Translations under genes and position numbers: made by a program
Origin: an uncultured Gammaproteobacteria bacterium
GTDB lineage: Bacteria; Patescibacteriota; Microgenomatia; Levybacterales; GWA1-39-11
Direction of reading: 5' to 3'
NCBI GenBank assembly: GCA_964406795.1
Contig: CAYOTA010000008.1
Coordinates: 1 to 56,223, forward strand
DNA: 56,223 nucleotides
Shown: piece by piece, positions 1 through 56,223 of the stretch
How the letters are laid out: each line of letters begins with the position of its first letter
Position numbering within the stretch: the first letter of the stretch is position 1
The notes under the pieces: generated by a model
What the model was told of the DNA's origin: nothing
The model's database searches: none
Seen by the model: the letters and a program-made list of their open reading frames with translations, nothing else

Positions 1-94
1 GAGTATCTTGATTCTTACTACCCCCAAGTGTTACCGAGGTACTCATCCAGTACATAATTTTGCAAATAAACTGCAATTCTTTTATAATTCACGC

Positions 95-514
95 ATGAGT
101 AGTATCACAGAAAGACTGAGTGGTTTAAAAAGGCACATTAAAGATCGAAGAAATAGCAAGGAATTACCCCCGTTAGGTGCTCGTGAGAGTCAAATACTTG
201 CCCTTGCGTTCCAATGGGAATTAGAGGGAACCCCTTGGTGGTCAGGACATCTCATGATCGATATATATCGTGAAACAACAGGAGAGTCAATTGATCCTGG
301 TAGTATGTATAGTTCAGTGTATAAGCTTACAAAGCGACAAGCGTTAGCTTCCGCATGGGGATCTAGTGGTGAGCATGAGCGCACTCCTCTCCAAGATCCA
401 CCTCCCATCGATGGAAGTAGAAAGTCAATGTATTTTAGAATAACGGAAGTGGGAAATGGCCTTGCTAAGCCTGCCCATTTTGCGACAGTTATTAAGCCTG
501 AGAAATTTAGGTAA
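95..514 (+). CDS. Hypothetical protein, possibly a PadR/MarR-like winged-helix DNA-binding protein
   Basis: ORF 8..514 has TTG at 8 and its first ATG at 95. The segment GSMYSSVYKLTKRQ...RKSMYFRITEVG resembles a recognition helix plus wing (Y-x-[IL]-T-x-x-G) of PadR-type wHTH proteins. The region looks GC-richer than its neighbours. The function is a weak guess. Confidence 0.35.
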   Translation: MSSITERLSGLKRHIKDRRNSKELPPLGARESQILALAFQWELEGTPWWSGHLMIDIYRETTGESIDPGSMYSSVYKLTKRQALASAWGSSGEHERTPLQDPPPIDGSRKSMYFRITEVGNGLAKPAHFATVIKPEKFR

Positions 515-546
515 GTTAGTTGTTGTTGCACCATCAAGACGTGCTG

Positions 547-1494
547 TTATTCTTCAGATTCGTCCTCAGCAGGTTTAACCTCCAAGTTTTCAGAGTTCTT
601 TAGCTCGTCAACTATTTCCCCAATATTTCCATCCATAAGACTGGGTAGATTGTGGAATGACTTTTGGATTCTGTGATCCGTTAGTCTGTCCTGCGGGAAA
701 TTGTATGTTCTAATTTTCTCAGCTCGCATTCCTTTTCCTACCTGAGTAGATTTAAGTTCAGCTATCATTTCATCCCGTTTTGCAATTTCCAACTCCCACA
801 GTTTTGCACGCAAAACTTTCATGGCGTTTTCGCGGTTTTGGTGCTGTTGGCGTTCATCCTGACACGTTACTACAATTCCTGTGGGTACGTGTTTAAGGCG
901 CACTGCCGTAGACACCTTATTAACGTTTTGGCCACCATGTCCACCTGCTCGGTATGCCTCAAATTCTATGTCATCTGGATTAATGTGTAAATCTACGTCT
1001 TCCAACTCGGGAAGTATTGAAACAACCACTGTGGACGTATGAACGCGTCCACGTTTTTCTGTTTCAGGAACGCGTTGAACTCTATGCACTCCTGATTCAT
1101 ATTTGTAAAAGGCAAAGGCGTTTCGTCCTACAACCTTGATAGTGTATTCATCCATAAGCTCAGTCCTAAATCCTTTGATTTGGGAAAAGCGTTGGTACAT
1201 ACGGAGTAGCTCATTTGCAAAAATCTTTGATTCGTCGCCTCCGGCAGCTCCCTTAATTTCCAAAATAGCGTTTCTGTGGTCTAGGTCATTTCGGGCCGCT
1301 TCTGTTTGGGCTGCACTCATAGTCATTTGGTTTGCAGATCCTTCAATTGCCATAAGTAGTGCATCTTTTTCTTCCTGTAGTCTTTTTAGCTCGTCAGATA
1401 CAAGTTCAGCCATGTCAGGGCTAGCTGAAAGCATGTCTTGCGTTTCTCTTATCTTTCTATCTAGTTCTATGATATTTTCTTGAATTCCGTCCAT
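547..1494 (-). CDS. prfA: Peptide chain release factor 1
   Basis: GGQ motif ([13 protein letters not shown]) and the RF1-type PxT tripeptide ([17 protein letters not shown]). At 315 aa the N-terminal domain is visibly shorter than the classical ~360-aa RF1. Confidence 0.9.
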
Positions 1495-1550
1495 AGGTTA
1501 AATTATACACAATTAGGTATTACGCCTTGTGTAAGGGAGTAGGGGATACG

Positions 1551-1841
1551 TTACTGTTTTTTGAGGGCTGCTAACATTTCTTTAAGAGTCTTTGGTCCAT
1601 TGTCTTCCTTAATATCTTTTTCTTTTTTAACCACTATTTTCTTAGCGTCAATTTTCTTTTGGAATTTCTCAATACGTGATGCTGTATCTACGAATTTTTG
1701 AGTTCCTGTATAAAATGGGTGACAGTTATAGCACAATTCAACGTGAATGGTGTCTTTTGTAGAACCCACGTTAAACATGTTGCCGCAGGAGCAGATGACC
1801 TGTGCTGTTGGATTATAATTTGGATGTCCTTGTGCCTTCAT
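1551..1841 (-). CDS. rpmE: 50S ribosomal protein L31 (zinc-binding type) with Lys-rich C-terminal tail
   Basis: Starts MKAQGHPNY. Has the CSCG...[10 protein letters not shown] Cys4 and HPFYTG signatures of L31. Confidence 0.9.
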
Positions 1842-1953
1842 TTTATGAGCCTAGAAATAGGCGAGAAAAATACCGGGAGTCTCTAGCTGAAAGCTAAGAG
1901 TTAACGGTATGAATTATTATTATACTCGAATCAGGCGTCAAATACAAGAGAAT

Positions 1954-2868
1954 CTATCTTTTTTTGGCGAGTTTGTGGAATGGGTGGTAGTTAAAGCGTC
2001 CTTCAGCAATAAATATACCCAAGAACACGAGAATTGATCCTATCATAAAGTAAATGGTAGGTGATTCCCCTAAAAGCGGGTAGGCTATAATTACTGCAAT
2101 TATAGGATCCATATAAATAAAGAGCCCCACGTCCTCAACCGGCATATATTTAAGAGCCCACGTGTGCAAATAATACGCTATAACTGATGACAAAATAGCA
2201 CCAAAAAGAATTCCTAGTATTACCTGCTCATTGATTATGGGTAAAAATCCCACTCGCTGGATTTCATCAAAAAACATGGGTAGAAATCCCAGTGTTCCTA
2301 TTAAAAATGACCAAAATGTAATAGTGAGTGGGTCGTATCGTTTTATAATTTTTTTAATAAGAATTGCTGAGATTACACTTCCAAACATGGATAACACCAG
2401 AAACACATTACCTAGTAGTGATATATCAAATCCATGCTCAATTCCGGGAATAATAACAATACCGAGTATTCCTAAAAGGCCGGTGAGTCCGCCTAAAATT
2501 GTGCGTTTTTTAAGTTTGTCTTTTAGAAATATAAACCCAAAAAGAATTATAAAAAGAGGAGCAGAGGAGGCTATAATAGGAGCGTTTATACTGTCAGAGT
2601 ACTCTAGACCCAGGAAGAAAAAAGAAATGTTAATGGTGATACCGGTGAGCGCAATTACTATAATTGAGAAAAAGTCCTTGGGTTTAACCTGTAATTTATT
2701 TTTTACAAATGGGAGTAGGATAAGTGTTGCAAGCCCAAACCGCAGGATAGCCAACGTAAAGGGTGGGGTAGACATGAGCGACCATTTAAAGATGGGCGCG
2801 GCAGCTCCCCAAATAATATTGGCAATGATTAACGCAAAAATGGCTTTTTGGACAGTTGTAAGTCTCAT
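1954..2868 (-). CDS. EamA/DMT-family transporter
   Basis: 304 aa, about 10 hydrophobic helices in a two-fold repeat architecture typical of EamA domains. Confidence 0.75.
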   Translation of the reverse strand: MRLTTVQKAIFALIIANIIWGAAAPIFKWSLMSTPPFTLAILRFGLATLILLPFVKNKLQVKPKDFFSIIVIALTGITINISFFFLGLEYSDSINAPIIASSAPLFIILFGFIFLKDKLKKRTILGGLTGLLGILGIVIIPGIEHGFDISLLGNVFLVLSMFGSVISAILIKKIIKRYDPLTITFWSFLIGTLGFLPMFFDEIQRVGFLPIINEQVILGILFGAILSSVIAYYLHTWALKYMPVEDVGLFIYMDPIIAVIIAYPLLGESPTIYFMIGSILVFLGIFIAEGRFNYHPFHKLAKKR

Positions 2869-2910
2869 ATTTTTATTGTTCGAGTGAAAGGAGAACTGAA
2901 ATTATATCTA

Positions 2911-3165
2911 TTAATAATTACTCCATAGTGCTTCTTTTTTCTTCCTACTAAAATCTTTAACTTGATGCTCACGTTCCCTTGCCTGTGTTATGTTTGTAAA
3001 TTCTTCTGTCCATTTAAGTTCCTTGAATCCATGTTTTTCTGTGAACCTACTACCTTTTCCTGACCTATGCTGCTCAAGTCTTTGCTCAAGATTCCAAGTG
3101 ATACCAGTATAATAAAGTCCATCCATGCATTCAATGATGTAGACAATCCACTTCCATTGTTTCAC
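2911..3165 (-). CDS. GIY-YIG nuclease-domain protein (UPF0213-like)
   Basis: 84 aa. VYIIEC..GLYYTGIT...LEQRLEQH matches the GIY-(10)-YTG core with a downstream Arg/Glu helix. Confidence 0.75.
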   Translation of the reverse strand: MKQWKWIVYIIECMDGLYYTGITWNLEQRLEQHRSGKGSRFTEKHGFKELKWTEEFTNITQAREREHQVKDFSRKKKEALWSNY

Positions 3166-3259
3166 ATAATTAAGAGTATCAAATTACTATTCGGGATAAA
3201 ATTAGGAAACATACTATTTAGACTTCTCACTGTGTTCGAAGAATATAATTTAGGAAGAT

Positions 3260-4477
3260 TTAGCTTAACATCTGTATCGCATCGGAAACAGTCGCAGTTT
3301 TTTGCTCACGGGTGTCCAACGCTTTAATAGTTACCATACCTTTTTCTTTTTCTTCCGGTCCAATAGTTACCATGTAAGGGATTTTTTTCTTGATCGCATA
3401 TTTTAGTTGTTTTTCCATTTTTGCATTCGGATCTAGGTAGAGTTCTGTATTAATGTTATTGAGGCGCAATTCTTGCGCCAGCTTCTCTGAGTCAGGAAGG
3501 GAAATTTCATCAAACACTGTAACAAGCACTTTGGTAACTGACGGGCTTATTTTAAGCAGATTTTGGGACTCAAGCGCTTCCATCAGTCTATCAAATCCAA
3601 AGGCAAATCCTACGGCTGGTATGCTTGATCCTGAATTTATTGAAGGAGAGAACATTCCAATTAAATTATCATACCTTCCGCCACCGCCCACTGATCCTGC
3701 ATCATATCCTTCTATTTCAACTTCTATAATAATACCGGTGTAATAATCCAGACCGCGAGCAAGAGTTGGTTCAAAGGTTATCCAACTGCTAACTTCTAAC
3801 TTCTGACTACTAACAATATTAATTATTTCTTGAATGCGTTCTGTTGGTTTTGAATTCCTGACTGTTTCCAGGATTGCCTCATCAAGCCCTTTGGATGTTA
3901 GCTCGAGCCTAACACCATCTTCTCCAATTTTTTTCAGTTTATCAATTGCAATGATGGCTTCTTTTGGAACATCTTTAAAAGTTGCCCGGTCGTTTATTAA
4001 AATCTTGAAGTTTTTAAATCCAAGTCGTTCTAAAGCTGCCTTGGCAACCATTAGAATTTCGGAGTCCGCTGAGGCTGAATTAACCCCTGCAATATCTATG
4101 TCACATTGTAAAAACTCCCTAAACCTTCCTTTTTGTGTGTTTTCACCTCTCCATACATTTGACACTTGATAGCGTTTAAAAGGGGAGGAGAGTTGCTCAC
4201 CGTACTGGGCAACCACACGGGCTAGCGGAACAGTCTGGTCATACCGCATGGCGACACGTCTGTCGCCATTATCGGTAAATCTGTACATTAATTTATCTCC
4301 CTCATCTCCGTACTTTCCCATGAGGATTTCCTCATACTCCAGAGCAGGGGTTTCTAATGGTTCAAATCCATAAGACTCAAACACTTTTTTCAAAGTGTCT
4401 ATGACATATGTACGTTTCCTGGCTTCTTCGGGTAAAAAGTCCCTAAATCCTTTAAGTGTTTGAATATTTTGTGCCAT
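3260..4477 (-). CDS. hisS: Histidyl-tRNA synthetase
   Basis: N-terminus MAQNIQTLKGFRDFLPEE, class II motifs, GGGGRYDNL (HisB motif) and a C-terminal anticodon-binding domain. 405 aa. Confidence 0.9.
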   Translation of the reverse strand: MAQNIQTLKGFRDFLPEEARKRTYVIDTLKKVFESYGFEPLETPALEYEEILMGKYGDEGDKLMYRFTDNGDRRVAMRYDQTVPLARVVAQYGEQLSSPFKRYQVSNVWRGENTQKGRFREFLQCDIDIAGVNSASADSEILMVAKAALERLGFKNFKILINDRATFKDVPKEAIIAIDKLKKIGEDGVRLELTSKGLDEAILETVRNSKPTERIQEIINIVSSQKLEVSSWITFEPTLARGLDYYTGIIIEVEIEGYDAGSVGGGGRYDNLIGMFSPSINSGSSIPAVGFAFGFDRLMEALESQNLLKISPSVTKVLVTVFDEISLPDSEKLAQELRLNNINTELYLDPNAKMEKQLKYAIKKKIPYMVTIGPEEKEKGMVTIKALDTREQKTATVSDAIQMLS

Positions 4478-4497
4478 AGATTTGATACTATCATGTT

Positions 4498-5169
4498 TTA
4501 GGCTGTAGGTACAGATGTGCGGATGTATAAAACGCGATCTCTGTTTTCAGGATCCATGGCGCCCCTGGTATTTCCGGTTTTCCTAATTTCCCCATTTTGT
4601 CGTATAACTTCAGGTCCCAACACTTGCTGCATCCCAAACTTTTGCGCAACAGCCACCATAGGGCTTTGCCAGTTTGTACGCATAACAAGTGGAATTCCAA
4701 GTCTTTCTGATTCACTGACCATCGTTTGGGCAAATATATTGCTAATTCCCTGGCCTCTGTTCTCAGGTTTAACGCCTGTTTCGGAAAAATAAAACACGTT
4801 TTCAACTACGCCGCTTTCATTTAGCACTTGTTTAATAAGTTCCTGGCCAGTCTCTGTTTTATATTTTTCAGCGACCAGATCTTCTACGGATGTAGGAAAT
4901 CCCCATGCAAATCCTATTAGCTCCCCTGCCTCTTTTCTTTTTTTGTCAACTATAGCACCGGGCTTACTTGTTTCTTTTGAGATAGCGGAAAGTGTTTCGC
5001 GTCTGGGATAAAATGGCTCAAGTAGTGCATCTTCTGGGCACGGACAGACATCTTGGCCTTTTGTTTCCAGTCCAAATGTTTTGTCGCAGCTATCCCCGGT
5101 ACATTTTTTATATTCGTTCCAGGGTGGACCTGCAAATACTACTTCATATGTTTTTGCTAGTTCACTCAT
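4498..5169 (-). CDS. GNAT-family N-acetyltransferase-like protein with Cys-rich N-terminal segment
   Basis: Acetyl-CoA loop-like motif ENRGQGISN followed by a helix. The N-terminal segment reads CTGDSCDK...CPCPED. A canonical SD, GGAGGTG (complement of 5177..5183), lies 7 nt upstream of the ATG. Confidence 0.55.
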   Translation of the reverse strand: MSELAKTYEVVFAGPPWNEYKKCTGDSCDKTFGLETKGQDVCPCPEDALLEPFYPRRETLSAISKETSKPGAIVDKKRKEAGELIGFAWGFPTSVEDLVAEKYKTETGQELIKQVLNESGVVENVFYFSETGVKPENRGQGISNIFAQTMVSESERLGIPLVMRTNWQSPMVAVAQKFGMQQVLGPEVIRQNGEIRKTGNTRGAMDPENRDRVLYIRTSVPTA

Positions 5170-5243
5170 ATCTTTTCACCTCCCTTCAAAGACTTCGTCT
5201 TTTCAGGACCACGTTCAGGCAAGCTGAATGTGGCCATTTTGGC

Positions 5244-5269
5244 ACAAAAAAACCGCCTTGTCGGCGGTT
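5244..5269 (-). terminator. Rho-independent terminator downstream of the TrpR/YerC-like gene
   Basis: Stem AACCGCC (5251-5257) pairs with GGCGGTT (5263-5269) around a 5-nt loop. On the minus strand a T-run follows (plus-strand A-run 5246-5250). Confidence 0.6.
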
Positions 5270-5295
5270 TGTATAATATAGTTTTAACTACTAAA

Positions 5296-5628
5296 TTACA
5301 CCGCCGTAAGTACGGTGTTTACATGGCTTAGTTGATTTTTCTTATTTTTCATTTGTCTTTTGATTGCTAATTTATATCCATTCATTCCTTTGTCCAACCA
5401 TTTAGAAATACGTGCAATAGTGGTGCTGCTCATGCCCGTTTCTTTCTCTATTTTAAGATATGTGTCTTTTTTTGCGAGCATTTGGGCAACTTTCCATCTA
5501 TTGCTGAATTCTTTTAATTCTTCCTCGGTTAACAAATCCCGTAAAAATGCATTCAGTTCTGACTCGGTTTTTAAACAGAGTAGTGCTTTATACAATTCTT
5601 TTGTTTTGTGATCCGGGTTAAATTTCAC
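5296..5628 (-). CDS. TrpR-related YerC/YecD-family DNA-binding protein
   Basis: 110 aa. FLRDLLTEEELKEFSNRWKVAQML...GMSSTTIARISKWL matches the YerC/YecD (Trp repressor-like) HTH pattern. Confidence 0.75.
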   Translation of the reverse strand: MKFNPDHKTKELYKALLCLKTESELNAFLRDLLTEEELKEFSNRWKVAQMLAKKDTYLKIEKETGMSSTTIARISKWLDKGMNGYKLAIKRQMKNKKNQLSHVNTVLTAV

Positions 5629-5690
5629 TTTTGTTAACTAAAGTATAATACTTTATCTGAGTAAAGTCAAGAAGTGTATTATTACTCCGC

Positions 5691-5719
5691 TTGACAGCAC
5701 TATAGGGTAGGTTTATAAT
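5691..5719 (+). promoter_or_regulatory. Consensus sigma70-type promoter (TTGACA-17 nt-TATAAT)
   Basis: TTGACA at 5691-5696, a 17-nt spacer, then TATAAT at 5714-5719. The ATG of the next gene is 7 nt downstream (5727), so the transcript would be leaderless. Confidence 0.6.
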
Positions 5720-5726
5720 CCAAATT

Positions 5727-6140
5727 ATGCCTAGAATGTCTGAACAAGAGCCAGTATTTGATCAAGCCCTAAAACCTGTTTTACTAGGAAGGATTCATTT
5801 GTCAGTGTCAGCGGATGCAGCAATAAAAAGGGCGCGAGAAGTGGCTAATGATAGACACCAGCCGGTGGGACTTTCGCATATAGCATTTGCTTGTATGCTG
5901 GACGAAAACTTACGTCTAGATCTTGAGGATCGCATTGGAGAAGAGAAAACAAGCGAAGCGTTTAGGGCTGTTTCCGAAGCACTTAATTACCCTTCAAATC
6001 AAGGTATGAGTAGGTTGTTTTCCATGGCTAAATGGATTCATGGAAGAGGAGATGTGGAGGCGGAAGATTTATTACTTGCGTCAGCTAGTCTCCAGGCACA
6101 AACTCAATCTAGCCGAAAACACCTCAAACGCGTGGTATAG
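5727..6140 (+). CDS. Hypothetical protein with Clp_N-like double repeat
   Basis: Two helical repeats resemble the Clp N-terminal repeat: LSVSADAAIKRAREVANDRHQPVGLSHIAFACMLD and MSRLFSMAKWIHGRGDVEAEDLLLASASL. Weak call. Confidence 0.4.
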   Translation: MPRMSEQEPVFDQALKPVLLGRIHLSVSADAAIKRAREVANDRHQPVGLSHIAFACMLDENLRLDLEDRIGEEKTSEAFRAVSEALNYPSNQGMSRLFSMAKWIHGRGDVEAEDLLLASASLQAQTQSSRKHLKRVV

Positions 6141-6255
6141 CCACAAATTGTCAGGATTATGTTGTTTTTGAGTCAAGCTATACTTTCCACAAGGCGCTAC
6201 AATCTCTTCTAGATATGCAGTAGGAAGTTAAACACCTCTGCATTTTCGTTTTTTT

Positions 6256-7317
6256 ATGGCTGTTCCAGAAGCTTTTAGATATAATCCATCTGACCATTCT
6301 AGAAACCCGCAACGCGTTGCGCACTATACACGCGCACAAGCAATTGGTGTTTGGCAGCACAACAACCTGGCAAATACTGACACACTCAGAGCTTTTTTAA
6401 GTGGAGATAGAGAAGCGTACTCGCCAGAGAATGCTCAAGAAGTAGATAGGTTAAAGGCTGCAAACGCCAAATTTAAAGAAAGTGCATACACTCCTGAGGC
6501 TATGCAAGAGCGTTTTAAAATTCGTGATGCGTATACAGCAGCCGAAGCTAAGCTTGAGAATCCCACTGATATAGAGCGAGCACGTGCACGTATCCTAGCA
6601 CTTGATGGTGCAATAATCGTCACGGATTACGATAACACCATAACTAATGAAAAAAAGATAAGAAAAATAAGAGGGGTTAAGCCTGGACATCCGGGGGCAG
6701 TTGTTGCTGACCCTGTGTTAGCAGAGTTTGGCCACAAAGGATTTGCTGATGCATATACTGAATTATATTCTGCTTCTTTTCAGAAATTAGCCCAGGAATT
6801 TCCTGAAGATTTTTTTGAAAATGGGCGCACAACACCCTTGCGAGACGGAGCTTACGAGTTATTTCAAGCATTAAAGGATTCAAATATCCCCTTGCGGATA
6901 GCCAGTGCAAATTTGGACCTCGCAATTTATGGTACGTTATCGCATCTTCCCCACCCAGACGACACAGAAGTACACTCAATCACATTGGACTCAACTAATG
7001 CCGTGCACAAAGATGCAGTTATTGTGCACCAAGCACTGAAAGACAAAAAGGCCCCAATTTATATGGGAGATGGCGCGTCGGATATTCCTGCTATGGACGC
7101 CGCTGATGTTGTACCTTTTTATATTGCCTTGGAAGGTAGCGAATTTGCAAATGCGCTGAAGGAAAGGGGATTACTGCATTTTGAATATCAGACACATTAT
7201 GATATAAAGAACATCTTAACTGAAGTAGGAGTATTAAAAGAGTCGGGAGTGCCTAGATCAGGCTCCATGAATATTTCAGACATTCCTAGATTGCAAGAAT
7301 TAGCAGTTGTTTCATAA
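6256..7317 (+). CDS. HAD-superfamily phosphatase (phosphoserine-phosphatase-like core) with ~110-aa N-terminal extension
   Basis: HAD motif I is VTDYDNT (DxDxT), motif II is RIASAN, and motif IV is MGDGASD. The start codon is uncertain. Confidence 0.65.
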   Translation: MAVPEAFRYNPSDHSRNPQRVAHYTRAQAIGVWQHNNLANTDTLRAFLSGDREAYSPENAQEVDRLKAANAKFKESAYTPEAMQERFKIRDAYTAAEAKLENPTDIERARARILALDGAIIVTDYDNTITNEKKIRKIRGVKPGHPGAVVADPVLAEFGHKGFADAYTELYSASFQKLAQEFPEDFFENGRTTPLRDGAYELFQALKDSNIPLRIASANLDLAIYGTLSHLPHPDDTEVHSITLDSTNAVHKDAVIVHQALKDKKAPIYMGDGASDIPAMDAADVVPFYIALEGSEFANALKERGLLHFEYQTHYDIKNILTEVGVLKESGVPRSGSMNISDIPRLQELAVVS

Positions 7318-7321
7318 AAAT

Positions 7322-7996
7322 ATGCCAGAAAAATTTAAACTTATACCTATTGAAGATGCTTCCGGCACTCAATTTGACCGCTTAAGAAAAGGCGTAAAGG
7401 ATTCCCGTGGGCGACTAGACGTATGGGTGAACCCGTATCCTAATTACCCAGGAAAAGAATTTTTTGGTAATTTTGAGCCATCCCAGGATTATAAAGGTGC
7501 TCGTGACAACACACTCAAAAGACAAGGCCAAGTTGTAATTTTTGAAGACAATGGTATGAAAGATTTGAGCGCAAATTTAAGAAGAAGCGGATTTAGGGGT
7601 GAAGCCATTGTCATACCTACGATCAGGGGAGAAGTGGACCCAAACTGGACAGATTGGGAGGGCATGGGAAACCATCTAAAAGAAGCAGGTGTTTCTAGTA
7701 TTTCTCTTGGTGGTGCATTTTTATGGGAACATCACGCTTCTGATGAAGGAAACGTGCGTGTGCCAAAGTTTGGCGAATTACCAGTTTTCGACAACTTACC
7801 ATTTGGTGACGCACTTGATGCAGTTCGACTAGATGTTATGAAGTTGAAAGATCAAGGAGTAAAAGAGCCGGCTGCCAGCAACTGGGTTGACTCAGGATAT
7901 CTTCCCGGTGGAGCGGTAGGACTTGTTGCCCTTAATTTTTTGAGAGTAGGACTTAATCCAAGCATGACACAAGCCTCAGCCCGTCCTCGTAGATAA
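7322..7996 (+). CDS. Hypothetical protein
   Basis: ORF 7307..7996 begins at TTG, and the first ATG (MPEKFK) is at 7322, just after the upstream stop. No recognisable motif. The composition is GC-richer than the window average. Confidence 0.5.
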   Translation: MPEKFKLIPIEDASGTQFDRLRKGVKDSRGRLDVWVNPYPNYPGKEFFGNFEPSQDYKGARDNTLKRQGQVVIFEDNGMKDLSANLRRSGFRGEAIVIPTIRGEVDPNWTDWEGMGNHLKEAGVSSISLGGAFLWEHHASDEGNVRVPKFGELPVFDNLPFGDALDAVRLDVMKLKDQGVKEPAASNWVDSGYLPGGAVGLVALNFLRVGLNPSMTQASARPRR

Positions 7997-8004
7997 AAAA
8001 CAAA

Positions 8005-9075
8005 ATGGATATAAAAATACTGTCCGAAATCAAAAATAATTTTTTGTCAGAGCTTGAGAAGGCTAATTCCGGAGAGAAAACGAGCTTGCCATTTATCATA
8101 CATGAAATCCCTGAATTTTCTTTAGTGAAGGATGGTGAAGTATTTCAGGTAATAATTATTGGTGGAACGAATGGTGTAATCGCGGAAGTTAAAAAAAATG
8201 GAAAATCATGTGAAATTATTACGCAGAAAAGTATAACCCTTCCTATCTTGGCAAATAAAGAAGATTTTTTATTACTTATAGATCAGCATCTTTCCCCAAA
8301 TGTCTCTGTATTAGCGCTTAACTTTGCGTTTGCAATAAGTCCGGTGTTTGAAAATGGAAAGCTGGATGGAAAATTATTAGTAGGAGCAAAGGGGCATGCA
8401 TTTAGAGGGCTTGTGGGTGAGAATATTGGGTTAGCTGTTGAAAAATCTATTCTAGAAAAACGAAATCAAAAGATCTTGGTTTCAGTTGCAAATGACACAG
8501 TGTGTTTGCTTCTGTCAGGACTTGAAAAGAATGAACCTTCAAAGCTTGCCGCAGGAGTTGTTGGAAGTGGTATGAATTTCGCAGTTTTCCTAGATTCTCA
8601 GAAATTAGTTAATTTGGAATCAGCAAATTTTAATAAATTCACTTTGTCCCCGGAAGTAGTTGAGATAGATGCGGAATCTTCAAGCCCAGGGACATATCTC
8701 TATGAAAAAGCTGTGGCAGGTGTGTATTTATATAAGCAATTTAATATATTGTTACGGCATAATCATATTTCTCATCCGGCTGTTTCGTCTACTGAAGAAA
8801 TGAACACGCTTGCAAAAGAAAATACCACAGAAGTAGGGCACTTGGCTCGAAAATTAATCATGCAGTCAGCACACTTAGTATCTTGTCAGGTAGCAGCGAT
8901 TATGGAATTTAAAAAAACTGATATGACATTTGTTATTGAAGGAAGTCTGTTTTGGAAAGGATATGAGTATCAAAAAACAGTTGAAGAAATTTTGAAAACA
9001 TTAATAAATTATAAAGCGGATTTTGTGGAAGTAGAGAATAGTGGAATTATTGGCGCCGCCCATTTAGTTATGTAG
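8005..9075 (+). CDS. Hexokinase-fold sugar kinase
   Basis: The order of motifs matches the hexokinase family: IIIGGTNGV (LGGTNxRV), LALNFAFAISP (LGFTFSFP), VANDTVCLL (NDTVGTL), GVVGSGMNFAV (GTGxN), PGTYLYEKAVAGVYL (PGxxxFEKxxSGxYLGE), IEGSLF, and NSGIIGAA at the C-terminus. Confidence 0.7.
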   Translation: MDIKILSEIKNNFLSELEKANSGEKTSLPFIIHEIPEFSLVKDGEVFQVIIIGGTNGVIAEVKKNGKSCEIITQKSITLPILANKEDFLLLIDQHLSPNVSVLALNFAFAISPVFENGKLDGKLLVGAKGHAFRGLVGENIGLAVEKSILEKRNQKILVSVANDTVCLLLSGLEKNEPSKLAAGVVGSGMNFAVFLDSQKLVNLESANFNKFTLSPEVVEIDAESSSPGTYLYEKAVAGVYLYKQFNILLRHNHISHPAVSSTEEMNTLAKENTTEVGHLARKLIMQSAHLVSCQVAAIMEFKKTDMTFVIEGSLFWKGYEYQKTVEEILKTLINYKADFVEVENSGIIGAAHLVM

Positions 9076-9090
9076 AAAATATTGGAGAAC

Positions 9091-9160
9091 ATCTAACATC
9101 TAACATCTAACATCTAACATCTAACATCTAACAACTAATAACTAATAACTAACCAATAAC
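9091..9160. repeat. Heptanucleotide microsatellite of 10 units
   Basis: ATCTAAC x6 (9091-9132), then the degenerate units AACTAAT, AACTAAT, AACTAAC, CAATAAC. It lies between two convergent gene ends (9075 and 9171). Confidence 0.95.
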
Positions 9161-9170
9161 TTTTAAATCC

Positions 9171-9590
9171 TTACCCGGCTCCATGTAATTTGTTTGACCT
9201 TTTTTGTTGAACTGCCAGTGGTTCCATTTTTTTCTTTGGTGCTACATATATTTTAGATGACTGCCCCTGTAAGTTATTCATTTGTGTATTTGAGTTAGCC
9301 TGTCCGCGCTCGGCGCTTTCAGCTCCTTGTTGGGTTCTGGGTTGTTCCTGAGGTGCAGGCATTTCCTGCTGCATAGCAAGTCCGCTTCTGATTTTGGCTA
9401 GTTTTGCCTGATCTTTCATTTTATATTCTTGTGTTTTTTGTGCTACTTCAGGGGGATTAATTGGTGCCAGGCCTTCTAAAATATTTATTGGGGTTTTAGC
9501 AATTTCGGAAACTGTTTCCTTTGCAATCTTTTTACCTTGTTCTCCAAGTTCACTTACAAAATCCCCTAATACAGTTCCTTTTTGCGGCAT
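9171..9590 (-). CDS. Hypothetical low-complexity (Gln/Ala/Lys-rich) protein
   Basis: 139-aa ORF. An extended -10 (TGaTACTAT, complement of 9600-9608) lies 9 nt upstream of the ATG. No domain recognised. Confidence 0.45.
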   Translation of the reverse strand: MPQKGTVLGDFVSELGEQGKKIAKETVSEIAKTPINILEGLAPINPPEVAQKTQEYKMKDQAKLAKIRSGLAMQQEMPAPQEQPRTQQGAESAERGQANSNTQMNNLQGQSSKIYVAPKKKMEPLAVQQKRSNKLHGAG

Positions 9591-9677
9591 AATGCATTCA
9601 TAGTATCACTCATATGCAAACATGATCAAGTATGAATTTGACAAAAATCAATGTTAGTATTACACTAAATGCCTTCT

Positions 9678-10811
9678 ATGAAGAAGCTTCTTGTTTTGCT
9701 CGTTCTCTTGTTGATTGTTGCATTTTTATGGCAACAGGCACTTCCACTATTTGGAAAAAAGTTGCCTTTACAAAGTTCTGAAACAGTGAAAATCCTAAAA
9801 GAAGAGAATTTAGTAGTAGATGTTGTTAAAAAGGTTGGCCCGTCCGTTGTAACAATAGGCGTTGAAGTGTCCCCAAATAGTCGCAATGGGCAGGAATTAG
9901 GCCCGTTTTCGCTTTTCTTTGAAGAGCCGTCTGTAACCCCAGAAAATAGTGAGGTAGAAGATGAGTATATTGGCTCAGGGTTTGTACTCACTAAAGAAGG
10001 GCTTATTGCAACAAATAAACATGTTGTGTCGTCCGGAACAGACAGATATATAGTGGTGGATGATAAAGGAAATAAGTATGAAGTTGAAAAGGTGTACAGA
10101 GATCCATTAAATGATTTGGCAATTCTTAAAACTTCTAAAACTCCAACTGGCGGATTTAAAGAAATTTCCTTTGGTGAATCAGGAAATGTAGAAGTAGGCC
10201 AGTTTGTGATTGCAATTGGAACGGCTCTTGGTGAGTTTAGAAATACAGTTACAACAGGCGTTGTGTCAGGTTTAGGACGTGGAATTACTGCCGGAAGTGC
10301 CTTTCAGGGTTTTGCGGAAAGGCTTGATAACGTAATCCAAACAGATGCTGCTATTAACCCAGGAAACAGTGGGGGACCACTCCTAAATGCGTCAGGACAA
10401 GTAATTGGAATTAATACTGCAGTTGCACAAAACGGGCAAAACATTGGTTTTGCAATTCCTATTAATATTATTAAGCAAAGTGTTGAAAACTTTAATGAAA
10501 CAGGCCAATTTAATAGACCATATTTAGGTGTCTCATACATCATACTTTCCAAACAAGCAGCTTTATTAAATGGACTTCCTGAGGGAGCATATGTGCGCGC
10601 AGTGATCCCAGATTCGTCAGCAGATAAAACTGGAATTCAGGTAGATGACATACTATCAGAAATTGATGGAAAAAAAATTACAAATGAAAATGGGGGACTT
10701 GCTGGAGTTATATCAAAAAAGAAGATAGGCGACAGCGCAAAATTAAAAGTAATAAGAGGGGACGAAACGTTGGAGTTAGAAGTAGCACTTGAAGCCGCAC
10801 CACAAGAGTAA
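9678..10811 (+). CDS. HtrA/DegP-family serine protease with C-terminal PDZ domain
   Basis: MKKLLVLLVLLL signal anchor, trypsin-like catalytic motifs (TNKHVV, DLAILK, GNSGGPLLN) and a PDZ domain at the C-terminus. An alternative ATG at 9669 lies only 2 nt after the -10 box TACACT (9661-9666), so 9678 is preferred. Confidence 0.85.
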   Translation: MKKLLVLLVLLLIVAFLWQQALPLFGKKLPLQSSETVKILKEENLVVDVVKKVGPSVVTIGVEVSPNSRNGQELGPFSLFFEEPSVTPENSEVEDEYIGSGFVLTKEGLIATNKHVVSSGTDRYIVVDDKGNKYEVEKVYRDPLNDLAILKTSKTPTGGFKEISFGESGNVEVGQFVIAIGTALGEFRNTVTTGVVSGLGRGITAGSAFQGFAERLDNVIQTDAAINPGNSGGPLLNASGQVIGINTAVAQNGQNIGFAIPINIIKQSVENFNETGQFNRPYLGVSYIILSKQAALLNGLPEGAYVRAVIPDSSADKTGIQVDDILSEIDGKKITNENGGLAGVISKKKIGDSAKLKVIRGDETLELEVALEAAPQE

Positions 10812-10873
10812 TTGACCACTTTTGGAAAGGCCTTGTTTTTGAGCCTTGTTTTTTTGTATAATACAAACACTTT

Positions 10874-11146
10874 ATGCGAAATTATAAATTGATAGTTGTT
10901 CTAAAAGGGGACATTACAAAAGACAAAAAACAGAAAATGCTGGAAAATATTCAGACATGGGCTGGAGCTGTTGACACAAAGGTCTCCGAATTAGGAGAGA
11001 AAAAATTGGCCTACACTATTAAAAGAGAAAAAAAGGGAGATTATGTTGCATTGAATTTCAATTCAGAAAATATTGCAGTAGATTTTGAGAAAAGGTTAAT
11101 CAATCAAGACGATATTTTACGGCACTTAATGATACGAGTAAAGTAA
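10874..11146 (+). CDS. rpsF: 30S ribosomal protein S6
   Basis: Starts MRNYKLIVVL, is 90 aa, and is followed by the ssb and rpsR synteny. Confidence 0.9.
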   Translation: MRNYKLIVVLKGDITKDKKQKMLENIQTWAGAVDTKVSELGEKKLAYTIKREKKGDYVALNFNSENIAVDFEKRLINQDDILRHLMIRVK

Positions 11147-11154
11147 TTTAAAAA

Positions 11155-11625
11155 ATGGCGCGTTCATTGAATAGAGTACAATTGATTGGGAATTTGACAC
11201 GGGATCCGGAGTTGCGTTACACACCTCAGGGAACTGCGGTATGTACATTTGGGCTCGCTACTAATAGGAGTTGGACAACGGACAACGGAGAAAAGAAAGA
11301 GGACACAGAATTTCACAGAATTGTTGTGTGGAACAAATTAGCAGAGTTGTGTTCTCAGCTCTTATCCAAAGGACGCAAAGTGTACGTGGAAGGAAGAATT
11401 GCGAATAGATCATGGACAGGACAGGACGGTACACAAAAAAGTACAACAGAAATTGTTATTGAGGATATGATAATTCTTGATAACAAAAGGACAGAAGGAA
11501 ACACTGACTCTCATCAAGAGGCGCCAGTTGTTGAAAAGCCTATTGCTGAAAGTCCAAAAACTGAAAAAGTAGAGACTAAAAAAGCAGTATCCGAGGATAT
11601 TAATCCGGACGATATACCTTTCTAA
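11155..11625 (+). CDS. ssb: Single-stranded DNA-binding protein
   Basis: OB-fold N-terminus LNRVQLIGNLTRDPELRYTPQGTAVCTFGLATNRSW and the acidic C-terminal tip DDIPF. Confidence 0.95.
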   Translation: MARSLNRVQLIGNLTRDPELRYTPQGTAVCTFGLATNRSWTTDNGEKKEDTEFHRIVVWNKLAELCSQLLSKGRKVYVEGRIANRSWTGQDGTQKSTTEIVIEDMIILDNKRTEGNTDSHQEAPVVEKPIAESPKTEKVETKKAVSEDINPDDIPF

Positions 11626-11646
11626 CGACTAACTAATAACAAATAT

Positions 11647-11889
11647 ATGAGTAACCAACGAAAAATACATATGAAGCGTGAAGTTCCAAAGAACTGCAGC
11701 TTTTGTAAGGAAGACAAAAATCCTGAATTTATGGAAACAGTAGGTCTTGAAAAATTTTTAACTGAGCGAGGAAAAATACTATCATCATCTAAAACTGGAG
11801 TTTGCACAAAGCACCAGAAAAAAATTACAATTGCAGTTAAACGAGCACGCCACCTAGCGCTTCTTCCATTTATAGTTCGTCCTGAGTAA
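11647..11889 (+). CDS. rpsR: 30S ribosomal protein S18
   Basis: 80 aa with [11 protein letters not shown] near the C-terminus, located after ssb. Confidence 0.9.
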
Positions 11890-11944
11890 TTTTCTTCTTG
11901 CTTTTTCCCTTCATTTTTTACTACAATAAGAACTCAATAAATCC

Positions 11945-13234
11945 ATGAAAAAAAGGTTTTCCGTCTCTGTATTTCACATTGTTTTAGTTATTCTTTTAGC
12001 CGGGGGCTTAGGTTTTGTTATCGGAACTACTAAAATCAACACTTCTTGGAAGGGATTTATGCCTATTGCTACAATTCAGCAAAAGGATCCACCACCGTCC
12101 CAAGATCTAGACATGGGTCTTTTCTATGAAGTTTTAGATAAAGTAAACCGCGAATACTATGACAAGACTAAAATAAACTCAGACAAAGTGCTTCAAGGTG
12201 CCATTTCAGGCATGCTCCAAAGTCTTGACGATCCATATACTTCTTTTTTTCCCCCTAAACAAAATACAGATTTTAAAACGCAGTTAGCAGGTGAGTTTTC
12301 AGGAATTGGTGCTGAGTTGGGTTTAAGTTCGGAAAACCAAGTGATGATTATTGCCCCAATAGATGGCTCTCCAGCACAAAAAGCTGGCGTTAAGGCAGGA
12401 GACCTTGTTTTGTCGGTTGACGGAAATGATACGTATGGGTGGACATTGGCTAAGGCCGTTGAGTACATACGTGGACCAAAAGGAAGTGAAGTAAGCTTAT
12501 CTATCTTGCGGGATAAGGCAAAGGAGCCTGCAAAAGTAGCTATTAAGCGTGACACAATAGTTATAGAAAGTGTAAAGGGCTGGGTTAAAAACTTTACATG
12601 TGCTAATAACACATGTAAAGAAGCTAAAAGCTGTAGTGGAGCTAATTGTTCTAAGATTGCATACATTAGACTTTCTCAGTTTGGGGATAAAACAAATGAA
12701 GAATGGGTAAAAGTAATTAATGATTTATATCCTAAAATGAGCGGAGACAGTTTTAAGGGAATCGTATTGGATGTAAGGAATAATCCTGGTGGTTATTTAC
12801 AAGATGCAGTTTTTATTGCATCCGAATTTATAAAAGAGGGTGTGATTGTGTCTCAAGTGGACGGTGCACAGGCAAAATTAGACATGCCTGTTTCCAGAAC
12901 TGGTTTACTCACAGAACAACAGGTTATAGTTCTCACTAACAAAGGATCAGCGTCTGCATCGGAAATTGTGTCTGGAGCATTGCGTGATCACAAAAGAGCA
13001 AAGTTACTGGGAGAAACTACATTTGGTAAGGGAACTATTCAGCAGGCAGTGGACGTAGATGGTGGAGCATCGGTTCATATTACAGTTGGTAAATGGATTA
13101 CGCCAAATGGGACATGGGTGCACAAAAACGGCCTGAAGCCTGATATTGAGGTTAAATTTGATGAAAAGAAGTCAGCGGAGACTCCGGGAATTGATAATCA
13201 GCTCCAAGCAGCCATTCGAGAATTAACAAAGTGA
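11945..13234 (+). CDS. Carboxy-terminal processing (S41) peptidase with PDZ domain
   Basis: N-terminal membrane anchor, PDZ domain (GIGAELG...PAQKAGVKAGD), S41 core (LDVRNNPGGYL, GSASASEIVSGAL, TFGKGT). A Cys-rich insert is present (FTCANNTCKEAKSCSGANCSK). Confidence 0.85.
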   Translation: MKKRFSVSVFHIVLVILLAGGLGFVIGTTKINTSWKGFMPIATIQQKDPPPSQDLDMGLFYEVLDKVNREYYDKTKINSDKVLQGAISGMLQSLDDPYTSFFPPKQNTDFKTQLAGEFSGIGAELGLSSENQVMIIAPIDGSPAQKAGVKAGDLVLSVDGNDTYGWTLAKAVEYIRGPKGSEVSLSILRDKAKEPAKVAIKRDTIVIESVKGWVKNFTCANNTCKEAKSCSGANCSKIAYIRLSQFGDKTNEEWVKVINDLYPKMSGDSFKGIVLDVRNNPGGYLQDAVFIASEFIKEGVIVSQVDGAQAKLDMPVSRTGLLTEQQVIVLTNKGSASASEIVSGALRDHKRAKLLGETTFGKGTIQQAVDVDGGASVHITVGKWITPNGTWVHKNGLKPDIEVKFDEKKSAETPGIDNQLQAAIRELTK

Positions 13235-13469
13235 ACTACTTTCGGCTTTTAACGTTTTAGCTCTATTTGCAATTGCTAATAGTTCACCTTTCTCTGCCTT
13301 TATTTGATCCATAAACTGACCTATCTTAGTATGTAATGCAACTCGTGATGATTTTGATACTTCACGCGTATTGCAGAGGAGAGCTTCTGTTTTCGAATCA
13401 GTCCGATAAAGGCTTCCTACATGTCCATCATTATCCATCTTTTATAGAAATTCACGTTGCCCACAGTTA

Positions 13470-13512
13470 TCAATACAAATCAACCCCAGGGGTTGCGTAG
13501 CTACGCAACCTA
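13470..13512. repeat. REP-like palindromic repeat, copy A
   Basis: Contains the perfect 20-nt palindrome GGTTGCGTAG/CTACGCAACC (13491-13510), overlapped by a second palindrome CAACCCC-A-GGGGTTG (13481-13495). Confidence 0.9.
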
Positions 13513-13517
13513 GATAT

Positions 13518-14183
13518 TTACGCTTCAAGAAGTAGATGCATGATTCGGGACAGTTTTCGTTGGTAGTCCGCTCGATCATTCACAAATTCTTTATATTCAT
13601 CTTTAGTTTTAAACTGAGACAGGATTATATTTTTGTCATACCAGCTATAGTTAGAATTACTTATATACTCGGGATAAGATGACCATCTGTACGCTTCAAG
13701 TTCCCGTGTATCTCTTACCACATGGGATGTGTATGGGTTGAGATGAATATATCTTGAAACATGAAGAAGTTGAGTAGTATCTTCAATGTGTACGGATTTA
13801 AATTCTCCCTGTAATAAGTGTCCACTTCTTTTGTGTTTAGTATTAATATATCTAGTTAGGCTATTTTGAAAATTTCCCATAAATTTTGCAATTCCATTAT
13901 CCTGTTCTTGTTGAATTAATAAATGAAAATGATTAGGCATTAAACATGCACAAATAACATTTACAATTTTTTCTCTTGGGTGAGTAGACGCTGTAGTCTT
14001 GTATTCATCACTCATTGCAATATATTTGGAATAACTTGGGAGATTTTTGTAGGTGTAGTAACTTAATATTCCCATTGTCCGTTTGTAATCAGCTTTATTG
14101 AAGAATATTGGTTGTTTATTTACACCACGATTGAAAACATGGTAGTATTCTCCAGTAACAAGAGGAACTTTTCTAGTTGGCAT
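13518..14183 (-). CDS. HUH/Y1 transposase (REP-associated tyrosine transposase / IS200-like, Y1_Tnp family)
   Basis: YYHVFNRG, then the HUH motif CLMPNHFHLLI, then YIHLNPY carrying the candidate catalytic Tyr. The ORF extends to a TTG at 14219, with ATGs at 14204 and 14183. 14183 (MPTRK) aligns best with the paralog at 43345..43995. Confidence 0.8.
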   Translation of the reverse strand: MPTRKVPLVTGEYYHVFNRGVNKQPIFFNKADYKRTMGILSYYTYKNLPSYSKYIAMSDEYKTTASTHPREKIVNVICACLMPNHFHLLIQQEQDNGIAKFMGNFQNSLTRYINTKHKRSGHLLQGEFKSVHIEDTTQLLHVSRYIHLNPYTSHVVRDTRELEAYRWSSYPEYISNSNYSWYDKNIILSQFKTKDEYKEFVNDRADYQRKLSRIMHLLLEA

Positions 14184-14215
14184 ATTACTAACATAATAAA
14201 CCATATCCTGAGATG

Positions 14216-14258
14216 TCAATACGAATCAACCCCAGGGGTTGCGTAGCTACGCAACCTA
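14216..14258. repeat. REP-like palindromic repeat, copy B
   Basis: Same sequence and orientation as copy A. It overlaps the 5' end and upstream region of the transposase ORF. Confidence 0.9.
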
Positions 14259-14331
14259 AGGATTTGAATTATTTGAAGAAAGCTTTAGGTTAATCCTATC
14301 AAGGGTTGTTAAAATCTGGTAAAATGAAGCC

Positions 14332-15732
14332 ATGAAGCTGTATAACACATTATCCCGTTCTCTAGAGGAGTTTGTACCATTGGATGAACAGACCGTCAAA
14401 ATGTACACCTGTGGCCCTACTGTATATGACTATGCACACATAGGGCATATGAGAAAGTACATAGGAGATGATATTTTACGCCGCACCCTTCAAAAAACCT
14501 GGGAAGTGAAACATGTTATGAATGTAACAGATGTGGGTCATTTGACTTCGGATTCAGATACCGGAGATGACAAAATGGAGCGGGGTGCTATAAAACATGG
14601 AAAAACTGTTTTGGAAGTAGCACGTTTTTTTGAAGAAGACTTTTTAAAGTCCATCAAAAAAGTAAATGTTTTAACCCCTACGGTTATTGCCCGCGCCACA
14701 GAACACATTGATGACCAGATCGCACTCATTGAAGAATTGGTTAAAAAGGGATACACCTACCAGACACATGAGGCCATTTATTTTGATGTTTCTAAGTTTC
14801 CCGAATACACTAAACTATCCCAGCAGAACTTAGATGACAAAATTACCGGCGCTCGGGGAGAGGTTGTAGTGGATAGCAAAAAAAAGAATCCTGCGGATTT
14901 TGTTTTATGGTTTTTTACTGTAGGAAGATTTGAAAATCATGTGCTCCGCTGGAATTCTCCATGGGGTGAGGGATTTCCGGGCTGGCACATAGAGTGTAGT
15001 GCCATGGCCATGCGCTATTTGGGTCCTACACTGGACATACACACGGGTGGAGTAGACCATGTGAGCATTCACCACACAAATGAGATTGCACAGTCAGAAT
15101 GTGCAACTGGAGTTGAATTTGTACGTTTTTGGATCCATCACGACTTTTTACGGGTTGAAGGAGAGAAAATGAGTAAGTCTTTAGGCAACTTAATTACTAT
15201 AAAAGATATTGAAAGCAGAAAAATTTCTCCACTTGCCTTTAGATATTTAACATTTCAAACCCATTATAGATCAGAGATGAACTTTACGTGGGAGTCACTG
15301 GATGCAGCGCAAACAGCACTTCAAAAATTGTATGAAACCGCTTCATCCTTAACCCAGGTTAATGAATATGCTGATATAGATTATATGGGCCGCTTTATGG
15401 ATGCGCTGGAGCAGGATTTAAATATGCCAAAAGCAATATCTATATTATGGGAAGTTGTAAGGTCTCAAAAAATAGAGGATTCAGTGAGAGCTAAAACAAT
15501 TCAGGAAATGGACACGGTATTAGGGCTTGAGATATTTGAAAATTCTAAAAAACAGTTAAAAATACCACCAAATGTTATGAGACTTGTGGAGGAGCGAGAT
15601 GCGTTTAAAAAGAACAGACAGTATACTCATGCTGATCATGCGAGGAATAAGATTGAGAAAATGGGGTATATACTAAAAGACGTAGTAGATGAGCATAAAA
15701 AGAAGCGCACGATTGTTTTAAGAAAAGTCTAA
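14332..15732 (+). CDS. cysS: Cysteinyl-tRNA synthetase
   Basis: Starts MKLYNTLSR, has CGPTVYDYAHIGHMR (HIGH) and KMSKSLGN (KMSKS). 466 aa. Confidence 0.95.
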   Translation: MKLYNTLSRSLEEFVPLDEQTVKMYTCGPTVYDYAHIGHMRKYIGDDILRRTLQKTWEVKHVMNVTDVGHLTSDSDTGDDKMERGAIKHGKTVLEVARFFEEDFLKSIKKVNVLTPTVIARATEHIDDQIALIEELVKKGYTYQTHEAIYFDVSKFPEYTKLSQQNLDDKITGARGEVVVDSKKKNPADFVLWFFTVGRFENHVLRWNSPWGEGFPGWHIECSAMAMRYLGPTLDIHTGGVDHVSIHHTNEIAQSECATGVEFVRFWIHHDFLRVEGEKMSKSLGNLITIKDIESRKISPLAFRYLTFQTHYRSEMNFTWESLDAAQTALQKLYETASSLTQVNEYADIDYMGRFMDALEQDLNMPKAISILWEVVRSQKIEDSVRAKTIQEMDTVLGLEIFENSKKQLKIPPNVMRLVEERDAFKKNRQYTHADHARNKIEKMGYILKDVVDEHKKKRTIVLRKV

Positions 15733-16530
15733 TTATCTTGCAGTCGGACGTGGAGTTAAAGTTGCAGATCTGACAGAGGTTGTAGGAGTTGTGACAACCG
15801 CTTCCACCTCAGCCAATCTTTTCAGATCATCTGACAGTGCTAAGCCAGGAAAGTGAATCATTCTTTCTGCATTTAACTGATTTTTTGTTGTGTCATCCAT
15901 AAATCCTGAAGCATAAACTCGTACACCCGGTAAAACTTTACTAAATCCCGATTTTACTAAATCATCAACCTCTGTATAGGACGATATTTTTGTACTTGTT
16001 TCAATATCTATACTAATTTTTTCACCTTTTTTATTAACTGCAGTAACTACAAAATTTCGTCTGTCCACTTCTGTTATAACTCCGTCAAAAAGGGTAGGGA
16101 TGTTGGACACGGTATTAACAAATCTAGCTAAGATCTGATCCGTTCCTTTATTTAACAATCCCACAATTCCCAAAGTGTCTCCCTTTTTAATATCTGATAT
16201 GCCAAATGTTTTAGATGAGGGGTTTGAAAACTTCGTGATTTCATCAATATTCACAATGCGGCGCTTATTATGTATATCTGTTAGCGTTATTTGTGTGCTT
16301 GTTGTTTGTGTTACCATTCCCAAAATTCCTCGTTTTTCAACCAACTTTAGTTCTGCAACACGGGACGCAACTAGGTCCTTAATTTTTTCAATCTGGCTTG
16401 AGTCTCCAATTGAAGTAGGAGACGATGAAATGCTAGGTTTTGGAGTAAGAGTGGTTGTTTGCGCTAAAGTATCAATTGGCATAATCCCGGAAGTAGCTAT
16501 CAACATAATTACAAGTAGTAGTATTTTCAT
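15733..16530 (-). CDS. Secreted hypothetical protein
   Basis: Signal peptide MKILLLVIMLIATSG followed by a Ser/Thr/Pro-rich linker. No domain recognised. Confidence 0.55.
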   Translation of the reverse strand: MKILLLVIMLIATSGIMPIDTLAQTTTLTPKPSISSSPTSIGDSSQIEKIKDLVASRVAELKLVEKRGILGMVTQTTSTQITLTDIHNKRRIVNIDEITKFSNPSSKTFGISDIKKGDTLGIVGLLNKGTDQILARFVNTVSNIPTLFDGVITEVDRRNFVVTAVNKKGEKISIDIETSTKISSYTEVDDLVKSGFSKVLPGVRVYASGFMDDTTKNQLNAERMIHFPGLALSDDLKRLAEVEAVVTTPTTSVRSATLTPRPTAR

Positions 16531-16534
16531 ATTT

Positions 16535-16960
16535 TTAAAATTCCTCGGCTGAAAATGAAACTATTTTTGTGTCTGTTTTGGCATCTCCATCTGTATTTAT
16601 AGCAGTTGTAATAAGCTTATTTACGCCAGCCGCAATGGTTATTGTCGCGTTAAATTCCCCGTCCTCTGTTGGTCGTACCGTTATGTCCTCTGAGTTAGAT
16701 GAGATAATTACTATATTATCTGGATTTGTTTTCCCCTTCACTTGCAGGCTTCTTTTATTGGTTATGCTTTCGTCTTTGGGCTCATTTATTACAAGTAAAA
16801 ATGAGTCAGCATTTTGGGCTGTACGGGTTGAGGAAGGAGTAGGCTTAGGGTTTTCTGCAATTTTAGCAGGCTTTGCAGATTCGTACAGGAAAAATGCAAC
16901 AGTTGTTGCAAGTAACCCGAGCGTTACAGCAATAAAAATAATGACAATACGTTCTTTCAT
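16535..16960 (-). CDS. Membrane-anchored hypothetical protein (Ig-like beta domain suspected)
   Basis: N-terminal TM helix IVIIFIAVTLGLLATTVAFFL, immediately upstream of 15733..16530 in the same orientation with a 4-nt gap. Confidence 0.55.
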   Translation of the reverse strand: MKERIVIIFIAVTLGLLATTVAFFLYESAKPAKIAENPKPTPSSTRTAQNADSFLLVINEPKDESITNKRSLQVKGKTNPDNIVIISSNSEDITVRPTEDGEFNATITIAAGVNKLITTAINTDGDAKTDTKIVSFSAEEF

Positions 16961-17060
16961 AGGCTCGAGCAGGAGATTTTATTTGTGGCTTTCACCACGG
17001 AATGAGAGGTTTTATGATATTCCAAAAAGTGTGTCTTGTCAAGGAAGTAAGAATTGTGAT

Positions 17061-17576
17061 ATGCTCGTTAAACTCATTATGGAAATCAGTTTAGTAAATA
17101 AAACGAGCGTAAAATTAAAAGGGAAAAACGCATCGGTTGTAATTGACCCCACCTCAAAAACAGAGGCAGATATAGTGCTTGCAACAAAAGCACTGGATTC
17201 ATTAACAATAGACAAAGTAGAGGGTGTGAGGCTTATTATTTCAGGACCGGGAGAATTTGAAGCGGGTGGAATAAGTATTACTGGTAAAGCCTCCAAAGGA
17301 ACTACTACCTATCACATCCTAGATAATTCTAAGGTTGTTTTTGCGACGTCTAATGGCATAGCGCAAGTTCCTGATGATGAGGAGTTTGATTGTTTATTAA
17401 TTGAAGTTATGGGGGACTTAAAAGAAGATGCTTTTGCTTCAGTGAATGCAAAATGTGTAGTGTTATTTGGTGATTTAAGCCTACTTACCACACAAAGTGA
17501 TAAGCAAGAAAAAGCCTCTAAAGTTAACCTCAAGAAAACAACCGAAATTGCAGGAAAGATGTTTTTACTAGAGTAG
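17061..17576 (+). CDS. Hypothetical protein, degenerate MBL-fold-like (no HxHxDH motif)
   Basis: The track ORF 16569..17576 is antisense to 16535..16960 over its first third. Plausible starts are ATG 17061 or 17079. VKLKGKNASVVIDP...LIISGPGEFEAGGISITG resembles UPF0173/beta-lactamase-fold proteins, but the metal ligands are missing. Confidence 0.45.
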   Translation: MLVKLIMEISLVNKTSVKLKGKNASVVIDPTSKTEADIVLATKALDSLTIDKVEGVRLIISGPGEFEAGGISITGKASKGTTTYHILDNSKVVFATSNGIAQVPDDEEFDCLLIEVMGDLKEDAFASVNAKCVVLFGDLSLLTTQSDKQEKASKVNLKKTTEIAGKMFLLE

Positions 17577-17608
17577 CTTCCTCTTGTCCAAAGATATAAA
17601 CTATAGAT

Positions 17609-18943
17609 ATGGCCCAGCGAATACCTCCTCATGACGACGATGCAGAAATTGCAGTGCTTGGCGCGCTGTTGATTGATCGTGAAGCAGCGCTTTTAAGCAC
17701 AGAACTCTTAAAGCCTGAATATTTTTATAATGATTCCAATAAAGTAATCTTTGAAGGAATGCAAGAACTATATGAAGTTAGAAAACCCATTGATATAGTT
17801 ACACTTACCAGCGTTTTAAAAACTCGCAAAGTTTTTGACCGCGTGGGTGGAGCTTCATACATAACCTCACTTGCCAATGCTGTGCCAACCGCTTCTAACA
17901 TTGAACATTATGCCGCTATTTTGCGCGAAAAATATCTCCGCCGCAGCTTGATTACTCTTGCAGGAACTATGACAGAGCAGGCATTTACTGAAGAAGACGA
18001 GGCGCCACAAGTATTGGATAATATTGAACAAAGCGTATATAGATTGAGCCAAGAAAATGTAAAACAGGGATTTTCACATATTAAAAATTCGCTTGCTGAA
18101 AGTTTTGACAGACTTGATCAGCTACACAAAGATGGGGGAGGAATGAGAGGTCTGGAAACAGGTTTTACGGAAATTGACTTTTTACTCTCAGGCCTGCAGC
18201 CTTCCAATATGATTGTATTGGCAGCGCGTCCCGGTCAGGGAAAAACAGCCTTTGTTGTTAATATGGCGCAAAACATTACCATTGCAGGAAAAAATCCCGT
18301 TGGGATTTTTTCCCTCGAAATGAGTAAAGAAGAGTTGGTTGACCGTTTGCTTGTGTCACAGTCAGATATAGACGCTTGGAAGCTTAAAACAGGAAGACTA
18401 TCTGAAGATGACTTTGAAAAATTATCAACAGCCATGGGAGAATTGGCCGAAGCGCCTATATTTATAGATGACACTCCAGGTATCACAATTGCTGAAATCA
18501 GAACCAAGGCTAGGCGCTTGCAGTTGGAATCAGGTATAAAATTACTCATAGTTGATTACTTGCAATTGGTAAATCCAGGGAAACGGCTTGAAAACCGTGT
18601 CCAAGAAGTGTCTTATGTGTCTCAAAATCTCAAAAATTTAGCACGTGAACTCAAAATTCCGGTTATTGCAGTTTCTCAGCTATCTCGTGCTGTTGAGCAG
18701 CGTGGTGAAAGGCGTCCACAGTTAGCCGATCTTCGTGAATCCGGTGCAATTGAGCAGGATGCTGATGTTGTTATGTTTTTGTACACAAAAGAAGAAGAAT
18801 TTACACCGCAAAGAATTGTGTCAATAAGTATTGCCAAGCACAGAAACGGTCCTGTTGGAGAAAAAGATCTGCTATTTAGGGGAGACCGGATCAAATTCTA
18901 TAATCTAGAAGGTAATAGAACTGACCCGCCGCAGCAAAATTAG
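17609..18943 (+). CDS. dnaB: Replicative DNA helicase DnaB
   Basis: N-terminus PPHDDDAEIAVLGALL, Walker A ARPGQGKTAF, and SLEMS, IVDYLQL and SQLSRAVEQR motifs. Confidence 0.95.
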   Translation: MAQRIPPHDDDAEIAVLGALLIDREAALLSTELLKPEYFYNDSNKVIFEGMQELYEVRKPIDIVTLTSVLKTRKVFDRVGGASYITSLANAVPTASNIEHYAAILREKYLRRSLITLAGTMTEQAFTEEDEAPQVLDNIEQSVYRLSQENVKQGFSHIKNSLAESFDRLDQLHKDGGGMRGLETGFTEIDFLLSGLQPSNMIVLAARPGQGKTAFVVNMAQNITIAGKNPVGIFSLEMSKEELVDRLLVSQSDIDAWKLKTGRLSEDDFEKLSTAMGELAEAPIFIDDTPGITIAEIRTKARRLQLESGIKLLIVDYLQLVNPGKRLENRVQEVSYVSQNLKNLARELKIPVIAVSQLSRAVEQRGERRPQLADLRESGAIEQDADVVMFLYTKEEEFTPQRIVSISIAKHRNGPVGEKDLLFRGDRIKFYNLEGNRTDPPQQN

Positions 18944-19023
18944 AAGTTTTGTAAGTCTCTTTATTTACCCAGCAACTCCCACAATTTTGATTTATAACTT
19001 TCAATTAGCTACAATAACAATAT

Positions 19024-19620
19024 ATGGCTTTTTCAACTGCGCAATTTAAGCGAAAACTGCACAAATTTTTAGGTTCTGTCAAGAATGCGCCGGATCGCAA
19101 ACACTATTTAGAGTTCGTAACGGCTGCGTTGTCAATTCCTGTTTTGTTAACAGTTATATTAGTTAATTTAAATAATTTAAACGCATCAAAGGCCATAGCA
19201 CCCATTCCTGCTCCTACCACTGCACCTCAAATTATTATAAGAGAGGGTGGTTCTAATCAAAGCCAGCCAACTCCTACAAGTCCTGAACTGTGCCAGAAAG
19301 AAGTGGGTCCTGTTATTATAACTTCACCCAAAGAAGGAGCAACGGTAACTGATAATCCGGTAAATTTTGTAATTAAGCATGACGCGCGGTATTGTTCGGT
19401 TGTGTGGTCATATAGGGTGAATAATGGTTCTTGGTCAGAGTACTCCAGTAATTCACCATCTATTTTTAATATGCCAAACGGTAATGTACGGTTCCAGTTG
19501 CGTGTACAAAGTACCGTGTCCCAAGACACTGACAATATTGAGTTAAATTTTAACTATCAAGGTGGACCTACGTCAACACCTACCCCAACTATGCAACCTA
19601 CCCCAACCACAACACTGTAA
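19024..19620 (+). CDS. Membrane-anchored hypothetical protein with Pro/Thr-rich segments
   Basis: One TM helix (VTAALSIPVLLTVILV), a beta-rich domain and a PTPT tail. No domain recognised. Confidence 0.5.
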   Translation: MAFSTAQFKRKLHKFLGSVKNAPDRKHYLEFVTAALSIPVLLTVILVNLNNLNASKAIAPIPAPTTAPQIIIREGGSNQSQPTPTSPELCQKEVGPVIITSPKEGATVTDNPVNFVIKHDARYCSVVWSYRVNNGSWSEYSSNSPSIFNMPNGNVRFQLRVQSTVSQDTDNIELNFNYQGGPTSTPTPTMQPTPTTTL

Positions 19621-19698
19621 TATTACTTATTGACAGAGCGTTTTTTATTTTGGTATTCTTGTCACTGTTTGCTAAAACGCAAACGAGTTTTTTACCAG

Positions 19699-20700
19699 AT
19701 GGTGACAATTTTAACTGGCGGATTTTATGGTGATGAAGGAAAAGGCAAGATTGTAGGGTATCTTGCAGTCACTGATAAGCCCGCACTTGTTGTAAGATCC
19801 GGTTCAGGTCCTCAGGCGGGTCACACCGTTACCCCAACTATAAAAGTCACACAAGTTCCTTCAGGACTGGTTAACCGTACAGTTAGACTCCTTATTGGTC
19901 GTGGTACATTAGTTTCGCCTGAAATATTTCTCAAGGAAGTTAAGGAAAATAAACTAGAGGGAAGGATTTTTATGGATAGCGGTTGCACTATTATAGAACG
20001 CAAACATATAGAGGCTGAAAAAGAGCTTGTTAAACGCGTGGGATCAGTTGGGACTGGAGTAGGTCCTGCCAGGGCAGATCGCGTTATGCGGCGCGCAAAA
20101 TTAGCCCGCGATATACCTGCACTCAAAAAATATATTACAAATGTTTCAAAAGAGGTTAATGATGCAATCTCAAAAAACAAAAAAGTTTTAGTTGAAGGTG
20201 TTCAGGGATATGGGCTGTCTCTTCTTGACTCCAAGTATTATCCCTACGTTACGTCCCAGGACACAACAGCGTCTCAGTTTGCTGCAGATACTGGGGTAGG
20301 TCCGCGCACAATAGAAAATGTAATTGTTGTATTTAAAGCATATTTGTCACGCGTAGGAGAGGATCCTGCATTTAAAGAGTGGAGTGCTGCTAAAGCCAAA
20401 AGACTAGGGATAACGGAACACGGAAGTGTTTCCGGGAGAGTGCGTAAATTGGGGGATTTTAGTGTTGAGATGGCAACCGACTCTATAATTGCGAATTCCG
20501 GAAATGTGTTTGCGCTAACCTGTCTTGATAGGCTTTTTCCAGGAAATGAAAATGTTACTGATTTTAAAAAATTAACCCCAGAGGCCAAAACATTTATCAA
20601 AGATTTAGAAAAAAAATTAAAAAGTAACACAAAATACTTTACTAAATTCCATCTTATATCCACGGGTCCAGACATTATGGACGTAATTGATTTGAGATAA
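19699..20700 (+). CDS. purA: Adenylosuccinate synthetase, short (archaeal-like) form
   Basis: P-loop GGFYGDEGKGKIV, then GPQAGHTV, GTGVGPARADRV, VEGVQGYGLSL, YPYVTSQDTT and SGRVRKLGDF. About 334 aa from ATG 19699, whereas the track ORF starts upstream at 19630. Confidence 0.8.
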   Translation: MVTILTGGFYGDEGKGKIVGYLAVTDKPALVVRSGSGPQAGHTVTPTIKVTQVPSGLVNRTVRLLIGRGTLVSPEIFLKEVKENKLEGRIFMDSGCTIIERKHIEAEKELVKRVGSVGTGVGPARADRVMRRAKLARDIPALKKYITNVSKEVNDAISKNKKVLVEGVQGYGLSLLDSKYYPYVTSQDTTASQFAADTGVGPRTIENVIVVFKAYLSRVGEDPAFKEWSAAKAKRLGITEHGSVSGRVRKLGDFSVEMATDSIIANSGNVFALTCLDRLFPGNENVTDFKKLTPEAKTFIKDLEKKLKSNTKYFTKFHLISTGPDIMDVIDLR

Positions 20701-20725
20701 AACCCCACCGTGTTATAATCCCACC

Positions 20726-21709
20726 ATGGGAAAAATTGAAGGAATCAGAGTGCCTTTTCAGTACTATTGGGCTTCAGCTCAGTATCCATCGCATAATCGA
20801 CATGTTTTAGAAAAATTAAAAAATGAGCAGGCTGTGTCAAAAAATTTGGGGCATGCTGAAAGCTTAATGGAGATAAAAGATCCTCAAGGACATATTGATA
20901 GTTTTACAAAACATATGCAAGGAGATAATTCGGTCGGAATTGTAATTGCAAACCATGATCAACATGTAAATATTGCAGCCTTTTTAAAAACTCTTAAAAG
21001 AGTAAACCAAACATCACAGAAAGACTTACACCATCATTTAATCGTTACGTTGTCCCTTATTAATGGAGACCAAGGAGTTGACTTGCAAAGATTTGCTCTT
21101 GGAATGATTCCGATACTTGAAGAAAACAACATGAAAATGTCAGGCATTATGAGAAAGAAAGATGAGAAAGAATTCTACCAACCTTTCAATAAAGACGCCA
21201 AGAAAACACAGGTCGATCTAATTCAAGATACAAATGCTGCTTTAAGAAATATGATGCATTTACGAAGAAGTTTTCTAAAGGGGGAAATTATTTGGTTTTT
21301 CCCGGCAGGAACTACCACAGAAGGAACCATAAACCCTGATACTGGGCAGGATGTTGGCATGGACGATGTAGAAAATGAATCTCTTGCGGGTTTTATGACT
21401 GCCGCGCAAAAAAGAGGAAAGGACATGAAGGTTTTATCGTTAAGCTTGAATGGTTGTAATTTAATTGTACCTGCCAGAGAAACAAAGGCAACAGATCTTG
21501 CGCGTGAAACTGTAAAGTTTAATATGACATGGGGAAAAGTGTCTGGTAAGCCATTTCACATTGCAGAAATTATACCAGGAGAAATATACGGGCCGAATGA
21601 TTTAATAAACGAAGGTGTTAGTTTAGAAAATGGCCAACAGGTGAATACAGCTGCCCTTGAACGAATCGCAATAAATGTAGAACCTAGAAGGCGTGGGAAA
21701 TTTGCCTAA
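20726..21709 (+). CDS. Hypothetical protein, distant PlsC-like acyltransferase resemblance
   Basis: IVIANHDQHVN and FFPAGTTTEG recall acyltransferase motifs I and III (NHxxxxD, FPEGT), but the HX4D Asp is not conserved. Low confidence in the function. Confidence 0.4.
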   Translation: MGKIEGIRVPFQYYWASAQYPSHNRHVLEKLKNEQAVSKNLGHAESLMEIKDPQGHIDSFTKHMQGDNSVGIVIANHDQHVNIAAFLKTLKRVNQTSQKDLHHHLIVTLSLINGDQGVDLQRFALGMIPILEENNMKMSGIMRKKDEKEFYQPFNKDAKKTQVDLIQDTNAALRNMMHLRRSFLKGEIIWFFPAGTTTEGTINPDTGQDVGMDDVENESLAGFMTAAQKRGKDMKVLSLSLNGCNLIVPARETKATDLARETVKFNMTWGKVSGKPFHIAEIIPGEIYGPNDLINEGVSLENGQQVNTAALERIAINVEPRRRGKFA

Positions 21710-21716
21710 GCTATAT

Positions 21717-21802
21717 TGGTGGGCAAGGAGGGACTTGAACCCTCATAGCATTGCTGCCAAAGGTTTTTGAGACCTTCGCGTATACCATTCCGCCACTTGC
21801 CC
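21717..21802 (-). tRNA. tRNA-Leu (anticodon CAA), type II with long variable arm, CCA encoded
   Basis: The reverse complement reads GGGCAAGTGGCGGAATGGTATACGCGAAGGTCTCAAAAACCTTTGGCAGCAATGCTATGAGGGTTCAAGTCCCTCCTTGCCCACCA. It has a 7-bp acceptor stem, anticodon stem AAGGT/ACCTT with loop CTCAAAA, and T-arm GAGGG-TTCAAGT-CCCTC. Confidence 0.9.
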
Positions 21803-21811
21803 AAATATTTA

Positions 21812-22060
21812 TTACTTACTAAACAAATTACTTTTCATCCATCTACGTCCTGCAGACGATTTAAAATACTTTTCTTTCACTATAGATTCTTTTTCTGTTA
21901 TAAATGCTTCTGAATATATAACTTTCCAAGGTTTATATCTTTTAGTATATTTACTATTTCCATTATTATGTTCTATAAGTCTATTTTCTATATCCTTAGT
22001 ATGTCCAACGTATGTTTTAGTTCCCAAAAAGTTCAATAAAATATATGTAATATATTTCAT
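21812..22060 (-). CDS. GIY-YIG nuclease-domain protein
   Basis: MKYITYILLNFLGTKTYVGHTKDIENRLIEHNNG carries the GIY-YIG core (YIL...TYVGHT, R, E, N). The track ORF runs on to 22120, but that extension only translates a tandem DNA repeat (SSLGG twice). Confidence 0.7.
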   Translation of the reverse strand: MKYITYILLNFLGTKTYVGHTKDIENRLIEHNNGNSKYTKRYKPWKVIYSEAFITEKESIVKEKYFKSSAGRRWMKSNLFSK

Positions 22061-22144
22061 ACCATTCCGTCCGCCTAGGCTCGACGAGACTGGTCCGCCT
22101 AGGCTCGACGAGTCAAACACCTAGTCGAGACTGGCCACTTGCCC
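22059..22144 (-). pseudogene. Split remnant of the tRNA-Leu 5' end (nt 1-11 and 12-21) interrupted by a 65-nt insert
   Basis: The reverse complement of 22134-22144 is GGGCAAGTGGC, which equals tRNA nt 1-11. The reverse complement of 22059-22068 is GGAATGGTAT, which equals tRNA nt 12-21. Together they match 21 of 21 positions of the intact tRNA at 21717-21802. Confidence 0.8.
22069..22133. repeat. Tandem 24-nt repeat (second copy carries an internal 17-nt insertion)
   Basis: GTCCGCCTAGGCTCGACGAGACTG at 22069-22092. The next copy, GTCCGCCTAGGCTCGACGAG-(tcaaacacctagtcgag)-ACTG, is at 22093-22133. Both contain the GCCTAGGC palindrome. Confidence 0.9.
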
Positions 22145-22186
22145 GCGTTTGATTTCGACTTCTTTGTATTATATACTGTGTTGGCT

Positions 22187-24754
22187 ATGACGGCAAGAAA
22201 AAAAGCTACAAAATCAGTGCGACTTTCTCCTCACATAGAGCCCCTTCGTTATAAAATTTATTTAGAACCTGACCTGGAAAGCTTCACATTTGTAGGTACA
22301 GAGGAAATAGAGATAAAAATTTCAGAGTCAACCAAACTTATTAAGCTTCATGCAGCAGAACTTCAAATCTCTGAGGTTTCCGTTATGCAAGGAAAAGTTT
22401 CTCAAAATGCCTCTATTAAGTTTTTAGAAAAGGAAGAAGAAGTAGATTTTGTATTCAAGTCGCCACTAAAAGAGGGTAAGGCAACTTTAAAAATTTCATT
22501 TACTGGAATATTAAATGACAAAATGCGCGGATTTTACAGAAGTAAATATACTCATGAAGGAAAAGAATATCACATGGGGGTGACTCAGTTTGAAAGTACA
22601 GATGCACGTCGTGCATTTCCTTGTTTTGATGAGCCATCGCAAAAAGCAGTATTTGAAGTTACCCTAAAAATTCCTGAAGACAGAACTGCGATTTCTAACA
22701 TGTTAGAAGAAGAGGTAACAGAACACAAAGATGGATATAAAATAATTAGATTTTCAGAAAGTCCCAGAATGTCATCATATCTTTTAGCATTTATTATAGG
22801 GCATTTTGAATTTATAGAAGACAAAACGAGAGACGGGGTTGTCGTGCGGGTTTTTGTAACTCCAGGTAAAAAAAATCAGGCAGAATTTGCGCTGTCAGTG
22901 GCCGTTAAAACACTTGAATTTTACACAGATTATTTCAAGATAAAATATCCGCTTCCCTCCATGGATTTGGTTGCCATTCCGGATTTTGCAGCAGGAGCCA
23001 TGGAAAACTGGGGAGCTGTAACGTATCGGGAAACAGCACTGTTAGTTGATCCGGAAAATTCCTCCACACATAATAAGCAGTGGGTCGCATTGGTAATTGC
23101 GCATGAGTTAGCACATCAGTGGTTTGGAAATTTAGTCACCATGGAGTGGTGGACTCATTTGTGGCTTAACGAAGGGTTTGCATCATACATGGAATATGTT
23201 GCAGTAAATCATATGTTTCCTGAATGGAATATATGGACGCAGTTTGTATATATGGACCATGCCAGAGCACTAGAACTTGATGGGCTCAAAAACACACACG
23301 CTATTGAAGTAGAAGTAAACCACCCGGCAGAGATATCGGAAATATTTGATGAAGTATCATATTCCAAAGGAGCATCTGTTATCAGAATGTTAGCGGAATA
23401 TTTAGGTTACTACCAATTTAGAGACGGTCTGCGATTTTATCTTAAAAAGCATTCATATAAAAATGCTGAAACAGGGGAGTTGTGGGAGGCATTAGAACAT
23501 GCATCTAAAAAAGATGTCGCAAGTATTATGAAGAATTGGACAGGGGAGCCGGGATATCCGTTACTTAACGTTGAGAAAAAAGGCTCAGTTGTAACTATTT
23601 CACAAAAAAAGTTTTTCTCAAGCATTTTTTCACAGAAAACAATTGACACAACCCAATGGATGGTTCCAGTAAGTGTTATGTCAAATTCAGGAAATCAGGA
23701 ATTTTTACTGGACCGCAAATCACAAAAAATAAATGTGCCGCACGGGTGGGTTAAACTGAATAAAGATGAGACTTCTTTTGCACGCGTAAAATATGATGAA
23801 AATTTACTGCAACTTTTAAAAACACCTATAGAAAAAAAATCAGAAGCACTTTCTGAGCAGGACAGGTTTGGAATAATTAGAGATGCATTTGTATTATCAG
23901 AAGCTGAATTTTTGTCAGCGGATCAGGCATTAAACTTAGTTACTTCTTATAAAAATAATACCAGCTATATTTCTTGGGCAGAGATTGCAAGCGACATGGG
24001 AAAGATTAAAAATCTTTTGTTTGGTGAAAAAATATATAATGATTTTGAAAATTTTATAGTTGAATTATTTACAAAAATTGGTGATACAGTTGGCTGGGAA
24101 AAAAAGAAAAATGAGGATCATTCAATTACGCTTTTGAGAAGTATAGTGCTTGGGGTTTTGGCACGTAATAAAGATAAAAAAACTGTTGAAAAAGCATTGG
24201 ACTTATTTAAGAAAGATAAAGCAGGTAGTATAAAACTTGATTCAGACCTGAGAAGTATGGTGTATGTAGTGGCAGCAGAAAATGGTAGTGAAAAAGAATA
24301 CACATATTTTATGAAGCGTTACAAAGAAGAGGTATTTCAGGAAGAAAAAGATAGAATTTTGCGAGCGCTTTGTGCATTTAAAGATAAAGTAATTTTGCAA
24401 AAAGTGCTAGATTTTGCATTTACAGATCAAGTAAAAGCGCAAGACTCATTTAAAGTTGTCACATTTATTGCCGGAAATCCTCACGGGCGGGACTTGGCTT
24501 GGAAAAAGGTGAAGAAGGAGTGGGGGAGTATTGAGAAAAAATTTGGTGGCGGTCATTTGTTTACCAGATTTGTAAAACCATTTGCTGTGTTTACAAATAC
24601 TATTGATGCAAAAGCACTGGAGACATTTTTCAAAAAACAAAATTCTCAGGGACTTGATAGAACTATCCAGCAAGTGCTGGAGCAAATTAAAAGTAATGCC
24701 GAGTGGAAAAAACGTGATTTAAAAAAGATAGAAAAATTCCTCAAAACTCGCTAA
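22187..24754 (+). CDS. pepN: M1-family aminopeptidase N (with ERAP1-like C-terminal domain)
   Basis: GAMENWG exopeptidase motif and HELAHQWFGN...WLNEG zinc motif (HExxH-18-E). The first ATG, at 22187, is preferred over the track start at 22139. Confidence 0.9.
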   Translation: MTARKKATKSVRLSPHIEPLRYKIYLEPDLESFTFVGTEEIEIKISESTKLIKLHAAELQISEVSVMQGKVSQNASIKFLEKEEEVDFVFKSPLKEGKATLKISFTGILNDKMRGFYRSKYTHEGKEYHMGVTQFESTDARRAFPCFDEPSQKAVFEVTLKIPEDRTAISNMLEEEVTEHKDGYKIIRFSESPRMSSYLLAFIIGHFEFIEDKTRDGVVVRVFVTPGKKNQAEFALSVAVKTLEFYTDYFKIKYPLPSMDLVAIPDFAAGAMENWGAVTYRETALLVDPENSSTHNKQWVALVIAHELAHQWFGNLVTMEWWTHLWLNEGFASYMEYVAVNHMFPEWNIWTQFVYMDHARALELDGLKNTHAIEVEVNHPAEISEIFDEVSYSKGASVIRMLAEYLGYYQFRDGLRFYLKKHSYKNAETGELWEALEHASKKDVASIMKNWTGEPGYPLLNVEKKGSVVTISQKKFFSSIFSQKTIDTTQWMVPVSVMSNSGNQEFLLDRKSQKINVPHGWVKLNKDETSFARVKYDENLLQLLKTPIEKKSEALSEQDRFGIIRDAFVLSEAEFLSADQALNLVTSYKNNTSYISWAEIASDMGKIKNLLFGEKIYNDFENFIVELFTKIGDTVGWEKKKNEDHSITLLRSIVLGVLARNKDKKTVEKALDLFKKDKAGSIKLDSDLRSMVYVVAAENGSEKEYTYFMKRYKEEVFQEEKDRILRALCAFKDKVILQKVLDFAFTDQVKAQDSFKVVTFIAGNPHGRDLAWKKVKKEWGSIEKKFGGGHLFTRFVKPFAVFTNTIDAKALETFFKKQNSQGLDRTIQQVLEQIKSNAEWKKRDLKKIEKFLKTR

Positions 24755-24772
24755 TTCTGATATACTTCCTTT

Positions 24773-25687
24773 GTGCCTACACTAAAAACCAAAATTGATG
24801 AGAAAGAAGTACTCTTATTTCTTCAAAAAAATATTGACCCTCAGATTACTTCTCTGGAATTCTTAAAGGGCGGGGAAATGTCTCAAGCATTTAGTTATGC
24901 AAGTAGTGAAAAAGATTATGTAATCAGACTTTATAAAAATGATGAAGCTTTTAAAAAAGATAAGTTTGCCTATGATAATTACTCTTCCGTTAAACTTTCC
25001 ATCCCAAAAGTGTACGAGATAGGCAAATTTTCAGAGACGTTGTATTACTGTATCTCAAGCCTCATAAAAGGCACAATTCTAGATCTATTAAGCTTTGAGC
25101 TACAAGGTAAAATGATAGATAAGGAGTTAGATATTATGCACGCAATACATAACACAAAAGTTGTAGGTAATGGATACGGGTGGTGGGATGAGAATGGGAA
25201 CGGAACATATACCAGTTGGAATAACTATATTTTGCATAAAAAAGATGAAATTTATTCAAATTGGGAAATGTTATATAAAAATTCATTTTTAGAAAAAGAA
25301 ATGATAGACATAATTTATCAGGAAATAAATAAGCTAGTAGCATTTCTACCGGAAAATAGGTATTTAGTTCACGCAGATCTTGGGTGGAGCAATGAGATTT
25401 CTGATAACACAAATATTACGGGAGTATTTGATTGGGGCAATTCTGTGTATGGGGACTTTTTATATGATGTTTCATTTAAACATTTCTGGTCATCCGACTC
25501 ACAGTTTTTGCAAAGATATTTAGACTCTTTAGATAAAAACGAATTTAATTTAAAGCATGTAGAAGAGAGAACTAGATGCTACCTGTTGCATATCGGACTT
25601 GGTGTATTAGGATTTTTTGCTGAATCCGGTCAGAAAGATAAGTACGACAAAAATAAAAAAAGAATTGAAGGTCTTCTTTCAATTTAA
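24773..25687 (+). CDS. Aminoglycoside/choline-kinase-type phosphotransferase (APH family)
   Basis: Brenner motif HADLGWSN, then FDWGNSVYGD. GTG start at 24773, 6 nt after the extended -10 TGaTATACT (24758-24766). Confidence 0.75.
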   Translation: MPTLKTKIDEKEVLLFLQKNIDPQITSLEFLKGGEMSQAFSYASSEKDYVIRLYKNDEAFKKDKFAYDNYSSVKLSIPKVYEIGKFSETLYYCISSLIKGTILDLLSFELQGKMIDKELDIMHAIHNTKVVGNGYGWWDENGNGTYTSWNNYILHKKDEIYSNWEMLYKNSFLEKEMIDIIYQEINKLVAFLPENRYLVHADLGWSNEISDNTNITGVFDWGNSVYGDFLYDVSFKHFWSSDSQFLQRYLDSLDKNEFNLKHVEERTRCYLLHIGLGVLGFFAESGQKDKYDKNKKRIEGLLSI

Positions 25688-25720
25688 CCTCAGAACAATC
25701 CGTTCTCCCGAGGTTAAGCT

Positions 25721-25762
25721 ACAAATCAACCCCCGAGGTTGCATAGCTACGCAACCTAAGGT
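25721..25762. repeat. Orphan REP-like repeat, copy C (degenerate)
   Basis: ACAAATCAACCCCCGAGGTTGCATAGCTACGCAACCTAAGG is the same family and orientation as copies A and B, with 3-4 substitutions. A partial extra copy, CCCGAGGTTAAGCTAC, precedes it at 25707-25722. Confidence 0.85.
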
Positions 25763-25837
25763 TACATGTTAATTCTGAAGATGGTAAGAACATTTGTACT
25801 AGAATACTAGCTTCAATACGTGATATAATTATTACTT

Positions 25838-26389
25838 ATGGTAGTGCAAGATTTAAAAGCCGGTGCCACATGGGAAGAAGAAGGAAATTTGTTTCGTGTT
25901 ATTACTTACGAACACGTTAAAATGGGACGTGGATCTGCCACAATAAAAGTTAAGGCCAGAAATGTGCGTACAGGTGCCGTAATTGAAAAAGGCTTTACAA
26001 ATGGTGCTCAGGTTAATGCAGTTAATTTAGATAAAAGAGAATACCAATTTCTTTATAAAGACTCAGAGTCAGCAAATTTCATGAACCCTATAACCTTTGA
26101 GCAAGTTATAGCACCATTAGATGTATTAGACGGACATCAATATTTGCAAGATGGAAAAAATGTTACCTTAGAATTTTATGGAGATGAAGTACTGGGAGTA
26201 GTGCTTCCACCTAAAATAACACTAAGTGTTTTAGAAACGGACCCTGGAGTTAAAGGAAACAGTGCTTCAAATATGTATAAAGACGCAACACTTGAAAACG
26301 GTACTAAAACACGTGTTCCGTTATTTATTAATATAGGGGACTTAGTAATAATTGACACTCGGGATGGTAGCTATACGAAGCGAGCGTAG
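25838..26389 (+). CDS. efp: Elongation factor P
   Basis: DLKAGATWEEEGNLFRVITYEHVKMGRGSATIKVKARNVRTG, 183 aa, three-domain EF-P pattern. Confidence 0.95.
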   Translation: MVVQDLKAGATWEEEGNLFRVITYEHVKMGRGSATIKVKARNVRTGAVIEKGFTNGAQVNAVNLDKREYQFLYKDSESANFMNPITFEQVIAPLDVLDGHQYLQDGKNVTLEFYGDEVLGVVLPPKITLSVLETDPGVKGNSASNMYKDATLENGTKTRVPLFINIGDLVIIDTRDGSYTKRA

Positions 26390-26439
26390 CATGCTTACCC
26401 TTTCTTCTTCCCCAGTTCTAGGGTATTATAAGTATACCT

Positions 26440-27777
26440 ATGAAAAGATTTTTTGTTAAAATTTCAGCTCACGATTTTACTGTTTTACTTCTTGATAGAT
26501 CTTACGTATATTTTCTTTTATCCGTTGTTTTTTCACAGGTCGCATTCAATATGATGAATGTAGTTTTAATTTTTTTAGTCTTTAATCTTACTTCTTCCAA
26601 TTTTTTAGTTTCCATGATTCTCTTTATCTCTTTGTTGCCTCAGGTTTTTTTAAGTTTTATTGGAGGAGTTATAGCGGATTCCAAAAACAAAAAAAGTATA
26701 CTAGTCTTAGGGAATATTGGACGAGCGTTTGTAGTTTTTCTGCTTATTTTCTTTAATTCAACCGTTGCACTCGTATACATATTTGCGTTACTTGTGTCCG
26801 TTGTAACACAGTTTTATATTCCAGCCGAAACTCCCATAATTCCAAAACTTGTTTCAGATAAATTGCTTATTGCAGCAAATTCCTTATTTGGCTTAGCACT
26901 ATTCGGTTCTATACTCATAGGGTACGTTATAGCAGGCCCGGTATATGCCGCGTTAGGAAATTCATATGTCTTTATTGTTTTGGCTGTATTGTTTGGACTT
27001 GCTGGTCTTTTTGCAAATTTTATCCCAAATTATGCACTTAATCATACTATATCTAATATGCCAAAGAAAAAAGTAAAAGCACAAGTAGAAGAATCTCTTA
27101 AATCAGACTTTATTGGAACATACAAACTGTTGCTTGAAACAAAGGGTGTTGCACCTTCCTTTGTGTTGTTGATAGTGTCTCAAGTTGTAATTATGGTTTT
27201 GGCAATTATTGTACCAGGGTATGCAAACGATATTCTTAAAATAAATGTTGAAAACGTGTCTCTTTTGTTATTTGCTCCTGCTGCAGTTGGTATGATATTG
27301 GCTGCACTTTGTATCGGCAGTTTTTTCAAGAATGCAAATCGGGATATGCTCATGAATATTGGACTTATTTTATCAGGAGCAGTACTTTTGTCTCTACCAT
27401 TCATTTCGTCGCGAGGACTTATAAATAGTATTACATTTTATAATTCTTTTGTTCCGTCGTTCATTTCAGTAAATCAATTATTTATTGTATCTGCATTGTC
27501 TTTTTTTGCAGGAATAGGCAATGCACTTATCTTTATACCTGCACAAACTACAATTCAGGAAAAAATTCCTGAAAACTTCAGAAGTAAAATATACGGTCTT
27601 TTATTTGCATTAATTGGTCTATTCTCATTATTACCAATTGCGCTAGTTGGTGGACTTGCAGATAGTATTGGGGTTAATACTGTGCTAGTTATTATTGGTT
27701 GCCTTATATTTTTTGGAGGATGTATTTATGTAATTTCGTTAAAACTTATGCAAATTTATTTTAAACCTTCTATATGA
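26440..27777 (+). CDS. MFS-type transporter
   Basis: 445 aa, about 12 TM helices, with a GGVIADSKNKK loop between TM2 and TM3 (MFS motif A-like). Confidence 0.75.
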   Translation: MKRFFVKISAHDFTVLLLDRSYVYFLLSVVFSQVAFNMMNVVLIFLVFNLTSSNFLVSMILFISLLPQVFLSFIGGVIADSKNKKSILVLGNIGRAFVVFLLIFFNSTVALVYIFALLVSVVTQFYIPAETPIIPKLVSDKLLIAANSLFGLALFGSILIGYVIAGPVYAALGNSYVFIVLAVLFGLAGLFANFIPNYALNHTISNMPKKKVKAQVEESLKSDFIGTYKLLLETKGVAPSFVLLIVSQVVIMVLAIIVPGYANDILKINVENVSLLLFAPAAVGMILAALCIGSFFKNANRDMLMNIGLILSGAVLLSLPFISSRGLINSITFYNSFVPSFISVNQLFIVSALSFFAGIGNALIFIPAQTTIQEKIPENFRSKIYGLLFALIGLFSLLPIALVGGLADSIGVNTVLVIIGCLIFFGGCIYVISLKLMQIYFKPSI

Positions 27778-28448
27778 TTCAAATTGTTTTCTTCATCATA
27801 TGTCTAGTGGCATCGCTTTATATATTATACTTGCTGACCAAGCACGACTTTGTACTGGCCCGAAAAAGTTTATTGTTGCAGGAGATTTTTGATGTAACAT
27901 TTGTTGGATTTCTTGCATTTTTGATAACTGCTAGAACTCTTTACATAGTGTCTGTTCTAAATTTTAATCTTCTAAACCCTTTGAAATTTTTCCACATATT
28001 TAAATTTCCCGGTGCACTTTTTCTAGGTGGATTGTTAGGATTTTGGATTGTTATTTATTTCTTTTTTAAAAAGAAAAAAATTCTAGCACGGTTATATGAC
28101 ATCTATGCATTGAGCTTATTTCCACTTTTTATTTTTGCACTTGGTGTGTCATACAACAAGGGATATTTTTTATATTTTAATATATTAGTCTTTTTTTTAT
28201 CTATTCTTTTCATGATAATTGGTATTTATTCATATAAAAATTATTCACTTAAAGATGGGAGCATAGCGTTTTTGTTTGTTTGTCTAATAACTGTGTTTAC
28301 TATTATTTCAGAGTTCTCAAGCAGCAGCAGAGTTATCTTTTCATATTTTACAATTCCGCAAATTATTAGTGTTATAGTGTTTTTAGGATTTTCTGTTTTA
28401 TTATTGTCTCATGAAGGAATTGTCAGAGCAAAGAAAAATAAAATATGA
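27774..28448 (+). CDS. Polytopic membrane protein of unknown function
   Basis: 224 aa with 6-7 TM helices. ATGA overlap with the upstream gene. A resemblance to Lgt cannot be confirmed by eye. Confidence 0.5.
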   Translation: MIQIVFFIICLVASLYILYLLTKHDFVLARKSLLLQEIFDVTFVGFLAFLITARTLYIVSVLNFNLLNPLKFFHIFKFPGALFLGGLLGFWIVIYFFFKKKKILARLYDIYALSLFPLFIFALGVSYNKGYFLYFNILVFFLSILFMIIGIYSYKNYSLKDGSIAFLFVCLITVFTIISEFSSSSRVIFSYFTIPQIISVIVFLGFSVLLLSHEGIVRAKKNKI

Positions 28449-29206
28449 AACCTACAGTTATTTTTGAAGATGAAAATTTATTAGTTATTAGTAAGCCTGC
28501 CGGAATGGTAGTTAATAAGGCGGATTCAGCCAAGAATCATAAAACACTACAAGACTGGGTTGATGAACAAATTCATGTAAAAGATATAACACCAAAAATG
28601 GATGTAAAAGAGTATATAGTGGAGGGGTATAACAAATATGACGAATTTGTCTCCAGATCCGGTATAGTGCATAGACTAGATAAGGAGACTTCAGGAATAC
28701 TATTGATTGCAAAAAATCCGGAGACATTTATAGATCTTCAAAATCAGTTTAAAAGTGGAAAAGTTCACAAAACATACATTACATTAGTTCACGGAAAAGT
28801 AGAAGAAGTGCAGGGTGTCATTGATGCGCCCATTGGTAGACTTCCATGGAATAGAATGAGATTTGGAATTTACCCTGAGGGGCGTCAGGCTGTAAGTAAT
28901 TATAAAGTCATAGAATATAAAAAAGTAAAAGACCAAAAAAATGAGGAAGATGTAACTATGGTTGAAGTATATCCTCAAACAGGAAGAACACACCAAATCA
29001 GAGTTCATTTTCAGCACATTAAGCATCCTGTTTATGGCGATGAATTATATGCAGGACGCAAAACCGGAAAAAAGGACAGAAAGATTTTGTCTAGGCACTT
29101 TCTCCATGCATCCAAAATTGAGCTAGAGTATCCAGATGCCACCAGAGTAGTATACGAAAGTGAATTACCTGAAGAATTAACTCAATTTTATTCAACACTT
29201 GAATAA
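28445..29206 (+). CDS. RluA-family pseudouridine synthase
   Basis: Catalytic motif HRLDKETSGILLIAK, then GRTHQIRVH. ATGA overlap with the upstream gene. Confidence 0.85.
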   Translation: MKPTVIFEDENLLVISKPAGMVVNKADSAKNHKTLQDWVDEQIHVKDITPKMDVKEYIVEGYNKYDEFVSRSGIVHRLDKETSGILLIAKNPETFIDLQNQFKSGKVHKTYITLVHGKVEEVQGVIDAPIGRLPWNRMRFGIYPEGRQAVSNYKVIEYKKVKDQKNEEDVTMVEVYPQTGRTHQIRVHFQHIKHPVYGDELYAGRKTGKKDRKILSRHFLHASKIELEYPDATRVVYESELPEELTQFYSTLE

Positions 29207-29229
29207 GCGTAAGTTACATAACTGCCATT

Positions 29230-30135
29230 ATGAAAATAAAAATTAAAAATACTGATGAGGACCTTGAAGTCTTACCAAAACGTAAACCCCGTTCCTCAAA
29301 AAAAGATCTAGAACCGCATTCCGTAAATCTAAAGAAAAAAAGAAGCAACATTCACTATCTTTTTTATTTTTTTGGCGCAGTTTTAATGTGTATTTTGCTA
29401 GCACTTGTTTTTAGAATTGCTTTGTCAGTTAAAAATAGTACCTTTTCCACTCCTTCTTATGCAGTTTTGGTCGCATCTGATCCTTCATTTTTAATTTCAG
29501 TTGATACGGCATCTAAAAAGCTCAGTATTATAGAAGTAGGTTCAAGATTCAGTAACAACCGTCTTCAAAAGAGCATGCTGCTTAAAACACCGTTGGACGG
29601 GAAAATGTATAAAAAAAATGGGACAATTTCAGTAGATGAATATCCATCAGTTAAGTTTTTGTGGTACATGATTATGCGTCCATGGGAATATGGATTTGAA
29701 GGGATGACTCCATTTGATGCTTTTAAGCTAACCCAATATGCTCTTGGCATACAGGAAAAAGATATTGTGCGCCTCAAAATATCTGAGTCAACTGACGGCG
29801 TTATTGAAGGAATAGACTCACAAGAGTTATATGACATATTTAAAGATCCAATTATTATAAATGAGCAACAGAGTATAGAGGTCATAAATGGAACAGGACA
29901 GGAAGGATTGGCAGGACAGGTGTCATTATTGCTCAAAAACAGCGGTGGAAATGTAGTATCAGTTGGAAGTTCAAAAAGTGTGGAAAAAACAACGCTTATC
30001 ACTACTTCTAAATCACATACGGTAGAGCGGATATCCCACATTTTAGGAGTGAATTCTACTATTGATGAACAATTTGCGTCAATTTCTGATATTAAAGTAA
30101 TTTTGGGTCAGGATTTTGTAAAAAAGTTACAATAA
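29230..30135 (+). CDS. Membrane-anchored protein with LytR_C-like C-terminal domain
   Basis: One TM helix (YLFYFFGAVLMCILLALVF). The C-terminal IEVINGTGQEGLAGQVSLLLKNSGGNVVSVG resembles the LytR/CpsA/Psr C-terminal domain. Confidence 0.5.
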   Translation: MKIKIKNTDEDLEVLPKRKPRSSKKDLEPHSVNLKKKRSNIHYLFYFFGAVLMCILLALVFRIALSVKNSTFSTPSYAVLVASDPSFLISVDTASKKLSIIEVGSRFSNNRLQKSMLLKTPLDGKMYKKNGTISVDEYPSVKFLWYMIMRPWEYGFEGMTPFDAFKLTQYALGIQEKDIVRLKISESTDGVIEGIDSQELYDIFKDPIIINEQQSIEVINGTGQEGLAGQVSLLLKNSGGNVVSVGSSKSVEKTTLITTSKSHTVERISHILGVNSTIDEQFASISDIKVILGQDFVKKLQ

Positions 30136-30151
30136 GAGGTATAATAGGAGT

Positions 30152-30298
30152 ATGATGCTAATAATTTCAATCGTCGTTTTATTAATTGTCTCCTTCTTGT
30201 GGGCACTTTTGTCACTAAGACATGAAATAGTGAAGCCAAAAAGTTTACAAAGGATTAAAGCTGAGTTGGCTCGAGAAAAAATTCTGTTTAAGAGATGA
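30152..30298 (+). CDS. Small (48 aa) single-pass membrane protein, not in the ORF track
   Basis: ATGATG...TGA translates to MMLIISIVVLLIVSFLWALLSLRHEIVKPKSLQRIKAELAREKILFKR. It has TATAAT at 30140-30145 and AGGAG at 30146-30150 immediately upstream, and fills the gap exactly between 30135 and 30299. Confidence 0.45.
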   Translation: MMLIISIVVLLIVSFLWALLSLRHEIVKPKSLQRIKAELAREKILFKR

Positions 30299-30937
30299 TT
30301 AATCAGATTCTTGATTTTGATGCGTATTTGAAAAAGAGGCTTGGTTTTTAAATTTATTTACTTTTTTTGTTTCTTTTATAAAAATTGTAATACTTTTTTC
30401 ATCAACCGCCTTTATACAAGCAGAGTATTCGTTCCCCCCCAGCATAAAAGTTATTAGCCTCATTGAAATATTATCTGGAAGCATTCCTAAGTATTGTTTA
30501 TCTGATGACTGGGCAAATATTTTTGATCTTTTGATCACAATAGTAACAGGGTCACCAGGCTCAAAAAGAGATAAAGTTTTTTTATCAGCAACATTTTTGA
30601 GTTCTACAGTCTTGGTTTTACCAGCTTCCTCAATATATGTATTTGTTGATAACGTGTGATTATTAGAGGTACCATTTTTTGCAGATTTAGATACGGTGTC
30701 TAGGCGGTTTATGTTTTTAACTGCAATGGGATTAGTTTTATCCAGTTGAATTACTTTCTTGTATGTTTCGCGGGCTTTGTTAAATTTGTTGAGCTTCATA
30801 TAGGCAAAACCGAGCCTATTTAATGAATCTATGTCTTGTGGGTTTAATTCAACAAGCTGCTCATTTAGGGACTTTGCCTCTTCCCAGTTGTTTGCTAGGG
30901 CTTTTTCAATTGCGAGTGTCTTAAGGGGTGTAGTCAT
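30299..30937 (-). CDS. TPR-repeat protein
   Basis: The N-terminal ~100 aa show TPR periodicity (ALANNWEEAKSLNEQLVELNPQDIDSLNRLGFAYMKLNKFNKARETYKKVIQLD). The C-terminal domain is unknown. Confidence 0.6.
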   Translation of the reverse strand: MTTPLKTLAIEKALANNWEEAKSLNEQLVELNPQDIDSLNRLGFAYMKLNKFNKARETYKKVIQLDKTNPIAVKNINRLDTVSKSAKNGTSNNHTLSTNTYIEEAGKTKTVELKNVADKKTLSLFEPGDPVTIVIKRSKIFAQSSDKQYLGMLPDNISMRLITFMLGGNEYSACIKAVDEKSITIFIKETKKVNKFKNQASFSNTHQNQESD

Positions 30938-31061
30938 GCAAATGAAGTGTATTAATAACTTCTAATATTTCAGATATTTTATGTAATTTCCTTGAAAATG
31001 TCAAGCTGAAAAGAGTATAATTGTTGGATCCTTGTAAGTAGCATTTCAAGGTAAAATTATT

Positions 31062-31787
31062 ATGTCAGGTCATTCAAAGTGGTCAACAATTAAAAGGCAA
31101 AAAGGCGCAAATGATGTTAAGAGAGGTGCGCAGTTCACCAAACTTGCAAACTCTATAGTGTTATCAGTCCGCCAAGGTGGCGGAATCTCTGATCCCGAAA
31201 GTAATTTCAAATTGAGGTTAGCAATAGACAAGGCACGTTCTTTTAATATGCCAAAAGATAATATAGAACGAGCTATAAGCAAAGGAAAAGGTGAAGGAGG
31301 AAGTGGAGAGCTGCATGAAATGGTATATGAGGGATTTGCACCTGGTGGGGCGGCTATAATGATAGAGGCTGTTACAGACAATAAACAACGTACTGTTTCA
31401 GAAGTAAAAAATGTTTTAGAAAAAAATGGCGGAACCATGGGAAATCAAGGATCAGTGTCATACTTATTTAATAGAATTGGTGAAATTTTTGTACCAACTC
31501 ACGAAAAAACTCCGGATGAACTTTTTGAATTAGCAGTTGAATTAGGAAGCAATGATTATAGTGACGAAAACGGTGACGTTATTTTTTACGTAGATCCAAA
31601 TTCCTTGTATGCATCTAAAAAATCACTTGAAGGAAAAGGCTTGAAGGTGGAAGGTGCAGAATTGGTATTTAAGCCTTTGGTGTCTGTAGATTCTGACGCT
31701 GAGGGAAAGGAAAAGCTAGCGCATCTAGTGGAAAAGCTTGAGGATTTAGGAGATGTGCAAACAGTCTCAACTAATATTATCCTATAG
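31062..31787 (+). CDS. yebC: YebC/PmpR-family transcriptional regulator
   Basis: N-terminus MSGHSKWSTIKRQKGANDVKRG is the diagnostic YebC N-terminus. 241 aa. Confidence 0.9.
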   Translation: MSGHSKWSTIKRQKGANDVKRGAQFTKLANSIVLSVRQGGGISDPESNFKLRLAIDKARSFNMPKDNIERAISKGKGEGGSGELHEMVYEGFAPGGAAIMIEAVTDNKQRTVSEVKNVLEKNGGTMGNQGSVSYLFNRIGEIFVPTHEKTPDELFELAVELGSNDYSDENGDVIFYVDPNSLYASKKSLEGKGLKVEGAELVFKPLVSVDSDAEGKEKLAHLVEKLEDLGDVQTVSTNIIL

Positions 31788-31831
31788 TATATTATTGTAT
31801 GATGCTATAGATTGCTTCTAAAAATAAAAAT

Positions 31832-32461
31832 ATGTATATTCTAGGAATTGATCCAGGAACAGGTAGAACAGGGTGGGGTGTTATAAAAGTAGAAGAGGGT
31901 AATAAAATTACATATGTAGCGCACGGTTGTATAGTGACCACATTGGAGGATCTCATGCATGATAGACTCAAAATTCTTCACGAAAAACTTCATGAAATAA
32001 TAGAACGGTATAAACCTGACTCAATGATAGTAGAGCATATATTTTTTGGGATGAATTCGCGCACGGCAATTTCTGTAAGCCAGGCAAGAGGGGTTATATT
32101 GCTGACCTGTTCAATGCATAAATTAGCATTGCATGAATACACTGGAATAGCTGTTAAAAAGCTCATATCTGGAAGCGGAAAAGCAGAGAAAAAAGAAATG
32201 CAGCGAGTAGTGCGGGTATTACTTAACTTAACAGATGAGACTTTGGCATTTTCAGCCAAAGATAAGGCATTTGATGATTCTGCAGATGCATTGGCAATTG
32301 CCATTCATCATGCATGGAAAAGTGTAAACTACGAACCTGAAGAAAGAATAGAGCAGAGAAGACTGGAAGAAGAAGCAAAGCTTACAGTAAAAAAAGAAAA
32401 GGTGCAGGCAAGAAAAGATAGGACTGACGCAAAAAAAGCACTTAAAAAGAAAAAGTCATGA
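31832..32461 (+). CDS. ruvC: Holliday junction resolvase RuvC with Lys/Glu-rich C-terminal extension
   Basis: MYILGIDPGTGRTGWGVI, EHIFFG, and the DSADALAIAIHH catalytic acidic residues. About 45 extra charged residues at the C-terminus. Confidence 0.9.
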   Translation: MYILGIDPGTGRTGWGVIKVEEGNKITYVAHGCIVTTLEDLMHDRLKILHEKLHEIIERYKPDSMIVEHIFFGMNSRTAISVSQARGVILLTCSMHKLALHEYTGIAVKKLISGSGKAEKKEMQRVVRVLLNLTDETLAFSAKDKAFDDSADALAIAIHHAWKSVNYEPEERIEQRRLEEEAKLTVKKEKVQARKDRTDAKKALKKKKS

Positions 32462-33291
32462 AGCTTACAATACCACGTTTTAAAATACAATTAAAAAAAA
32501 TACCATTTCTTAAATTAAGCAAACGAGGGAGGTTTGTTTTTTCAGTTGTAACATTATCTGCGGCATTGTTTTTTTCTGAATTTACTACAGGTGGTGTAGT
32601 AGTGTCACTTGGATTTCTCCTATCATTTTTAACAATTTTTTTCCTCTATCTTATTTTAAAAGATGACATTTCTAAAAAGTCGCATTTCTTACCAATTCTT
32701 ATTTTGCCGTTCTTTTTTACGCTTTCATTTAGTCTTTTTTACTCCCTTATTCCGGCTCGTTTATTAACGCGGGTATTATTAACTGGCGTATATGCATTTG
32801 GTGCTTACTCATTATTTTTGACAGAAAACATTTTTGCTATTTCCTCGCTTAGGACTATTAACTTATTGAGAAGTGCCCGTATTGTGTCTTTTGTTATAAC
32901 CATTTTTGTACTTTTCTTTCTTTTTAACATAATCTTTTCTTTGCGTTTGCCGCTATATATAACACCTTTTTTGGTTGCTATTATCTCGTTTCTTATGTCA
33001 GCACAATTCCTTTGGTCATATTCTGAAAATAGAGAAGGCGGGGGGCGCGAAGTATATACGTTTTCAGCAGGCATATCACTTATGATGGGGCAGTTAGCTT
33101 TTATTTTGGCATTGTGGCCTGTAACAGCTGCAATTTACGCAATCTTTTTAACAGGCATGTTTTATACCTATTCAGGCTTATCTAATGCCTGGCTTGAGCG
33201 TAGACTATTTAAAGGTATTTTATGGGAGTATATCTGGGTAGGTGCGCTGTCTATACTTTTTTTACTCGTGTTTTCCCACTGGGGTACGTAA
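32458..33291 (+). CDS. Polytopic membrane protein of unknown function
   Basis: 277 aa with 7-8 TM helices. ATGA overlap with ruvC. Confidence 0.5.
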   Translation: MKLTIPRFKIQLKKIPFLKLSKRGRFVFSVVTLSAALFFSEFTTGGVVVSLGFLLSFLTIFFLYLILKDDISKKSHFLPILILPFFFTLSFSLFYSLIPARLLTRVLLTGVYAFGAYSLFLTENIFAISSLRTINLLRSARIVSFVITIFVLFFLFNIIFSLRLPLYITPFLVAIISFLMSAQFLWSYSENREGGGREVYTFSAGISLMMGQLAFILALWPVTAAIYAIFLTGMFYTYSGLSNAWLERRLFKGILWEYIWVGALSILFLLVFSHWGT

Positions 33292-33375
33292 ATTAATTTC
33301 AAAATATAAACTTTGTAAATTTTTTTATTGATAAACCTTGAAATAGAAGAGGGGGGAAGTATATTTTTGGCCTCA

Positions 33376-33390
33376 AATGATATAGTTTGA
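33376..33390. repeat. Left arm of a 15-nt inverted repeat (AATGATATAGTTTGA)
   Basis: Its exact reverse complement lies at 34771-34785. Confidence 0.85.
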
Positions 33391-34186
33391 TATCCTATAG
33401 TTTTATCCTATAATAGTATTTACTTATTTAGTAATGTGGATATCTTTGAGGCTAGATAGTATGTTTCACCAGCCTCAAATTAGCCTCAAAATAAGCATTT
33501 AGAGTGCCGCGACTTTTCACGCTTCTGTCAGGGTGAGGCCAGCGCCACAGGTATGCATGCGTACCCAAGCCTAAAGTACACAAAAACGAAAAAAACACGA
33601 AACGCTATTTTTTTTAAATACCCTAGTGGTGTAGTATTGAGGCTATTACTACCAAAAAGTGTTAATAAATCAACAAAAAATATACTCAATTTCACCTGTG
33701 CAATTATACTTTTCACGCTTCTAGGTATGCTTTTTTTGTCCCCCCGGAGGAGGGGCTACATGAGGCTGAATTTACATAGATCTCCCTTGGTTAACTTCAT
33801 ACACTGACCTTACAAGCGAATCTACTCCGCAGTGTATTACCCTCGCCTCTAGATAGTACATTTTATTATGTCGTACAATAATACTTTTACGACATGATCC
33901 ACACATGTTGGGAGAGGGGCTCACAGGTTCTTTGTGTGTGTTTTGTGTATCGAATTCAATCCTTATATGTAAGGTCACAATGAATTCATGCCTTATTCTT
34001 CTGTTCCTGCTCTTGTGCCAAAAACGCTGTATTATAGGTTCTTCAGATTTCATGAGTTAAAATGACCGTATTTTTACAAATCCTTATAGTGGCTGCAAAC
34101 TTAGGAGGTATAACCAGTGAACTTAGGTATTAAACGGGCCTAGAATCGCATTGTAGAGGGTCATTTCTGAGGCTAAAAGATGCAGT

Positions 34187-34651
34187 CTATAAATGGCGGG
34201 TAAATGCTGATGTAATGTCGTTTGCAGCATTCAAATTAGCTCGATTCATGATTATAGGACCACGATTCATAAATGGAAATATTTTCTTTCCGTTTTTATC
34301 AGATATAGATATTTCAGTTCCAATTTCAAAAATAATAATGTTAGTTATAGGAGTAAGATCTGTGGCTGATTCGGAAGGAATAAGTTTATCAAGATCTGTT
34401 GAAATGTATGCCCGCAAGAGATATACCGGGCTTAGTGCGCCGTCCATACCCGGAACGAGTCTTTCACTAAAAGCGAATGGTTTAGTAACGTCATGCGTCA
34501 TGATGCCTACAGCATCTCTAAGCGTGGATATATTGGCTTTGATTTGGTCTTGAAGACGTTTATTTTCAAAGTTTCTTGCAGCCTCAGATCCAGAATTCCA
34601 GCGCCAGAACGTACGCATTAACGGTTCGTTTTCAATATCAGCATTTTTCAT
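34187..34651 (-). CDS. Orphan hypothetical protein inside the repeat-rich island
   Basis: 162-aa ORF (34187..34675), or 154 aa from MKNADIENE at 34651. No recognisable motif. It is the only reasonably protein-like ORF between 33292 and 35003. Confidence 0.35.
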   Translation of the reverse strand: MKNADIENEPLMRTFWRWNSGSEAARNFENKRLQDQIKANISTLRDAVGIMTHDVTKPFAFSERLVPGMDGALSPVYLLRAYISTDLDKLIPSESATDLTPITNIIIFEIGTEISISDKNGKKIFPFMNRGPIIMNRANLNAANDITSAFTRHL

Positions 34652-34770
34652 AACTGAACTATAACAAGGCACCATAAGCTTGTCAAGTAAAGCTGTATCA
34701 AGTTACTTTACGAATAATGTTTATGTCGCACATTGTTAATATCTAGCCTCCCGCGTGAAAAGTTTCTCAT

Positions 34771-34785
34771 TCAAACTATATCATT
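34771..34785. repeat. Right arm of the 15-nt inverted repeat (TCAAACTATATCATT)
   Basis: Exact reverse complement of 33376-33390. The pair encloses 1,410 bp. Confidence 0.85.
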
Positions 34786-35003
34786 AGTATTTTATACTTT
34801 TATATTCGTGGCTAATTGAGGTGTAACCTCAATTGAGGCTAGATTCTTATGTATTCTTCTCGTTTATTTCTACCTAGCTTGACATGCGTACTTGTTATGT
34901 CGTACATTATTATGACTACTCTGCTCTTATCTGTAACGAGCAAAGTAGGCGGAAGAATAATTAACTACAATTCGCGCATTTCTTTTAAATATAAGTTGAT
35001 TCT

Positions 35004-35945
35004 ATGGAAAATAATTCAAATTTAGAAAAATATATTACTCAGTTTTTAGAATATTTAGAAATTGAAAAAAATTCCAGTAAGTTAACTATCCGCAATTACA
35101 GATTTTACCTAGAGCGTTTTCGTGCCTGGTTTGAGCCTGCTTACCCAGATAAAAATATATCAGATATCACAACGGATGTTATGCGTAAATATCGCATGTA
35201 CCTATCACAGTTAACCGATGAAAAAGGCATGACGCTTATGAAAATTACTCAGTCATATCACATAATTGCGTTGCGTTCTATGCTAAGGTACCTTGTAAGA
35301 CAAGACATGGAGACACTGGCTCCTGAAAAAATTGATTTACCCAAGGCTGAATCACGCTCGTTGCTATTTTTAGAGGAAAACCATTTACGTCAGTTATTTA
35401 ACTCCGTCGACACGTCTACGGAAAAAGGTATGCGGGACCGTGCTATTTTGGAAATGTTATTCTCAACCGGCCTGCGTGTGTCCGAGTTAACTAGACTGAA
35501 TAAAGATCAATTAAATTTTAAAACACGTGAGTTTGGTGTTATAGGAAAAGGAAATAAAGTGAGGATTGTATTTTTATCGGATAACGCTGTCATGTGGCTT
35601 GAAAAATATCTAGATACCAGGCTTGATCCCTATAAGCCACTTTTTATAAGATACGCCAAAGGTACAAGTGCTGAAAATGATGGGGAGAAAATGAGATTAA
35701 CACCCAGATCTGTGGAGCGTATACTTGAGAAATATGTCAGGGCTTCCAGAATTCCTGTAAAAGCCACACCACACACCATGCGCCATTCATTTGCGACAGA
35801 TTTACTTTCAAATGGGGCGGACTTAAGATCTGTTCAGGAAATGCTGGGACACAAAAATATTTCTACAACTCAAATTTATACTCACGTAACCAATCCTCAG
35901 CTAAAAGAGGTCCACCGTAAGTTTCACAAAGGAAACAAAAGGTAA
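35004..35945 (+). CDS. Tyrosine recombinase, XerC/XerD family
   Basis: N-terminal SAM-like domain (FLEYLEIEKNSSKLTIRNYRFYL), catalytic region ARDRAILEMLFSTGLRVSEL and HTMRHSFATDLLSNGADLRSVQEMLGHKNISTTQIYTHV (R..HxxR..Y). Confidence 0.9.
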   Translation: MENNSNLEKYITQFLEYLEIEKNSSKLTIRNYRFYLERFRAWFEPAYPDKNISDITTDVMRKYRMYLSQLTDEKGMTLMKITQSYHIIALRSMLRYLVRQDMETLAPEKIDLPKAESRSLLFLEENHLRQLFNSVDTSTEKGMRDRAILEMLFSTGLRVSELTRLNKDQLNFKTREFGVIGKGNKVRIVFLSDNAVMWLEKYLDTRLDPYKPLFIRYAKGTSAENDGEKMRLTPRSVERILEKYVRASRIPVKATPHTMRHSFATDLLSNGADLRSVQEMLGHKNISTTQIYTHVTNPQLKEVHRKFHKGNKR

Positions 35946-35951
35946 GATATT

Positions 35952-37313
35952 TTAGTGGATTATTGAGAGTTTGAATGGAGGGAGTTCAGCCTTGGGCTCA
36001 GCATAAATATTGTCTCCTCGTTCCAGCGTATCTAAAATCTGAATATATCTATAAAACGCTGCATTTGTCCAGCCAAATCCTCCCTGGCTTTGGTAATGAA
36101 AGTCAACGCCAATGTCTCCCTTTACCGCGTCAATTTTTTCAAAGAATGTTTTGTGTTCTCTAAATATTTTGGCGTGAGTTTTAATGTACTTTTCCATAAG
36201 CCGTTTAGCATCTTTTACAAATCCGTATTTAAGTAATCCTATTACTGTTAAATATTCCAGAGGCGGCCATGAATTAGGATAATCCCACTGCTTTGGAAGT
36301 AGTATTTCTTCCAGAGCCGGCACATATCTTTCAGGCAGTTTTGAAAGATCAACTTTTGGGGCAAGTGATTCTTTTGTAGTTATAGCAAGTCCATAGGGTG
36401 TTTCAAAATGCTTGAGTTTTTTAACCATACGTTTTGCCTGTTCTTTTGTTGCAATGCCTGCCCATAAAGGAGTAAACCCTGCAAGAGATAAAAATTCACT
36501 ACGTCTTTTATATACGTATCCGTAGTCATAAAAAAATCCGCTTTTTTCATCCCACATAAGCCTATTAATTTCTTTTTTCCGCTCTTCGGCAATACCTTTC
36601 CAGTTTATTTCGTCATTTAGTTCTCCTAGGTGTTGTGCTATCTTTCCAAAGTCACGTTCGTATTTAAACAGTAAAACATTTAGGTCTATCGGTAAAAACT
36701 CATCACATCTGTTATAAAACCTGGAGGTAAAGTCCCATCCTGATTCCAGCTCTGATGAGTGAGCATACCCTATATCTCGGTCACCATACCTGCTAAGCGC
36801 GTGCCCTTTAACTTTGTGATTATACAGTCCTTCATGGTCAAGCCAAATTTTTTCATATTCTTCTTTTGCCGCCATTGTCATGTTTTTTAACCAAGTTTGG
36901 TGCCTTTTTAAATTAAAAAGGAAAACTTTCTTTAGTTTTTTGTGTTTCAGGTAGCGAAAATAATGCCCATTATACGTGTCTAATATCATAGATGTTAAAA
37001 ACGGAGGCTGAGATCTTCCCATGGAAGCTGGAGAATTAAAGTTAGGAATAATTCCATACTTTTTATATGTAAATACAAAATTTTCCACCATGTTTTTTAG
37101 TAGCCACTCACGTTTTGTTCCTATAACACCTCGTAAAATAAAAAAGGAATCCCAATAAAACATGAATTTGAATTTTTTAGCGTTGGGGGTTACATAAGGG
37201 TGAGGAATGGTTATGACATTGTGATTAACAACTCTCTTCTCAGGCTTATGAATCACTTGATCCCAAAACGATTCTATATAGTCTAGGCAATCTTTGTATT
37301 GTTCACTCCACAT
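35952..37313 (-). CDS. Trehalase-like glycoside hydrolase (GH37)
   Basis: KFKFMFYWDSFF resembles trehalase signature 1 (RFxExYYWDSY). QWDYPNSWPP is close to signature 2 (QWDxPxGWAP). 453 aa. Confidence 0.75.
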   Translation of the reverse strand: MWSEQYKDCLDYIESFWDQVIHKPEKRVVNHNVITIPHPYVTPNAKKFKFMFYWDSFFILRGVIGTKREWLLKNMVENFVFTYKKYGIIPNFNSPASMGRSQPPFLTSMILDTYNGHYFRYLKHKKLKKVFLFNLKRHQTWLKNMTMAAKEEYEKIWLDHEGLYNHKVKGHALSRYGDRDIGYAHSSELESGWDFTSRFYNRCDEFLPIDLNVLLFKYERDFGKIAQHLGELNDEINWKGIAEERKKEINRLMWDEKSGFFYDYGYVYKRRSEFLSLAGFTPLWAGIATKEQAKRMVKKLKHFETPYGLAITTKESLAPKVDLSKLPERYVPALEEILLPKQWDYPNSWPPLEYLTVIGLLKYGFVKDAKRLMEKYIKTHAKIFREHKTFFEKIDAVKGDIGVDFHYQSQGGFGWTNAAFYRYIQILDTLERGDNIYAEPKAELPPFKLSIIH

Positions 37314-37337
37314 AGTAACGGGGCTGCAAAAGGGATA

Positions 37338-38168
37338 TTAATTTTTGATGTAAAACGTGACTCCCATTCTGGCGGTAATTTCATTTTCACCAGCTTGTAG
37401 GTCGGTTTGGGATTCAGGGGTACTACCCGCTTTCATGTTCATAACAGACGTATCTGATGCGTATGGTTGAGGATATCCGTATGCATCATCCGTATTTCTA
37501 ATGCTCATAATTTTCCCTAATTTAAATCCTGCAGACTTTGCCCAATCTTGTGCTTGCGCGCGTGCTTCTGCTATAGCTTTGTTTTGTGCCTCTAGAACAT
37601 ATTTTTCGCGGTCATCAAATGTATACTCTACTCCGCCTACGTTCATCCCAATTGAAGTTAACGCATCAATCGCTTTATTGAGTATTTCTACTTTTTCAGC
37701 TTTTACAGTAGTAGAAACGTCTGCAATATATCCGTTTTGTTGAGGTGTAGATGGAGGTCTTATCATAAGACTTGTGTCAGTGGTAGATTCATAATTTGGG
37801 TTAACAAAAAAGCCTGTTGTTTTAATGTCAGTTTCTTTAACCCCCAATTTTTTAAGCGCTTCAATTGCTTGTGTTTGTTTGGTGTTAGCTTTAGCGCGTG
37901 CTGCTTCCTGAGTTTCTGCTTTCTCCTGGATATTAAACGTGGTCTGTGCAACATTTGGAACAGCTGTTACTTTGCCTGTTCCTACAGCTTCAAATGAATT
38001 CATGTTTTGATTGGATCCAAGGGAAAAATTAAAGTACGTGAATTTGTTTAAAAGGAATAGAACTGCTACAAATACTAATGCAAAACATGCTGGCTTTAAG
38101 AGGTATTCTTTAAGAAAAGGTTTATCAATCACATATACAGCATACAAAAACCTATTGCTTTCTGTCAA
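37338..38168 (-). CDS. SIMPL/DUF541-like secreted protein
   Basis: N-terminal TM or signal segment, then a pattern typical of SIMPL domains (VPNVAQTTFNIQEKAETQEAARAKA...ALKKLGVKETDIKTTGF...GENEITARMGVTFYI). Confidence 0.55.
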   Translation of the reverse strand: MTESNRFLYAVYVIDKPFLKEYLLKPACFALVFVAVLFLLNKFTYFNFSLGSNQNMNSFEAVGTGKVTAVPNVAQTTFNIQEKAETQEAARAKANTKQTQAIEALKKLGVKETDIKTTGFFVNPNYESTTDTSLMIRPPSTPQQNGYIADVSTTVKAEKVEILNKAIDALTSIGMNVGGVEYTFDDREKYVLEAQNKAIAEARAQAQDWAKSAGFKLGKIMSIRNTDDAYGYPQPYASDTSVMNMKAGSTPESQTDLQAGENEITARMGVTFYIKN

Positions 38169-38174
38169 GATGAA

Positions 38175-39188
38175 TTATACGCGTCTGATCTTTTTTCTCA
38201 CTATTTCAATAGTGTAGTTTATGAAATATTTAGGATAGTTTATGACTAAGTCTTGGGCATGGAGATACTCTGCTTCTTCTCCTCCAAAGCCTCTCTTAAA
38301 TACTGAAAGGTTTGCAAATCTGTGTCCAACTGGAGCCACTCCCCAAAAATTATATCTGCTCATTTTTCTTTTTTTGGCCTCTAAAATTGCCTGCCATTGA
38401 ATAAGATATGCGCCTGGATATTCGCGCCCCTCAGTGGTTGACGCTCCATAGTGATACACTGCTTCCTTCCCATAAAATATAATAAATGCCTGAGCCAGCA
38501 GCTTTTTTTCAAAATAGGATGAATATAATACTGCGTTTCCAGAATGAGAAAAGACCTTAAATTGTTCGTTTAAAAACTTAAAAGAAAATGGCACAAACCC
38601 TTGCCGTTTTGATGTCTCTATTTGAAGATCATAAAATTTTTTCATTTCTTTTTCACTTACACCCTCCTCTACTCTCACCCCAAGCTTCATTGCTTTTTTT
38701 ATTTCATACCTTGTTGCTTTTCTCATGTTAGTAAGCAGTTCATCCTCAGACTTTGTTATGTCCAGTTGATTTGTTAATTCTGCATGAAGGTGCATGGGGG
38801 CTTTCTTGAATCCAAGTGTCTTAAAAAGATTTTTTGAAAAATCACTAGATTCTAGTTGTGGTCTTACACGGATAAATGAGCAGTTATTTTCTTTGGCAAT
38901 TTTAACTATCTCTTCCTTAAAATGCCTTACAATTGTTATATTGCTCCAGTTAATAATTGGGCCTGCAGGAACGGTGAGATATGTCCCGCGCTTTGCTTTT
39001 TCCACCACGCAAAGAACTACTCCTTCCAATTTTTCTTTTTGGAAAAACCCAACTCTTATAATTTTGTGTCCTAACTCTGAGTGGAATTCTCCCCAATCCC
39101 AGCTTTGCAAAAAATTTGCCTCATCATGGGTGCTCATGAATTTTTCCCATCCGTTTTTATTTGTAATTATTTTTGTTGTGTATGCCAT
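38175..39188 (-). CDS. FemAB-family peptidyltransferase (lipid II amino-acid transferase-like)
   Basis: FLQSWDWGEFH near the N-terminus and YHYGAST...GAYLIQWQAILEAKKRKMSRYNFWG in the C-terminal GNAT-like lobe. 337 aa. Confidence 0.8.
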   Translation of the reverse strand: MAYTTKIITNKNGWEKFMSTHDEANFLQSWDWGEFHSELGHKIIRVGFFQKEKLEGVVLCVVEKAKRGTYLTVPAGPIINWSNITIVRHFKEEIVKIAKENNCSFIRVRPQLESSDFSKNLFKTLGFKKAPMHLHAELTNQLDITKSEDELLTNMRKATRYEIKKAMKLGVRVEEGVSEKEMKKFYDLQIETSKRQGFVPFSFKFLNEQFKVFSHSGNAVLYSSYFEKKLLAQAFIIFYGKEAVYHYGASTTEGREYPGAYLIQWQAILEAKKRKMSRYNFWGVAPVGHRFANLSVFKRGFGGEEAEYLHAQDLVINYPKYFINYTIEIVRKKIRRV

Positions 39189-40348
39189 GTGTTAACAATT
39201 TGAGAAATAGTTACTGCTTTTTCTTTCGTGACGTTAACGTGGGTAGGCAAATTTATTATTACTTCTGAAATTTTTTCTGATTCAGGACACGTGCCCATAA
39301 TAAACCCGGATTTTTTGAGTAACCGTTTGGGAGCCACGGGAGCATCGTACCATATGTCTGAGATATACAGTCCTTGTGTTTTTGCGTACGTTATAAATTC
39401 ATTTCTGTTAGTAATTTTTACCGGGAACCGGAGGCACGTTGAAGTACTGACAAGGCTCGATATCTCTTTAAATTGATACGAAGCATGTATAGTATCTGCA
39501 TATATTTTGGAAATAGTGCGCCTATGTGAAAGCTGTTTTTCAAGAAAGCCAAATTCCTGTAAGGCTAGCATTGCATGCCAATCAGACATATTTTTACCCA
39601 CATCATTTTTCATAGGGTTTGATAAAAGGCGTGTTGTTTTTAAAAATATATGAAGAAATTTCCCTATGCCTGATTTATACGTTTTCCTGATTAATAAAGT
39701 CATGAGTGGATATATTTTGTCTTGCATAGATATGTCTGTATTTGTCTTTGTGTTTTGCAAAGTCTTATGAGGGGGTTTTGAAATAAGTGCACCTCCTGAA
39801 ACCGCGTCCACTACCTTGTCCTGACTAAATGACAAAACAACATAGTCCCCTACACTGCCCGCTTCTTTCTTAGTACTATAACTAGTGCCTATGGAATGAG
39901 CTAAATCCTCAATAAGTAGTATCTTGTGTTTTTTGCAAATCTTTTGAATTCCTTCTATGTCGCATGGGTAACCTAGCGTATTTTGTATTATCACGGCCTT
40001 TATGGTAGGTGTGCGTTTTATCTCTGCTTCAAGTGTTTGAGTATCAAAGTGCAGTTTTTCCGGATCTATATCTAAAAATACTGGATTCATATGTGCTTTT
40101 TTAATAGCATCTACAACTGCTATGCAGGTAAATCCTGTAAGTGCGACTTTGGATGAATCCGGTAAATCGGCAAGTAATAAAGCTTGGGTTATAGCCTCTC
40201 TTCCTTTATAAAATAATGTTACTTGTCCTTGATATTTATTTTCTAGAAATGTAACAAGTTCTCGTTTGCCATTTTTCTCAGTTAAATATATGGAGTTGAG
40301 TAAGTATCCGAGGTTATAGTTTGATCCCAGCGAGTTAAAAATGTTCAT
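39167..40348 (-). CDS. DegT/DnrJ/EryC1/StrS-family PLP-dependent aminotransferase
   Basis: LIEDLAHSIG, then the LSFSQDKVVDAVSGGALI pattern carrying the PLP-Lys. It overlaps the FemAB gene by 22 nt. Confidence 0.8.
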   Translation of the reverse strand: MNIFNSLGSNYNLGYLLNSIYLTEKNGKRELVTFLENKYQGQVTLFYKGREAITQALLLADLPDSSKVALTGFTCIAVVDAIKKAHMNPVFLDIDPEKLHFDTQTLEAEIKRTPTIKAVIIQNTLGYPCDIEGIQKICKKHKILLIEDLAHSIGTSYSTKKEAGSVGDYVVLSFSQDKVVDAVSGGALISKPPHKTLQNTKTNTDISMQDKIYPLMTLLIRKTYKSGIGKFLHIFLKTTRLLSNPMKNDVGKNMSDWHAMLALQEFGFLEKQLSHRRTISKIYADTIHASYQFKEISSLVSTSTCLRFPVKITNRNEFITYAKTQGLYISDIWYDAPVAPKRLLKKSGFIMGTCPESEKISEVIINLPTHVNVTKEKAVTISQIVNTWHTQQK

Positions 40349-41064
40349 TTAAATTCTTTTTTTATTATGTCCACAACTTGGTCAGTCTGGGTAAATTGTG
40401 GAGAGTGAGCTGCGTTCTCAATAGTATACAGCGTGCTGTTGGGGAGTTCATTTTTAAAGACAAGAGCATCAGTATAAGGCGTTGCCGTGTCATTTTTGCC
40501 CCAAATAATTGTTACTGGAATTTGCAAATCTTTTAAGTGAGGCGCTACATCAACCTTGATTAAATTTCTCATGGTCTCTTTCATTATAGGTGTTGCACTT
40601 ATGTAGTCGGATTCGCGTGTTGCCTTGTATAAAAGGCTTTTGGCATTCTGAGAATTTGTTATTTTTTTGCCTACAATAGAAAGGAATTTGAATACTCCTC
40701 TCTTTGTTTTTGTAATTATGTCACTGTGGTAAATCCCGGCACTGTCCAGTAAGAAGATTTGCTCCAATCGCTCCGGATATTTAACAGCAAATGACAGTAG
40801 TATTCTTCCTCCATTTGAATGTCCTAAAACAGACACGTGTTTATTGTCCGGTAAAGATTTTGCAAGCCACTCTACATAATCATCTATATCCCATGCCCTG
40901 TCTATTGGAGCTGAAAGTCCGGGAATATCTAGAAAAACAGGCTCTATTCCAATTGACTCTAATTTCTTTAAAAAAGATTTCCACTTTTCAGTGCTTGTTG
41001 TCCACCCATGAAGAATATATAACTTATTGTCTAAAGACCCCACTTGCGCCTCCTCTCGTCCCAA
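40345..41064 (-). CDS. Alpha/beta-fold hydrolase
   Basis: Starts LYILHGW, nucleophile elbow LGHSNGG, late GKNDTATP (Asp) and ENAAHSP (His). 4-nt overlap with the downstream gene. Confidence 0.75.
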   Translation of the reverse strand: MGREEAQVGSLDNKLYILHGWTTSTEKWKSFLKKLESIGIEPVFLDIPGLSAPIDRAWDIDDYVEWLAKSLPDNKHVSVLGHSNGGRILLSFAVKYPERLEQIFLLDSAGIYHSDIITKTKRGVFKFLSIVGKKITNSQNAKSLLYKATRESDYISATPIMKETMRNLIKVDVAPHLKDLQIPVTIIWGKNDTATPYTDALVFKNELPNSTLYTIENAAHSPQFTQTDQVVDIIKKEFK

Positions 41065-42347
41065 ACCTTTTCGCGCCGCGCTAGTAAACTTTTTTCTTTT
41101 TTATCCAAAAGTAGATTCTCAATTACACCCTCCAAAAACCGTGCACCTTTAAATAAAATTGTTTCCTGTCCGCGTATTTCTTTCAGCAGTAAATCAAGTA
41201 CATCCCGTGGATTTTCAAATACATCTAGTGGAATGTTTTTGTTTAATTTTTCTTTAAGAATTGGATATGTGTATTTTTTTACCCGGGTGCCCAAAAGCAC
41301 AATTCTTTTTGTGTCTTGTTCGAGTAAAAGATTAGCCAGCTTTTCATGTTCTTCTTGCTCTACACTTCCCTGCTCTAGCATGTCCCCTATCACCGTCCAT
41401 TTTGTTTTAGCTGGAAACTCTTGAAACATTGAAAGAATTGCTTTCATAGATGAGTAATTGGCATTATACGTACTATCTATAATTGTAATATTTTTGATTC
41501 CTCTAAAAAGTGAGCTTCTTCCTGGCGGAAAATGGGTATAAGTAAATCTCTCATCGAACTTAATTTGCAAGAAGTCACAAAGTATCTTTAACATTTCGAT
41601 AGAATAGATTAATTCTTTCGGCTGCAATGATTTAAACAGATAAATTTTACTGTCTGTTTTAAATTCAGTTCCATCTTTTGAGATTTTGTAATCAGTAAGC
41701 GCTTTCATTTTTACGCTTTCAACTGCAGCTTTTGTCCTGGGAAGTTGGTTTGTCATAAGTTCAGAGTCACCGTCAATTACTAAAAGTTTTTGTGTGTGCT
41801 CCCCAAAGTATCCAAATTCATATGCAATTGCGTCCTCGACACTTTTGAACTTTTCGGGGACTAGCTTATCAAAGTTCATGCTGTGAGTTCGGCTGGTTGA
41901 AACCCACAAAGTTACCTCAGGTTTTAAAAGGTTTGCTAAAAACTTTGCCTCTCCTGGCCTATCCGCATCACATTCTGCTATATAAAGTTTTTCAGTGTAT
42001 GGTTTTTTAAATGCTTGAGTTGGAGCCTTAAAAATAATAGATAGCCACTCAGTGGGCTTAAGCGTTCTTCTATGCAAATCCAATATGTCAAAAGGAATAC
42101 CGATTGCTGAATTTGCGTGGTGCGAATAATGTGCTTTACTGCCAACTTGCGCTTCTACTAAATGAAATAACGTAGTCTTACCGCTTGATCCTGTTATGAC
42201 AATGACTCGTGGGTTCCAACGTGAAAGCCTAATTTTTGCCCAGAATGCAAAGTAATACGCTATTGGAAAAAATAAAATATCTTTGATATGTCCTACCACT
42301 TCCCTATTGTAACTTGTTTGAAATATAAAATCGAGGCGTAACAACAC
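41031..42347 (-). CDS. Mur-ligase-family protein (MurF-like, lacking the usual N-terminal domain)
   Basis: ATP-binding P-loop VITGSSGKTTLFHL, a central Mur ligase domain and a C-terminal domain (TVIGDMLEQG). GTG or TTG start. It overlaps the hydrolase gene by 34 nt. Confidence 0.7.
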   Translation of the reverse strand: MLLRLDFIFQTSYNREVVGHIKDILFFPIAYYFAFWAKIRLSRWNPRVIVITGSSGKTTLFHLVEAQVGSKAHYSHHANSAIGIPFDILDLHRRTLKPTEWLSIIFKAPTQAFKKPYTEKLYIAECDADRPGEAKFLANLLKPEVTLWVSTSRTHSMNFDKLVPEKFKSVEDAIAYEFGYFGEHTQKLLVIDGDSELMTNQLPRTKAAVESVKMKALTDYKISKDGTEFKTDSKIYLFKSLQPKELIYSIEMLKILCDFLQIKFDERFTYTHFPPGRSSLFRGIKNITIIDSTYNANYSSMKAILSMFQEFPAKTKWTVIGDMLEQGSVEQEEHEKLANLLLEQDTKRIVLLGTRVKKYTYPILKEKLNKNIPLDVFENPRDVLDLLLKEIRGQETILFKGARFLEGVIENLLLDKKEKSLLARREKVWDERRRKWGL

Positions 42348-42359
42348 TTTACTACAGGC

Positions 42360-43202
42360 CTAATCACTAGAAGTTTGTTTTTCTGCTGCAGTTATCAAAT
42401 TTTGAAAAAGATAGGAAAGATTTACCGGCCCTACTCCACCCGGGGTAGGACTCCAAGCAGAGGCTTTGTCTTTTATTTCGTCCACATTGTAATCTCCTTT
42501 TAATTTTCCGTCTTCTTTGTGTGTTCCAACACCAACTAATATTACCCCCTTTGATAAATATTCTGGTTTTATTACATTACTCTTACCAACCGCGCTAATA
42601 ATTAGTGTAGACTTTTTAAGAATACTTTCTACGTCCGTTGTTTTACTGTCTATGACTTGAAAAGGTACTTTTAAAGTCTGAAGCCATTCTATTGCAGGAC
42701 CCCCGGCTGTTTCTCCTTTTCCTGCTATGCATACGGACTGATTTAACAGCACTTTTTCTAATTCCGAGGCTGTTGTCACTCGCAAGGCCTCTCTGATAAA
42801 ACGTTGAATAGCCATAAGAACTGGAACAATGTAGATCGAATCATCTCGAAACCCATCAATATCTTTTACTGGACTGATGCCTTCTATAACTTTTTTTCTA
42901 TCAAATTGTTTTGGAATTGGTCTTTGGACAATAATTCCGTGTACGTTTTTATTTTCATTTAATACTTTTATTGTGTTGTGTAACTCTTCTTCATCTTCAC
43001 CTGTAAGTTTTATTAAATTTGTTTTAATACCAAGTCTTTCAGCCGTTTTTAACTTTTGGGAAACATAAGATAACCATGCCTCTTCTTTACCCACTGTAAC
43101 TATTGCTAACTCTGGGATAACTTCTTGATTGTTTAGCTTCAAGATTCTTTCACGAACATCATTTAGTATCTCCTCAGCTATAATTTTGCCTGACATTTCC
43201 AT
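42360..43202 (-). CDS. folD: Bifunctional methylenetetrahydrofolate dehydrogenase/cyclohydrolase
   Basis: GKIIAEEI N-terminus, VHGIIVQRPIP, DIDGF, and the TPGGVGPV motif near the C-terminus. Confidence 0.9.
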   Translation of the reverse strand: MEMSGKIIAEEILNDVRERILKLNNQEVIPELAIVTVGKEEAWLSYVSQKLKTAERLGIKTNLIKLTGEDEEELHNTIKVLNENKNVHGIIVQRPIPKQFDRKKVIEGISPVKDIDGFRDDSIYIVPVLMAIQRFIREALRVTTASELEKVLLNQSVCIAGKGETAGGPAIEWLQTLKVPFQVIDSKTTDVESILKKSTLIISAVGKSNVIKPEYLSKGVILVGVGTHKEDGKLKGDYNVDEIKDKASAWSPTPGGVGPVNLSYLFQNLITAAEKQTSSD

Positions 43203-43307
43203 CCAGTAATTATACAGTGGGCAACGTAGTTTAAAAAGGAGTAGTTAATGACAATCGCACTTTTTAGGTAGACCATCCCATCCTTAGCTATATCTTTTAA
43301 GCAACTA

Positions 43308-43357
43308 ACGTTTACGTTTATTCCAATTCGGAAGTAGATTACGGCTAAACATCAGAA
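43308..43357. repeat. Unit 2 flanking repeat, stop-codon side
   Basis: ACGTTTACGTTTATTCCAATTCGGAAGTAGATTACGGCTAAACATCAGAA. The transposase stop codon lies inside it. Confidence 0.7.
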
Positions 43358-43995
43358 TCATGAAGGAGATGTTTTATGGTGTTCAGTTGTTTTGCATAAT
43401 TAATGTGGTCCGTGGTGAAGGATCTGTACATCTTAATATTCTTGAATTGCTCAGTTATTATTTTTCGATTACAGATGGTTTTACTAGAGACTCCTACATG
43501 TTCACGGTAAGAAGACCACTCATAATCTTCAGGTTTATTGATGGGCATTTGTGAGACCACCGGATTTAAATGAATATATCTATCCACATGTATCAATTGT
43601 TCTGTAGTTTCAATCCATACTGCCTTGAAATTGCCCTGATATAAAGGTCCCTCCCTCTTTTGTTTAACGTTCACATATTTTGCATAGCTATTCATGAGCT
43701 TTCTCATAAATGTAGAGATTCCTTCGTCTTCTCTTTGACAGAGTATGAAATGAAAATGATTGGGCATGAGACAATACGAGACTATATCCACAGCATTGGT
43801 AAGTTTTTGGGGAGTAGACGTGTGCTGCTTGAAGTGTGAAAAGCTTCCACCGTTTGGATTTACTTTGTAATACTGAGTAGCTTGCAAGAACCGAATATGA
43901 TCTCGTCTAGTGTGGAATATAGGCATTCTGGCTACACCTCTATTAAACACATGGTAGTATTCATTATTAGAAAATATTACATTTCTACGTGACAT
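43345..43995 (-). CDS. HUH/Y1 transposase (RAYT / IS200-like), paralog 2
   Basis: EYYHVFNRG, HUH motif CLMPNHFHFIL, YQGNFKAV, and RYIHLNPV with the candidate catalytic Tyr. It aligns along its whole length with the protein at 13518..14183. Confidence 0.8.
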   Translation of the reverse strand: MSRRNVIFSNNEYYHVFNRGVARMPIFHTRRDHIRFLQATQYYKVNPNGGSFSHFKQHTSTPQKLTNAVDIVSYCLMPNHFHFILCQREDEGISTFMRKLMNSYAKYVNVKQKREGPLYQGNFKAVWIETTEQLIHVDRYIHLNPVVSQMPINKPEDYEWSSYREHVGVSSKTICNRKIITEQFKNIKMYRSFTTDHINYAKQLNTIKHLLHDSDV

Positions 43996-44043
43996 AACTT
44001 AATTAAATAGTATGTAATAACAAATAAGCAATGTGTAGTTCTA

Positions 44044-44093
44044 ATGTTTAGTTCTGTTTTACTTCGGAAGTGGAACGAGGCTAAACATTAGAA
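44044..44093. repeat. Unit 2 flanking repeat, start-codon side
   Basis: ATGTTTAGTTCTGTTTTACTTCGGAAGTGGAACGAGGCTAAACATTAGAA. A perfect 10-bp stem forms between TAATGTTTAG (44042-44051) and CTAAACATTA (44081-44090). Confidence 0.7.
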
Positions 44094-44116
44094 ATGTTTA
44101 CAGTTTCGGGAATGTG

Positions 44117-44476
44117 TTAAGGTGTGGGGTTTTTAAAGGGAGGAATATTAAATCTCTCACAAAATGCAGGATATAATTCGGGTCTTTCAAGTGCGTCTGC
44201 ATAACTAATAGGAAACTGACCGCTCCACACCTCAGGTTCTACTCCCAGCTCATGTGCTCTTAAAACCGCATCGTCAACTTGTAATTTTTCTGCGATTTCC
44301 CATACTCTAAATCCTCCTTCTGTGCGAGCATCTCCCCAATAAGAGCCCATAGCGCGAGCATGTTCTGCTTCTGCTTGCATTCGAGCTTCTGCCTTTGTTG
44401 CCTCTTGTCGGATATTACGCATTTCTTGGGTTAAGGCTTTGGTTACCCTACCGATTGCACGTTCATATTGACTCAT
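44117..44476 (-). CDS. Hypothetical protein
   Basis: ATG at 44476 (MSQYERAIGR) avoids overlap with the upstream Rpf-like gene. Ala/Arg/Glu-rich and locally GC-richer. No motif recognised. Confidence 0.45.
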   Translation of the reverse strand: MSQYERAIGRVTKALTQEMRNIRQEATKAEARMQAEAEHARAMGSYWGDARTEGGFRVWEIAEKLQVDDAVLRAHELGVEPEVWSGQFPISYADALERPELYPAFCERFNIPPFKNPTP

Positions 44477-44507
44477 TGAAATAATATATACACAAAAATA
44501 AGAAGTA

Positions 44508-45083
44508 TTACAAGAGGCCGAGTTTTTTGGAGCATCCACTCCATGGGCCCCATCCTCGTTTTTCCTGAAGCATTTTGCCTCTCATAATTTGTTCATCTCT
44601 GGATGCTTCATGCGGCATATTGGTACCCCCCACCCCACGCCATGCGCTTTCTGAAAATTGAAGGCCACCGTAATATCCATTTCCCGTATTAATTCCCCAA
44701 TTACCTTTAGATTCACACTGAGCCAACTTTTCCCACACATCGGCATCTGCGCTTGATACTTGGACAGGTGAAGAAGTTGGTGCAGGTGTTGGACTTGGGC
44801 TTGGGGTTATTGTTGCCGTGCTGTAGCTATAAGTTACTTCTGATGTGTCCGTGATAGTTTCAAATGTTGAATTATTGTACCAACTGGATACCTCAGGGAG
44901 CACAAATACTTCGTCATCTTGTTTGGAAAAAGCTTGAGGAACGTGAATGAAAAGAATGATGGCAGGGATAGAAAGTGCAAAAAGTATTATCGCCAATCTT
45001 TCACCAAAAAATAAAAGAACAGTTTGTAACCACCGCTCAATTTTTTTCTCAGGCCTTACTTCTACTAAATTTATTTCATCCAT
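44508..45083 (-). CDS. Resuscitation-promoting-factor (Rpf) type transglycosylase-like domain protein, membrane anchored
   Basis: The C-terminal WEKLAQCESKGNWGINTGNGYYGGLQFSESAWRGVGG...GWGPWSGCSKKLGL matches the Rpf domain almost motif for motif, including the catalytic CES-Glu and the conserved Cys pair. N-terminal TM helix and a PSPSPTP linker. ATG at 45083, while the track ORF starts at a TTG at 45095. Confidence 0.85.
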   Translation of the reverse strand: MDEINLVEVRPEKKIERWLQTVLLFFGERLAIILFALSIPAIILFIHVPQAFSKQDDEVFVLPEVSSWYNNSTFETITDTSEVTYSYSTATITPSPSPTPAPTSSPVQVSSADADVWEKLAQCESKGNWGINTGNGYYGGLQFSESAWRGVGGTNMPHEASRDEQIMRGKMLQEKRGWGPWSGCSKKLGLL

Positions 45084-45116
45084 ACAGAAAGCCAAACGCC
45101 TGTTTAAATCGTAAAA

Positions 45117-46142
45117 CTATTTCAGGTATTTGTCAAAAAAATTAACAGAACGATCTATCGCAAGATTAAAGCTTTGGGAAATATTGTGATCATTTCCTTC
45201 ATAGAAAAATATTTCGGATTCAATTCCGGCTTTTTTAAGTGCATTGTAATACAGTTGGGACAATTGGTATGGAACCGTTTCATCTGAATACCCGTGATGT
45301 AATGATACTGGCGCCTTTTGAAGAGATAAATAAGAAGTTGCCGAAATAGAATTCCAAAATGGGCTAGCAAGATTTGGCTCTCCGTAGTCATCTATAAATG
45401 ATTGTCTTGTAGATCTATTAGAATTCATAGCAGGATTTGTGGGATTTGGTTGGCGACGTTTAGACCACCATTCACGGTAAATATCTTCGTATGATCCCAC
45501 TACTCCGCCCCAAATAACTGCCGCTTTTATGTCAGGATTGATTACCAAGGCGCGTTGGGTAATTGTGCCTCCCATAGAGTGTCCCCACATGCCAATTTTA
45601 TCTGGATTTACATATTCTAGCTTTTTAACACTTTCTAATGCATTGAGAACATCGGCTGTATATCCTGGGGAAAAGTAAGCACCCTCGGCGTCTCCCTCTG
45701 AAAAACCGTGCCCTCTATAATCTGACTTAAATACTACATAACCGTTTCTCGCAAAAGTATCTACGTATGCAATATAACGTTCATTTGTTCTGTATTCAGC
45801 GGGAGGTATATATCCATGGTTAAAGATAATAACCGGATATCCGTTTTCCGGTTTAAGTGTTTCAGGGACAGTAAGCAAGCCGTTTATTTTAAGACCATCT
45901 GATTTATATGAGGTAATATACTGCTTGTAATTACTTCCGGCGGGGAGTTCTTGTTCAATAACAATTTCAGATCCTGGGTATGGTTTAAGACGCATGCCAT
46001 CAATACTGAGCGGGTGGCGGAAAATATTTGTGGCTGTTTTAGTTGGTGTTTCTACAACTCTTTTGTTACTGCTTAAAACCAAAAGCAAAACTACTCCAAA
46101 AACCCCAACAAATAAAAATAATACTATCAAACGCATGATCAT
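45117..46142 (-). CDS. S9/prolyl-oligopeptidase-like alpha/beta hydrolase, membrane anchored
   Basis: Nucleophile elbow WGHSMGG, later HHGYSDETVP (Asp) and GNDHN (His), and an N-terminal TM helix. The first ATG is at 46142, and a TTG at 46148 begins the ORF. Confidence 0.7.
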   Translation of the reverse strand: MIMRLIVLFLFVGVFGVVLLLVLSSNKRVVETPTKTATNIFRHPLSIDGMRLKPYPGSEIVIEQELPAGSNYKQYITSYKSDGLKINGLLTVPETLKPENGYPVIIFNHGYIPPAEYRTNERYIAYVDTFARNGYVVFKSDYRGHGFSEGDAEGAYFSPGYTADVLNALESVKKLEYVNPDKIGMWGHSMGGTITQRALVINPDIKAAVIWGGVVGSYEDIYREWWSKRRQPNPTNPAMNSNRSTRQSFIDDYGEPNLASPFWNSISATSYLSLQKAPVSLHHGYSDETVPYQLSQLYYNALKKAGIESEIFFYEGNDHNISQSFNLAIDRSVNFFDKYLK

Positions 46143-46151
46143 ATGCAATTA

Positions 46152-48635
46152 TTACTCGCCCTCAACAGCTGTCGCTGTGGCAACGTGGTCACCTGTTGTT
46201 TTAAAACGCATGAGAATTACTCCCTGCGCATTGCGGGACAATAGAGGAACGGATGTTAGATCTAACTTTACAATAAGACCTTTGAGCGTTGTAATGATTA
46301 CTTCTTTGGATTTTTCATCCAATACATTTGAGAATACAATTTTTCCTGTTTTGTCAGTTATATTAGCTACTCTAATTCCCTGCCCTCCTCTGTTCTGATT
46401 TTTAAATTCTGAAACACGCGTTTTTTTTCCAATTCCGTTGGCAGTTATAACAAGTAAGTTTTTATTTGAACTTTGCTCCATAACGTCAGCTGCTACTACC
46501 TCGTCATCTCCCACGAGCTTAATTCCCCTAACTCCCATAGATGATCTTCCAGTGCTTCTGATTTGATCTTCGCTAAATGAGATTATTTTTCCATTTTTGG
46601 TAACTAGTAGTACTTCCATTTTTCCATCCGTGAAGTCTACAAATGATAGCTCATCATTACTTTGAATCTTAATTGCCAAAATACCTGATTTTCTAATATT
46701 TTTAAATTCTTCAAGGCTGGTCTTTTTAACTTCACCTTTTTTGGTTGCCATGAGAACAAACTTGTTTGCAGCTTTTTGAGTAGGGTTATAAGTTAAAACA
46801 GACTTAATGGTTTCGCCGGCCGGCATATCAATAAGATTGACTATAGCTTGTCCTTTAGCTACTCTACTGCTTTCAGGAATTTCAAACACGCGGGTTTGGT
46901 ATACTTTTCCGGTGTTTGTGTAGAACAGTACAAAGTCATGTGTTTCAGAATACAAAATATGCTCTATTGCATCATCCTCTTTTGTAGTCATACCAGTAAT
47001 TCCTTTACCTCCCCTGTGCTGCGTTTTGAATGATGACATGCTTTGTCTCTTCACGTATCCTGTTTGGGTAATAGTAATAACAGTAGGTTCATTTTGAATG
47101 AGGTCTTCCTCAGAAAATTCATCAACTTTTGATTTATAAACCCTGGTACGGCGTTCATCAGCAAATTTTTCTTTTAATTTTTCTATTTCCCCTTTTATAA
47201 CAGCTAACATTTTAATTGGGTCGCCCAGAATAGAATTCAGGTAATCAATTAATTCTTTAACTACCTTCCACTCCTCTTCCAGCTTTTCCCGCTCAAGTGC
47301 TGCCAGACGCCTTAACTGCATGTCCAAAATTGCAGTTGCCTGAAGTTCAGATAATTTAAAGTGCTCCATAAGGGCAGCTTTAGCGGCATCAGCTGAAGCC
47401 GATTCCCTAATAAGTTTTATAACTGCGTCTATGTTGTTTACTGCAATAAGCAACCCATCAAGAATGTGAAGTCTTGATGTAGCCTCACGTAGCTCAAACT
47501 CTGAGCGTCTAGTAACTACAGAAAATCTGTGCTTTAAATATTCTTCCAGAATTATTTTGAGATTTACTGTTTTTGGTACTCCGTCAACGAGTGCTACCAT
47601 ATTTGCGGGAAATTGAGTTTGTAGGGACGTGAGTTTGAAAAGATTATTTAAAACCTTTTTAGGGGTTGCGTCTCTCTTGAGTTCTACTACTACTCGTACA
47701 CCATGTCTATCTGATTCGTCGCGTAGATCAGAAATGCCTTCAAGTCGTTTGTCTTTTGCAAGTTCAGCAATTTTGGCAACCAGCATGGCCTTATTCACTT
47801 GGTAAGGAACTTCCCGTATGATAATTGCACTCTTCCCGTTTCCGATATTCTCTATTTCAGCAATTCCCCGGATTATAATTTTGCCGCGACCTGTTCTGTA
47901 TACATTTTTAATTTCTGTAATGTCATATATTGCTCCTCCAGTTGGGAAGTCCGGTCCTTTTACATATTCTATTAACTCATCAACGGTAACATCAGCTGAC
48001 AGCGTTACTTTCCCATCCTCTCCTTTAGTAGGAACGGTTTTCCCCATAAGATATATGGTGGCATCAATTACTTCGCCTATATTATGAGGGGGAATTTTTG
48101 TTGCCATACCTACCGCAATTCCTTCAGCTCCGGCAAGTAATAAATTAGGAAGAAGACTTGGTAGATACAGGGGTTCTTGAAGGGTTGCGTCAAAATTAGG
48201 TAAAAAGTCTACAGTTTCTTTATCTATGTCGCGTAGCATCTCACCTGCAATTGTTGCGAGCTTAGCCTCAGTGTAACGCATTGCTGCAGCAGAGTCTCCG
48301 TCCATAGATCCAAAGTTTCCTTGACCATGAATCAGTGGATATCTGAGTGAAAAGTCTTGAGCCAAGCGCACTAACGTATCATAAATTGCGGTGTCACCAT
48401 GTGGGTGATATTTACCCATAACTTCTCCAACAATTTTTGCAGACTTTGCAAACCGAGCTGTAGGATTTAGTCCCATTTCATGCATGGCAAAAAGAATACG
48501 TCTGTGAACAGGTTTTAGTCCGTCACGAACGTCCGGGAGTGCACGTTGGACTATAACGCTCATAGCGTAATCCAAGTAGGCTTTTTGTGCCTCTTTTGCT
48601 AAATCTATATGTTCTAATTTTCCTATGTCTGACAT
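46152..48635 (-). CDS. gyrA: DNA gyrase subunit A
   Basis: [23 protein letters not shown] (catalytic Tyr) and a C-terminal beta-pinwheel with a GyrA-box-like QNRGGQGI. 827 aa. Confidence 0.95.
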
Positions 48636-48642
48636 AATTTAC

Positions 48643-48676
48643 AAACGTCTGCGCTTACGTATAAGCGCATGCGTTT
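48643..48676 (-). promoter_or_regulatory. Strong intergenic hairpin between ppa and gyrA
   Basis: Inner perfect stem GCGCTTA (48651-48657) / TAAGCGC (48662-48668) with a 4-nt loop. Outer stem AAACG (48643-48647) / CGTTT (48672-48676). No T-run follows on the coding strand, so it is not a classical terminator. Confidence 0.5.
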
Positions 48677-48681
48677 AAAAA

Positions 48682-49194
48682 CTACTTATAATTCTCAAGT
48701 CCACCCTGAATCTCTTTAATCGCGTCTTCTCTACCCTTCCATCCGCTTACTTTTACCCATTTGCCTGGTTCATTTTTTTTGTAATTTTCAAAAAAGTATT
48801 TAATTTTTTCCGTGATCTCATTTGGCAATTCTGAAATATCATTATACTTCCCAAATTCGGGATTTGCTTTCTCAGTTGGTACTGCAACAAGTTTAGCATC
48901 CTGTCCTTTTTCGTCTTCAGTTTCAAGCATTCCAATTGGTTTGGCTACTATAACTGATCCTGGTGTTAAAACGTCTGGCGCTAGTACTAAAACGTCTACT
49001 GGATCACCATCTCCTGATAATGTGTTTGGAATAAACCCGTAATTTGCCGGATATCCTTGATCAAAGAATAAAAATCTGTCAACAGTAATCATTTCTGTTT
49101 CCTTATCAAATTCGTATTTAACCTTACTGCCTAGTGGCACTTCAATTAATACATTTACTAATTCCGGTGCTTTTTCTCCTGCTGTTAATTTCAT
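48682..49194 (-). CDS. ppa: Inorganic pyrophosphatase (family I)
   Basis: VNVLIEVPLGSKVKYE, YPANYGFIP, DGDPVDVLV. 170 aa. SD GAGGTG upstream. Confidence 0.95.
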   Translation of the reverse strand: MKLTAGEKAPELVNVLIEVPLGSKVKYEFDKETEMITVDRFLFFDQGYPANYGFIPNTLSGDGDPVDVLVLAPDVLTPGSVIVAKPIGMLETEDEKGQDAKLVAVPTEKANPEFGKYNDISELPNEITEKIKYFFENYKKNEPGKWVKVSGWKGREDAIKEIQGGLENYK

Positions 49195-49220
49195 AATTTA
49201 GTTTTCACCTCATTTCGTTT

Positions 49221-49282
49221 GTCATTCTGAGTGAAGCGAAGAATCTTAAACTAACTAGATCCTTCATTAGATTCAGGATGAC
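49221..49282 (-). promoter_or_regulatory. Long imperfect hairpin between gyrB and ppa
   Basis: Outer stem GTCATTCTGA (49221-49230) / TCAGGATGAC (49273-49282), 10 bp with one G-T pair. Inner stem GAAGAATCT (49238-49246) / AGATCCTTC (49257-49265) with one mismatch. Confidence 0.45.
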
Positions 49283-49288
49283 ATACTA

Positions 49289-51241
<1,953 letters not shown>

Positions 51242-51283
51242 CTATTAAATAGAAAAAAGCGATATGTTAATCGCGTGAATATC

Positions 51284-51312
51284 AGTATAGACAAAAATGA
51301 AGAGTCTGTCAA
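51284..51312 (-). promoter_or_regulatory. Sigma70-type promoter upstream of gyrB (TTGACA-17 nt-TATACT on the minus strand)
   Basis: The complement of 51307-51312 is TTGACA, followed by a 17-nt spacer, and the complement of 51284-51289 is TATACT. It would give a ~35-nt leader containing the small hairpin GCGAT-taacat-ATCGC. Confidence 0.5.
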
Positions 51313-51344
51313 CTTGCAGTGGAATTTTTTGTATGTACTCTCTT

Positions 51345-52547
51345 TTATTGAATAGAAGAGATGATGGAATAAATCGGTGAGATAACTGAAATAATCAAAA
51401 ACCCTACTGTTACACCCAGGAAAAGCAATAAAATTGGCTCAATTGCGGTTGTAAGTGTTCTAATCTTAAGACTCAAATCACGCTCAAAGTATTGGGACAC
51501 CTTACCCAGAGAATCATCGATTTTACCCGTAGACTCCCCCACCTTTGTCATTTGAACCATAATGGGAGGGAATAGATTTTGCTGTTCAAAAGCGGTTGAT
51601 AAATTAATACCTTTTTCCACTAATGTTGCACTGTTTAACATGGCCTTTTTATAGACGTAATTATTTGCGACGTTGGCGGTTATGGAAAGACTTTCAAGCA
51701 TAGATGTACCAGATGAAATAAGTAAAGAAAGTGTTCTTGAAATTTCATCCTCAATTGACAAACGCAAAATGCCTCCCATTACAGGAATTTTTAATTTGTA
51801 TGTGTCAATGAGTTCTATGCCCTGTGGTGTTTTTGCAAAACGTTTTATAAGAACCACACCTATAACTAGTAATATAACTATGATAGGAAATGCATTAATA
51901 AAAAAGCTCGATGTACCCAGCACAATTCTTGTGATAAGAGGTAGCTCCACATCCAGTCCTTCATATAACTGTGCCAACTGAGGGATAACAAACAAATTCA
52001 TGATTACTATAACACCTATTACACCCCCTCCTACTATAAGTGGGTAAAACATGGCAGATTTTATTTTCTTTTTCAGATCTTCTGATTGTTCCAGATTTTC
52101 AGCAAGTCGTCCCAATACCTTATCCATAACACCCCCGGTTTCTGAGGCTTTGATCAATGCAATGTATACATCAGAAAATACATCCCTGTGGTAGGACAAC
52201 GCTGTGGAAAGTGAGTTTCCTGCCGAAATGGATGCGATAAGATCTAAAATTACACTTCTTAAAGCAGGCTTTGTTGATTGGTTTTTAAGAATAGTTAATG
52301 ACTCAACAAGCGTTAAGCCTGTTTGGATCATAGATGCTAGCTGACGCGTAAAAATTACCACATCTGAGTCTTTTACTTTCGAAAAATATGTCATGAACGG
52401 AAGCTGCAAGTTATGAGATTCAGATATTTGAATAGGGGTGAGTCTGTTATCGCGTAAATATGACACTACCTCGGCTCTATTGTTTGCTTCTAAAAGTCCT
52501 TTTTGTTTGAGGCCATTTTCATTAACAGCAAGATAGGTATATTGCAT
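51345..52547 (-). CDS. pilC: Type IV pilus / T2SS platform protein (PilC/GspF family)
   Basis: 400 aa, two GspF repeats, three TM segments, with the characteristic FTRQLASMIQTGL and ESTGKID motifs. Confidence 0.85.
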   Translation of the reverse strand: MQYTYLAVNENGLKQKGLLEANNRAEVVSYLRDNRLTPIQISESHNLQLPFMTYFSKVKDSDVVIFTRQLASMIQTGLTLVESLTILKNQSTKPALRSVILDLIASISAGNSLSTALSYHRDVFSDVYIALIKASETGGVMDKVLGRLAENLEQSEDLKKKIKSAMFYPLIVGGGVIGVIVIMNLFVIPQLAQLYEGLDVELPLITRIVLGTSSFFINAFPIIVILLVIGVVLIKRFAKTPQGIELIDTYKLKIPVMGGILRLSIEDEISRTLSLLISSGTSMLESLSITANVANNYVYKKAMLNSATLVEKGINLSTAFEQQNLFPPIMVQMTKVGESTGKIDDSLGKVSQYFERDLSLKIRTLTTAIEPILLLFLGVTVGFLIISVISPIYSIISSIQ

Positions 52548-52554
52548 AATAAAA

Positions 52555-53619
52555 TTATAAAAGCCTCATAAATGTTTCCGGGTGAAGTGAGTAGCTTTTG
52601 GCAGCTTCCATAGACACAATTCCCTCTTTTACAAGTTTTGCCAGAGATGCTTCAAGTGGAATCATACCTTCACTCTGGGAGGTTTCTATAATAGAGTCAA
52701 TCAAATGTGTTTTTCCATCTCTAATGTTTGCACGAACTGCATTAACTCCCAGTAGAACTTCTGTTGCGACAACTCGGCCTGAGTCCAGGCGCTCAAGCAG
52801 CCTTTGGGATACTACGCCACCTAGTGTTGCTGCTAGCTGCGTTTTAATCTGTGCCTGTTGGTGTTCCGGGAATGAATCAATAATGCGGTCTATACTTTGA
52901 GAAGCAGAATTGGTGTGAAGGGTTGAGAAAACCAAATGTCCTGTTTCTGCAATAGAAATGGCCGCTGCAATACTTTCAGGGTCACGCATTTCACCAATAA
53001 GTACTACGTCTATATCTTCACGAAGTGCGTTTTTAAGACCTTCATGCCATGAGTGAGTGTCAGATCCCAATTCTCTTTGCGAGATAATACTCTTTCCTTT
53101 TGGATACACATACTCGATTGGGTCTTCAATAGTTAAAATGTTTGTAGGCCGAGTTAAATTTATTTCGTTGAGTATTGCCGCAATGGTAGTGGACTTACCG
53201 TGTCCGGTAGGACCTGTCACTAAAATAAAACCTTGTCTTAAAGTCGCAAATGTATGACATATATTAGGAAGCCCTAATTCTTCTATAGTTCTTATTTTGG
53301 CAGGGAGAAGTCGAAAGGCCGCGGCAAGCGTTCCGCGCTGATAATAGCAGTTGACTCTGAAGCGGCCTATATCACCATAACTTCCTCCACCAAATGCATA
53401 AGAAAAATCAATATTTCTATTTGATTCCAGTAATTCTTTTTGGTTGTCTTTAAGTATGCTTCCAATCATCTGAGTCATATGCTCATTGGTTATGACTGGG
53501 TATACATTTAAATTTGCCAAGCGCCCATCAATTCGGAGTACTGGGTGCTCCCCTACTACTAGATGCAAGTCTGATGCGTTATTTTGAACTGTTTTACTGA
53601 GTAAATCTTGTATATCCAT
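52555..53619 (-). CDS. pilT: Type IV pilus retraction ATPase PilT
   Basis: ASDLHLVVGEHPVLRIDG, Walker A GPTGHGKST, Asp box ILIGEMRD, His box TGHLVFSTLHT. 354 aa. Confidence 0.85.
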   Translation of the reverse strand: MDIQDLLSKTVQNNASDLHLVVGEHPVLRIDGRLANLNVYPVITNEHMTQMIGSILKDNQKELLESNRNIDFSYAFGGGSYGDIGRFRVNCYYQRGTLAAAFRLLPAKIRTIEELGLPNICHTFATLRQGFILVTGPTGHGKSTTIAAILNEINLTRPTNILTIEDPIEYVYPKGKSIISQRELGSDTHSWHEGLKNALREDIDVVLIGEMRDPESIAAAISIAETGHLVFSTLHTNSASQSIDRIIDSFPEHQQAQIKTQLAATLGGVVSQRLLERLDSGRVVATEVLLGVNAVRANIRDGKTHLIDSIIETSQSEGMIPLEASLAKLVKEGIVSMEAAKSYSLHPETFMRLL

Positions 53620-53622
53620 ATA

Positions 53623-55383
53623 TTAATCTTGCGCGACACGCAGCACTTCTTCAAGTGTTGTAAGTCCTTCAAGTGCTTTTAAGTATCCATCTTGTTTTAT
53701 TGTTATCATTCCTTCTTTCTTTGCTTCTTCTTCTATGGTGTTGGCGTCAGATCTTTCCAAAATAAGGCGTGAAATTTGGTTACTAATATTCATAACTTCA
53801 TATATTCCAATACGTCCCAAATAGCCTGATTGTCCGCATGGCTCGCAGCCATTTCCTTTATAAAGGGTAATGTCCTGCGTTGTAATTAGCGTTCCTAGTA
53901 CCTTTTTAATCTCTGTGACAATTTCAGCAGTGGGTTTATATGGAGTTTTGCAGTGCGGGCATATTTGGCGCGCGATTCTTTGTCCTACAACGGCCGTCAT
54001 AGTAGACGCTAGTAAAAATGTTTCAGCTCCCATGTCCATAAGACGGGGAAGTGTTCCGGCTGCATTAGAGGTATGAATTGTTGAGAAAACCAAATGTCCG
54101 GTTAGTGCTGCCTGTATTGCCAGGTCAGTTGTTTCTTTATCACGAATTTCTCCAACTAGTATTATATTTGGATCTTGTCTTAAGAACGCGCGAAGTCCGG
54201 ATGCAAAAGATAATCCGACGTCGGGGTTTATCTGTACTTGGTTAACACCTGGGATTTGGTATTCAACCGGATCCTCTAGGGTTGCAATATTTACCTTTGC
54301 AGTGTTGAGTTTTGAAAGTACAGCGTACAGTGTAGTAGTTTTTCCACTTCCAGTTGGGCCGCATACTATAATAATTCCGTGTGGGCGCAAAATCGCCGTT
54401 TCAAGTGATTTTTGTGCAACTCCTGTTAACCCTAATTCTGAAAGCGTAGGTACTCCCCCACTCTTTTTAAGTAAACGCATAACTATTTTCTCACCATACG
54501 TGGTGGGAAGTACAGATACACGCAAATCTACCTCTTCATTCCCAAATTTAAAATTAAACCGTCCGTCTTGAGGGGTTCTGTGTTCGTCTATTTTAAGATC
54601 TGACAAAATTTTAATACGAGAAATAACTGCGTCCTGAACTCCTTTTGGCAATGAAAGTCTTTCATAGAGTATTCCATCAATTCTATAACGCACACGCACT
54701 CTGTCTTCCTGTGGCTCTATATGTACGTCTGATGCTCTACTCTTCATAGCATATTCCAAAATGGTGGACACAATTTTTGCAATAGGTGCCTCTTTTATTA
54801 CTTGCGCAATACTTGCTTGGTCAAATGTTTTAACTTTTGCAACCGCTTCATTTTCTGCCAGCGCTTCTTTTACTTCCCCTATCAATCCAATGTTATATTG
54901 AGTTGTAACTGCCTCCTCTACTTCTGATGGAATTGCTTGATACGGATTAACTGTCAGTCCTGTTTTTTGCTGAATAAAGTTTATAGCTTCAAAGTCCAGA
55001 GGATCAGCCATTGCCAGGGATAAGGTAAGTTTTTCTTTATCATGTGCAAATGGGACAACTTTAAAACGCTCTGCTACATTTTTTGGAATAAAGCTCAGGG
55101 ATTCCGGAGAAAAAGGAAGTGTAATGACTGACACAAATGGAATATTTGTTAACTTTGCCCGTGCTTCATAATATTGTTCTTGTGTAATGAGCTTAGTTTC
55201 GATCATTACATCCTCGATATTTTTTCCCGTACGCTGCGACTCGTCTTCCAGTTTTGCGTACTGTTCTGGGGTTAATACATGCTCCTCAAGTAAAATATCT
55301 ACCAATGTTTTTTCTGTTCTGATATTTCCTGAGGTAGGTTGTGTGCTTGGTTGTGGTTGGTTTGGAAGCTGGGCAGTATCCAT
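53623..55383 (-). CDS. pilB: Type IV pilus assembly ATPase PilB/GspE
   Basis: N-terminal GSPII_E_N-like domain, Walker A GPTGSGKTTT, ILVGEIRD, TGHLVFSTIHT, and the tetracysteine motif CPHC...CEPC. 586 aa. Confidence 0.85.
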   Translation of the reverse strand: MDTAQLPNQPQPSTQPTSGNIRTEKTLVDILLEEHVLTPEQYAKLEDESQRTGKNIEDVMIETKLITQEQYYEARAKLTNIPFVSVITLPFSPESLSFIPKNVAERFKVVPFAHDKEKLTLSLAMADPLDFEAINFIQQKTGLTVNPYQAIPSEVEEAVTTQYNIGLIGEVKEALAENEAVAKVKTFDQASIAQVIKEAPIAKIVSTILEYAMKSRASDVHIEPQEDRVRVRYRIDGILYERLSLPKGVQDAVISRIKILSDLKIDEHRTPQDGRFNFKFGNEEVDLRVSVLPTTYGEKIVMRLLKKSGGVPTLSELGLTGVAQKSLETAILRPHGIIIVCGPTGSGKTTTLYAVLSKLNTAKVNIATLEDPVEYQIPGVNQVQINPDVGLSFASGLRAFLRQDPNIILVGEIRDKETTDLAIQAALTGHLVFSTIHTSNAAGTLPRLMDMGAETFLLASTMTAVVGQRIARQICPHCKTPYKPTAEIVTEIKKVLGTLITTQDITLYKGNGCEPCGQSGYLGRIGIYEVMNISNQISRLILERSDANTIEEEAKKEGMITIKQDGYLKALEGLTTLEEVLRVAQD

Positions 55384-55442
55384 AAGAAATATTCCGGAAG
55401 ATTCCAGAGTACTTATTTAATACTAGTGTAATAATTGCTACA

Positions 55443-56069
55443 ATGTCAACAGCCATGCAAACATTTCTTATTGTAGGAGATAAAACCCAACAGGAATCCT
55501 TTATTTCCAATTTTAAAAAAGAGAAAAATATTACGTCTTACCTTGTGACACACTTTGACGAAGTATTTAAAATAACTGATGCACGTGCATATCAAAAACT
55601 TTTGTCAGTTAAAATTGCAGAGTCAGAATCCAGATTAATACTGATCACAAATCCTACTTTAGAGTCCCAGCATGCATTACTCAAAACGCTAGAAGAATTG
55701 CCGGAAAAAACATATGTGTTTTTCCTGGTTTCCAGTAAGGAAGTGTTGATTCCCACCGTACTTTCCCGCGCGTCAATTGTGGACCTGGCCGGTGATAGCG
55801 CACTAACGGATAAGGAGATAGCATTTCCGGCAGATGCACTTGATGGAACGCACAAGGTTCTTTCACATATCAGTAGTACTGTCACAAATGAAGATATGGA
55901 AGCATATATAGTATCTCTAAGACAGTCCCTTATCCAAAAAGTTACACAAGGAGATGATGTTAATAATTTAGTGAAGGTTTTAAAAACTGTTTCTTACAAT
56001 TATGCATTTTCAAAAACAAATAATATTAATAAAAAAATGGCATTAGAGCAGGCAGTTCTAGCCTCATAA
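55443..56069 (+). CDS. DNA polymerase III delta-prime-like clamp-loader subunit with degenerate P-loop
   Basis: QHALLKTLEELPEKTYVFFLVS (NALLKTLEEPP motif) and PTVLSRASIVDL (TIxSRC motif). The Walker A position reads LIVGDKTQQ. 208 aa, so shorter than typical HolB. Confidence 0.5.
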   Translation: MSTAMQTFLIVGDKTQQESFISNFKKEKNITSYLVTHFDEVFKITDARAYQKLLSVKIAESESRLILITNPTLESQHALLKTLEELPEKTYVFFLVSSKEVLIPTVLSRASIVDLAGDSALTDKEIAFPADALDGTHKVLSHISSTVTNEDMEAYIVSLRQSLIQKVTQGDDVNNLVKVLKTVSYNYAFSKTNNINKKMALEQAVLAS

Positions 56070-56143
56070 ATAAGTAATAATAGTCCCATAAGATTTTGCT
56101 CATTGACAAGTTCTACCGATGTTTGATTAAGTATTTTTAGAAC

Positions 56144-56223
56144 ATGAAATTAACAACTGCCCAACTTAAAAAAGGCTTCACACTCATTGAACTTATCGTC
56201 GTAATTGCAATCATCGGAGTACT
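56144..56223 (+). CDS. Type IV pilin / pseudopilin (5' fragment, runs off the window)
   Basis: MKLTTAQLKKGFTLIELIVVIAIIGVL carries the class III signal peptide with prepilin peptidase site G|FTLIE and the hydrophobic alpha1 helix. Confidence 0.8.
   Translation, partial: MKLTTAQLKKGFTLIELIVVIAIIGV

Follow-up and report, generated by a model that had tools for sequence, protein, structure and literature searches.

RAYT-type Y1 enzymes are the best-known case of domesticated bacterial transposases. TnpA-Y1 subclass 2.1 (Quentin et al. 2018, PMC6006769) is equivalent to RAYT group 1 (Bertels et al. 2017, PMC5581495), and it corresponds to most of the TIRYT/TIRtrons of Di Nocera et al. 2013 (PMC3733652). 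Proteins of this subclass are about 238 aa long and carry a motif set (Table 1, PMC6006769) made up of NH[YF]H, FQ in place of the W motif, Y[IV]HLNP and an SS tail, while their genes have been found either without adjacent REP-like hairpins or with long terminal inverted repeats, many of them containing GGGGWSAS (PMC6006769, PMC5581495, PMC3733652). In contrast to these genes, the Y1 gene described here has short, GC-rich hairpins on its flanks; they are directly oriented in this lineage, can form alternative stems that overlap and contain a -35 box, and the hosts are Patescibacteria, which lie outside all three surveys (PMC6006769, PMC5581495, PMC3733652).

The window we analysed is a stretch of 56,223 nt on contig CAYOTA010000008.1 (assembly GCA_964406795.1), labelled WIN among the compared loci, from a small, Levybacteria-like bacterium of the Patescibacteria. 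Its Y1/HUH gene occupies positions 13518 to 14183 on the minus strand and encodes a protein of 221 aa, P0001. The gene was delimited from the list of open reading frames and the start codon common to homologues; because all homologues begin at MP.RK, the real start is the ATG at 14183. A first-pass annotation of the sequence had recognised a Y1/HUH protein from its NHFHLL and YIHLNP motifs, an identification borne out by a Pfam Y1_Tnp (PF01797) score of 39.8 bits, against a gathering cut-off of 23, and by an alignment of 32 homologues in which N84, H85, H87, Q138 and Y145 are invariant. The HUH motif corresponds to N84-H85-F86-H87 and aligns with that of ISDra2 TnpA, the catalytic tyrosine is Y145 within RYIHLNP, and WSSY is found in the tail. 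Assignment to subclass 2.1 was made purely by motif comparison, setting the alignment against Table 1 of PMC6006769: P0001 carries NHFH, NFQNS, YIHLNP and WSSY, and its 221 aa compare with about 220-240 aa in the subclass. It differs from subclass 2.1 in its C-terminal tail, where a Pfam search returned no DnaA_C or HTH match.

The same annotation had left two options for the unit, REP/RAYT-like or IS200-like, and the protein favours the former. P0001 scored 52.6 bits on the NCBIfam model REP_Tyr_transpos, below its equivalog cut-off of 80, and 16 bits on transpos_IS200, below its cut-off of 55. Like the E. coli REPtron (TnpA_REP, RAYT subclass 2.2, REP/BIME; PDB 4ER8) it has the class-2 Y---NP signature, whereas IS200 TnpA has Y---Q and only about 130-150 aa. 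An AF2 model of P0001 (pLDDT 88.8) places Y145 on helix 136-152, and its top Foldseek match in the PDB was 4ER8, a structure of TnpA_REP in complex with a REP hairpin (E 1.4e-6, TMt 0.72), followed by ISDra2/IS608 TnpA, with which it shares the Y1 HUH fold. P0001 is nonetheless distinct from the E. coli enzyme, with 13% sequence identity to 4ER8, a score short of the equivalog level and a 60-aa helical C-terminal extension. P0001 is a class-2 Y1 HUH enzyme with a predicted TnpA_REP-like fold, which by analogy would cleave DNA.

Near-identical 43-nt direct repeats flank the gene, as the first-pass annotation had reported: the copies at 13470-13512 and 14216-14258 (plus-strand coordinates) differ by a single A/G mismatch at position 8 and have their final 35 nt in common. 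A repeat search widened the family to 55 nt, at 13465-13519 and 14211-14265 around these two cores, and added a third copy of 73% identity at 25711-25765; all three are oriented on the minus strand. The downstream copy begins 5 nt past the stop codon, where it had been placed. The upstream copy ends 33 nt 5' of the ATG at 14183 and does not, as first described, cover the 5' end of the gene; it overlaps only a mechanical, TTG-started version of the frame (14219). Both flanking copies hold the two overlapping palindromes that had been pointed out, namely a perfect 20-nt palindrome, GGTTGCGTAGCTACGCAACC (13491-13510 and 14237-14256, with a one-mismatch copy at 25737-25756; zero matches expected from 100 shuffles), and an inner palindrome, CAACCCC-A-GGGGTTG (13481-13495 and 14227-14241), which reads CAACCCC-T-GGGGTTG in the gene sense. 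Because the CAACC arm is common to both, the two hairpins are mutually exclusive, and DNA folding favours the 20-nt palindrome (-8.9 kcal/mol, z about -3). The switch between two hairpins that had been proposed is possible at this locus but no rule for the family, which of the two has conserved just the inner hairpin (CAACCCC/GGGGTTG type), the 20-nt palindrome being limited to the WIN lineage. In that lineage the apex of the 20-nt palindrome is formed by GTAG, which stands 5 nt before the 5' foot of the inner hairpin and which most family repeats lack. Canonical REPs have a conserved GT[AG]G closer by, 0-2 nt from the 5' foot, and in E. coli the GTAG is at the 5' foot itself. The repeats also differ from those of TIRYTs, in that GGGGTTGA and GGGGTGG fit GGGGWSAS only partly and long terminal inverted repeats are absent.

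The repeats appear to have regulatory work too, judging from the layout of their elements. The upstream copy presents a hairpin followed by a -35 box, TTGACA (14219-14214), which sits within the 3' end of the repeat and, with an 18-nt spacer and a -10 box, TATGTT (14195-14190), makes up a promoter-like site on the minus strand (14190-14219). The ATG comes 6 nt after the -10 box, so a leaderless mRNA is predicted. A T-rich tail follows the inner hairpin, and both copies were flagged as terminator-like; on the gene strand, the downstream copy looks like a terminator just past the stop codon. As in IS200/IS605 elements, a hairpin upstream of the gene may be able to insulate it from outside transcription. 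Rfam searches over the unit, at gathering and permissive thresholds, gave only chance-level matches, which rules out a known RNA family. A CRISPR array or integron attC site was likewise rejected, since neither an array nor a tyrosine-recombinase integrase lies beside the unit; a XerC-like gene at 35004 is 20 kb off. Directly downstream of the unit, a small minus-strand ORF of 71 aa (13223-13438) is weakly conserved in a relative, L007 (TREVS..RVALH..FMD motif), and had no match in Pfam; its membership of the Y1 unit is uncertain.

The hairpin-flanked layout is general in a very large and previously undescribed family of such Y1 genes, which runs to 1,485 clusters at 50% identity (E up to 1e-30). 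A literature search found no published description of such a hairpin-flanked Y1 system in Patescibacteria, in agreement with the first-pass annotation, which knew of none characterised in genomes of this kind. At 48 of 70 homologous loci, a locus-specific, hairpin-containing repeat stands on both flanks at fixed positions, with pairs called where the similarity of upstream and downstream flanks exceeded the 99th percentile of cross-locus pairs. Hairpins of at least 5 bp were present in 65 of 71 upstream and 67 of 71 downstream flanks; the flanks are in direct orientation at WIN, and some family members have inverted loops. The promoter geometry seen at WIN recurs at 37 of 75 family loci, compared with 0 of 410 random windows.

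Protein and repeat are paired as cognates: repeat similarity climbs with protein identity (rho 0.25; 1 in 2000 permutations), and a distinct repeat surrounds each paralogue in four two-paralogue loci. The window is one of these. Its second unit (43305-44093) contains a paralogous Y1/HUH gene on the minus strand (43345-43995) whose 216-aa product carries MPNHFHF and RYIHLNP motifs and scores 31.2 bits on Pfam Y1_Tnp. At 41% identity to P0001 this is the only other Y1 gene in the 56 kb, which hold no second near-identical full unit. The upstream repeat of the second unit (44041-44093, minus strand) has an outer stem, TCTAATGTTTAG/CTAAACATTAGA, around ACTTC-C-GAAGT, and the downstream repeat (43305-43357, minus strand), 74% identical to it, overlaps the stop codon; both differ in sequence from the repeats of the first unit. 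REPtrons similarly have different cognate repeats for different paralogues.

The solitary copy that had been noticed elsewhere in the window, at 25711-25765, has the same minus-strand orientation as both flanking copies and lies in the spacer that separates an APH-type kinase gene (24773-25687) from efp (25838-26389), antisense to these neighbours. An ortholog was found in the L007 genome (L092 4488-4532), and the copy is missing in L094 and L100, two relatives without Y1; two genomes thus have the Y1 unit together with the copy upstream of efp, and two have neither. Hairpin-only copies number one in the 56-kb window and two in 40 kb of the L007 genome, a survey of 37 loci found two full-length solitary copies in 370 kb, and in a distant member, L060, 18 hairpin copies lie within 16 kb, every one of them intergenic and all on the same strand. 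As in the E. coli REPtron, a single gene has its own flanking hairpins and hairpin-only copies occur in intergenic DNA, but E. coli has hundreds of REPs in inverted pairs, against one solitary copy in 56 kb and directly oriented flanks here. Unlike classical REPs, the hairpins are essentially limited to the gene flanks in most genomes, and a low copy number per genome, with own repeats that flank the gene and are moderately abundant or flank-confined, is a likeness to subclass 2.1. A palindrome scan of GTDB species genomes, a collection without the source genome, gave five single chance matches in unrelated bacteria; a scan of viral contigs gave one chance match, and a metagenome scan for a 33-nt composite pattern gave no match.

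Syntenic comparison, which had been proposed as a check, revealed both residence and absence. The unit adjoins cysS in four genomes (WIN, L007, L008 and L101), between whose clades CysS is only 73-75% identical, and clean empty sites are found between ctp and cysS in two relatives (L095/L096 and L097), where the entire ctp-cysS spacer differs, so that the exact element ends and target site are not definable from it. At APH-efp, filled and empty states have exact junctions common to two lineages each, a pattern compatible with precise events without proving them. Presence or absence of Y1 does not follow the CysS/DnaB tree, and more distant homologues lie in unrelated gene contexts. The flanking copies are 42/43 identical in the window and 47/47 in L007, yet different between these genomes, which suggests concerted evolution of the two copies. 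Within one clade Y1 proteins are 66-78% identical, compared with 91-95% for CysS, and divergence so much faster than that of neighbouring housekeeping genes does not look like that of a settled domesticated gene. In L008, a degenerate L007-type repeat remnant next to its own repeat suggests replacement. Horizontal replacement of the L008 Y1 gene is not assignable from its low amino-acid identity, as nucleotide identity is little lower in the Y1 region (73%) than in its neighbours (76%). GC skew follows gene orientation here and gives no leading- or lagging-strand assignment of the hairpins.

Our preferred explanation, to which we give a probability of about 0.6, is a REPtron/TIRtron-like cassette in which a class-2 Y1 enzyme resembling subclass 2.1 is joined to its cognate single-strand hairpin sites. 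The cassette is a variant of known REP/RAYT systems and not a new kind of system, and is best read as a unit that is resident in part and, over evolutionary time, mobile in part. The description 'domesticated REP/RAYT' fits only in part: the RAYT-like affinity stands, but the repeat is low-copy, the equivalog cut-off is missed and the unit is polymorphic for presence and absence. If it acts like IS608/ISDra2 TnpA and E. coli TnpA_REP, the enzyme would bind the inner GC-rich hairpin, CAACCCC-T-GGGGTTG, in single-stranded DNA, and Tyr145 together with an HUH-bound metal would cut and rejoin the DNA beside it. Such activity could keep the two flanking copies alike, now and then seed or remove hairpin-only copies, and permit loss or replacement of the entire unit over evolutionary time.

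An autonomous minimal insertion sequence of the IS200/IS605 type, spanning about 790 bp (13470-14258), with the subterminal hairpins as its ends and moving by single-strand 'peel and paste', is an unlikely alternative but one to be taken seriously. It would account for the same-strand, directly oriented hairpins at both ends of a unit of IS200-like size (about 0.7-0.8 kb), for the clean ctp-cysS empty sites, the distribution off the CysS/DnaB tree, the unrelated contexts of distant homologues and the replacement suggested in L008, and cut-and-paste movement would explain the single-copy state. IS200/IS605 elements such as IS200, IS608 and ISDra2 nevertheless differ from this locus, where the 56 kb hold no multiple identical copies, with a 41% identical paralogue as the nearest thing to a second unit, where the unit has apparently long resided beside cysS in four genomes of well-separated CysS sequence, and where hairpin-only copies exist, at high copy in one member. 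The class-2 protein, with its 16 bits on an IS200 model that requires 55, also counts against an insertion sequence, as does the wholly different spacer at the empty sites, which leaves ends and target undefined. We consider it improbable that the repeats serve chiefly as regulatory elements at the DNA or RNA level, an insulating terminator plus promoter upstream and a terminator downstream, homogenised by gene conversion around a Y1 gene with an unrelated cellular role in single-stranded DNA. The terminator-like inner hairpin with its T-rich tail at both copies, the TTGACA that ends the upstream copy, the promoter geometry kept in half of the family and the scarcity or absence of copies outside gene flanks in most genomes all speak for such a role. 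It does not account, however, for the separate repeat that brackets each paralogue on both sides, for the co-variation of repeats and protein, for a solitary copy antisense to its neighbours yet conserved in two genomes or for the amplification of the hairpin in L060, and the nearest solved structure shows an enzyme with just such a hairpin bound to it.

That the flanking duplication is an assembly artefact, a concern raised at the outset, is scarcely credible. Near-identical copies about 750 bp apart lie at a distance where a mis-join is possible, but the arrangement recurs in assemblies made independently from other samples (L007, L008 and L101; 48 of 70 family loci), and the window's copies can be told apart by one base and by their outer flanks. 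An independent Logan contig of the same sequence, L006, carries the upstream copy and ends within the downstream repeat, which is how a true repeat would behave. A bolder reading seems to us improbable, namely a self-regulating, site-specific single-strand DNA cassette system, widespread in Patescibacteria and neither a form of REP amplification nor of IS transposition, in which the Y1 enzyme would use two identical hairpin sites to excise, replace or re-insert its own gene at hairpin landing sites, the solitary copies being such sites or their scars, and in which the alternative stems by the -35 box would act as a switch coupling enzyme binding to the enzyme's own transcription.

The largest subclass of these enzymes (2.1/group 1) has been reported without cognate hairpins (PMC6006769, PMC5581495). 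A very large Patescibacteria branch with subclass 2.1 motifs instead displays a strict order of hairpin, promoter, predicted leaderless gene and hairpin, in which the hairpins co-vary with the protein, and it provides a concrete candidate DNA substrate for subclass 2.1 enzymes. One or two such units are kept even in ultra-small, streamlined genomes, and they explain recurrent contig breaks and 'transposase' calls in the annotation of these genomes. In addition, genomes with no copies, with copies on the flanks only and with high copy numbers form a natural series that could tell hairpin moving, self-moving and self-regulation apart.

The 221-aa product of the Y1/HUH gene (13518-14183, minus strand) scored 39.8 bits against Pfam Y1_Tnp (cut-off 23), and the HUH motif and catalytic tyrosine proposed in the first-pass annotation were borne out by an alignment of 32 homologues, 50-75% identical, in which N84, H85 and H87 (HUH motif), Y145 (RYIHLNP) and also Q138 are invariant. 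NCBIfam models gave 52.6 bits for REP_Tyr_transpos, below its 80-bit equivalog cut-off, and 16 bits for IS200. The structure closest to an AlphaFold model of the protein (pLDDT 88.8) was 4ER8, E. coli TnpA_REP with a REP hairpin (E 1.4e-6, TM 0.72 on target), followed by ISDra2 TnpA and IS608 TnpA. At about 220 aa, with NHFH, FQ replacing W, YIHLNP and WSSY, the protein displays the motif set that Table 1 of Quentin et al. 2018 (PMC6006769) lists for TnpA-Y1 subclass 2.1, also known as Bertels group 1. This suggests, by motifs only, that it belongs there. The family is very large: homology searching returned >7,800 matches among the candidates scored, and of the 50%-identity cluster representatives 1,485 matched with an E of 1e-30 or below, rising to 15,762 when an E of 1e-10 was allowed. 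Homologue sources, where named, were Parcubacteria/Patescibacteria, and adjacent genes in the window indicate Candidatus Levybacteria. Among annotated plasmids of other phyla even the best homologues do not exceed 33% identity, and they are labelled 'transposase'.

On the plus strand, the copies at 13470-13512 and 14216-14258 form the 43-nt direct repeat originally described, with one difference and an identical last 35 nt, and a repeat search of the window extended their similarity to 55 nt. The same search located the solitary copy noted elsewhere in the window, at 25711-25765 (73% identical), between an APH-type kinase gene and efp. The perfect 20-nt palindrome GGTTGCGTAGCTACGCAACC is present at 13491 and 14237, with a one-mismatch version at 25737, and had no match in 100 shuffles; in folding predictions it is formed by either strand as single-stranded DNA, at about -9 kcal/mol (z about -3). 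The overlapping palindrome CAACCCC-A-GGGGTTG was also confirmed and, since the two share the CAACC arm, their hairpins exclude each other. The upstream repeat had been placed over the 5' end of the ORF, but this applies to an ORF beginning at TTG (14219); because all homologues begin MP.RK, the real start is ATG 14183, and the repeat therefore stops 33 nt before the gene. An assembly artefact was excluded, both by an independent Logan contig, which carries this sequence and breaks inside the downstream copy, and by the same layout in independent assemblies of relatives.

A hairpin-flanked layout is the rule across the Y1 family, as seen in 80 metagenome loci gathered with the family profile and in loci of close relatives, each test counting only loci with enough flanking sequence. 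Similarity between upstream and downstream flanks exceeded the 99th percentile of cross-locus comparisons in 48 of the 70 loci having both flanks. The repeat keeps a constant position, spanning the region from about 75 to about 25 nt ahead of the ATG on one side and lying no more than about 60 nt past the stop on the other. Hairpins of at least 5 bp occurred in 65/71 upstream and 67/71 downstream flanks, and the upstream and downstream loop-proximal stems match exactly in 36/63 loci. Stem sequence varies by locus while pairing is kept: GGTTG/CAACC in the window and in relatives L007 and L101, GGTGG/CCACC in L008 and GGTGT/ACACC in L009, the commonest type being (C/A)ACC-N-GGT(G/T). Repeat similarity between loci increases with protein identity (rho 0.25; 1/2000 permutations) and is recognizable only above about 55% protein identity. 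Family-wide conservation is limited to the inner hairpin; the 20-nt palindrome was added in this lineage only, and in L101 it has already degenerated in the upstream repeat. The flanks are clearly direct in the window lineage and about ten other loci, and inverted, with reverse-complemented loops, in several loci with perfect palindromes. As for the proposed switch between alternative pairings, a third complementary segment that would permit it was seen in 18 upstream flanks where 3.2 were expected, an enrichment that falls short of a general rule.

Using tblastn with the first protein against all retrieved sequence, we found a second Y1 gene in the window (43345-43995, minus strand), whose 216-aa product is 41% identical to the first and scored 31.2 bits against Pfam. 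This second unit (43305-44093), missing from the first-pass annotation, has its own direct repeats (44041-44093 and 43305-43357), unrelated to those of the first unit and built as a 12-bp outer stem around a small inner hairpin. In three further two-paralogue loci each paralogue likewise has its own hairpin on both sides, as classical RAYTs have their own REP families (PMC6006769).

Full-length solitary copies are rare, numbering 2 in 370 kb around 37 loci. The exception is the family locus L060 (1-16044, Ga0190286_1000496; protein 41% identical), where 16 kb contain 18 copies of the flanking hairpin TTCYCCACTTCGTAGGTGGAA. Every copy is intergenic and lies on the gene's strand, on which a G-T pair gives the hairpin better folding; some copies are dimers with the conserved spacer AAAACCCAGTACCAGAGCGCCTTTT. 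This is true REP-like amplification, and locus L058 resembles L060. In both the window (3 copies) and the L007 genome (4 copies), every copy is oriented as the Y1 gene; GC skew in the window follows gene orientation, so it is no guide to hairpin orientation relative to replication direction.

Syntenic relatives were grouped by CysS and DnaB identity as the window, L095 and L098; L007, L008 and L101; and L097. The Y1 unit adjoins the divergently transcribed cysS in the window, L007, L008 and L101. In L095/L096 only 59 nt separate an S41 peptidase gene from cysS, and both Y1 gene and hairpin are absent; L097 carries an unrelated 137-aa ORF at this position. The solitary copy upstream of efp has an orthologous counterpart in the L007 genome (L092 4488-4532). 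In L094 and L100 the spacer is compact, at 26 nt, and its junction is the same in both. L100 and L097 are one contig; L094 and L095 come from a common project, are similarly related to the window and may belong to the same genome. Two genomes carry the unit together with the solitary copy and two carry neither, a pattern requiring at least two changes on the tree and suggestive, in four genomes only, of co-occurrence. The L007 genome has an additional solitary copy (L092 13712-13755), absent from the window; upstream of efp its APH-type kinase gene is missing except for a 3'-end remnant (L092 4440-4470; ATTCAATGCAGCCTCAAGAAAACA versus TTTCAATTTAACCTCAAAACAA) directly beside the solitary hairpin there.

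The S41 peptidase-cysS spacer is a variable spot (window 13235-14331; L008 5278-6000; L097 4457-5000; L098 1-469), holding by genome the Y1 unit with a small ORF, an extra 168-aa ORF, the 137-aa ORF, a 95-aa ORF or nothing (L095, 59 nt); the extra ORFs had no Pfam match. The small ORF immediately 3' of the Y1 unit (13223-13438, minus strand) had no family match and is weakly conserved with L007 10801-10986 (35% identity), sharing a TREVS..RVALH..FMD.I motif.

L007, L008 and L101 share 91-95% identity in CysS and only 66-78% in Y1; in L008 the stem type is different, and its repeat adjoins the degenerate remnant of an L007-type repeat. Either Y1 evolves fast together with its site or it has been replaced, nucleotide identities favouring neither. 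Flanking copies are near-identical within a genome (42/43 and 47/47) and different between genomes; they are therefore kept alike within each genome.

The upstream repeat ends in TTGACA, followed 18 nt later by TATGTT and, 6 nt on, by the ATG. The same geometry (at least 9/12 matches, with 4-9 nt between the end of the -10 and the ATG) was found in 37/75 family loci versus 0/410 random windows, and a leaderless transcript is therefore predicted. The inner hairpin with its T-rich tail is predicted to be terminator-like at both copies, so the upstream repeat also resembles an insulator-plus-promoter and the downstream one a terminator.

Elsewhere in the window, a XerC/XerD-like integrase gene (35004-35945) is preceded by about 1.7 kb of mostly non-coding sequence (33291-35004; L092 12252-13817), blocks of which are conserved between the window and L007 genomes. 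The motif TTATGTCGTACA(A/T)TA recurs in this sequence, in one place (33868-33900) as an inverted pair, and Rfam gave no match. Near 35 kb the GC skew changes sign and gene orientation is convergent; the stretch could be a terminus/dif-like region or an RNA. A tandem array of about 12 units of AACATCT and variants (9074-9164) sits between convergent ORFs (8005-9075, plus; 9171-9590, minus).

REP/RAYT systems, TIRYTs and IS200/IS605 elements are already well described (PMC6006769, PMC5581495, PMC3733652); no REP-like hairpins are reported for subclass 2.1 (PMC6006769), and our literature search found no description of such units in Patescibacteria. We favour, at a probability of roughly 0.6, a REPtron/TIRtron-like unit, because of the enzyme class, the closest structure, the cognate flanking and paralogue-specific hairpins, the hairpin-only copies and the co-occurrence pattern. 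Unlike classical REP/RAYT systems, the unit has flanking repeats in direct orientation, few copies, a hairpin foot lacking a conserved GTAG, a promoter embedded in the repeat, and fast evolution with presence/absence polymorphism. These same features keep alive the rather unlikely alternative in which the entire unit of 0.8 kb is a rarely moving, minimal IS200-like element, and the two views are not mutually exclusive. The Y1 enzyme most likely recognizes and processes these hairpins in single-stranded DNA; we infer rather than observe binding, cleavage, the active strand and mobility.

Follow-up and report, generated by a model that had tools for sequence, protein, structure and literature searches.

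A gene encoding a small GIY-YIG nuclease is lodged in a tRNA-Leu(CAA) locus of the 56,223-nt stretch of DNA analysed here (hereafter the window), where it separates an intact tRNA from a stranded and split copy of that tRNA's first 21 nucleotides, and comparison with relatives suggests that the arrangement is probably the product of a minimal selfish cassette that colonises tRNA genes by nuclease-driven homing with co-conversion. The minus-strand order of six parts given in the original prediction (tRNA nt 1-11, repeat insert, nt 12-21, ORF, spacer, and complete tRNA) was recovered by direct reading, exact to the base (Table 1).

Table 1. Features of the tRNA-Leu(CAA) locus and its neighbour in the window
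Feature	Positions	Strand	Basis or remark
Sigma-70-like promoter, TTGCCG-17 nt-TATAAT	22168..22196	-	Best promoter-like site in the region, 10/12 matches
Stranded tRNA-Leu nt 1-11, GGGCAAGTGGC	22134..22144	-	Exact 11-nt repeat of 21792-21802
65-nt GC-rich palindromic insert, type A	22069..22133	-	Splits the stranded tRNA copy
Stranded tRNA-Leu nt 12-21, GGAATGGTAT	22059..22068	-	Exact repeat of 21782-21791
82-aa GIY-YIG nuclease ORF with stop codon	21812..22060	-	Pfam PF01541
9-nt spacer, ORF stop codon to tRNA	21803..21811	-	Direct reading
Intact tRNA-Leu(CAA), encoded CCA	21717..21802	-	ARAGORN; Rfam tRNA model, 61.8 bits vs threshold 29
Divergent M1 aminopeptidase gene	22187..24754	+	Pfam Peptidase_M1_N, Peptidase_M1, ERAP1_C

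The promoter is that of the original tRNA-Leu gene and now lies 5' of the stranded fragment, the first part of which (GGGCAAGTGGC) is the start of the overwritten resident tRNA gene. It presumably drives both the ORF and the tRNA; the 9-nt spacer is too short to hold a promoter of its own for the tRNA, and no terminator-like site was found in the region. The intact tRNA, the sole one detected by ARAGORN in the 56-kb window, is the functional copy, whether supplied by the cassette or regenerated. The last two bases of the stranded fragment form the AT of the ORF's ATG (22060-22058), and the repeat holding GGAATGGTAT runs one base longer (CGGAATGGTAT) among the repeat families of the window, so the boundary of the insert is ambiguous by one C. 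Mechanical ORF calling began the GIY-YIG gene at a GTG at 22120 (102 aa), a start that was rejected because the extension merely translates the palindrome and the homologue alignment backs the ATG at 22060. The M1 gene was likewise called mechanically from 22139, with the likely ATG at 22187, as the alignment to the homologue in locus L003 begins at residue 22. In Rfam searches of 21500-22400 at E <= 1, the tRNA alone was matched, with no intron, ribozyme or leader family.

Using the M1 aminopeptidase gene as a synteny anchor for locating empty and filled sites, about 16 relatives were found in which M1-peptidase/tRNA-Leu(CAA) synteny is kept and the promoter leads straight into the tRNA, with neither ORF nor fragment (L093-L096, L099, L103, L114, L115, L132, L142, L147, L148, L154, L157, L159, and L161). 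At the four empty sites with a measured spacing (L093, L095, L096, and L103), the promoter box AGTATATAATA lies 13-29 nt ahead of tRNA nt 1, the promoter-to-fragment spacing is 23 nt in the window and in L091, and the window's stranded fragment occupies the position of the tRNA start in the empty-site relatives. These empty sites support the proposed insertion into the D-arm of an ancestral tRNA-Leu gene. The same M1-linked locus is filled in the window, L092, L003/L013, and L091, and it appears to have been invaded repeatedly, because its ORFs are only 35-63% identical to one another and its palindromes differ. The insertion model was held to fail if relatives without the ORF still carried the split fragment; about 16 of them do not, whereas L098, L102, and L106 keep a remnant. 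Given that the remnants of L098 and L102 differ in type from the adjacent tRNA, these three loci are best read as decayed cassettes. The concern that the fragment might be a leader shared by several tRNA genes is ruled out by its match to the local tRNA.

The most informative comparison is that of L092 (filled) with L095 (empty), which are collinear at 84-89% nucleotide identity. The L092 fragment (GGGCAAGTGGC..GGAATGG) is the same as the start of the tRNA in L095, that is, the resident type, whereas the tRNA 3' of the L092 ORF (GCCGAGGTGGTGGAACGG...) is a different tRNA-Leu(CAA), and the TAGAC directly past the second palindrome is of the incoming type. At the level of sequence, this pair demonstrates the replacement of the resident tRNA by a foreign one in L092. 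With a resident fragment upstream and a different tRNA downstream, the whole-tRNA version of the predicted cassette is therefore favoured over one carrying only a 5' portion. The pair, together with the further empty sites, also displays the presence/absence of the ORF at a homologous locus that is characteristic of free-standing homing endonucleases. In L018 and L091, the fragment type again differs from the locus's own tRNA; most loci have a fragment that matches the first nucleotides of their own tRNA exactly, so that target duplication or gene conversion fits as well. The right-hand boundary of the insertion is not fixed by L092 and L095, because their DNA 3' of the tRNA differs for other reasons (a 323-aa unknown protein vs a Fic-domain protein), and the 327-aa gene adjoining the window's tRNA is syntenic in one relative alone (L115).

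Other copies of the ORF beside tRNA genes, anticipated in the original prediction, proved abundant in the survey of homologue loci. A same-strand tRNA was present within 150 nt of 63/80 homologous ORFs and within 650 nt at 68/80 genome loci; a tRNA remnant of at least 11 nt lay on the ORF's other side in 52 of 80 loci, split by an insert in 42 of those 52. Control regions in the same survey gave 4/106 and 0/106. All nine close homologues that could be read through to a tRNA were located upstream of tRNA-Leu (anticodons CAG, CAA, TAG, and TAA), and the design with its palindromes recurs at Leu, Arg, Lys, Gln, Val, and Thr tRNA genes in Patescibacteria and Bacteroidota, with ORF clades and clusters tracking tRNA identity across the two phyla. 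Pedobacter loci include tandem arrays of up to four units, and an intact copy adjoins each interrupted tRNA copy examined. Near-identical ORFs at different loci, which would be a direct sign of recent movement, were not seen in the survey; spread within a genome appears weak, since a second tRNA-Leu of L001, 2 kb off and with a nearly identical D-arm, is unoccupied. Phages as the main vector were rejected given the weak partial matches, and no others, in 50,697 phage records and a single match in IMG/VR. Cultivable carriers comprise Pedobacter, Winogradskyella jejuensis, Maribellus luteus, Indibacter alkaliphilus, and Cecembia lonarensis. A second GIY-YIG ORF of the window (2914-3165), for which no tRNA scar had been noted, indeed belongs to a separate family with 0 tRNAs in 8 loci.

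The 65-nt insert consists of two tandem units, partly deleted (CCAGTCTCGAC...CCTAGGCGGA), contains two perfect 20-nt direct repeats 24 nt apart, and folds into hairpins. Its GC content is 61.5%, compared with a window average of 37.7%, and no GC-rich stem elsewhere in the window is as strong as the one it contains. The motif CAGYCTCGACTAG was found only in L001, L002, L011, and L092, each time following nt 11 of a stranded tRNA copy; the insert is related to CCCGCC...GGCGGG palindromes adjoining GIY-YIG ORFs in the two phyla, palindrome types being common to both. The repeat insert of the original prediction stands as a feature and, far from being incidental, forms part of the cassette family as a conserved palindrome. 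Across the 1.18 Mb of loci scanned, nearly every such palindrome has a GIY-YIG ORF within about 400 nt, and no second copy of the 65-nt insert was present in the 56-kb window, a distribution at odds with the dispersal of MITE/REP-like elements. In agreement with such elements, inverted-repeat ends exist and also bound longer relatives that contain an ORF: in L090 and L063 the ORF lies between palindrome arms, while a palindrome with the same arms is ORF-less at L062 4442-4484. In L090, the arms and ORF form a precise insertion splitting an AbrB-like gene, and their removal in silico restores the reading frame exactly.

Palindromes occur in both orientations (L022 vs L025), and their insertion points cluster at the D-loop (after nt 11, 16-19 or 21). 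A strict insertion motif was rejected, as these positions share no single motif, and no target-site duplication was seen at the palindromes. Several Bacteroidota loci (e.g., L040 and L045) hold near full-length tRNA-Arg copies broken by a palindrome alone. After perfect-stem palindromes had been cut out in silico, rerunning ARAGORN revealed a junction-spanning tRNA in few loci, clearly in L040 and L045, a count that is too low because most palindrome stems are imperfect. Stem mismatches on the ORF-sense strand, counted as a means of separating RNA from DNA structure, amounted to 9 G.T vs 6 A.C, with 39 others, figures compatible with either.

The ORF product matched Pfam PF01541 over residues 2-72 (E = 2.4e-15, 57 bits vs a cut-off of 22.6), and 2,519 clusters at 50% identity reached E <= 1e-10. 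Among 83 of the aligned sequences, Y17, G19, R27, H31, N32, E63, K67, G71, and R72 were at least 95% conserved, with Y17, G19, R27, H31, and E63 at 98-100%; Y6 was invariant among the nine closest homologues. The AlphaFold2 model (pLDDT 92.7) predicts the elements E3-10, E16-21, H24-32, H37-42, E45-53, H56-67, and H69-78, which include the beta-beta-alpha-alpha-beta-alpha GIY-YIG fold, and its Foldseek matches are GIY-YIG structures, the best being 1ZG2 and Slx1 (TM 0.70-0.73), followed by I-TevI (0.55) and UvrC (0.49). Profile searches of PDB sequences ranked 1YWL (9e-8), 1ZG2 (4e-7), SLX1 (7e-4), and I-TevI (0.016), and TIGR01453 was matched weakly (18.8 bits vs a cut-off of 56). By sequence and predicted fold, the protein is nearer to UPF0213 (YhbQ-like) and Slx1 than it is to either the UvrC lineage or that of homing endonucleases. 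Its 82 aa make up a single, catalytic domain, and neither a NUMOD nor a helix-turn-helix DNA-binding module was detected in it by Pfam or in the AlphaFold2 model. This revises, as regards the type of protein, the homing-endonuclease logic put forward originally. The Slx1/UPF0213 lineage is mostly vertically inherited according to Dunin-Horkawicz et al. (PMC1564403), and it reportedly includes a protein in which GIY-YIG is fused to TrmH, the methyltransferase for G18 in the tRNA D-loop (PMC1564403). Substitution ratios indicate that the ORF is under purifying selection (dN/dS 0.04-0.16), the low values spanning species-level divergence in Pedobacter and other genera. The association with palindromes is only suggestive of a structure-specific cleavage of branched or hairpin DNA by the GIY-YIG protein.

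In the favoured reading, the cassette would comprise three parts, namely an 82-aa Slx1/UPF0213-type nuclease gene, a GC-rich palindromic element, and a complete tRNA flush with the ORF. The ancestral locus would have been a promoter followed by tRNA-Leu(CAA), divergent from the M1 aminopeptidase gene. Entry into the D-arm-coding part of this tRNA would have left upstream the resident promoter and, interrupted by the palindrome, tRNA nt 1-21, with the remainder of the old tRNA exchanged for the ORF and an intact tRNA-Leu(CAA). The nuclease may cut the uninterrupted tRNA gene in or near the D-loop-coding DNA, and the break may be repaired from a cassette-bearing copy, with the stranded fragment and the tRNA as homology arms, which would amount to a homing-like spread driven by the nuclease. 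The ORF and tRNA would be co-transcribed from the captured tRNA promoter and the tRNA freed by RNase P, so that the host would lose nothing and could not silence the ORF without silencing the tRNA. The palindrome may break up both the leftover target and the direct repeat, protecting the remnant from re-cutting and the cassette from deletion; alternatively, it might be a structure recognised by the Slx1-like nuclease. Several observations count against this reading: the protein has no DNA-binding domain and groups with a lineage regarded as mostly vertically inherited, the homology arm on the fragment side is just 11-30 nt, the intact tRNA beside the ORF retains the presumed target, and the second tRNA-Leu of L001 is unoccupied. 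The idea that the cassette tRNA is a resistant allele, with a D-arm differing from those of cleavable alleles, was rejected for the window since the D-arm of the window's tRNA is identical to that of the empty sites, and the encoded CCA was discarded as a marker of cassette-borne tRNAs, as it varies among empty sites too. It is possible, if doubtful, that the cassettes form an unrecognised class of minimal elements in which a DNA-structure-guided, Slx1-like nuclease overwrites tRNA genes with its own allele. The target would then be structured DNA, namely its own palindrome in hairpin or cruciform form, tRNA genes whose DNA can fold as a cloverleaf, or both, and no long sequence would be read by a nuclease that lacks a DNA-binding domain.

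The evidence was also weighed against four other explanations. Regarding the palindrome as the primary mobile element, a miniature one with inverted-repeat ends that favours D-loop-like sites and is mobilised by the GIY-YIG nuclease much as REPINs are by a RAYT transposase, with the ORF-tRNA link and the remnants secondary to its insertion and subsequent repair, would account for the arms flanking the ORF in L090 and L063 and the restored AbrB-like frame in the former, the ORF-less palindrome with the same arms in L062, the tRNA-Arg copies of L040 and L045, the occurrence of either orientation and of shared types in the two phyla, and a predicted fold closest to Slx1, a structure-specific nuclease. 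Nevertheless, this explanation is unlikely: palindromes are not dispersed in 1.18 Mb and occupy one locus in the 56-kb window, they show no target-site duplication, and on its own it leaves both the intact tRNA abutting the ORF (63/80) and the foreign tRNA of L092 unexplained. Quite unlikely is a domesticated, vertically inherited host gene whose role is tied to tRNA, such as the defence of tRNA genes against integrating elements, their amplification, or an action on tRNA or pre-tRNA, with the remnants derived from tandem tRNA duplication and decay. The low dN/dS over species-level divergence (strong purifying selection in Pedobacter would also fit a domesticated function), the intact tRNA kept beside the ORF, the TrmH fusion (PMC1564403), the unoccupied state of other tRNA-Leu genes of the same genome, and the tandem arrays, which recall the nuclease-driven segmental amplification reported for SegB (PMC13096335), all speak for such a gene. 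It is opposed by the presence/absence difference and tRNA replacement between genomes that are 84-89% identical, by a locus where sister lineages carry ORFs of only 35-63% identity and about 16 others carry none, by ORF clades that track tRNA type and not host phylum, and by the disruption of a protein-coding gene in L090.

Removal or tolerance of the palindromes at the RNA level, like introns in the D-loop pocket, with functional interrupted copies whose processing the GIY-YIG protein aids, would suit the clustering of inserts around G18/G19 beside variable D-loop pockets, the nearly full length of some interrupted copies, and again the TrmH fusion (PMC1564403). This is very improbable given that an intact copy adjoins each interrupted copy examined, that most remnants are truncated (the window keeps nt 1-21, with the insert inside the D-stem after nt 11), that no Rfam intron or ribozyme family matches, and that stem mismatches have no G.U excess over A.C (9 vs 6). 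Moreover, the known activities of the GIY-YIG superfamily are on DNA. Finally, the window is a metagenome contig, and in L003 duplicated 3' tRNA sequence borders an N gap, so an assembly artefact collapsing two tRNA-Leu loci, or a chance 21-nt match, was considered; its probability is negligible. Assemblies made independently (NCBI, JGI, ENA, and Logan) share this architecture, which rules out the misassembly named as a caveat in the original prediction, and, measured from the promoter, the fragment begins just where the ancestral tRNA did. The 21/21 match had been claimed to exceed chance, and this holds: the contiguous 21-mer occurs once in the window with up to three mismatches allowed and zero occurrences expected, so an ordered 11-mer and 10-mer within 400 nt is not a chance finding.

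If the selfish-cassette reading is true, the element would be one of the smallest self-contained bacterial mobile elements (about 0.35-0.4 kb), in which the cost of inserting into an essential gene is solved by a replacement tRNA and a captured resident promoter. It would assign a function to some of the UPF0213/Slx1-like GIY-YIG proteins, a large group of functional orphans, provide a route for the horizontal exchange of tRNA alleles, and account for tRNA remnants, palindrome-interrupted copies, and tandem arrays that are missed or mis-called by tRNA finders in Bacteroidota and CPR genomes. Should the structure-guided version be correct, horizontal tRNA gene replacement and tandem amplification would extend across Patescibacteria and Bacteroidota. 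A small nuclease targeting conserved tRNA-gene features could also have practical interest, and the cultivable carriers make the cassette reading testable. No published description of tRNA-embedded bacterial GIY-YIG cassettes was found in full-text searches that reached few subscription journals.

Partial tRNA genes left by integrase-mediated elements and prophages have been reviewed (bioRxiv 10.1101/2022.07.05.498093). As in those elements, a tRNA gene target is regenerated here and a partial copy lies at the insert's other end; they are, however, 9-23 kb or larger, encode a recombinase, and usually duplicate a contiguous 3' part, whereas the present insert is 0.35 kb with a 5' fragment split by a palindrome. 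The 82-aa GIY-YIG ORF is the only ORF between the repeats, with no tyrosine or serine recombinase among them, and in place of a contiguous attL/attR-type repeat, the 5' 21 nt are repeated with the upstream copy split 11 + 10 by the 65-nt insert. Nor is the insert a tRNA intron of group I or another kind, as the downstream tRNA is complete and Rfam at E <= 1 matches the tRNA alone. The best sequence and structure matches are UPF0213 proteins (EF2693, 1YWL; BH0048, 1ZG2), which share the minimal GIY-YIG domain without auxiliary domains. UPF0213 and stand-alone Slx1-like proteins have no assigned function, mainly vertical inheritance, and no reported link to tRNA genes (PMC1564403). The cassette ORF differs from them as a tRNA-embedded subfamily, while the second ORF of the window behaves in a UPF0213-like manner.

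REP/REPIN sequences with RAYT and the GC clusters of yeast mitochondria are small GC-rich palindromic mobile elements. The double-hairpin elements of Allomyces, as cited in PMC3787672, are likewise GC-rich and palindromic. Similar to REP/REPIN-type elements, the palindromes described here are short, GC-rich, situated in AT-rich genomes, linked to a nuclease, and found in forms with and without an ORF that share arms; in contrast, their copies are located at cassettes and not dispersed, and the enzyme is a GIY-YIG nuclease instead of a HUH transposase. Beyond its catalytic domain, phage T4 SegB carries a DNA-binding region, and its 27-bp site is centred on the T-arm. Encoded within a tRNA gene cluster, this GIY-YIG homing endonuclease cuts inside tRNA genes, and T4 itself retains sites cleavable by SegB at a conserved tRNA-gene motif (PMC2330249). 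With SegB and related genes of T4-like phages, the cassette shares a nuclease gene among or inside tRNA genes that is absent from the locus in some relatives; co-inherited flanking tRNA sequence and a carrier genome that still holds cleavable sites, as for SegB, would be further likenesses. It differs in its protein, an 82-aa catalytic domain alone of Slx1/UPF0213 type, in being chromosomal in bacteria (with one viral-contig match) and seated inside a tRNA gene, and in leaving a 5' remnant and carrying a GC-rich palindrome.

A similar layout is known from the mobile ORFs of fungal mitochondria, which bring a replacement gene end and displace the native one, as in atp6 of Allomyces and atp6, atp9, cox2, and nad3 of Glomus (PMC3630166). 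There, an endonuclease ORF (LAGLIDADG or GIY-YIG) enters a gene and supplies a foreign version of whatever it displaces, leaving the native part stranded alongside, while the hybrid is expressed from the resident promoter, as presumed here, and close relatives are empty; correspondingly, an ORF inside a gene, a replacement copy, and a stranded native part were observed in the window and in L092 vs L095. The fungal elements are organellar, occupy protein-coding genes, and replace the C-terminal end, whereas the cassette occupies a bacterial tRNA gene, strands its 5' end in a remnant broken by a palindrome, and measures about 0.4 kb as a unit.

On the minus strand of the tRNA-Leu(CAA) locus, the original prediction described a six-part order in which a broken copy of tRNA nucleotides 1-21 precedes a GIY-YIG ORF and the complete tRNA gene, and every item of it was correct in the sequence (see the table). 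The contiguous tRNA 21-mer had a single occurrence in the window against a chance expectation of zero, in agreement with the claim that the 21/21 match is beyond chance, and this tRNA was the only one detected by ARAGORN in the 56-kb window. The 65-nt insert contains two perfect 20-nt repeats 24 nt apart and the strongest GC-rich stem of the window (GC content of 61.5% vs 37.7% in the window), and no second copy of it was found across the window. A 102-aa ORF from the GTG at 22120 was dropped, as the extension merely translates the palindrome and the homologue alignment favours the ATG.

Features of the tRNA-Leu(CAA) locus and the second GIY-YIG ORF in the window
Feature	Position or length	Strand	Remarks
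Sigma-70-like promoter, TTGCCG-17 nt-TATAAT	22196-22168	minus	10/12 matches; best site of the region
Spacer, promoter to fragment	23 nt	minus	
Stranded tRNA nt 1-11, GGGCAAGTGGC	22144-22134	minus	exact copy
GC-rich insert, 65 nt	22133-22069	minus	
Stranded tRNA nt 12-21, GGAATGGTAT	22068-22059	minus	exact copy
ORF start, ATG	22060	minus	shares the last two bases of the GGAATGGTAT fragment
GIY-YIG ORF, 82 codons	TAA stop at 21814-21812	minus	Pfam GIY-YIG, E = 2.4e-15
Spacer, ORF stop to tRNA	9 nt	minus	
tRNA-Leu(CAA), encoded CCA	21802-21717	minus	ARAGORN; Rfam 61.8 bits
Second GIY-YIG ORF, 84 aa	about 2911-3165	minus	28% identical to the first

The encoded protein is under selection, with a dN/dS of 0.04-0.16 in well-aligned close pairs, and residues Y17, G19, R27, H31, N32, E63, K67, G71, and R72 were at least 95% conserved among 83 of the aligned sequences. 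Its AlphaFold2 model was confident (pLDDT 92.7) and comprised a bare GIY-YIG domain. The nearest solved structures by sequence were the UPF0213 proteins EF2693 and BH0048, followed by SLX1, and fold comparison of the model gave TM scores of 0.70-0.73 (rmsd ~1.8 A) for Slx1 nuclease domains, 0.55 for I-TevI, and 0.49 for UvrC. The protein matches the group "Slx1, non-eukaryotic, stand-alone" of Dunin-Horkawicz et al., who reported one fusion to a TrmH-like G18 methyltransferase and made no mention of tRNA-gene linkage (PMC1564403).

A word-indexed protein search revealed eight homologues of the window ORF at 59-67% identity, the named one among them being from Candidatus Microgenomates. All those with readable flanking DNA were located 6-68 nt upstream of a same-strand tRNA-Leu or overlapped the tRNA start, with varying anticodons (CAG, CAA, TAG, and TAA) and genomic contexts. 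Among the compared loci from other genomes and metagenome contigs (L-numbers), L003 was, like the window, syntenic with a divergently oriented M1 aminopeptidase gene (52% identical), and its stranded fragment corresponded to tRNA nt 1-25 with a 32-nt palindrome after nt 18 (CCCGCCTCG...CGAGGCGGG). The L001 fragment harbored two palindromes, one of the window type after nt 11 (CAGCCTCGACTAG...CTAGGCGGGC) and the other after nt 18. In L003, an N run (3404-3502) directly 3' of the tRNA-Leu, after which tRNA nt 35-85 appear a second time, is a scaffolding gap within a repeated tRNA region, where the assembly is uncertain. Several MAG records, including L013 (same contig as L003), L014, L015, L019, L062, L085, L089, and L090, were titled Gammaproteobacteria, Pseudomonadales, or Bdellovibrionales, although their cassettes and neighbours were typical of Patescibacteria, and these taxonomic labels look unreliable.

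The wider family comprised 2,519 proteins at E <= 1e-10 in a profile search of 1.84 billion cluster representatives. In the family set, consisting of the best 80 of 268 encoded relatives (scan with one genome per species), an intact same-strand tRNA was detected within 650 nt of the ORF in 68/80 loci and within 150 nt in 63/80. A remnant of that tRNA (at least 11 nt) was present on the other side of the ORF in 52/80 loci, in 42 of the 80 with an insert (at most 120 nt) dividing it, and control regions 1.4-2.4 kb away gave 4/106 and 0/106. The hosts were mainly Patescibacteria (tRNA-Leu, Lys, Gln, Val, and Thr) and Bacteroidota (mostly tRNA-Arg, with some Leu and Gln). Cassette lineages are tied to tRNA identity: ORF identity clusters tracked tRNA type more than host, and L025 and L042, both Bacteroidota loci with tRNA-Leu, grouped apart from the Bacteroidota Arg loci and together with the Patescibacteria Leu group. 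The ORF of the Pedobacter loci begins within a palindrome-broken tRNA copy, its ATG lying inside nt 47-49, and terminates in the intact tRNA that follows, where nt 8-10 provide the TAG stop. In the Pedobacter locus L080 (2617-3906), four such 310-nt units stand in tandem before the intact tRNA. Tandem arrays of the palindrome-broken tRNA fragment plus ORF were also identified in L060, L079, and L033 (two or more units, one locus being from a Gottesmanbacteria MAG), which suggests amplification of the unit, and the database proteins P0136 and P0139, with two matched stretches each, may be read-through calls across such arrays. In addition, in L155 (100-580, minus strand) a GIY-YIG ORF of another subfamily (32% identical) was located ~150 nt downstream of an intact tRNA-Leu(CAA) and followed by an apparent tRNA T-arm and acceptor 3' end, a mirror arrangement with a 3' remnant also seen in L025.

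As for the second GIY-YIG ORF of the window, 145 homologues at 65-80% identity were found in Microgenomates, representing a very conserved family with varying contexts (adjoining a CCA-adding enzyme, 6-phosphogluconate dehydrogenase, or class II aminoacyl-tRNA synthetase). A tRNA lay near none of the family members examined (0/8 loci), nor was a GC-rich palindrome found beside the window's copy, in line with the absence of a scar noted for this ORF in the original prediction; the tRNA linkage is thus specific to the subfamily of the first ORF.

The comparison of occupied and unoccupied loci revealed that the cassette is gained and lost and enters tRNA genes in the D-arm region. In metagenome contigs located through the M1 aminopeptidase of the window, the empty site that the original prediction proposed to look for was found in ~16 relatives (L093-L096, L099, L103, L114, L115, L132, L142, L147, L148, L154, L157, L159, and L161), in which tRNA-Leu(CAA) lies divergent, just upstream of the M1 gene, with neither GIY-YIG ORF nor fragment. 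In many of these sites the box AAAGTATATAATA occurs 13-29 nt before tRNA nt 1, and the same box precedes the stranded fragment of the window by 23 nt, indicating that the fragment marks the original start of the tRNA gene. This locus was filled in the window, L092, L003/L013, and L091. The last, the closest M1 relative (64% identity), carries a GIY-YIG ORF only 35% identical to that of the window, a fragment extending to about nt 36, and a different palindrome after nt 16 (CCTGCCTGCCGGCAGGCAGG, present also in Bacteroidota loci), suggesting that one tRNA gene was invaded repeatedly by different family members.

The most direct comparison came from L092 (filled) and L095 (empty), which are collinear on both sides at 84-89% nucleotide identity and near-identical up to tRNA nt 1. 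Thereafter, L095 runs through GGGCAAGTGGCGGAATGGTATACGC... into the remainder of its tRNA, whereas L092 reads GGGCAAGTGGC, a 58-nt palindrome, GGAATGG, a 37-nt palindrome, and TAGACAAATG, followed by the ORF and a tRNA-Leu(CAA) whose sequence clearly differs over its whole length (GCCGAGGTGGTGGAACGGTAGACACGCGGG...). The L092 state offers no way to restore the 3' part of the old tRNA, so that L095 represents the ancestral condition and the cassette was acquired by L092. Moreover, the stranded fragment of L092 is of the resident type, whereas the incoming type is seen in the bases that follow the second palindrome and in all of the downstream tRNA, indicating that the cassette brought its own tRNA, the option of a whole-tRNA cassette having been among those predicted. 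The cassette leaves a palindrome-broken remnant and directly adjoins an intact tRNA, which may be a foreign one. Likewise, the anticodon-stem part of the L018 fragment was unlike its tRNA. In most loci the fragment equalled the tRNA 5' end (21/21 in the window, 25/25 in L013, and 30/30 in L015), which could reflect same-lineage donors, for which the GGGCAAGTGGCGGAATGGTAT common to many relatives is cited, survival only of acceptor-compatible products, or gene conversion.

The 3' side of the tRNA in L092 and L095 is a separate hot spot of gene turnover, with a 323-aa unknown protein (2512-3483) in the former and a 344-aa Fic-domain protein (2689-3723) in the latter; in addition, an insertion of 2.4 kb follows the M1 gene of L092 (6546-8940). 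In the window, a 327-aa plus-strand ORF (20726-21709) runs convergent to the tRNA and stops 8 nt short of the tRNA 3' end. This ORF had no Pfam match, was syntenic in L115 only (29% identity), and is probably an accessory gene at this hot spot.

Three relatives without the ORF carry related traces. In L098 (~3973-4000) and L102 (~3959-3990), both on the minus strand, GGGCAAGTGG lies exactly at the ancestral start position, 8-9 nt before a tRNA with a different acceptor stem (GCCCAGG), and L106 (3821-3980, minus strand) has a split fragment and ~140 nt of non-coding sequence. Taken to the letter, these loci count against the predicted insertion, under which ORF-less relatives should not carry the split fragment, but they are better explained as cassettes in which the ORF was lost once the tRNA had been replaced.

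When 1.18 Mb of fetched loci were scanned for CCCGCC...GGCGGG palindromes, nearly every copy was no more than about 400 nt away from a GIY-YIG ORF, and this held for both phyla; the ~730 kb of M1-anchored loci had only a handful. In the remnants they interrupt the D-arm-coding part (after nt 11, 16-19, or 21), sometimes the T-arm (L025), or abut the tRNA start (tRNA-Lys group). The 65-nt repeat insert of the original prediction is present as described and is, beyond this, a variant of this family-wide cassette palindrome; its motif CAGYCTCGACTAG was found only in L001, L002, L011, and L092, always after nt 11. The lack of a palindrome in L095 indicates that the palindromes came with or after the cassette. 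In two Flavobacteriales, the same 41-nt palindrome has opposite orientations relative to the ORF (L022, 354-394; L025, 742-782), as expected if recombination between the arms inverts the asymmetric loop.

We infer from these sequence comparisons that a homing-like cycle drives the spread of the cassette. The nuclease would break an uninterrupted tRNA gene, and repair would copy palindrome, ORF, and tRNA from a cassette-bearing template, with the stranded fragment as the left and the tRNA as the right homology arm. The 9-nt gap and the absence of a terminator between ORF and tRNA in the region scanned suggest that both are transcribed from the captured tRNA promoter, barring a further promoter within the ORF; RNase P would then cut the tRNA free of the ORF transcript. 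The palindrome would shield the remnant from re-cutting, curb direct-repeat deletion, or be the structure recognised by the nuclease. Against such a cycle, the window protein has no DNA-binding domain, the homology arm is short, L001 has an unoccupied tRNA-Leu with a near-identical D-arm 2 kb from its cassette, and the D-arm of the window's tRNA equals that of the empty sites. No near-identical ORFs were seen at different loci among those compared.

An alternative that keeps real weight is that the palindrome came first and the GIY-YIG protein mobilises a miniature palindromic element. In L090 (2960-3280) and L063 (2960-3315), which favour it, the palindrome arms flank the ORF instead of adjoining one side, with no tRNA nearby. 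Arms and ORF in L090 form a precise insertion splitting an AbrB-like gene, and deleting CCCGCCCGCC...ORF...GGCGGACGGG restores the uninterrupted reading frame (...EKYGWKEKQK...), indicating that arms and ORF are capable of joint insertion outside tRNA genes; the short palindromes resemble versions of this unit that lack the ORF. This alternative leaves the flush tRNA and the foreign tRNA of L092 unexplained. As a side observation, the C-terminal 15 residues of a small membrane-protein gene in L063 apparently occur twice, once on either side of the element (WLVLFLAIAFLIIIRY* and LILFLIIAFIIVASK*), which would be the protein-gene counterpart of the tRNA case. A domesticated gene with a tRNA-linked function would fit the purifying selection, but not the presence/absence pattern, the repeated invasions, and the clades tracking tRNA type. 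Removal of the palindrome at the RNA level is unlikely, given the intact partner beside every interrupted copy examined and the truncation of most remnants. Assembly artefact was excluded, as the design recurs in independent assemblies.

In the full-text literature searched, outside which most subscription journals lie, no account was found of bacterial GIY-YIG cassettes that are embedded in tRNA genes and leave remnants broken by a palindrome, and known partial tRNA genes have been attributed to integrase-borne elements of 9-23 kb (bioRxiv 10.1101/2022.07.05.498093). Precedents for the homing-like cycle proposed here are T4 SegB, a GIY-YIG homing endonuclease in a tRNA cluster that recognises a conserved tRNA-gene motif and whose own genome keeps cleavable sites (PMC2330249), and the mobile ORFs of fungal mitochondria, which bring along a gene end of foreign origin and push aside the native end (PMC3630166). 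The cassette is rated as a variant within a kind already known, that of selfish nuclease genes of the homing type which supply a substitute for the part of the gene they displace; its enzyme type is unusual, its palindrome conserved, and its distribution wide.

Follow-up and report, generated by a model that had tools for sequence, protein, structure and literature searches.

A non-coding region conserved beside xer in Levyibacteriota carries a dif-type Xer site and an origin-like DnaA-box array

Introduction

Upstream of a tyrosine recombinase gene, a 56,223-nt segment of bacterial DNA (the window, meaning the whole stretch analysed) contains a 1.7-kb island (33292-35003) that is poor in open reading frames and crowded with short direct and inverted repeats. 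What does such an island do? The original prediction, made from the letters alone, offered four meanings: a decayed or miniature integrative element, an iteron-like array of an integrated replicon, a structured non-coding RNA, or the neighbourhood of the chromosomal terminus and its dif site. Comparison with related loci identifies the island as a non-coding chromosome-maintenance region that is conserved across the candidate phylum Levyibacteriota and is neither junk nor a dead mobile element. Within it lie a dif-type Xer site, a DnaA-box and AT-rich array resembling a replication origin, and a single small, mobile gene cassette.

Results

The island is a conserved chromosomal locus

More than 120 loci from Levyibacteriota (CPR, Microgenomates) have a common layout, in which YebC-(RuvC)-DUF5656 is followed by an ORF-free interval of 0.5-1.5 kb and then xer. 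The fuller order, YebC-(RuvC)-DUF5656, ORF-free gap, dif, variable cargo and xer, is common to 80 genome loci and ~66 metagenome loci. Its left edge in the window is marked by composition (15% GC at 33290-33349):

33292-33349, no strand: AT-rich stretch (~85% A+T in the composition profile) directly 3' of the DUF5656 stop codon, where the conserved non-coding region has its left edge

The sole substantial ORF in the island lies at 34187-34675 on the minus strand, in agreement with the description of the island as ORF-poor. The four proteins at the window edges returned no exact-match protein records. The genes rpsF-ssb-rpsR, dnaB and gyrB-gyrA lie 10-22 kb from the locus, spread over both flanks, and dnaB, at ~10 kb, is syntenic; in Firmicutes these genes are origin-proximal.

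The repeats that had been listed for the island all exist, and shuffle tests on the whole window place them far above chance. They comprise GAGGCTAGAT (33448-33457 and 34835-34844 on the plus strand, 34741-34750 on the minus strand), the core TTGAGGCTA (33637-33645 plus, 33481-33489 minus), ACTTTTCACGCTTCT (33512-33526 and 33708-33722, with an inverted copy at 34753-34763), an exact 15-nt inverted pair (33376-33390 and 34771-34785, with 1,380 nt between the arms), two occurrences of TATCCTATA, a 9-bp hairpin at 34814-34834 and a GGTATG/CGTACC hairpin with one G-T pair in its stem. In this shuffle check, which had been proposed with the original prediction, TGAGGCTA has 10 matches (1.4 expected), 5 of them in the island; ACTTTTCACGC has 3 and ATGATATAGTTTGA 2 (0.03 expected for each); and TATGTCGYACA has 3 (0.01 expected), every one in the island. 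ATGTCGYAnAAT was considered as a general promoter motif and rejected; within the 56-kb window it is confined to the island. Part of the repeat content is lineage-specific:

34741-34785, minus strand: small, condensed repeat of the upstream array in inverted orientation (B1 iteron, ACTTTTCACGC, GAGGCTAGAT), present in the window, L081/L082 and L002

The most important repeat was absent from the list. It consists of 14-nt inverted arms around a 6-nt spacer (33865-33898), and its left arm has two extra copies, at 34721-34738 and 34892-34912. Across the more than 120 loci, five motif families keep their order and orientation, and the repeats of the window are their local copies. The region is very probably a conserved array of protein-binding DNA motifs, one of which is an Xer site.

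A dif-type Xer site

The core of the 33865-33898 repeat has the form of a dif site:

33868-33895, plus strand: dif-type Xer core, a 28-bp near-palindrome (11-6-11) with left arm ATGTCGTACAA, 6-bp centre TAATAC and right arm TTTTACGACAT

Nine of the 11 arm positions are symmetric, and the arms and 6-bp centre fit the dif pattern of ~11-bp inverted arms around a centre of 6-8 bp. When loci are compared, the centre of the 28-mer is invariant and the changes in the outer arms are symmetric (e.g. ACGTCG...CGACGT, ACTTCG...CGAAGT). Identity across loci is ~90-100%, mostly with 0-3 and at most 5 mismatches over 30 nt, against 60-88% for Xer itself. The 56-kb window contains a single full 28-mer, as does each of 63 + 54 loci of 5-13 kb. 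Of 81 loci, 63 carry it as a single copy on the same strand as xer, and most of the others lack upstream flank; in the 54 further metagenome loci the site lies 257-599 bp to the right of the DnaA box. A XerC/D/XerA-like gene follows on the same strand 0.6-5.3 kb downstream. No viral contig among those scanned for the dif pattern carries it. The related contig L081 ends exactly in the 28-mer site.

The 28-mer is probably the chromosomal dif. The idea of a terminus/dif neighbourhood was right in substance, since a dif-type Xer site does lie in the island; the gene convergence from which it had been argued, and a GC-skew peak as a sign of the terminus, do not hold up (see below). The product of the adjacent xer, probably working alone, would be the recombinase for the 28-bp site. 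Each of the near-identical 11-bp arms would be occupied by one of two Xer subunits, and chromosome dimers would be resolved as strands are exchanged across the 6-bp centre. The change of skew expected at a terminus was not seen: GC and AT skew at four-fold sites keep their sign within ~6 kb on either side. For the site to be dif without such a reversal, either origin and terminus must coincide or the action of Xer must be independent of the terminus.

The xer gene and its promoter

One of the extra left-arm copies lies in front of the recombinase gene:

35004-35945, plus strand: xer, XerC/XerD/XerA-type tyrosine recombinase; orthologues 60-88% identical across the phylum
34879-34908, plus strand: xer promoter TTGACA-18-TACATT, with the -10 box inside the dif left-arm copy ATGTCGTACA (34897-34906), a putative Xer operator

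The protein scores about equally against XerA and XerD structures. It falls below the cut-off of the XerS model and of the NCBIfam XerA model, and its match to XerH is only distant. Of 77 loci, 49 have the left-arm 12-mer no more than 200 nt ahead of xer, where 0.009 would be expected; 26 of the 49 have a TTGACA-like -35 box as well. Because the dif left arm recurs in this way over the xer -10 box, autoregulation of xer is suggested: with its -10 box covered by the arm copy, Xer would repress its own gene.

A plastic zone between dif and xer

The interval between dif and xer holds 0.6-5.3 kb of variable cargo among loci. The window carries a single orphan gene here:

34131-34178, plus strand: conserved block GGCCTWRAATCGCATYSTRGARGG then TGAGGCTAA, with ATCGCATTGTA inside, ~275-320 bp right of dif; left cassette border
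34187-34675, minus strand: ORF162, orphan protein-coding gene, in a cassette (~34180-34738) recently exchanged between genomes
34720-34738, plus strand: extra dif left-arm copy TTTATGTCGCACATTGTTA without right arm; right border of the ORF162 cassette

ORF162 is a real gene under purifying selection (dN/dS 0.21). Its true start is likely the ATG at 34651, which would give a leaderless 154-aa product; a promoter-like TTGACA-17-TATAGT at 34686-34658 lies ahead of it. It has only two close relatives, and an exhaustive profile search added no more than three remote ones, one of which has an uninformative context. Searches of Pfam, NCBIfam, PADLOC and PHROG gave no match, and the AlphaFold model has a pLDDT of 34, so a fold search was not worthwhile. 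RNA evidence consists of a single low-depth contig over ORF162.

The cassette shows both presence/absence and horizontal transfer. Within the same genome pair, pS is 0.22 for ORF162 and 0.78 for xer, and nucleotide identity to L081 is 88% for ORF162 vs 70-76% for the flanking genes. Apart from the window, the cassette is confined to L081/L082 and P0003; in L001 and L002 the borders are there but ORF162 is not. More generally, variable cassettes between dif and xer are flanked by additional arm copies and by pseudo-sites with long spacers, and cassette content and order differ among close relatives. The left border does not abut dif, being ~285 bp away from it, and in L001 the counterpart of the right-border arm copy lies ~780 bp right of dif. 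The dif-to-xer stretch is a plastic zone in which cassettes are gained and lost, occupied in the window by ORF162. Homologous exchange via the conserved flanking blocks is an equally good mechanism for this as a dif-linked one.

The DnaA-box array and a candidate origin

About 435 bp upstream (left) of the dif-type site, the conserved region holds an array made up of one fixed-orientation DnaA box, two to three oriented TTTTCACR boxes, an AT-rich stretch, TGATAYAG iterons, and CCYATAAT and TGAGGCTA motifs. In the window these are:

33378-33395, plus strand: tandem pair of TGATAYAG iterons phased at 10 bp (block B1), forming the core of AATGATATAGTTTGA, a repeat listed in the original prediction; conserved in a 46-locus alignment
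33387-33414, plus strand: promoter-like TTGATA-16-TATAAT (11/12 promoter match), within the 75 bp next to the DnaA box that are richest in A+T
33435-33443, minus strand: DnaA box ATATCCACA, with 8/9 matches in the window
33462-33470, plus strand: TGTTTCACC, first oriented (n)TTTTCACR DnaA-box-like motif (block B3)
33512-33522, plus strand: ACTTTTCACGC, second TTTTCACR box (block B4); further direct copy at 33708-33718
33638-33645, plus strand: TGAGGCTA motif (block B6), 30-fold enriched in the region across 57 loci; other copies at 33447-33454, 34168-34175 and 34834-34841 (plus) and 33481-33488 (minus), and GAGGCTAGAT at 34741-34750 (minus)
34031-34038, minus strand: ATTATAGG, inverted CCYATAAT copy conserved ~170 bp right of dif in a 15-locus alignment

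The order B1, DnaA box, TTTTCACR boxes and dif is kept across loci. Of 57 relatives, 38 have a perfect DnaA box TTATCCACA, without exception on the same strand; these 38 copies inside the region compare with 4 in 617 kb outside it, a 96-fold enrichment. Each locus has one perfect or 8-of-9 TTATCCACA together with two to three TTTTCACR motifs, which depart from TTWTNCACA at no more than 1-2 positions. The (n)TTTTCACR motif is 20-fold enriched in the region and strongly oriented (112 plus, 5 minus), opposite to the DnaA box. TGATAYAG is 17-fold enriched (83 plus, 1 minus), the B1 iterons lying 20-80 bp left of the DnaA box and at -20 to -82 from the array in the ~66 metagenome loci. CCYATAAT is 18-fold enriched in both orientations, and two copies of the CCYATAAT/TATCCTATA family, at 33394-33400 and 33407-33414, overlap the promoter-like site at 33387-33414.

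The 75 nt left of the DnaA box have a mean GC content of 25% over 106 loci, compared with a background of 36-38%, and thus provide an AT-rich element; in the window GC is ~22-27% at 33380-33470. The AT-rich 75 bp around 33387-33414 are the candidate unwinding region. The suggestion of an iteron array is broadly supported by the phased and oriented TGATAYAG repeats, the DnaA box and the TTTTCACR boxes. It fails for an integrated replicon, as the array is a phylum-wide chromosomal feature.

Other features of known origins were not found. Neither dnaA nor dnaN occurs within 6-30 kb in any locus, no dnaA is found in the window or the 80 loci, and no DnaA-trios were recognised by eye beside the box. 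A metagenome scan with the array pattern, which was derived from this same locus, gave 14 non-Levyibacteriota matches, 5 of them beside dnaA in classic DnaA-box-rich origins; the array has fewer strong DnaA boxes than those dnaA-linked origins. There is also no C-rich to G-rich switch (cumulative-skew minimum) at the locus, which is the outcome expected if replication is one-directional. Our best reading, that the array is a replication origin with origin and dif/terminus side by side, stands at a little under even odds.

Strand bias and the direction of replication

The original prediction had read a terminus from gene convergence and looked to GC skew to locate it. This reading was rejected by analysis of four-fold sites. 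Gene-orientation blocks switch three times within the 56 kb, and the skew test covered ~6 kb on each side of the locus, and 56 kb in the window. Four-fold-site GC skew is higher in left (plus-strand) than in right (minus-strand) genes in 38 of 39 loci. At these sites, minus-strand genes are C-rich on either side of the locus and the plus strand is G-rich on both island flanks; within the same gene families, skew flips with gene orientation. For the window alone, the replication term is near zero for the right flank. The raw GC-skew peak is a coding-strand effect. Sequence-bearing read sets comprised two runs, represented by low-coverage Logan unitigs with noisy depth. Loose ends at 85% identity were considered as structural variants and rejected; they are foreign contigs with local similarity.

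Closed Microgenomates genomes of the order UBA1400 have monotonic cumulative skew (Kadnikov et al. 2020, PMC7143001). Their authors proposed either an adjacent origin and terminus or one-directional theta replication, at a site that was not located (PMC7143001). The present locus may be that origin/terminus junction of Microgenomates chromosomes, a reading to which we give a probability of roughly 0.4. A DnaA-dependent origin would lie 0.26-0.6 kb from dif and an autoregulated xer, with one fork stopped at once. Once bound to the boxes, DnaA would unwind the AT-rich DNA next to them; with the origin beside dif, replication would run around the chromosome essentially in a single direction. Candidate barriers to the second fork are the oriented iterons and the complexes formed by DnaA or Xer. 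If true, this would explain the monotonic GC skew of closed Microgenomates genomes, and this would be the first cellular chromosome with replication start and dimer resolution in one compact module.

Alternative readings

The most serious alternative keeps the dif/Xer module and the autoregulated xer, and lets the fork pass through an array that is not an origin. The array would then be a DnaA regulatory or titration site (cf. datA, DARS, DnaA-box cluster) or a set of promoters and operators, and Xer would act independently of the terminus like archaeal XerA. The lack of skew reversal at the locus, the absence of a nearby dnaA, the single strong DnaA box per locus, the promoter-like elements inside the array and the described FtsK independence of XerA/dif (PMC5357621) all agree with this. 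Yet two separate coincidences would then have to hold throughout the phylum: that dif is not terminal, and that an origin-like array keeps a fixed distance of 257-599 bp to it. Moreover, the box-plus-AT-rich layout is that of an origin, the array pattern otherwise retrieves dnaA-linked origins, and the published monotonic skew of related lineages would be left unused. We regard this alternative as quite possible, if somewhat doubtful. The converse, in which the array is an origin and the 28-bp palindrome an operator or origin-associated site for Xer or another protein that also controls the xer promoter, is improbable. The palindrome does sit inside the origin-like region, its left arm overlaps a -10-like TACAAT, and the same 12-mer is a promoter element upstream of xer; but the 11-6-11 architecture, invariant 6-bp centre and symmetric arm changes are typical of tyrosine-recombinase core sites rather than operators, arm copies and long-spacer pseudo-sites border variable cassettes toward xer, and cassette order varies between close relatives.

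Two of the meanings first proposed fare worse as accounts of the whole island. A large structured non-coding RNA, transcribed from the TTGATA-16-TATAAT promoter toward dif, would suit the strong promoter-like site at 33387-33414 and the collinear conserved blocks with variable spacers. However, the covariance-model scan that had been suggested found no Rfam family at gathering threshold in the island or in 11 related loci; permissive thresholds gave only noise in the island (E>3), and the sole match in the window is a tRNA-Leu far from it. Folding of 33415-33865 is unremarkable on both strands (z-scores -1.5 and -1.8), the short-motif blocks vary in copy number and two families also in orientation, one block is a perfect DnaA box, and a search for a terminator-like site found none. 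This makes an RNA locus very improbable. Least probable of all is a decayed or miniature integrative element, a 1,410-bp unit within the 15-nt inverted pair with xer as its integrase. The exactness of the pair, the adjoining tyrosine recombinase and the orphan ORF162 had made it attractive. Against it, the whole island is syntenic in more than 120 loci; the left arm of the pair falls in a phylum-wide conserved block at a fixed chromosomal position and the right arm is confined to the closest relatives of the window; and xer is a housekeeping orthologue in conserved synteny. What survives of the idea is the ~0.56-kb ORF162 segment, to which mobile behaviour is limited.

Comparison with known systems

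The literature searched contained no description of a dif site, Xer operator or origin for CPR (Patescibacteria), which make up a large share of bacterial diversity. The locus is a concrete phylum-wide candidate for both dif and origin, and predicts self-repression of Xer via a dif half-site. When CPR genome assemblies are oriented or checked, the 28-mer and the DnaA-box array can serve as practical landmarks; the locus is also an example of how misleading gene convergence and a raw GC-skew peak can be in such genomes.

In single-recombinase Xer systems, proximity of dif to the recombinase gene has been described as a hallmark (PMC5357621). XerS/difSL of streptococci and lactococci and XerH/difH of Helicobacter and Campylobacter resemble the locus in having one xer linked to a near-palindromic dif, A/T runs in the inner arms (..CAA / TTTT.. 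compared with GAAAA / TTTTC) and a presumed role in chromosome dimer resolution (PMC5357621). The locus differs from them in its XerC/D/XerA-like recombinase, in a classic 11-6-11 28-mer in place of 31 bp with an 11-bp centre, in the 0.6-5.3 kb of cargo between dif and xer, in the half-site on the xer -10 box, in the DnaA-box array by dif and in the lack of a skew switch. Archaeal XerA/dif shares a single recombinase and a conserved 28-bp dif, and the Xer of the locus scores similarly against XerA and XerD; XerA is described as FtsK-independent, which loosens the constraint on dif position. Unlike that system, the lineage here is bacterial and its Xer falls below the NCBIfam XerA cut-off. We know of no archaeal dif described beside a DnaA-type origin.

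As in bacterial oriC with its basal unwinding system (PMC8287927), the most AT-rich 75 bp lie beside a consensus DnaA box whose orientation is fixed, with further weak boxes and a small repeat array in a conserved ORF-free region. Unlike oriC, the locus is away from dnaA/dnaN, has few strong boxes and no recognised DnaA-trios, is not at a skew minimum and lies 0.26-0.6 kb from a dif-type site. The cargo zone recalls IMEX (CTX and TLC phages, the gonococcal island) and the pdif modules of Acinetobacter: recombinase-less cassettes lie by dif, are bordered by dif-like half- or pseudo-sites and vary in content and order between relatives, with one recent cassette transfer. Its borders, however, are single direct arms and not full sites, and its cargo is ordinary (trehalase, glycosyl hydrolase and similar) or an orphan ORF, without phage or plasmid genes.

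The closest parallel in replication is the adjacent origin/terminus hypothesis for Microgenomates (Kadnikov et al. 2020, PMC7143001), which concerns the same group and likewise involves strand bias of the same sign on both sides and no gene-strand bias. That work used whole-genome skew in the order UBA1400 and named no locus, whereas the present analysis offers a candidate locus in Levyibacteriota with skew taken from its flanks. The locus thereby makes the hypothesis of an adjacent origin and terminus, or of one-directional replication, in Microgenomates testable.

Repeat content and conservation of the island

All repeats listed in the original prediction were found in the gene-poor island upstream of xer (33292-35003), each at its predicted position. 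They are non-random, as their counts exceed those in dinucleotide-preserving shuffles of the window: TGAGGCTA has 10 matches (1.4 expected), five of them inside the island; ACTTTTCACGC has three (0.03 expected); ATGATATAGTTTGA has two (0.03 expected); and TATGTCGYACA, confined to the island, has three (0.01 expected). The most telling repeat was absent from that list: two inverted 14-nt arms separated by 6 nt (33865-33898), of which the left one recurs at 34721-34738 and 34892-34912. The 15-nt inverted pair noted earlier stems from a 45-bp inverted mini-array (34741-34785), which is restricted to the window's closest relatives. The single ORF candidate is indeed the sole sizeable ORF of the island. 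The finding is genuine and larger than first supposed: judged from its sequence, the island is probably a phylum-conserved, multi-motif chromosome-maintenance region composed of a dif-type site, a putative Xer operator, an origin-like DnaA-box array and a small mobile cassette.

Main features of the region
33868-33895, plus strand: dif-type site, 28-bp near-palindrome
34187-34675, minus strand: ORF162, orphan gene
34879-34908, plus strand: predicted xer promoter, TTGACA (34879)-18-TACATT (34908), with half-site at 34897-34906
35004-35945, plus strand: xer, tyrosine recombinase gene

The recombinase carries Phage_integrase and SAM-like domains and scores nearly equally as XerC, XerD and archaeal XerA. 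A scan of one genome per species yielded 80 related loci, nearly all from Candidatus Levyibacteriota MAGs (CPR, Microgenomates group), with Xer orthologues of 60-88% identity. Clustering of every ORF of these loci revealed a constant layout: gene families f6 and f3, YebC-(RuvC)-DUF5656, an ORF-free gap of 0.47-1.5 kb, the palindrome, 0.6-5.3 kb of variable cargo, xer and mostly minus-strand genes. This fixed layout points to a housekeeping Xer, and to an ORF-free gap that belongs to the phylum rather than being peculiar to the window's genome.

The dif-type site and its half-site in the xer promoter

In a blastn comparison of the island with the loci, positions 33864-33897 were 93-100% identical nearly everywhere, against just 60-70% for the neighbouring proteins. 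In 63 of 81 loci the core consensus, ATGTCGYACAA-TAATAC-TTTTRCGACRT, is present as a single copy, invariably on the xer strand; most of the other loci lack the upstream flank. It was also found in 54 of 80 metagenome loci. Its 11-6-11 geometry matches that of classical dif sites. The centre is near-invariant (TAATAC in most sites, TATAAC in four, and two single-base variants), and outer arm positions tend to covary between arms (T-A/C-G at position 2; G-C to T-A at position 3 in locus L071), a pattern that would be expected if one protein binds both arms. Conserved blocks extend ~320 bp to the right of the site, comprising ATTATAGG, then GGCCTWRAATCGCAT.., then TGAGGCTAA (window 34031-34038 and 34131-34178). 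According to the review literature, Xer systems with a single recombinase may be marked by a dif site adjoining the recombinase gene (PMC5357621). The dif-type site was absent from the viral contigs searched, and the literature search found no CPR dif site or origin; the site is previously undescribed. The Logan contig of L081, a locus with an ORF162 homologue, terminates exactly within its dif-type site (10768-10821), suggesting that heterogeneity in the population or repeats at dif broke the assembly there.

In 49 of 77 loci, a 12-mer identical to the dif left arm, (A/C)(T/C)GTCG(T/C)ANA(A/T)T, is found on the coding strand no more than 200 nt ahead of xer (expectation, 0.009 per locus). In 26 of these 49, a TTGACA-like -35 box precedes the motif's internal TAnAAT by 16-19 nt. 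A role of the left-arm motif as a general promoter element was rejected, as it has no other occurrence in 56 kb. We infer that Xer bound at the promoter half-site would cover its own -10 box, a form of negative autoregulation for which Tus at TerB is the comparison case. The sequence CATGCGTAC is present both between the -35 box and the half-site (34884-34892) and in the GC-rich hairpin within the motif array (33549-33564).

A DnaA-box-like motif array left of the dif-type site

Alignment of 46 gaps resolved short collinear blocks, about 70-100% conserved, separated by unalignable spacers; these blocks are the motifs of the original prediction.

Conserved motifs of the array (46-gap alignment)
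33378-33395: block B1, two TGATAYAG repeats with 10-bp phasing
Either orientation: TCCTATAAT/ATTATAGGA units
33435-33443: TGTGGATAA(C), the consensus DnaA box read on the opposite strand, 8/9 matches
33462-33470, 33512-33522 and 33708-33718: (n)TTTTCACR motifs, two or three, fitting the relaxed DnaA-box consensus TTWTNCACA
Next after the TTTTCACR motifs: TGAGGCTA units

Motif enrichment in the non-coding region of 57 loci (61 kb, inside) relative to the remaining 617 kb of the same loci (outside)
TTATCCACA: 38 inside, all on one strand, one per locus; 4 outside; 96-fold
TTTTCACR: 112(+)/5(-) inside; 60 outside; 20-fold
TGATAYAG: 83(+)/1(-) inside; 51 outside; 17-fold
CCYATAAT: 43(+)/30(-) inside; 41 outside; 18-fold
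TGAGGCTA: 81(+)/39(-) inside; 41 outside; 30-fold

With 106 loci anchored on the DnaA box, AT content peaks in the 75 bp left of the box (25% GC versus 36-38%), ahead of which lies a short G-rich cluster; in the window, 33290-33349 is 85% A+T. Scanning metagenome contigs with the pattern TGTGGATAAC..TTTTCAC..TTTTCAC returned about 66 more Levyibacteriota-type loci, in which B1 lies between -20 and -82 and dif between +257 and +599, and 14 other hits, five of which adjoin dnaA in classic DnaA-box-rich origins. Together with the AT-rich flank, these results indicate that the array behaves like a DnaA-box cluster with a putative adjoining unwinding region. Adjoining the right arm of this site is a second 8/9 DnaA-box match (TGATCCACA, 33895-33903), at the dif-type palindrome itself; it is shared with locus L001 only.

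The island is unlikely to be an RNA gene, because searches of the window, of the island with permissive thresholds and of 11 relatives gave no Rfam match, folding is ordinary (6-8% of shuffles fold at least as well as the two strands of 33415-33865), and the array motifs vary in copy number and, in two families, in orientation. Transcription across the array is plausible given a strong promoter-like site at 33387-33414. The sole RNA gene detected in the window is tRNA-Leu(CAA) (21717-21802, minus strand).

Strand bias and the position of a candidate origin

The original prediction had raised a terminus as one possibility from gene convergence. This reading, and a raw GC-skew peak near 36 kb taken as its support, fail at four-fold degenerate sites. 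Gene-orientation blocks change three times within 56 kb and raw skew tracks the coding strand, owing to first and second codon positions, so the raw peak is no sign of a terminus.

GC skew of the coding strand at four-fold degenerate sites (80 loci pooled)
Left plus-strand genes: +0.07
Left minus-strand gene (f3): -0.27
Right minus-strand genes: -0.23
xer: -0.06
Other right plus-strand genes: -0.01

The left plus-strand genes exceeded the right minus-strand genes in 38 of 39 loci, and the latter were negative in 38/39. In gene families found in both orientations, the skew flips with orientation (e.g., f11, +0.25 vs -0.23). At four-fold degenerate sites, the coding strands of the 80 loci and of the window genes share a general C>G bias of about -0.1, on which a strand-specific component of about +0.1 to +0.17 is superimposed. 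The group values and orientation flips show that the xer-coding strand is G-rich (and T-rich) on either side of the locus. Up to about 6 kb from the locus, no skew reversal marking a bidirectional origin or classical terminus was detected (the signal is noisier in the window by itself), and no dnaA was found in the window or in any locus.

A closed Microgenomates genome and two relatives display monotonic cumulative GC skew, for which the authors proposed an origin near the terminus or one-directional replication, without locating the site (PMC7143001); the literature search found no follow-up to this proposal. The fixed spacing of 0.26-0.6 kb between the dif-type site and the DnaA-box/AT-rich array, combined with an unchanged strand bias across the locus, favors an adjacent origin and terminus. 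The array would then be an origin beside the dif-type site, with origin and terminus close together or replication one-directional. We give a probability of about 0.45 to origin and dif lying side by side, as that hypothesis predicts. The main rival, somewhat less likely, retains the dif/Xer module but takes the array as a DnaA-dependent regulatory or titration site, the fork merely passing through. In the flanks, rpsF-ssb-rpsR (10.9-11.9 kb; 10874-11889) and dnaB (17.6 kb; 17609-18943) on the left and gyrB-gyrA (46-51 kb; 46152-51241) on the right, a typical origin-neighborhood set in Firmicutes, lie 10-22 kb from the island; at least one further genome (L204) shares this synteny. Since all are transcribed toward the island, this is only a lead. 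The proposed coincidence of an origin and a dimer-resolution site is directly testable by closed genomes, deep coverage and simple biochemistry.

A plastic interval between the dif-type site and xer

ORF162 received no family assignment and its predicted structure was unusable; it has two close and three remote relatives. It is nonetheless a genuine gene, with a dN/dS of 0.21 against the L081 copy, and a promoter-like TTGACA-17-TATAGT ahead of it (34686-34658) points to the ATG at 34651 as a leaderless start. Between the same two genomes, pS is 0.22 for ORF162 versus 0.78 for xer, and its DNA is 88% identical compared with 70-76% for neighboring genes, which shows recent exchange of a roughly 0.56-kb segment (about 34180-34738) between diverged genomes. 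This segment starts after the conserved block at 34131-34178, and its end coincides exactly with the extra dif left arm (34720-34738); loci L001 and L002 possess both borders and lack the gene.

The cargo of the interval differs by lineage (nothing, trehalase, a transaldolase-like gene, a GH18-like gene, others), and extra arm copies are also present. Loci L010, L014 and L017 have a second palindrome at about -165, -170 and -1289 from xer, respectively, in which roughly 17 nt separate the dif arms (ATGTCGCACAAT-N17-ATGTACGACA); these could represent pseudo-dif sites or remnants of attachment sites. Among the cargo close to xer, family f67 (about 200 aa, MATPPRFFEDGGFYHVYNRGN...; L012 at -874 to -161 from xer, L056 and L065) resembles, by its look, an IS200/REP-associated Y1 transposase-like protein. 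The order of xer and trehalase differs between close relatives. The trehalase gene lies between dif and xer in L001 and beyond xer in the window (35004-37313), where the order is ORF162(-)-xer(+)-trehalase(-)-SIMPL(-); in L081 and L082 it is ORF162(-)-trehalase(-)-xer(+)-SIMPL(-) (L081 7377-9813). As gene orientations stay the same, this difference reflects cassette transposition and not inversion. Because the borders of the cassettes consist of single arms in direct orientation, homologous exchange via the conserved flanks would explain these swaps equally well. In its overall organization, the dif-xer interval resembles IMEX elements and pdif modules.

Follow-up and report, generated by a model that had tools for sequence, protein, structure and literature searches.

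The gene at 43345-43995 of the window (the whole stretch of DNA analysed here, 56,223 nucleotides) is predicted from its sequence to encode an intact Y1/HUH protein, and it lies between two copies of a hairpin that are conserved in orthologous loci with compensatory changes in their stems. The gene and both hairpins form one cassette, which some relatives have and others lack. Judged from these comparisons, the locus is probably a module of the REPtron/TIRtron type, that is, a class-2 Y1 HUH gene accompanied by two copies of its own cognate hairpin. The features at the centre of the analysis are:

43345-43995, minus strand: Y1/HUH tyrosine-transposase-like gene, 216 aa (open reading frame list, Pfam Y1_Tnp, AF2 model)
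44039-44093, minus strand: start-side repeat copy, a 55-nt compound hairpin (fold, covariance model)
43305-43357, minus strand, direct with respect to the start-side copy: stop-side repeat copy, right arm decayed (alignment, covariance model)

The 216-aa reading frame matches the Pfam family Y1_Tnp (PF01797) with 31.2 bits against a gathering cut-off of 23, which is also passed, with 39.8 bits, by the product of a paralogous gene at 13518-14183; a profile built from 36 homologs finds just these two family genes in the 56-kb window. In the 216-aa protein H80-F-H82 forms the HUH motif, and RYIHLNP contains the catalytic Tyr140. H80, H82 and Y140 are invariant among 36 homologs, as are R139, I141, H142, L143, N144 and P145. 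An AF2 model of the protein (pLDDT 85.7, pTM 0.84) was used for a fold search of the PDB, which returned E. coli TnpAREP with its REP hairpin as the top match (4er8; E 4.5e-7, target TM 0.68); next came the TnpA transposases of ISDra2 and IS608, and the PDB entries that the fold matches are 4er8, 2xm3 and 2a6o. A sequence-profile search of the PDB led to the same TnpAREP, ISDra2 and IS608 families; a single-sequence search of the PDB with the Y1 protein gave weak matches only (E 0.23).

Both window proteins carry the motif set NHFH, (Y/L)QG, YIHLNP and WSSY within 216-221 aa. Compared by inspection with the published table, the motifs of the Y1 protein appear to match TnpA-Y1 subclass 2.1, which Quentin et al. 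2018 (PMC6006769) equated with the TIRYT proteins of Di Nocera et al. 2013 (PMC3733652) and which is also group 1 of Bertels. Table 1 of PMC6006769 lists for this subclass NH[YF]H, a [WF]Q-type motif, Y[IV]HLNP, an 'SS' proximal tail and a median length of ~238 aa; NH[YF]H, Y[IV]HLNP, the 'SS' tail (as WSSY) and a length of about 220-240 aa are what our protein has in common with TIRYTs. Subclass 2.1/TIRYT proteins have a C-terminal HTH-like domain (Bac_DnaA_C, HTH_23 or HTH_28). Unlike these, the window protein showed neither a Bac_DnaA_C nor an HTH domain in its tail in a Pfam search (E <= 0.01), Y1_Tnp being the sole match; residues 163-211 form four short helices in the AF2 model. RAYT/TnpAREP (E. 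coli YafM, 4er8) is the best structural match and shares the Y---NP motif. In contrast to RAYTs, the window Y1 protein scores 52 bits against the NCBIfam REP_Tyr_transpos equivalog NF047646, for which both window proteins (52.4 and 52.6 bits) stay below the cut-off of 80.

The flanks of the gene are alike. An earlier note on this DNA had described a direct repeat of ~50 nt at 43308-43357 and 44044-44093 with 36 of 50 matches; that count is exact, and the repeat extends to 43305-43357 and 44041-44093, where 39 of 53 positions match without a gap (74% identical). A covariance model of the hairpin scores 68.8 bits at 44029-44094 and 61.6 bits at 43293-43358, both on the minus strand, and picks out these two flanking copies only in the 56-kb window, the next best score being 13 bits. 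In the reverse orientation it scores 44.2 bits at the start-side copy, which is near-palindromic, and 12.7 bits at the stop-side copy. With a GC content of 33-36% and an identity of 74%, the copies might be suspected of resembling each other by chance in AT-rich DNA. The local alignment of the two flanks, however, scores 41, whereas 2000 dinucleotide shuffles gave a mean of 17.4 and a maximum of 29, and 1972 random pairs of window segments a maximum of 35, so that not one shuffle or random pair reached the real score. The flanks are thus far more alike than shuffled AT-rich sequence, which the earlier note had named as the comparison on which its repeat depended. Together with the presence of the pair in every ortholog, the covariation in its stems (see below) and the covariance-model scores of 62-69 bits at just two window sites, this refutes chance similarity, to which we assign a negligible probability.

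The 10-bp stem that had been proposed within the start-side copy (44042-44051 with 44081-44090) is real and extends to 13 bp. By reading, the hairpin at 44039-44093 consists of a 13-bp outer stem (44039-44051 with 44081-44093; the computed fold pairs 14) and an inner stem with a CCG loop at its tip. Its folding energy is -12.9 kcal/mol (z = -6.6, either strand), and it ends about 43-45 nt upstream of the Y1 ATG. The stop-side copy, whose first 13 nt are the last 4 codons of the Y1 gene with the TAG stop, keeps 13 of 21 Watson-Crick pairs in the window, and its fold is no better than that of shuffles (z = 0.1 and -0.4). The search pattern suggested in the earlier note, which had a spacer of 9 nt between the conserved blocks, has no match even in the window, the true spacer being 7 nt; the corrected pattern matches just the two flanking copies there. 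A degenerate pattern run on 185,579 species genomes (a set without the window's lineage) gave four matches in unrelated phyla, none of them with the right arm, which we ascribe to chance.

A search of 5.8 billion proteins yielded 4537 relatives, the named ones among them being Patescibacteria (Levybacteria, Daviesbacteria). The ortholog set was defined as the DNA around the seven closest proteins, which are 90% (L001), 76% (L010), 71% (L020), 71% (L002), 69% (L019), 58% (L016) and 59% (L017) identical to the window protein. The window, L001 and L017 share one gene order, namely gyrA, hydrolase, transglycosylase, Y1, folD, Mur ligase; in L002 it recurs, except that the hydrolase is missing. Both repeat copies are present in the same orientation in seven of seven orthologous loci (58-90% amino-acid identity), the first stopping some 40-50 nt short of the start codon and the second overlapping or abutting the stop codon. 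On 42 kb of orthologous loci the covariance model found the flanking pairs only, and on 56 kb of further related loci it found no dispersed hairpin copies.

Pairing was assessed in an alignment of 16 repeat copies, with the 3' partners slid by 1-3 columns as the control. In this alignment 75.5% of the cells pair, compared with 35-45% in the slid controls, and 10 stem pairs are changed on both sides; the covariation score was attained by 1 of 500 shuffles. The start-side copies alone (n = 8) show 81.5% pairing. Conservation of both repeats and of their fold in orthologous loci, on which the earlier note had staked its case, is what these numbers show. The two sides are not equally well preserved: of 21 Watson-Crick pairs, start-side copies keep 14-19 and stop-side copies 6-16, and the stop-side fold is good in L002, L010 and L016 and nearly gone in L020. 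Given this loss and the decay of the same hairpin in the window, any activity that needs two good hairpins may be dead in some lineages.

Lineage-specific changes common to both copies are seen in L002, L016 and L017 (e.g. ACATCCGATGT in L002 and CTTCCAGGG in L016), and a repeat copy resembles its own partner more than the partners of other loci (permutation p 0.002-0.006). Three lineages drive this likeness; in the window itself it is not seen. A conserved TAGC(C), which reads GTAG in L016, L017 and L019, is located within the outer stem, 5-7 nt ahead of the inner one. In RAYT systems a conserved GT[AG]G directly precedes the foot of the hairpin on its 5' side; the 43345-43995 locus has none at that position.

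The extent of the unit was obtained from relatives that lack it:

43245-44116, minus strand: cassette of 872 nt, approximate extent, absent from the empty sites of relatives (comparison with L104, L106 and L103)

Empty-site relatives were picked by FolD identity. In L103 (FolD 84%) the transglycosylase gene is followed directly by folD; in L104/L105 (85%) and L106 (77%) an ORF of 119-122 aa stands between the two. None of these loci has a Y1 gene, and the covariance model finds no hairpin anywhere in them. Homology between filled and empty sites ends at the stop codon of the 119-aa ORF and resumes at TAACT[AC]CTCCTTT, about 48 nt before the folD start, which places the extra DNA of the window at about 43245-44116; besides the Y1 gene and the two hairpins, this segment includes start-side and stop-side margins of about 23 and 60 nt. 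In the window both junctions show TTAA. The boundaries are fuzzy and not base-exact, the relatives being only ~85% identical in FolD and too diverged to place the ends more closely. The earlier note had asked whether relatives have empty sites; three were found, and since gene and hairpins are missing from them together, both hairpins are part of the ~870-nt cassette. In L016 the cassette, both hairpins included, stands directly after the hydrolase gene; next come what is left of the transglycosylase (residues 150-187) and a homolog of the 119-aa ORF (ORF123), so that it lies on the other side of the remnant and ORF123 than in the window, about 1 kb away. L016 also has a third, partial hairpin of the common type after the stop-side copy. 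Among public sequencing runs, one held identical, fragmentary contigs, in which neither a joint nor an empty-site form was seen.

Empty and shifted sites raise the question of mobility. We consider it rather unlikely that the locus is an active autonomous element in the style of IS200/IS605 that uses a class-2 (RAYT-like) Y1 enzyme and has the hairpins as its left and right ends; the ~870-nt unit would then be excised as a single-strand circle and be inserted after a short target, perhaps TTAA. IS200 is about 0.7 kb long; IS200/IS605 elements insert 3' of a fixed tetranucleotide and do not duplicate their target, and their empty sites are clean, without inverted repeats. The cassette has a Y1 HUH enzyme and subterminal hairpins at both ends, on one strand, as have IS200, IS608 and ISDra2; its size and layout are those of IS200, its empty sites are clean and free of a hairpin scar, and the shift in L016 and the TTAA at both junctions fit as well, although TTAA is common in DNA of 37% GC. 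The enzyme is of another kind. IS200 transposases carry a Y---Q motif (Quentin 2018, PMC6006769), whereas the window protein has Y---NP (YIHLNP); it is a class-2 enzyme of 216 aa with a 70-aa tail, the IS200/IS605 enzyme being short, core-only and ~150 aa long. Also unlike an IS200/IS605 element, the cassette occurs in one copy per type in 56 kb, without near-identical copies (the two family genes of the window are 41% identical), and its chromosomal site has remained the same through long divergence, even where identity has fallen to 58%. Its stop-side hairpin is decayed in the window, and some family members (20 of 59 loci, see below) have inverted hairpins, which would be unusable for strand-specific excision.

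Substitution patterns were compared between the window and L001, the 90% ortholog. For the Y1 gene pN is 0.052 and pS 0.565 per site (corrected: dN 0.054, dS 1.05, ratio 0.05). The pN values of gyrA (0.082), folD (0.165), and hydrolase and Mur ligase (0.19-0.20) in the same pair indicate that the Y1 protein is at least as constrained as GyrA. Its pS is below that of six of the seven flanking genes, which lie at 0.71-0.82 (saturation); folD has 0.568 in this pair and is low in every pair. In other pairs the pS of the Y1 gene is 0.75-0.77, which is saturated, and that of the paralog is 0.70 between the window and L001 genomes. Since most gene pairs are saturated at 0.7-0.8, the value of 0.565 is suggestive of a later exchange and not decisive. 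Such an exchange would speak for the active element, as would the finding that the cassette is missing from the closest relatives of the window, while L001, which is more distant, carries a copy that is 90% identical. Y1 and FolD have broadly congruent identity matrices, and loci down to 58% identity preserve the synteny gyrA-hydrolase-transglycosylase-Y1-folD (L001, L002, L017 and, roughly, L016). By these comparisons, the Y1 gene appears to have been mostly vertically inherited at one chromosomal site under strong purifying selection. For the cassette as a whole, the data fit both an old presence with repeated clean loss and a later exchange with insertion at the same place.

A single copy, vertical inheritance and slow evolution between cognate flanking hairpins are typical of RAYT genes (Bertels 2017). 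The window Y1 gene is likewise single-copy, apparently vertically inherited, of housekeeping-like rate and flanked by cognate hairpins, and the gene is absent in three relatives. It differs from RAYTs in that the flanking copies are direct and not inverted pairs. In the loci scanned (~150 kb) no dispersed high-copy REP family was seen for the 43345-43995 paralog, and hence no sign of the spreading of REPs that classical RAYTs bring about.

The second Y1 gene of the window has flanking repeats of its own:

13518-14183, minus strand: paralogous Y1 gene, 221 aa, 41% identical to the 216-aa protein
14211-14265, minus strand: start-side repeat of the paralog, a GC-rich double palindrome
13465-13519, minus strand: stop-side repeat of the paralog, in direct orientation
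25711-25765, minus strand: solo third copy of the paralog repeat, intergenic, upstream of efp

The two proteins can be aligned over their whole length (E 1e-55). They had been called collinear on the strength of five common blocks, of which YYHVFNRG, LMPNHFH, RYIHLNP and WSSY are indeed common to both, while the block given as 'YQGxFK' reads LQGEFK in the other paralog. The repeat copies at 13465-13519 and 14211-14265 are identical at 42 of 43 core positions. Neither alignment nor covariance model detected sequence similarity between the repeats of the two paralogs, which confirms that each has a different pair; what they share is only a general design, a short GC-rich stem with flanking conserved bases. 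Paralogs of one genome that each have their own hairpin family are also a feature of RAYTs. Orthologs of the paralog are fixed beside cysS in two relatives, where they have kept their own repeats, changed in concert. One of these orthologs is on the 201-kb contig of L001, which carries one ortholog of each Y1 type.

TIRtron genes are flanked by terminal inverted repeats, often with GGGGWSAS, which in many cases are peculiar to their locus and in part self-complementary (PMC3733652). The window locus resembles a TIRtron in its low copy number, in having its own repeat at a set distance and in the downstream copy, which lies at or overlaps the 3' end of the gene. Unlike those of a TIRtron, its repeats are direct and not inverted, and the repeat is a long 55-nt compound hairpin; GGGGWSAS is absent, by reading, from both repeat types in the window. 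For comparison, a 'transposase' gene on a Rhodospirillum rubrum plasmid, whose product is 27% identical and has YIELNP and WSSY, is flanked by a perfect 19-nt repeat, TTAAAAGGGGTCAGACCCC, which includes GGGGWSAS and a small palindrome. The first copy of this repeat stops ~35 nt short of the start codon; the second, in inverted orientation, begins on the final base of the stop codon and runs downstream. A classical TIRtron thus has the same geometry as the window locus, and only orientation and sequence differ.

Eighty family loci, 34-48% identical, were collected from JGI metagenomes, and the 65 with enough flank were analysed by scoring the repeat between a locus's own flanks against percentiles of cross-locus flank comparisons. 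The repeat between own upstream and downstream flanks lay above the 95th percentile in 59 of the 65 loci and above the 99th in 49. The repeats of these 59 loci are direct in 26, inverted in 20 and, being palindromic, undecidable in 13. They differ by locus, with a short GC-rich stem such as CCACCTCCGAGGTGG as the common theme. Extra solo copies are rare: one is found behind gyrB (L030), one behind a gene of 246 aa (L050) and two lie upstream in L066. The earlier note had reasoned from the two window paralogs that the pairing of protein and structured repeat is functional, with protein and DNA hairpin co-evolving. A functional arrangement is supported by the orthologs, by the 59 of 65 family loci, by the empty sites and by the paralog alike. 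Co-evolution of the copies is significant overall, and in the window it is not seen.

The hairpins could also be regulatory signals at the transcript or DNA level (terminator, attenuator, mRNA stabiliser or autoregulation operator) and not substrates for cutting and joining. Their distances to start and stop codons are fixed across orthologs and family, all genes neighbouring 43345-43995 are co-directional, so that the hairpins would be transcribed, and REPs stabilise mRNA in other bacteria (Di Nocera 2013). We hold this explanation to be quite improbable nonetheless. A terminator and promoter scan revealed no T-run and no terminator-like or promoter-like consensus at either repeat copy, and an Rfam search of the hairpins gave no match. 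The stem mismatches (28 G:T versus 20 A:C) are uninformative as to which strand folds and show no excess of G:U-compatible mismatches on the sense strand, and the neighbouring genes do without the hairpins at the empty sites. Moreover, the same repeat is present on both sides of the gene, and solo copies stand behind unrelated genes (L030, L050 and the copy at 25.7 kb), which fits a DNA substrate better than a gene-specific signal.

In the REPtron/TIRtron-type module that we favour, the hairpins would fold when the DNA becomes single-stranded, and the protein would recognise the folded stem-loop with its flanking bases. It would then cut and rejoin the DNA through Tyr140 and the HUH metal site, in the manner of E. 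coli TnpAREP and the IS200/IS605 TnpA enzymes. We infer this binding and cleavage of folded hairpins from the structures and assays of relatives (4er8; Corneloup 2021). On this view the unit is single-copy per type in this lineage and can still be lost cleanly or moved in one piece. A more speculative reading, which we think doubtful, sees the cassette as a living intermediate between IS200-type transposons and domesticated RAYTs, with a class-2 Y1 enzyme that still mobilises its own gene between the two same-strand hairpins. Insertion would be site-specific, upstream of folD, and related Patescibacteria would exchange the cassette with one another. It would explain why a relative with flanking genes of ~72% identity has a 90%-identical copy, and likewise the empty sites of the closest relatives and the shift in L016.

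Y1 genes with cognate flanking repeats were known already, as were genomes with several paralogs that each have their own repeat. New are the hairpin pair in the same orientation, the repeats private to the locus (as far as ~150 kb shows), the filled and empty sites that define the unit, and the almost universal occurrence of such pairs in a branch of Patescibacteria whose subclass had been described as lacking hairpins, no REP-like structures having been found in subclass 2.1 (Quentin et al. 2018, PMC6006769). The host has a tiny genome of the Patescibacteria type. Neither Di Nocera 2013 (PMC3733652) nor Quentin 2018 (PMC6006769) mentions Patescibacteria, and a literature search found no description of this gene-hairpin arrangement in them.

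Class-2 Y1 enzymes (RAYT, TIRYT) are widespread and their role is unsettled, subclass 2.1 being the largest group. In a large Patescibacteria branch with subclass-2.1 motifs nearly every gene has its own hairpin pair, contrary to Quentin 2018; the pair covaries with its gene, and by the empty sites the two make up a single unit. Matched pairs of protein and hairpin, two of them from one genome, are thereby available for the biochemistry of substrate recognition, and the natural series of direct and inverted repeats and of filled and empty sites lets one ask if DNA is still being mobilised by these enzymes. When such reduced genomes are annotated, a 'transposase' call should not be taken for evidence of recent mobility.

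The Y1 protein of the cassette (window 43345-43995) is 90% identical to the protein encoded at 5001-5651 of L001, an orthologous locus that also carries the cassette, amid flanking proteins that share 47-74% identity between the two loci (GyrA, 89.5%). Synonymous difference in the same comparison was 0.565 for the Y1 gene versus 0.71-0.82 for most of its neighbours. The combination points to either very strong constraint on the protein or a later exchange of the cassette.

One further reading frame adjoins the cassette in the window:
44117-44476, minus strand, 119-aa ORF between the transglycosylase gene and the cassette, no Pfam family.
This ORF was also listed in a longer form, 44117-44539, when begun at GTG. 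Homologues were found at the matching position in L104 (74% identity) and L106, both relatives with an empty site, and in the cassette-carrying L016 (48%), where the homologue lies on the opposite side of the cassette. No such ORF occurs in L001, L002 and L017, which carry the cassette, or in the empty-site locus L103.

On the stop side, L010, another cassette locus, has an intervening gene that is preceded by GC-rich DNA:
L010:1089-2128, opposite strand, 308-aa gene between the stop-side hairpin and folD, no Pfam match.
Separately, one contig of run X4, a drinking-water metagenome, matches window 43089-43328, and its end holds an additional tandem copy of 21 bases (43309-43329) within the stop-side repeat.

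Repeat or hairpin copies also occur in addition to the flanking pairs:
Window 25711-25765, intergenic, solo copy of the repeat belonging to the other Y1 paralog, 3 mismatches in the 35-nt core.
L016:5690-5712, third, partial hairpin TTCCACTTCCGAAGTGAAATAG immediately after the stop-side copy.
L030:9021-9061, third copy of the locus-specific hairpin, same orientation, one gene further downstream, after gyrB.
L050:7690-7708, third copy of the locus-specific hairpin, same orientation, one gene further downstream, after a 246-aa gene.
The solo copy lies 11.5 kb from its paralog; the genes on either side of it are a kinase-like ORF (24773-25687) and efp (25838-26389). The third hairpin of L016 is of a type common in other orthologues, unlike the locus's own two copies, which have a different loop, CTTCCAGGG; L030 and L050 are distant loci of the family.

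At ∼34000-36000 of the window, the sign of the GC skew turns from positive to negative, and the genes switch from mostly plus to mostly minus strand, i.e. they converge. This switch may mark a replication terminus, in which case the two Y1 paralogs face opposite ways relative to fork movement, or it may reflect no more than gene strand bias.
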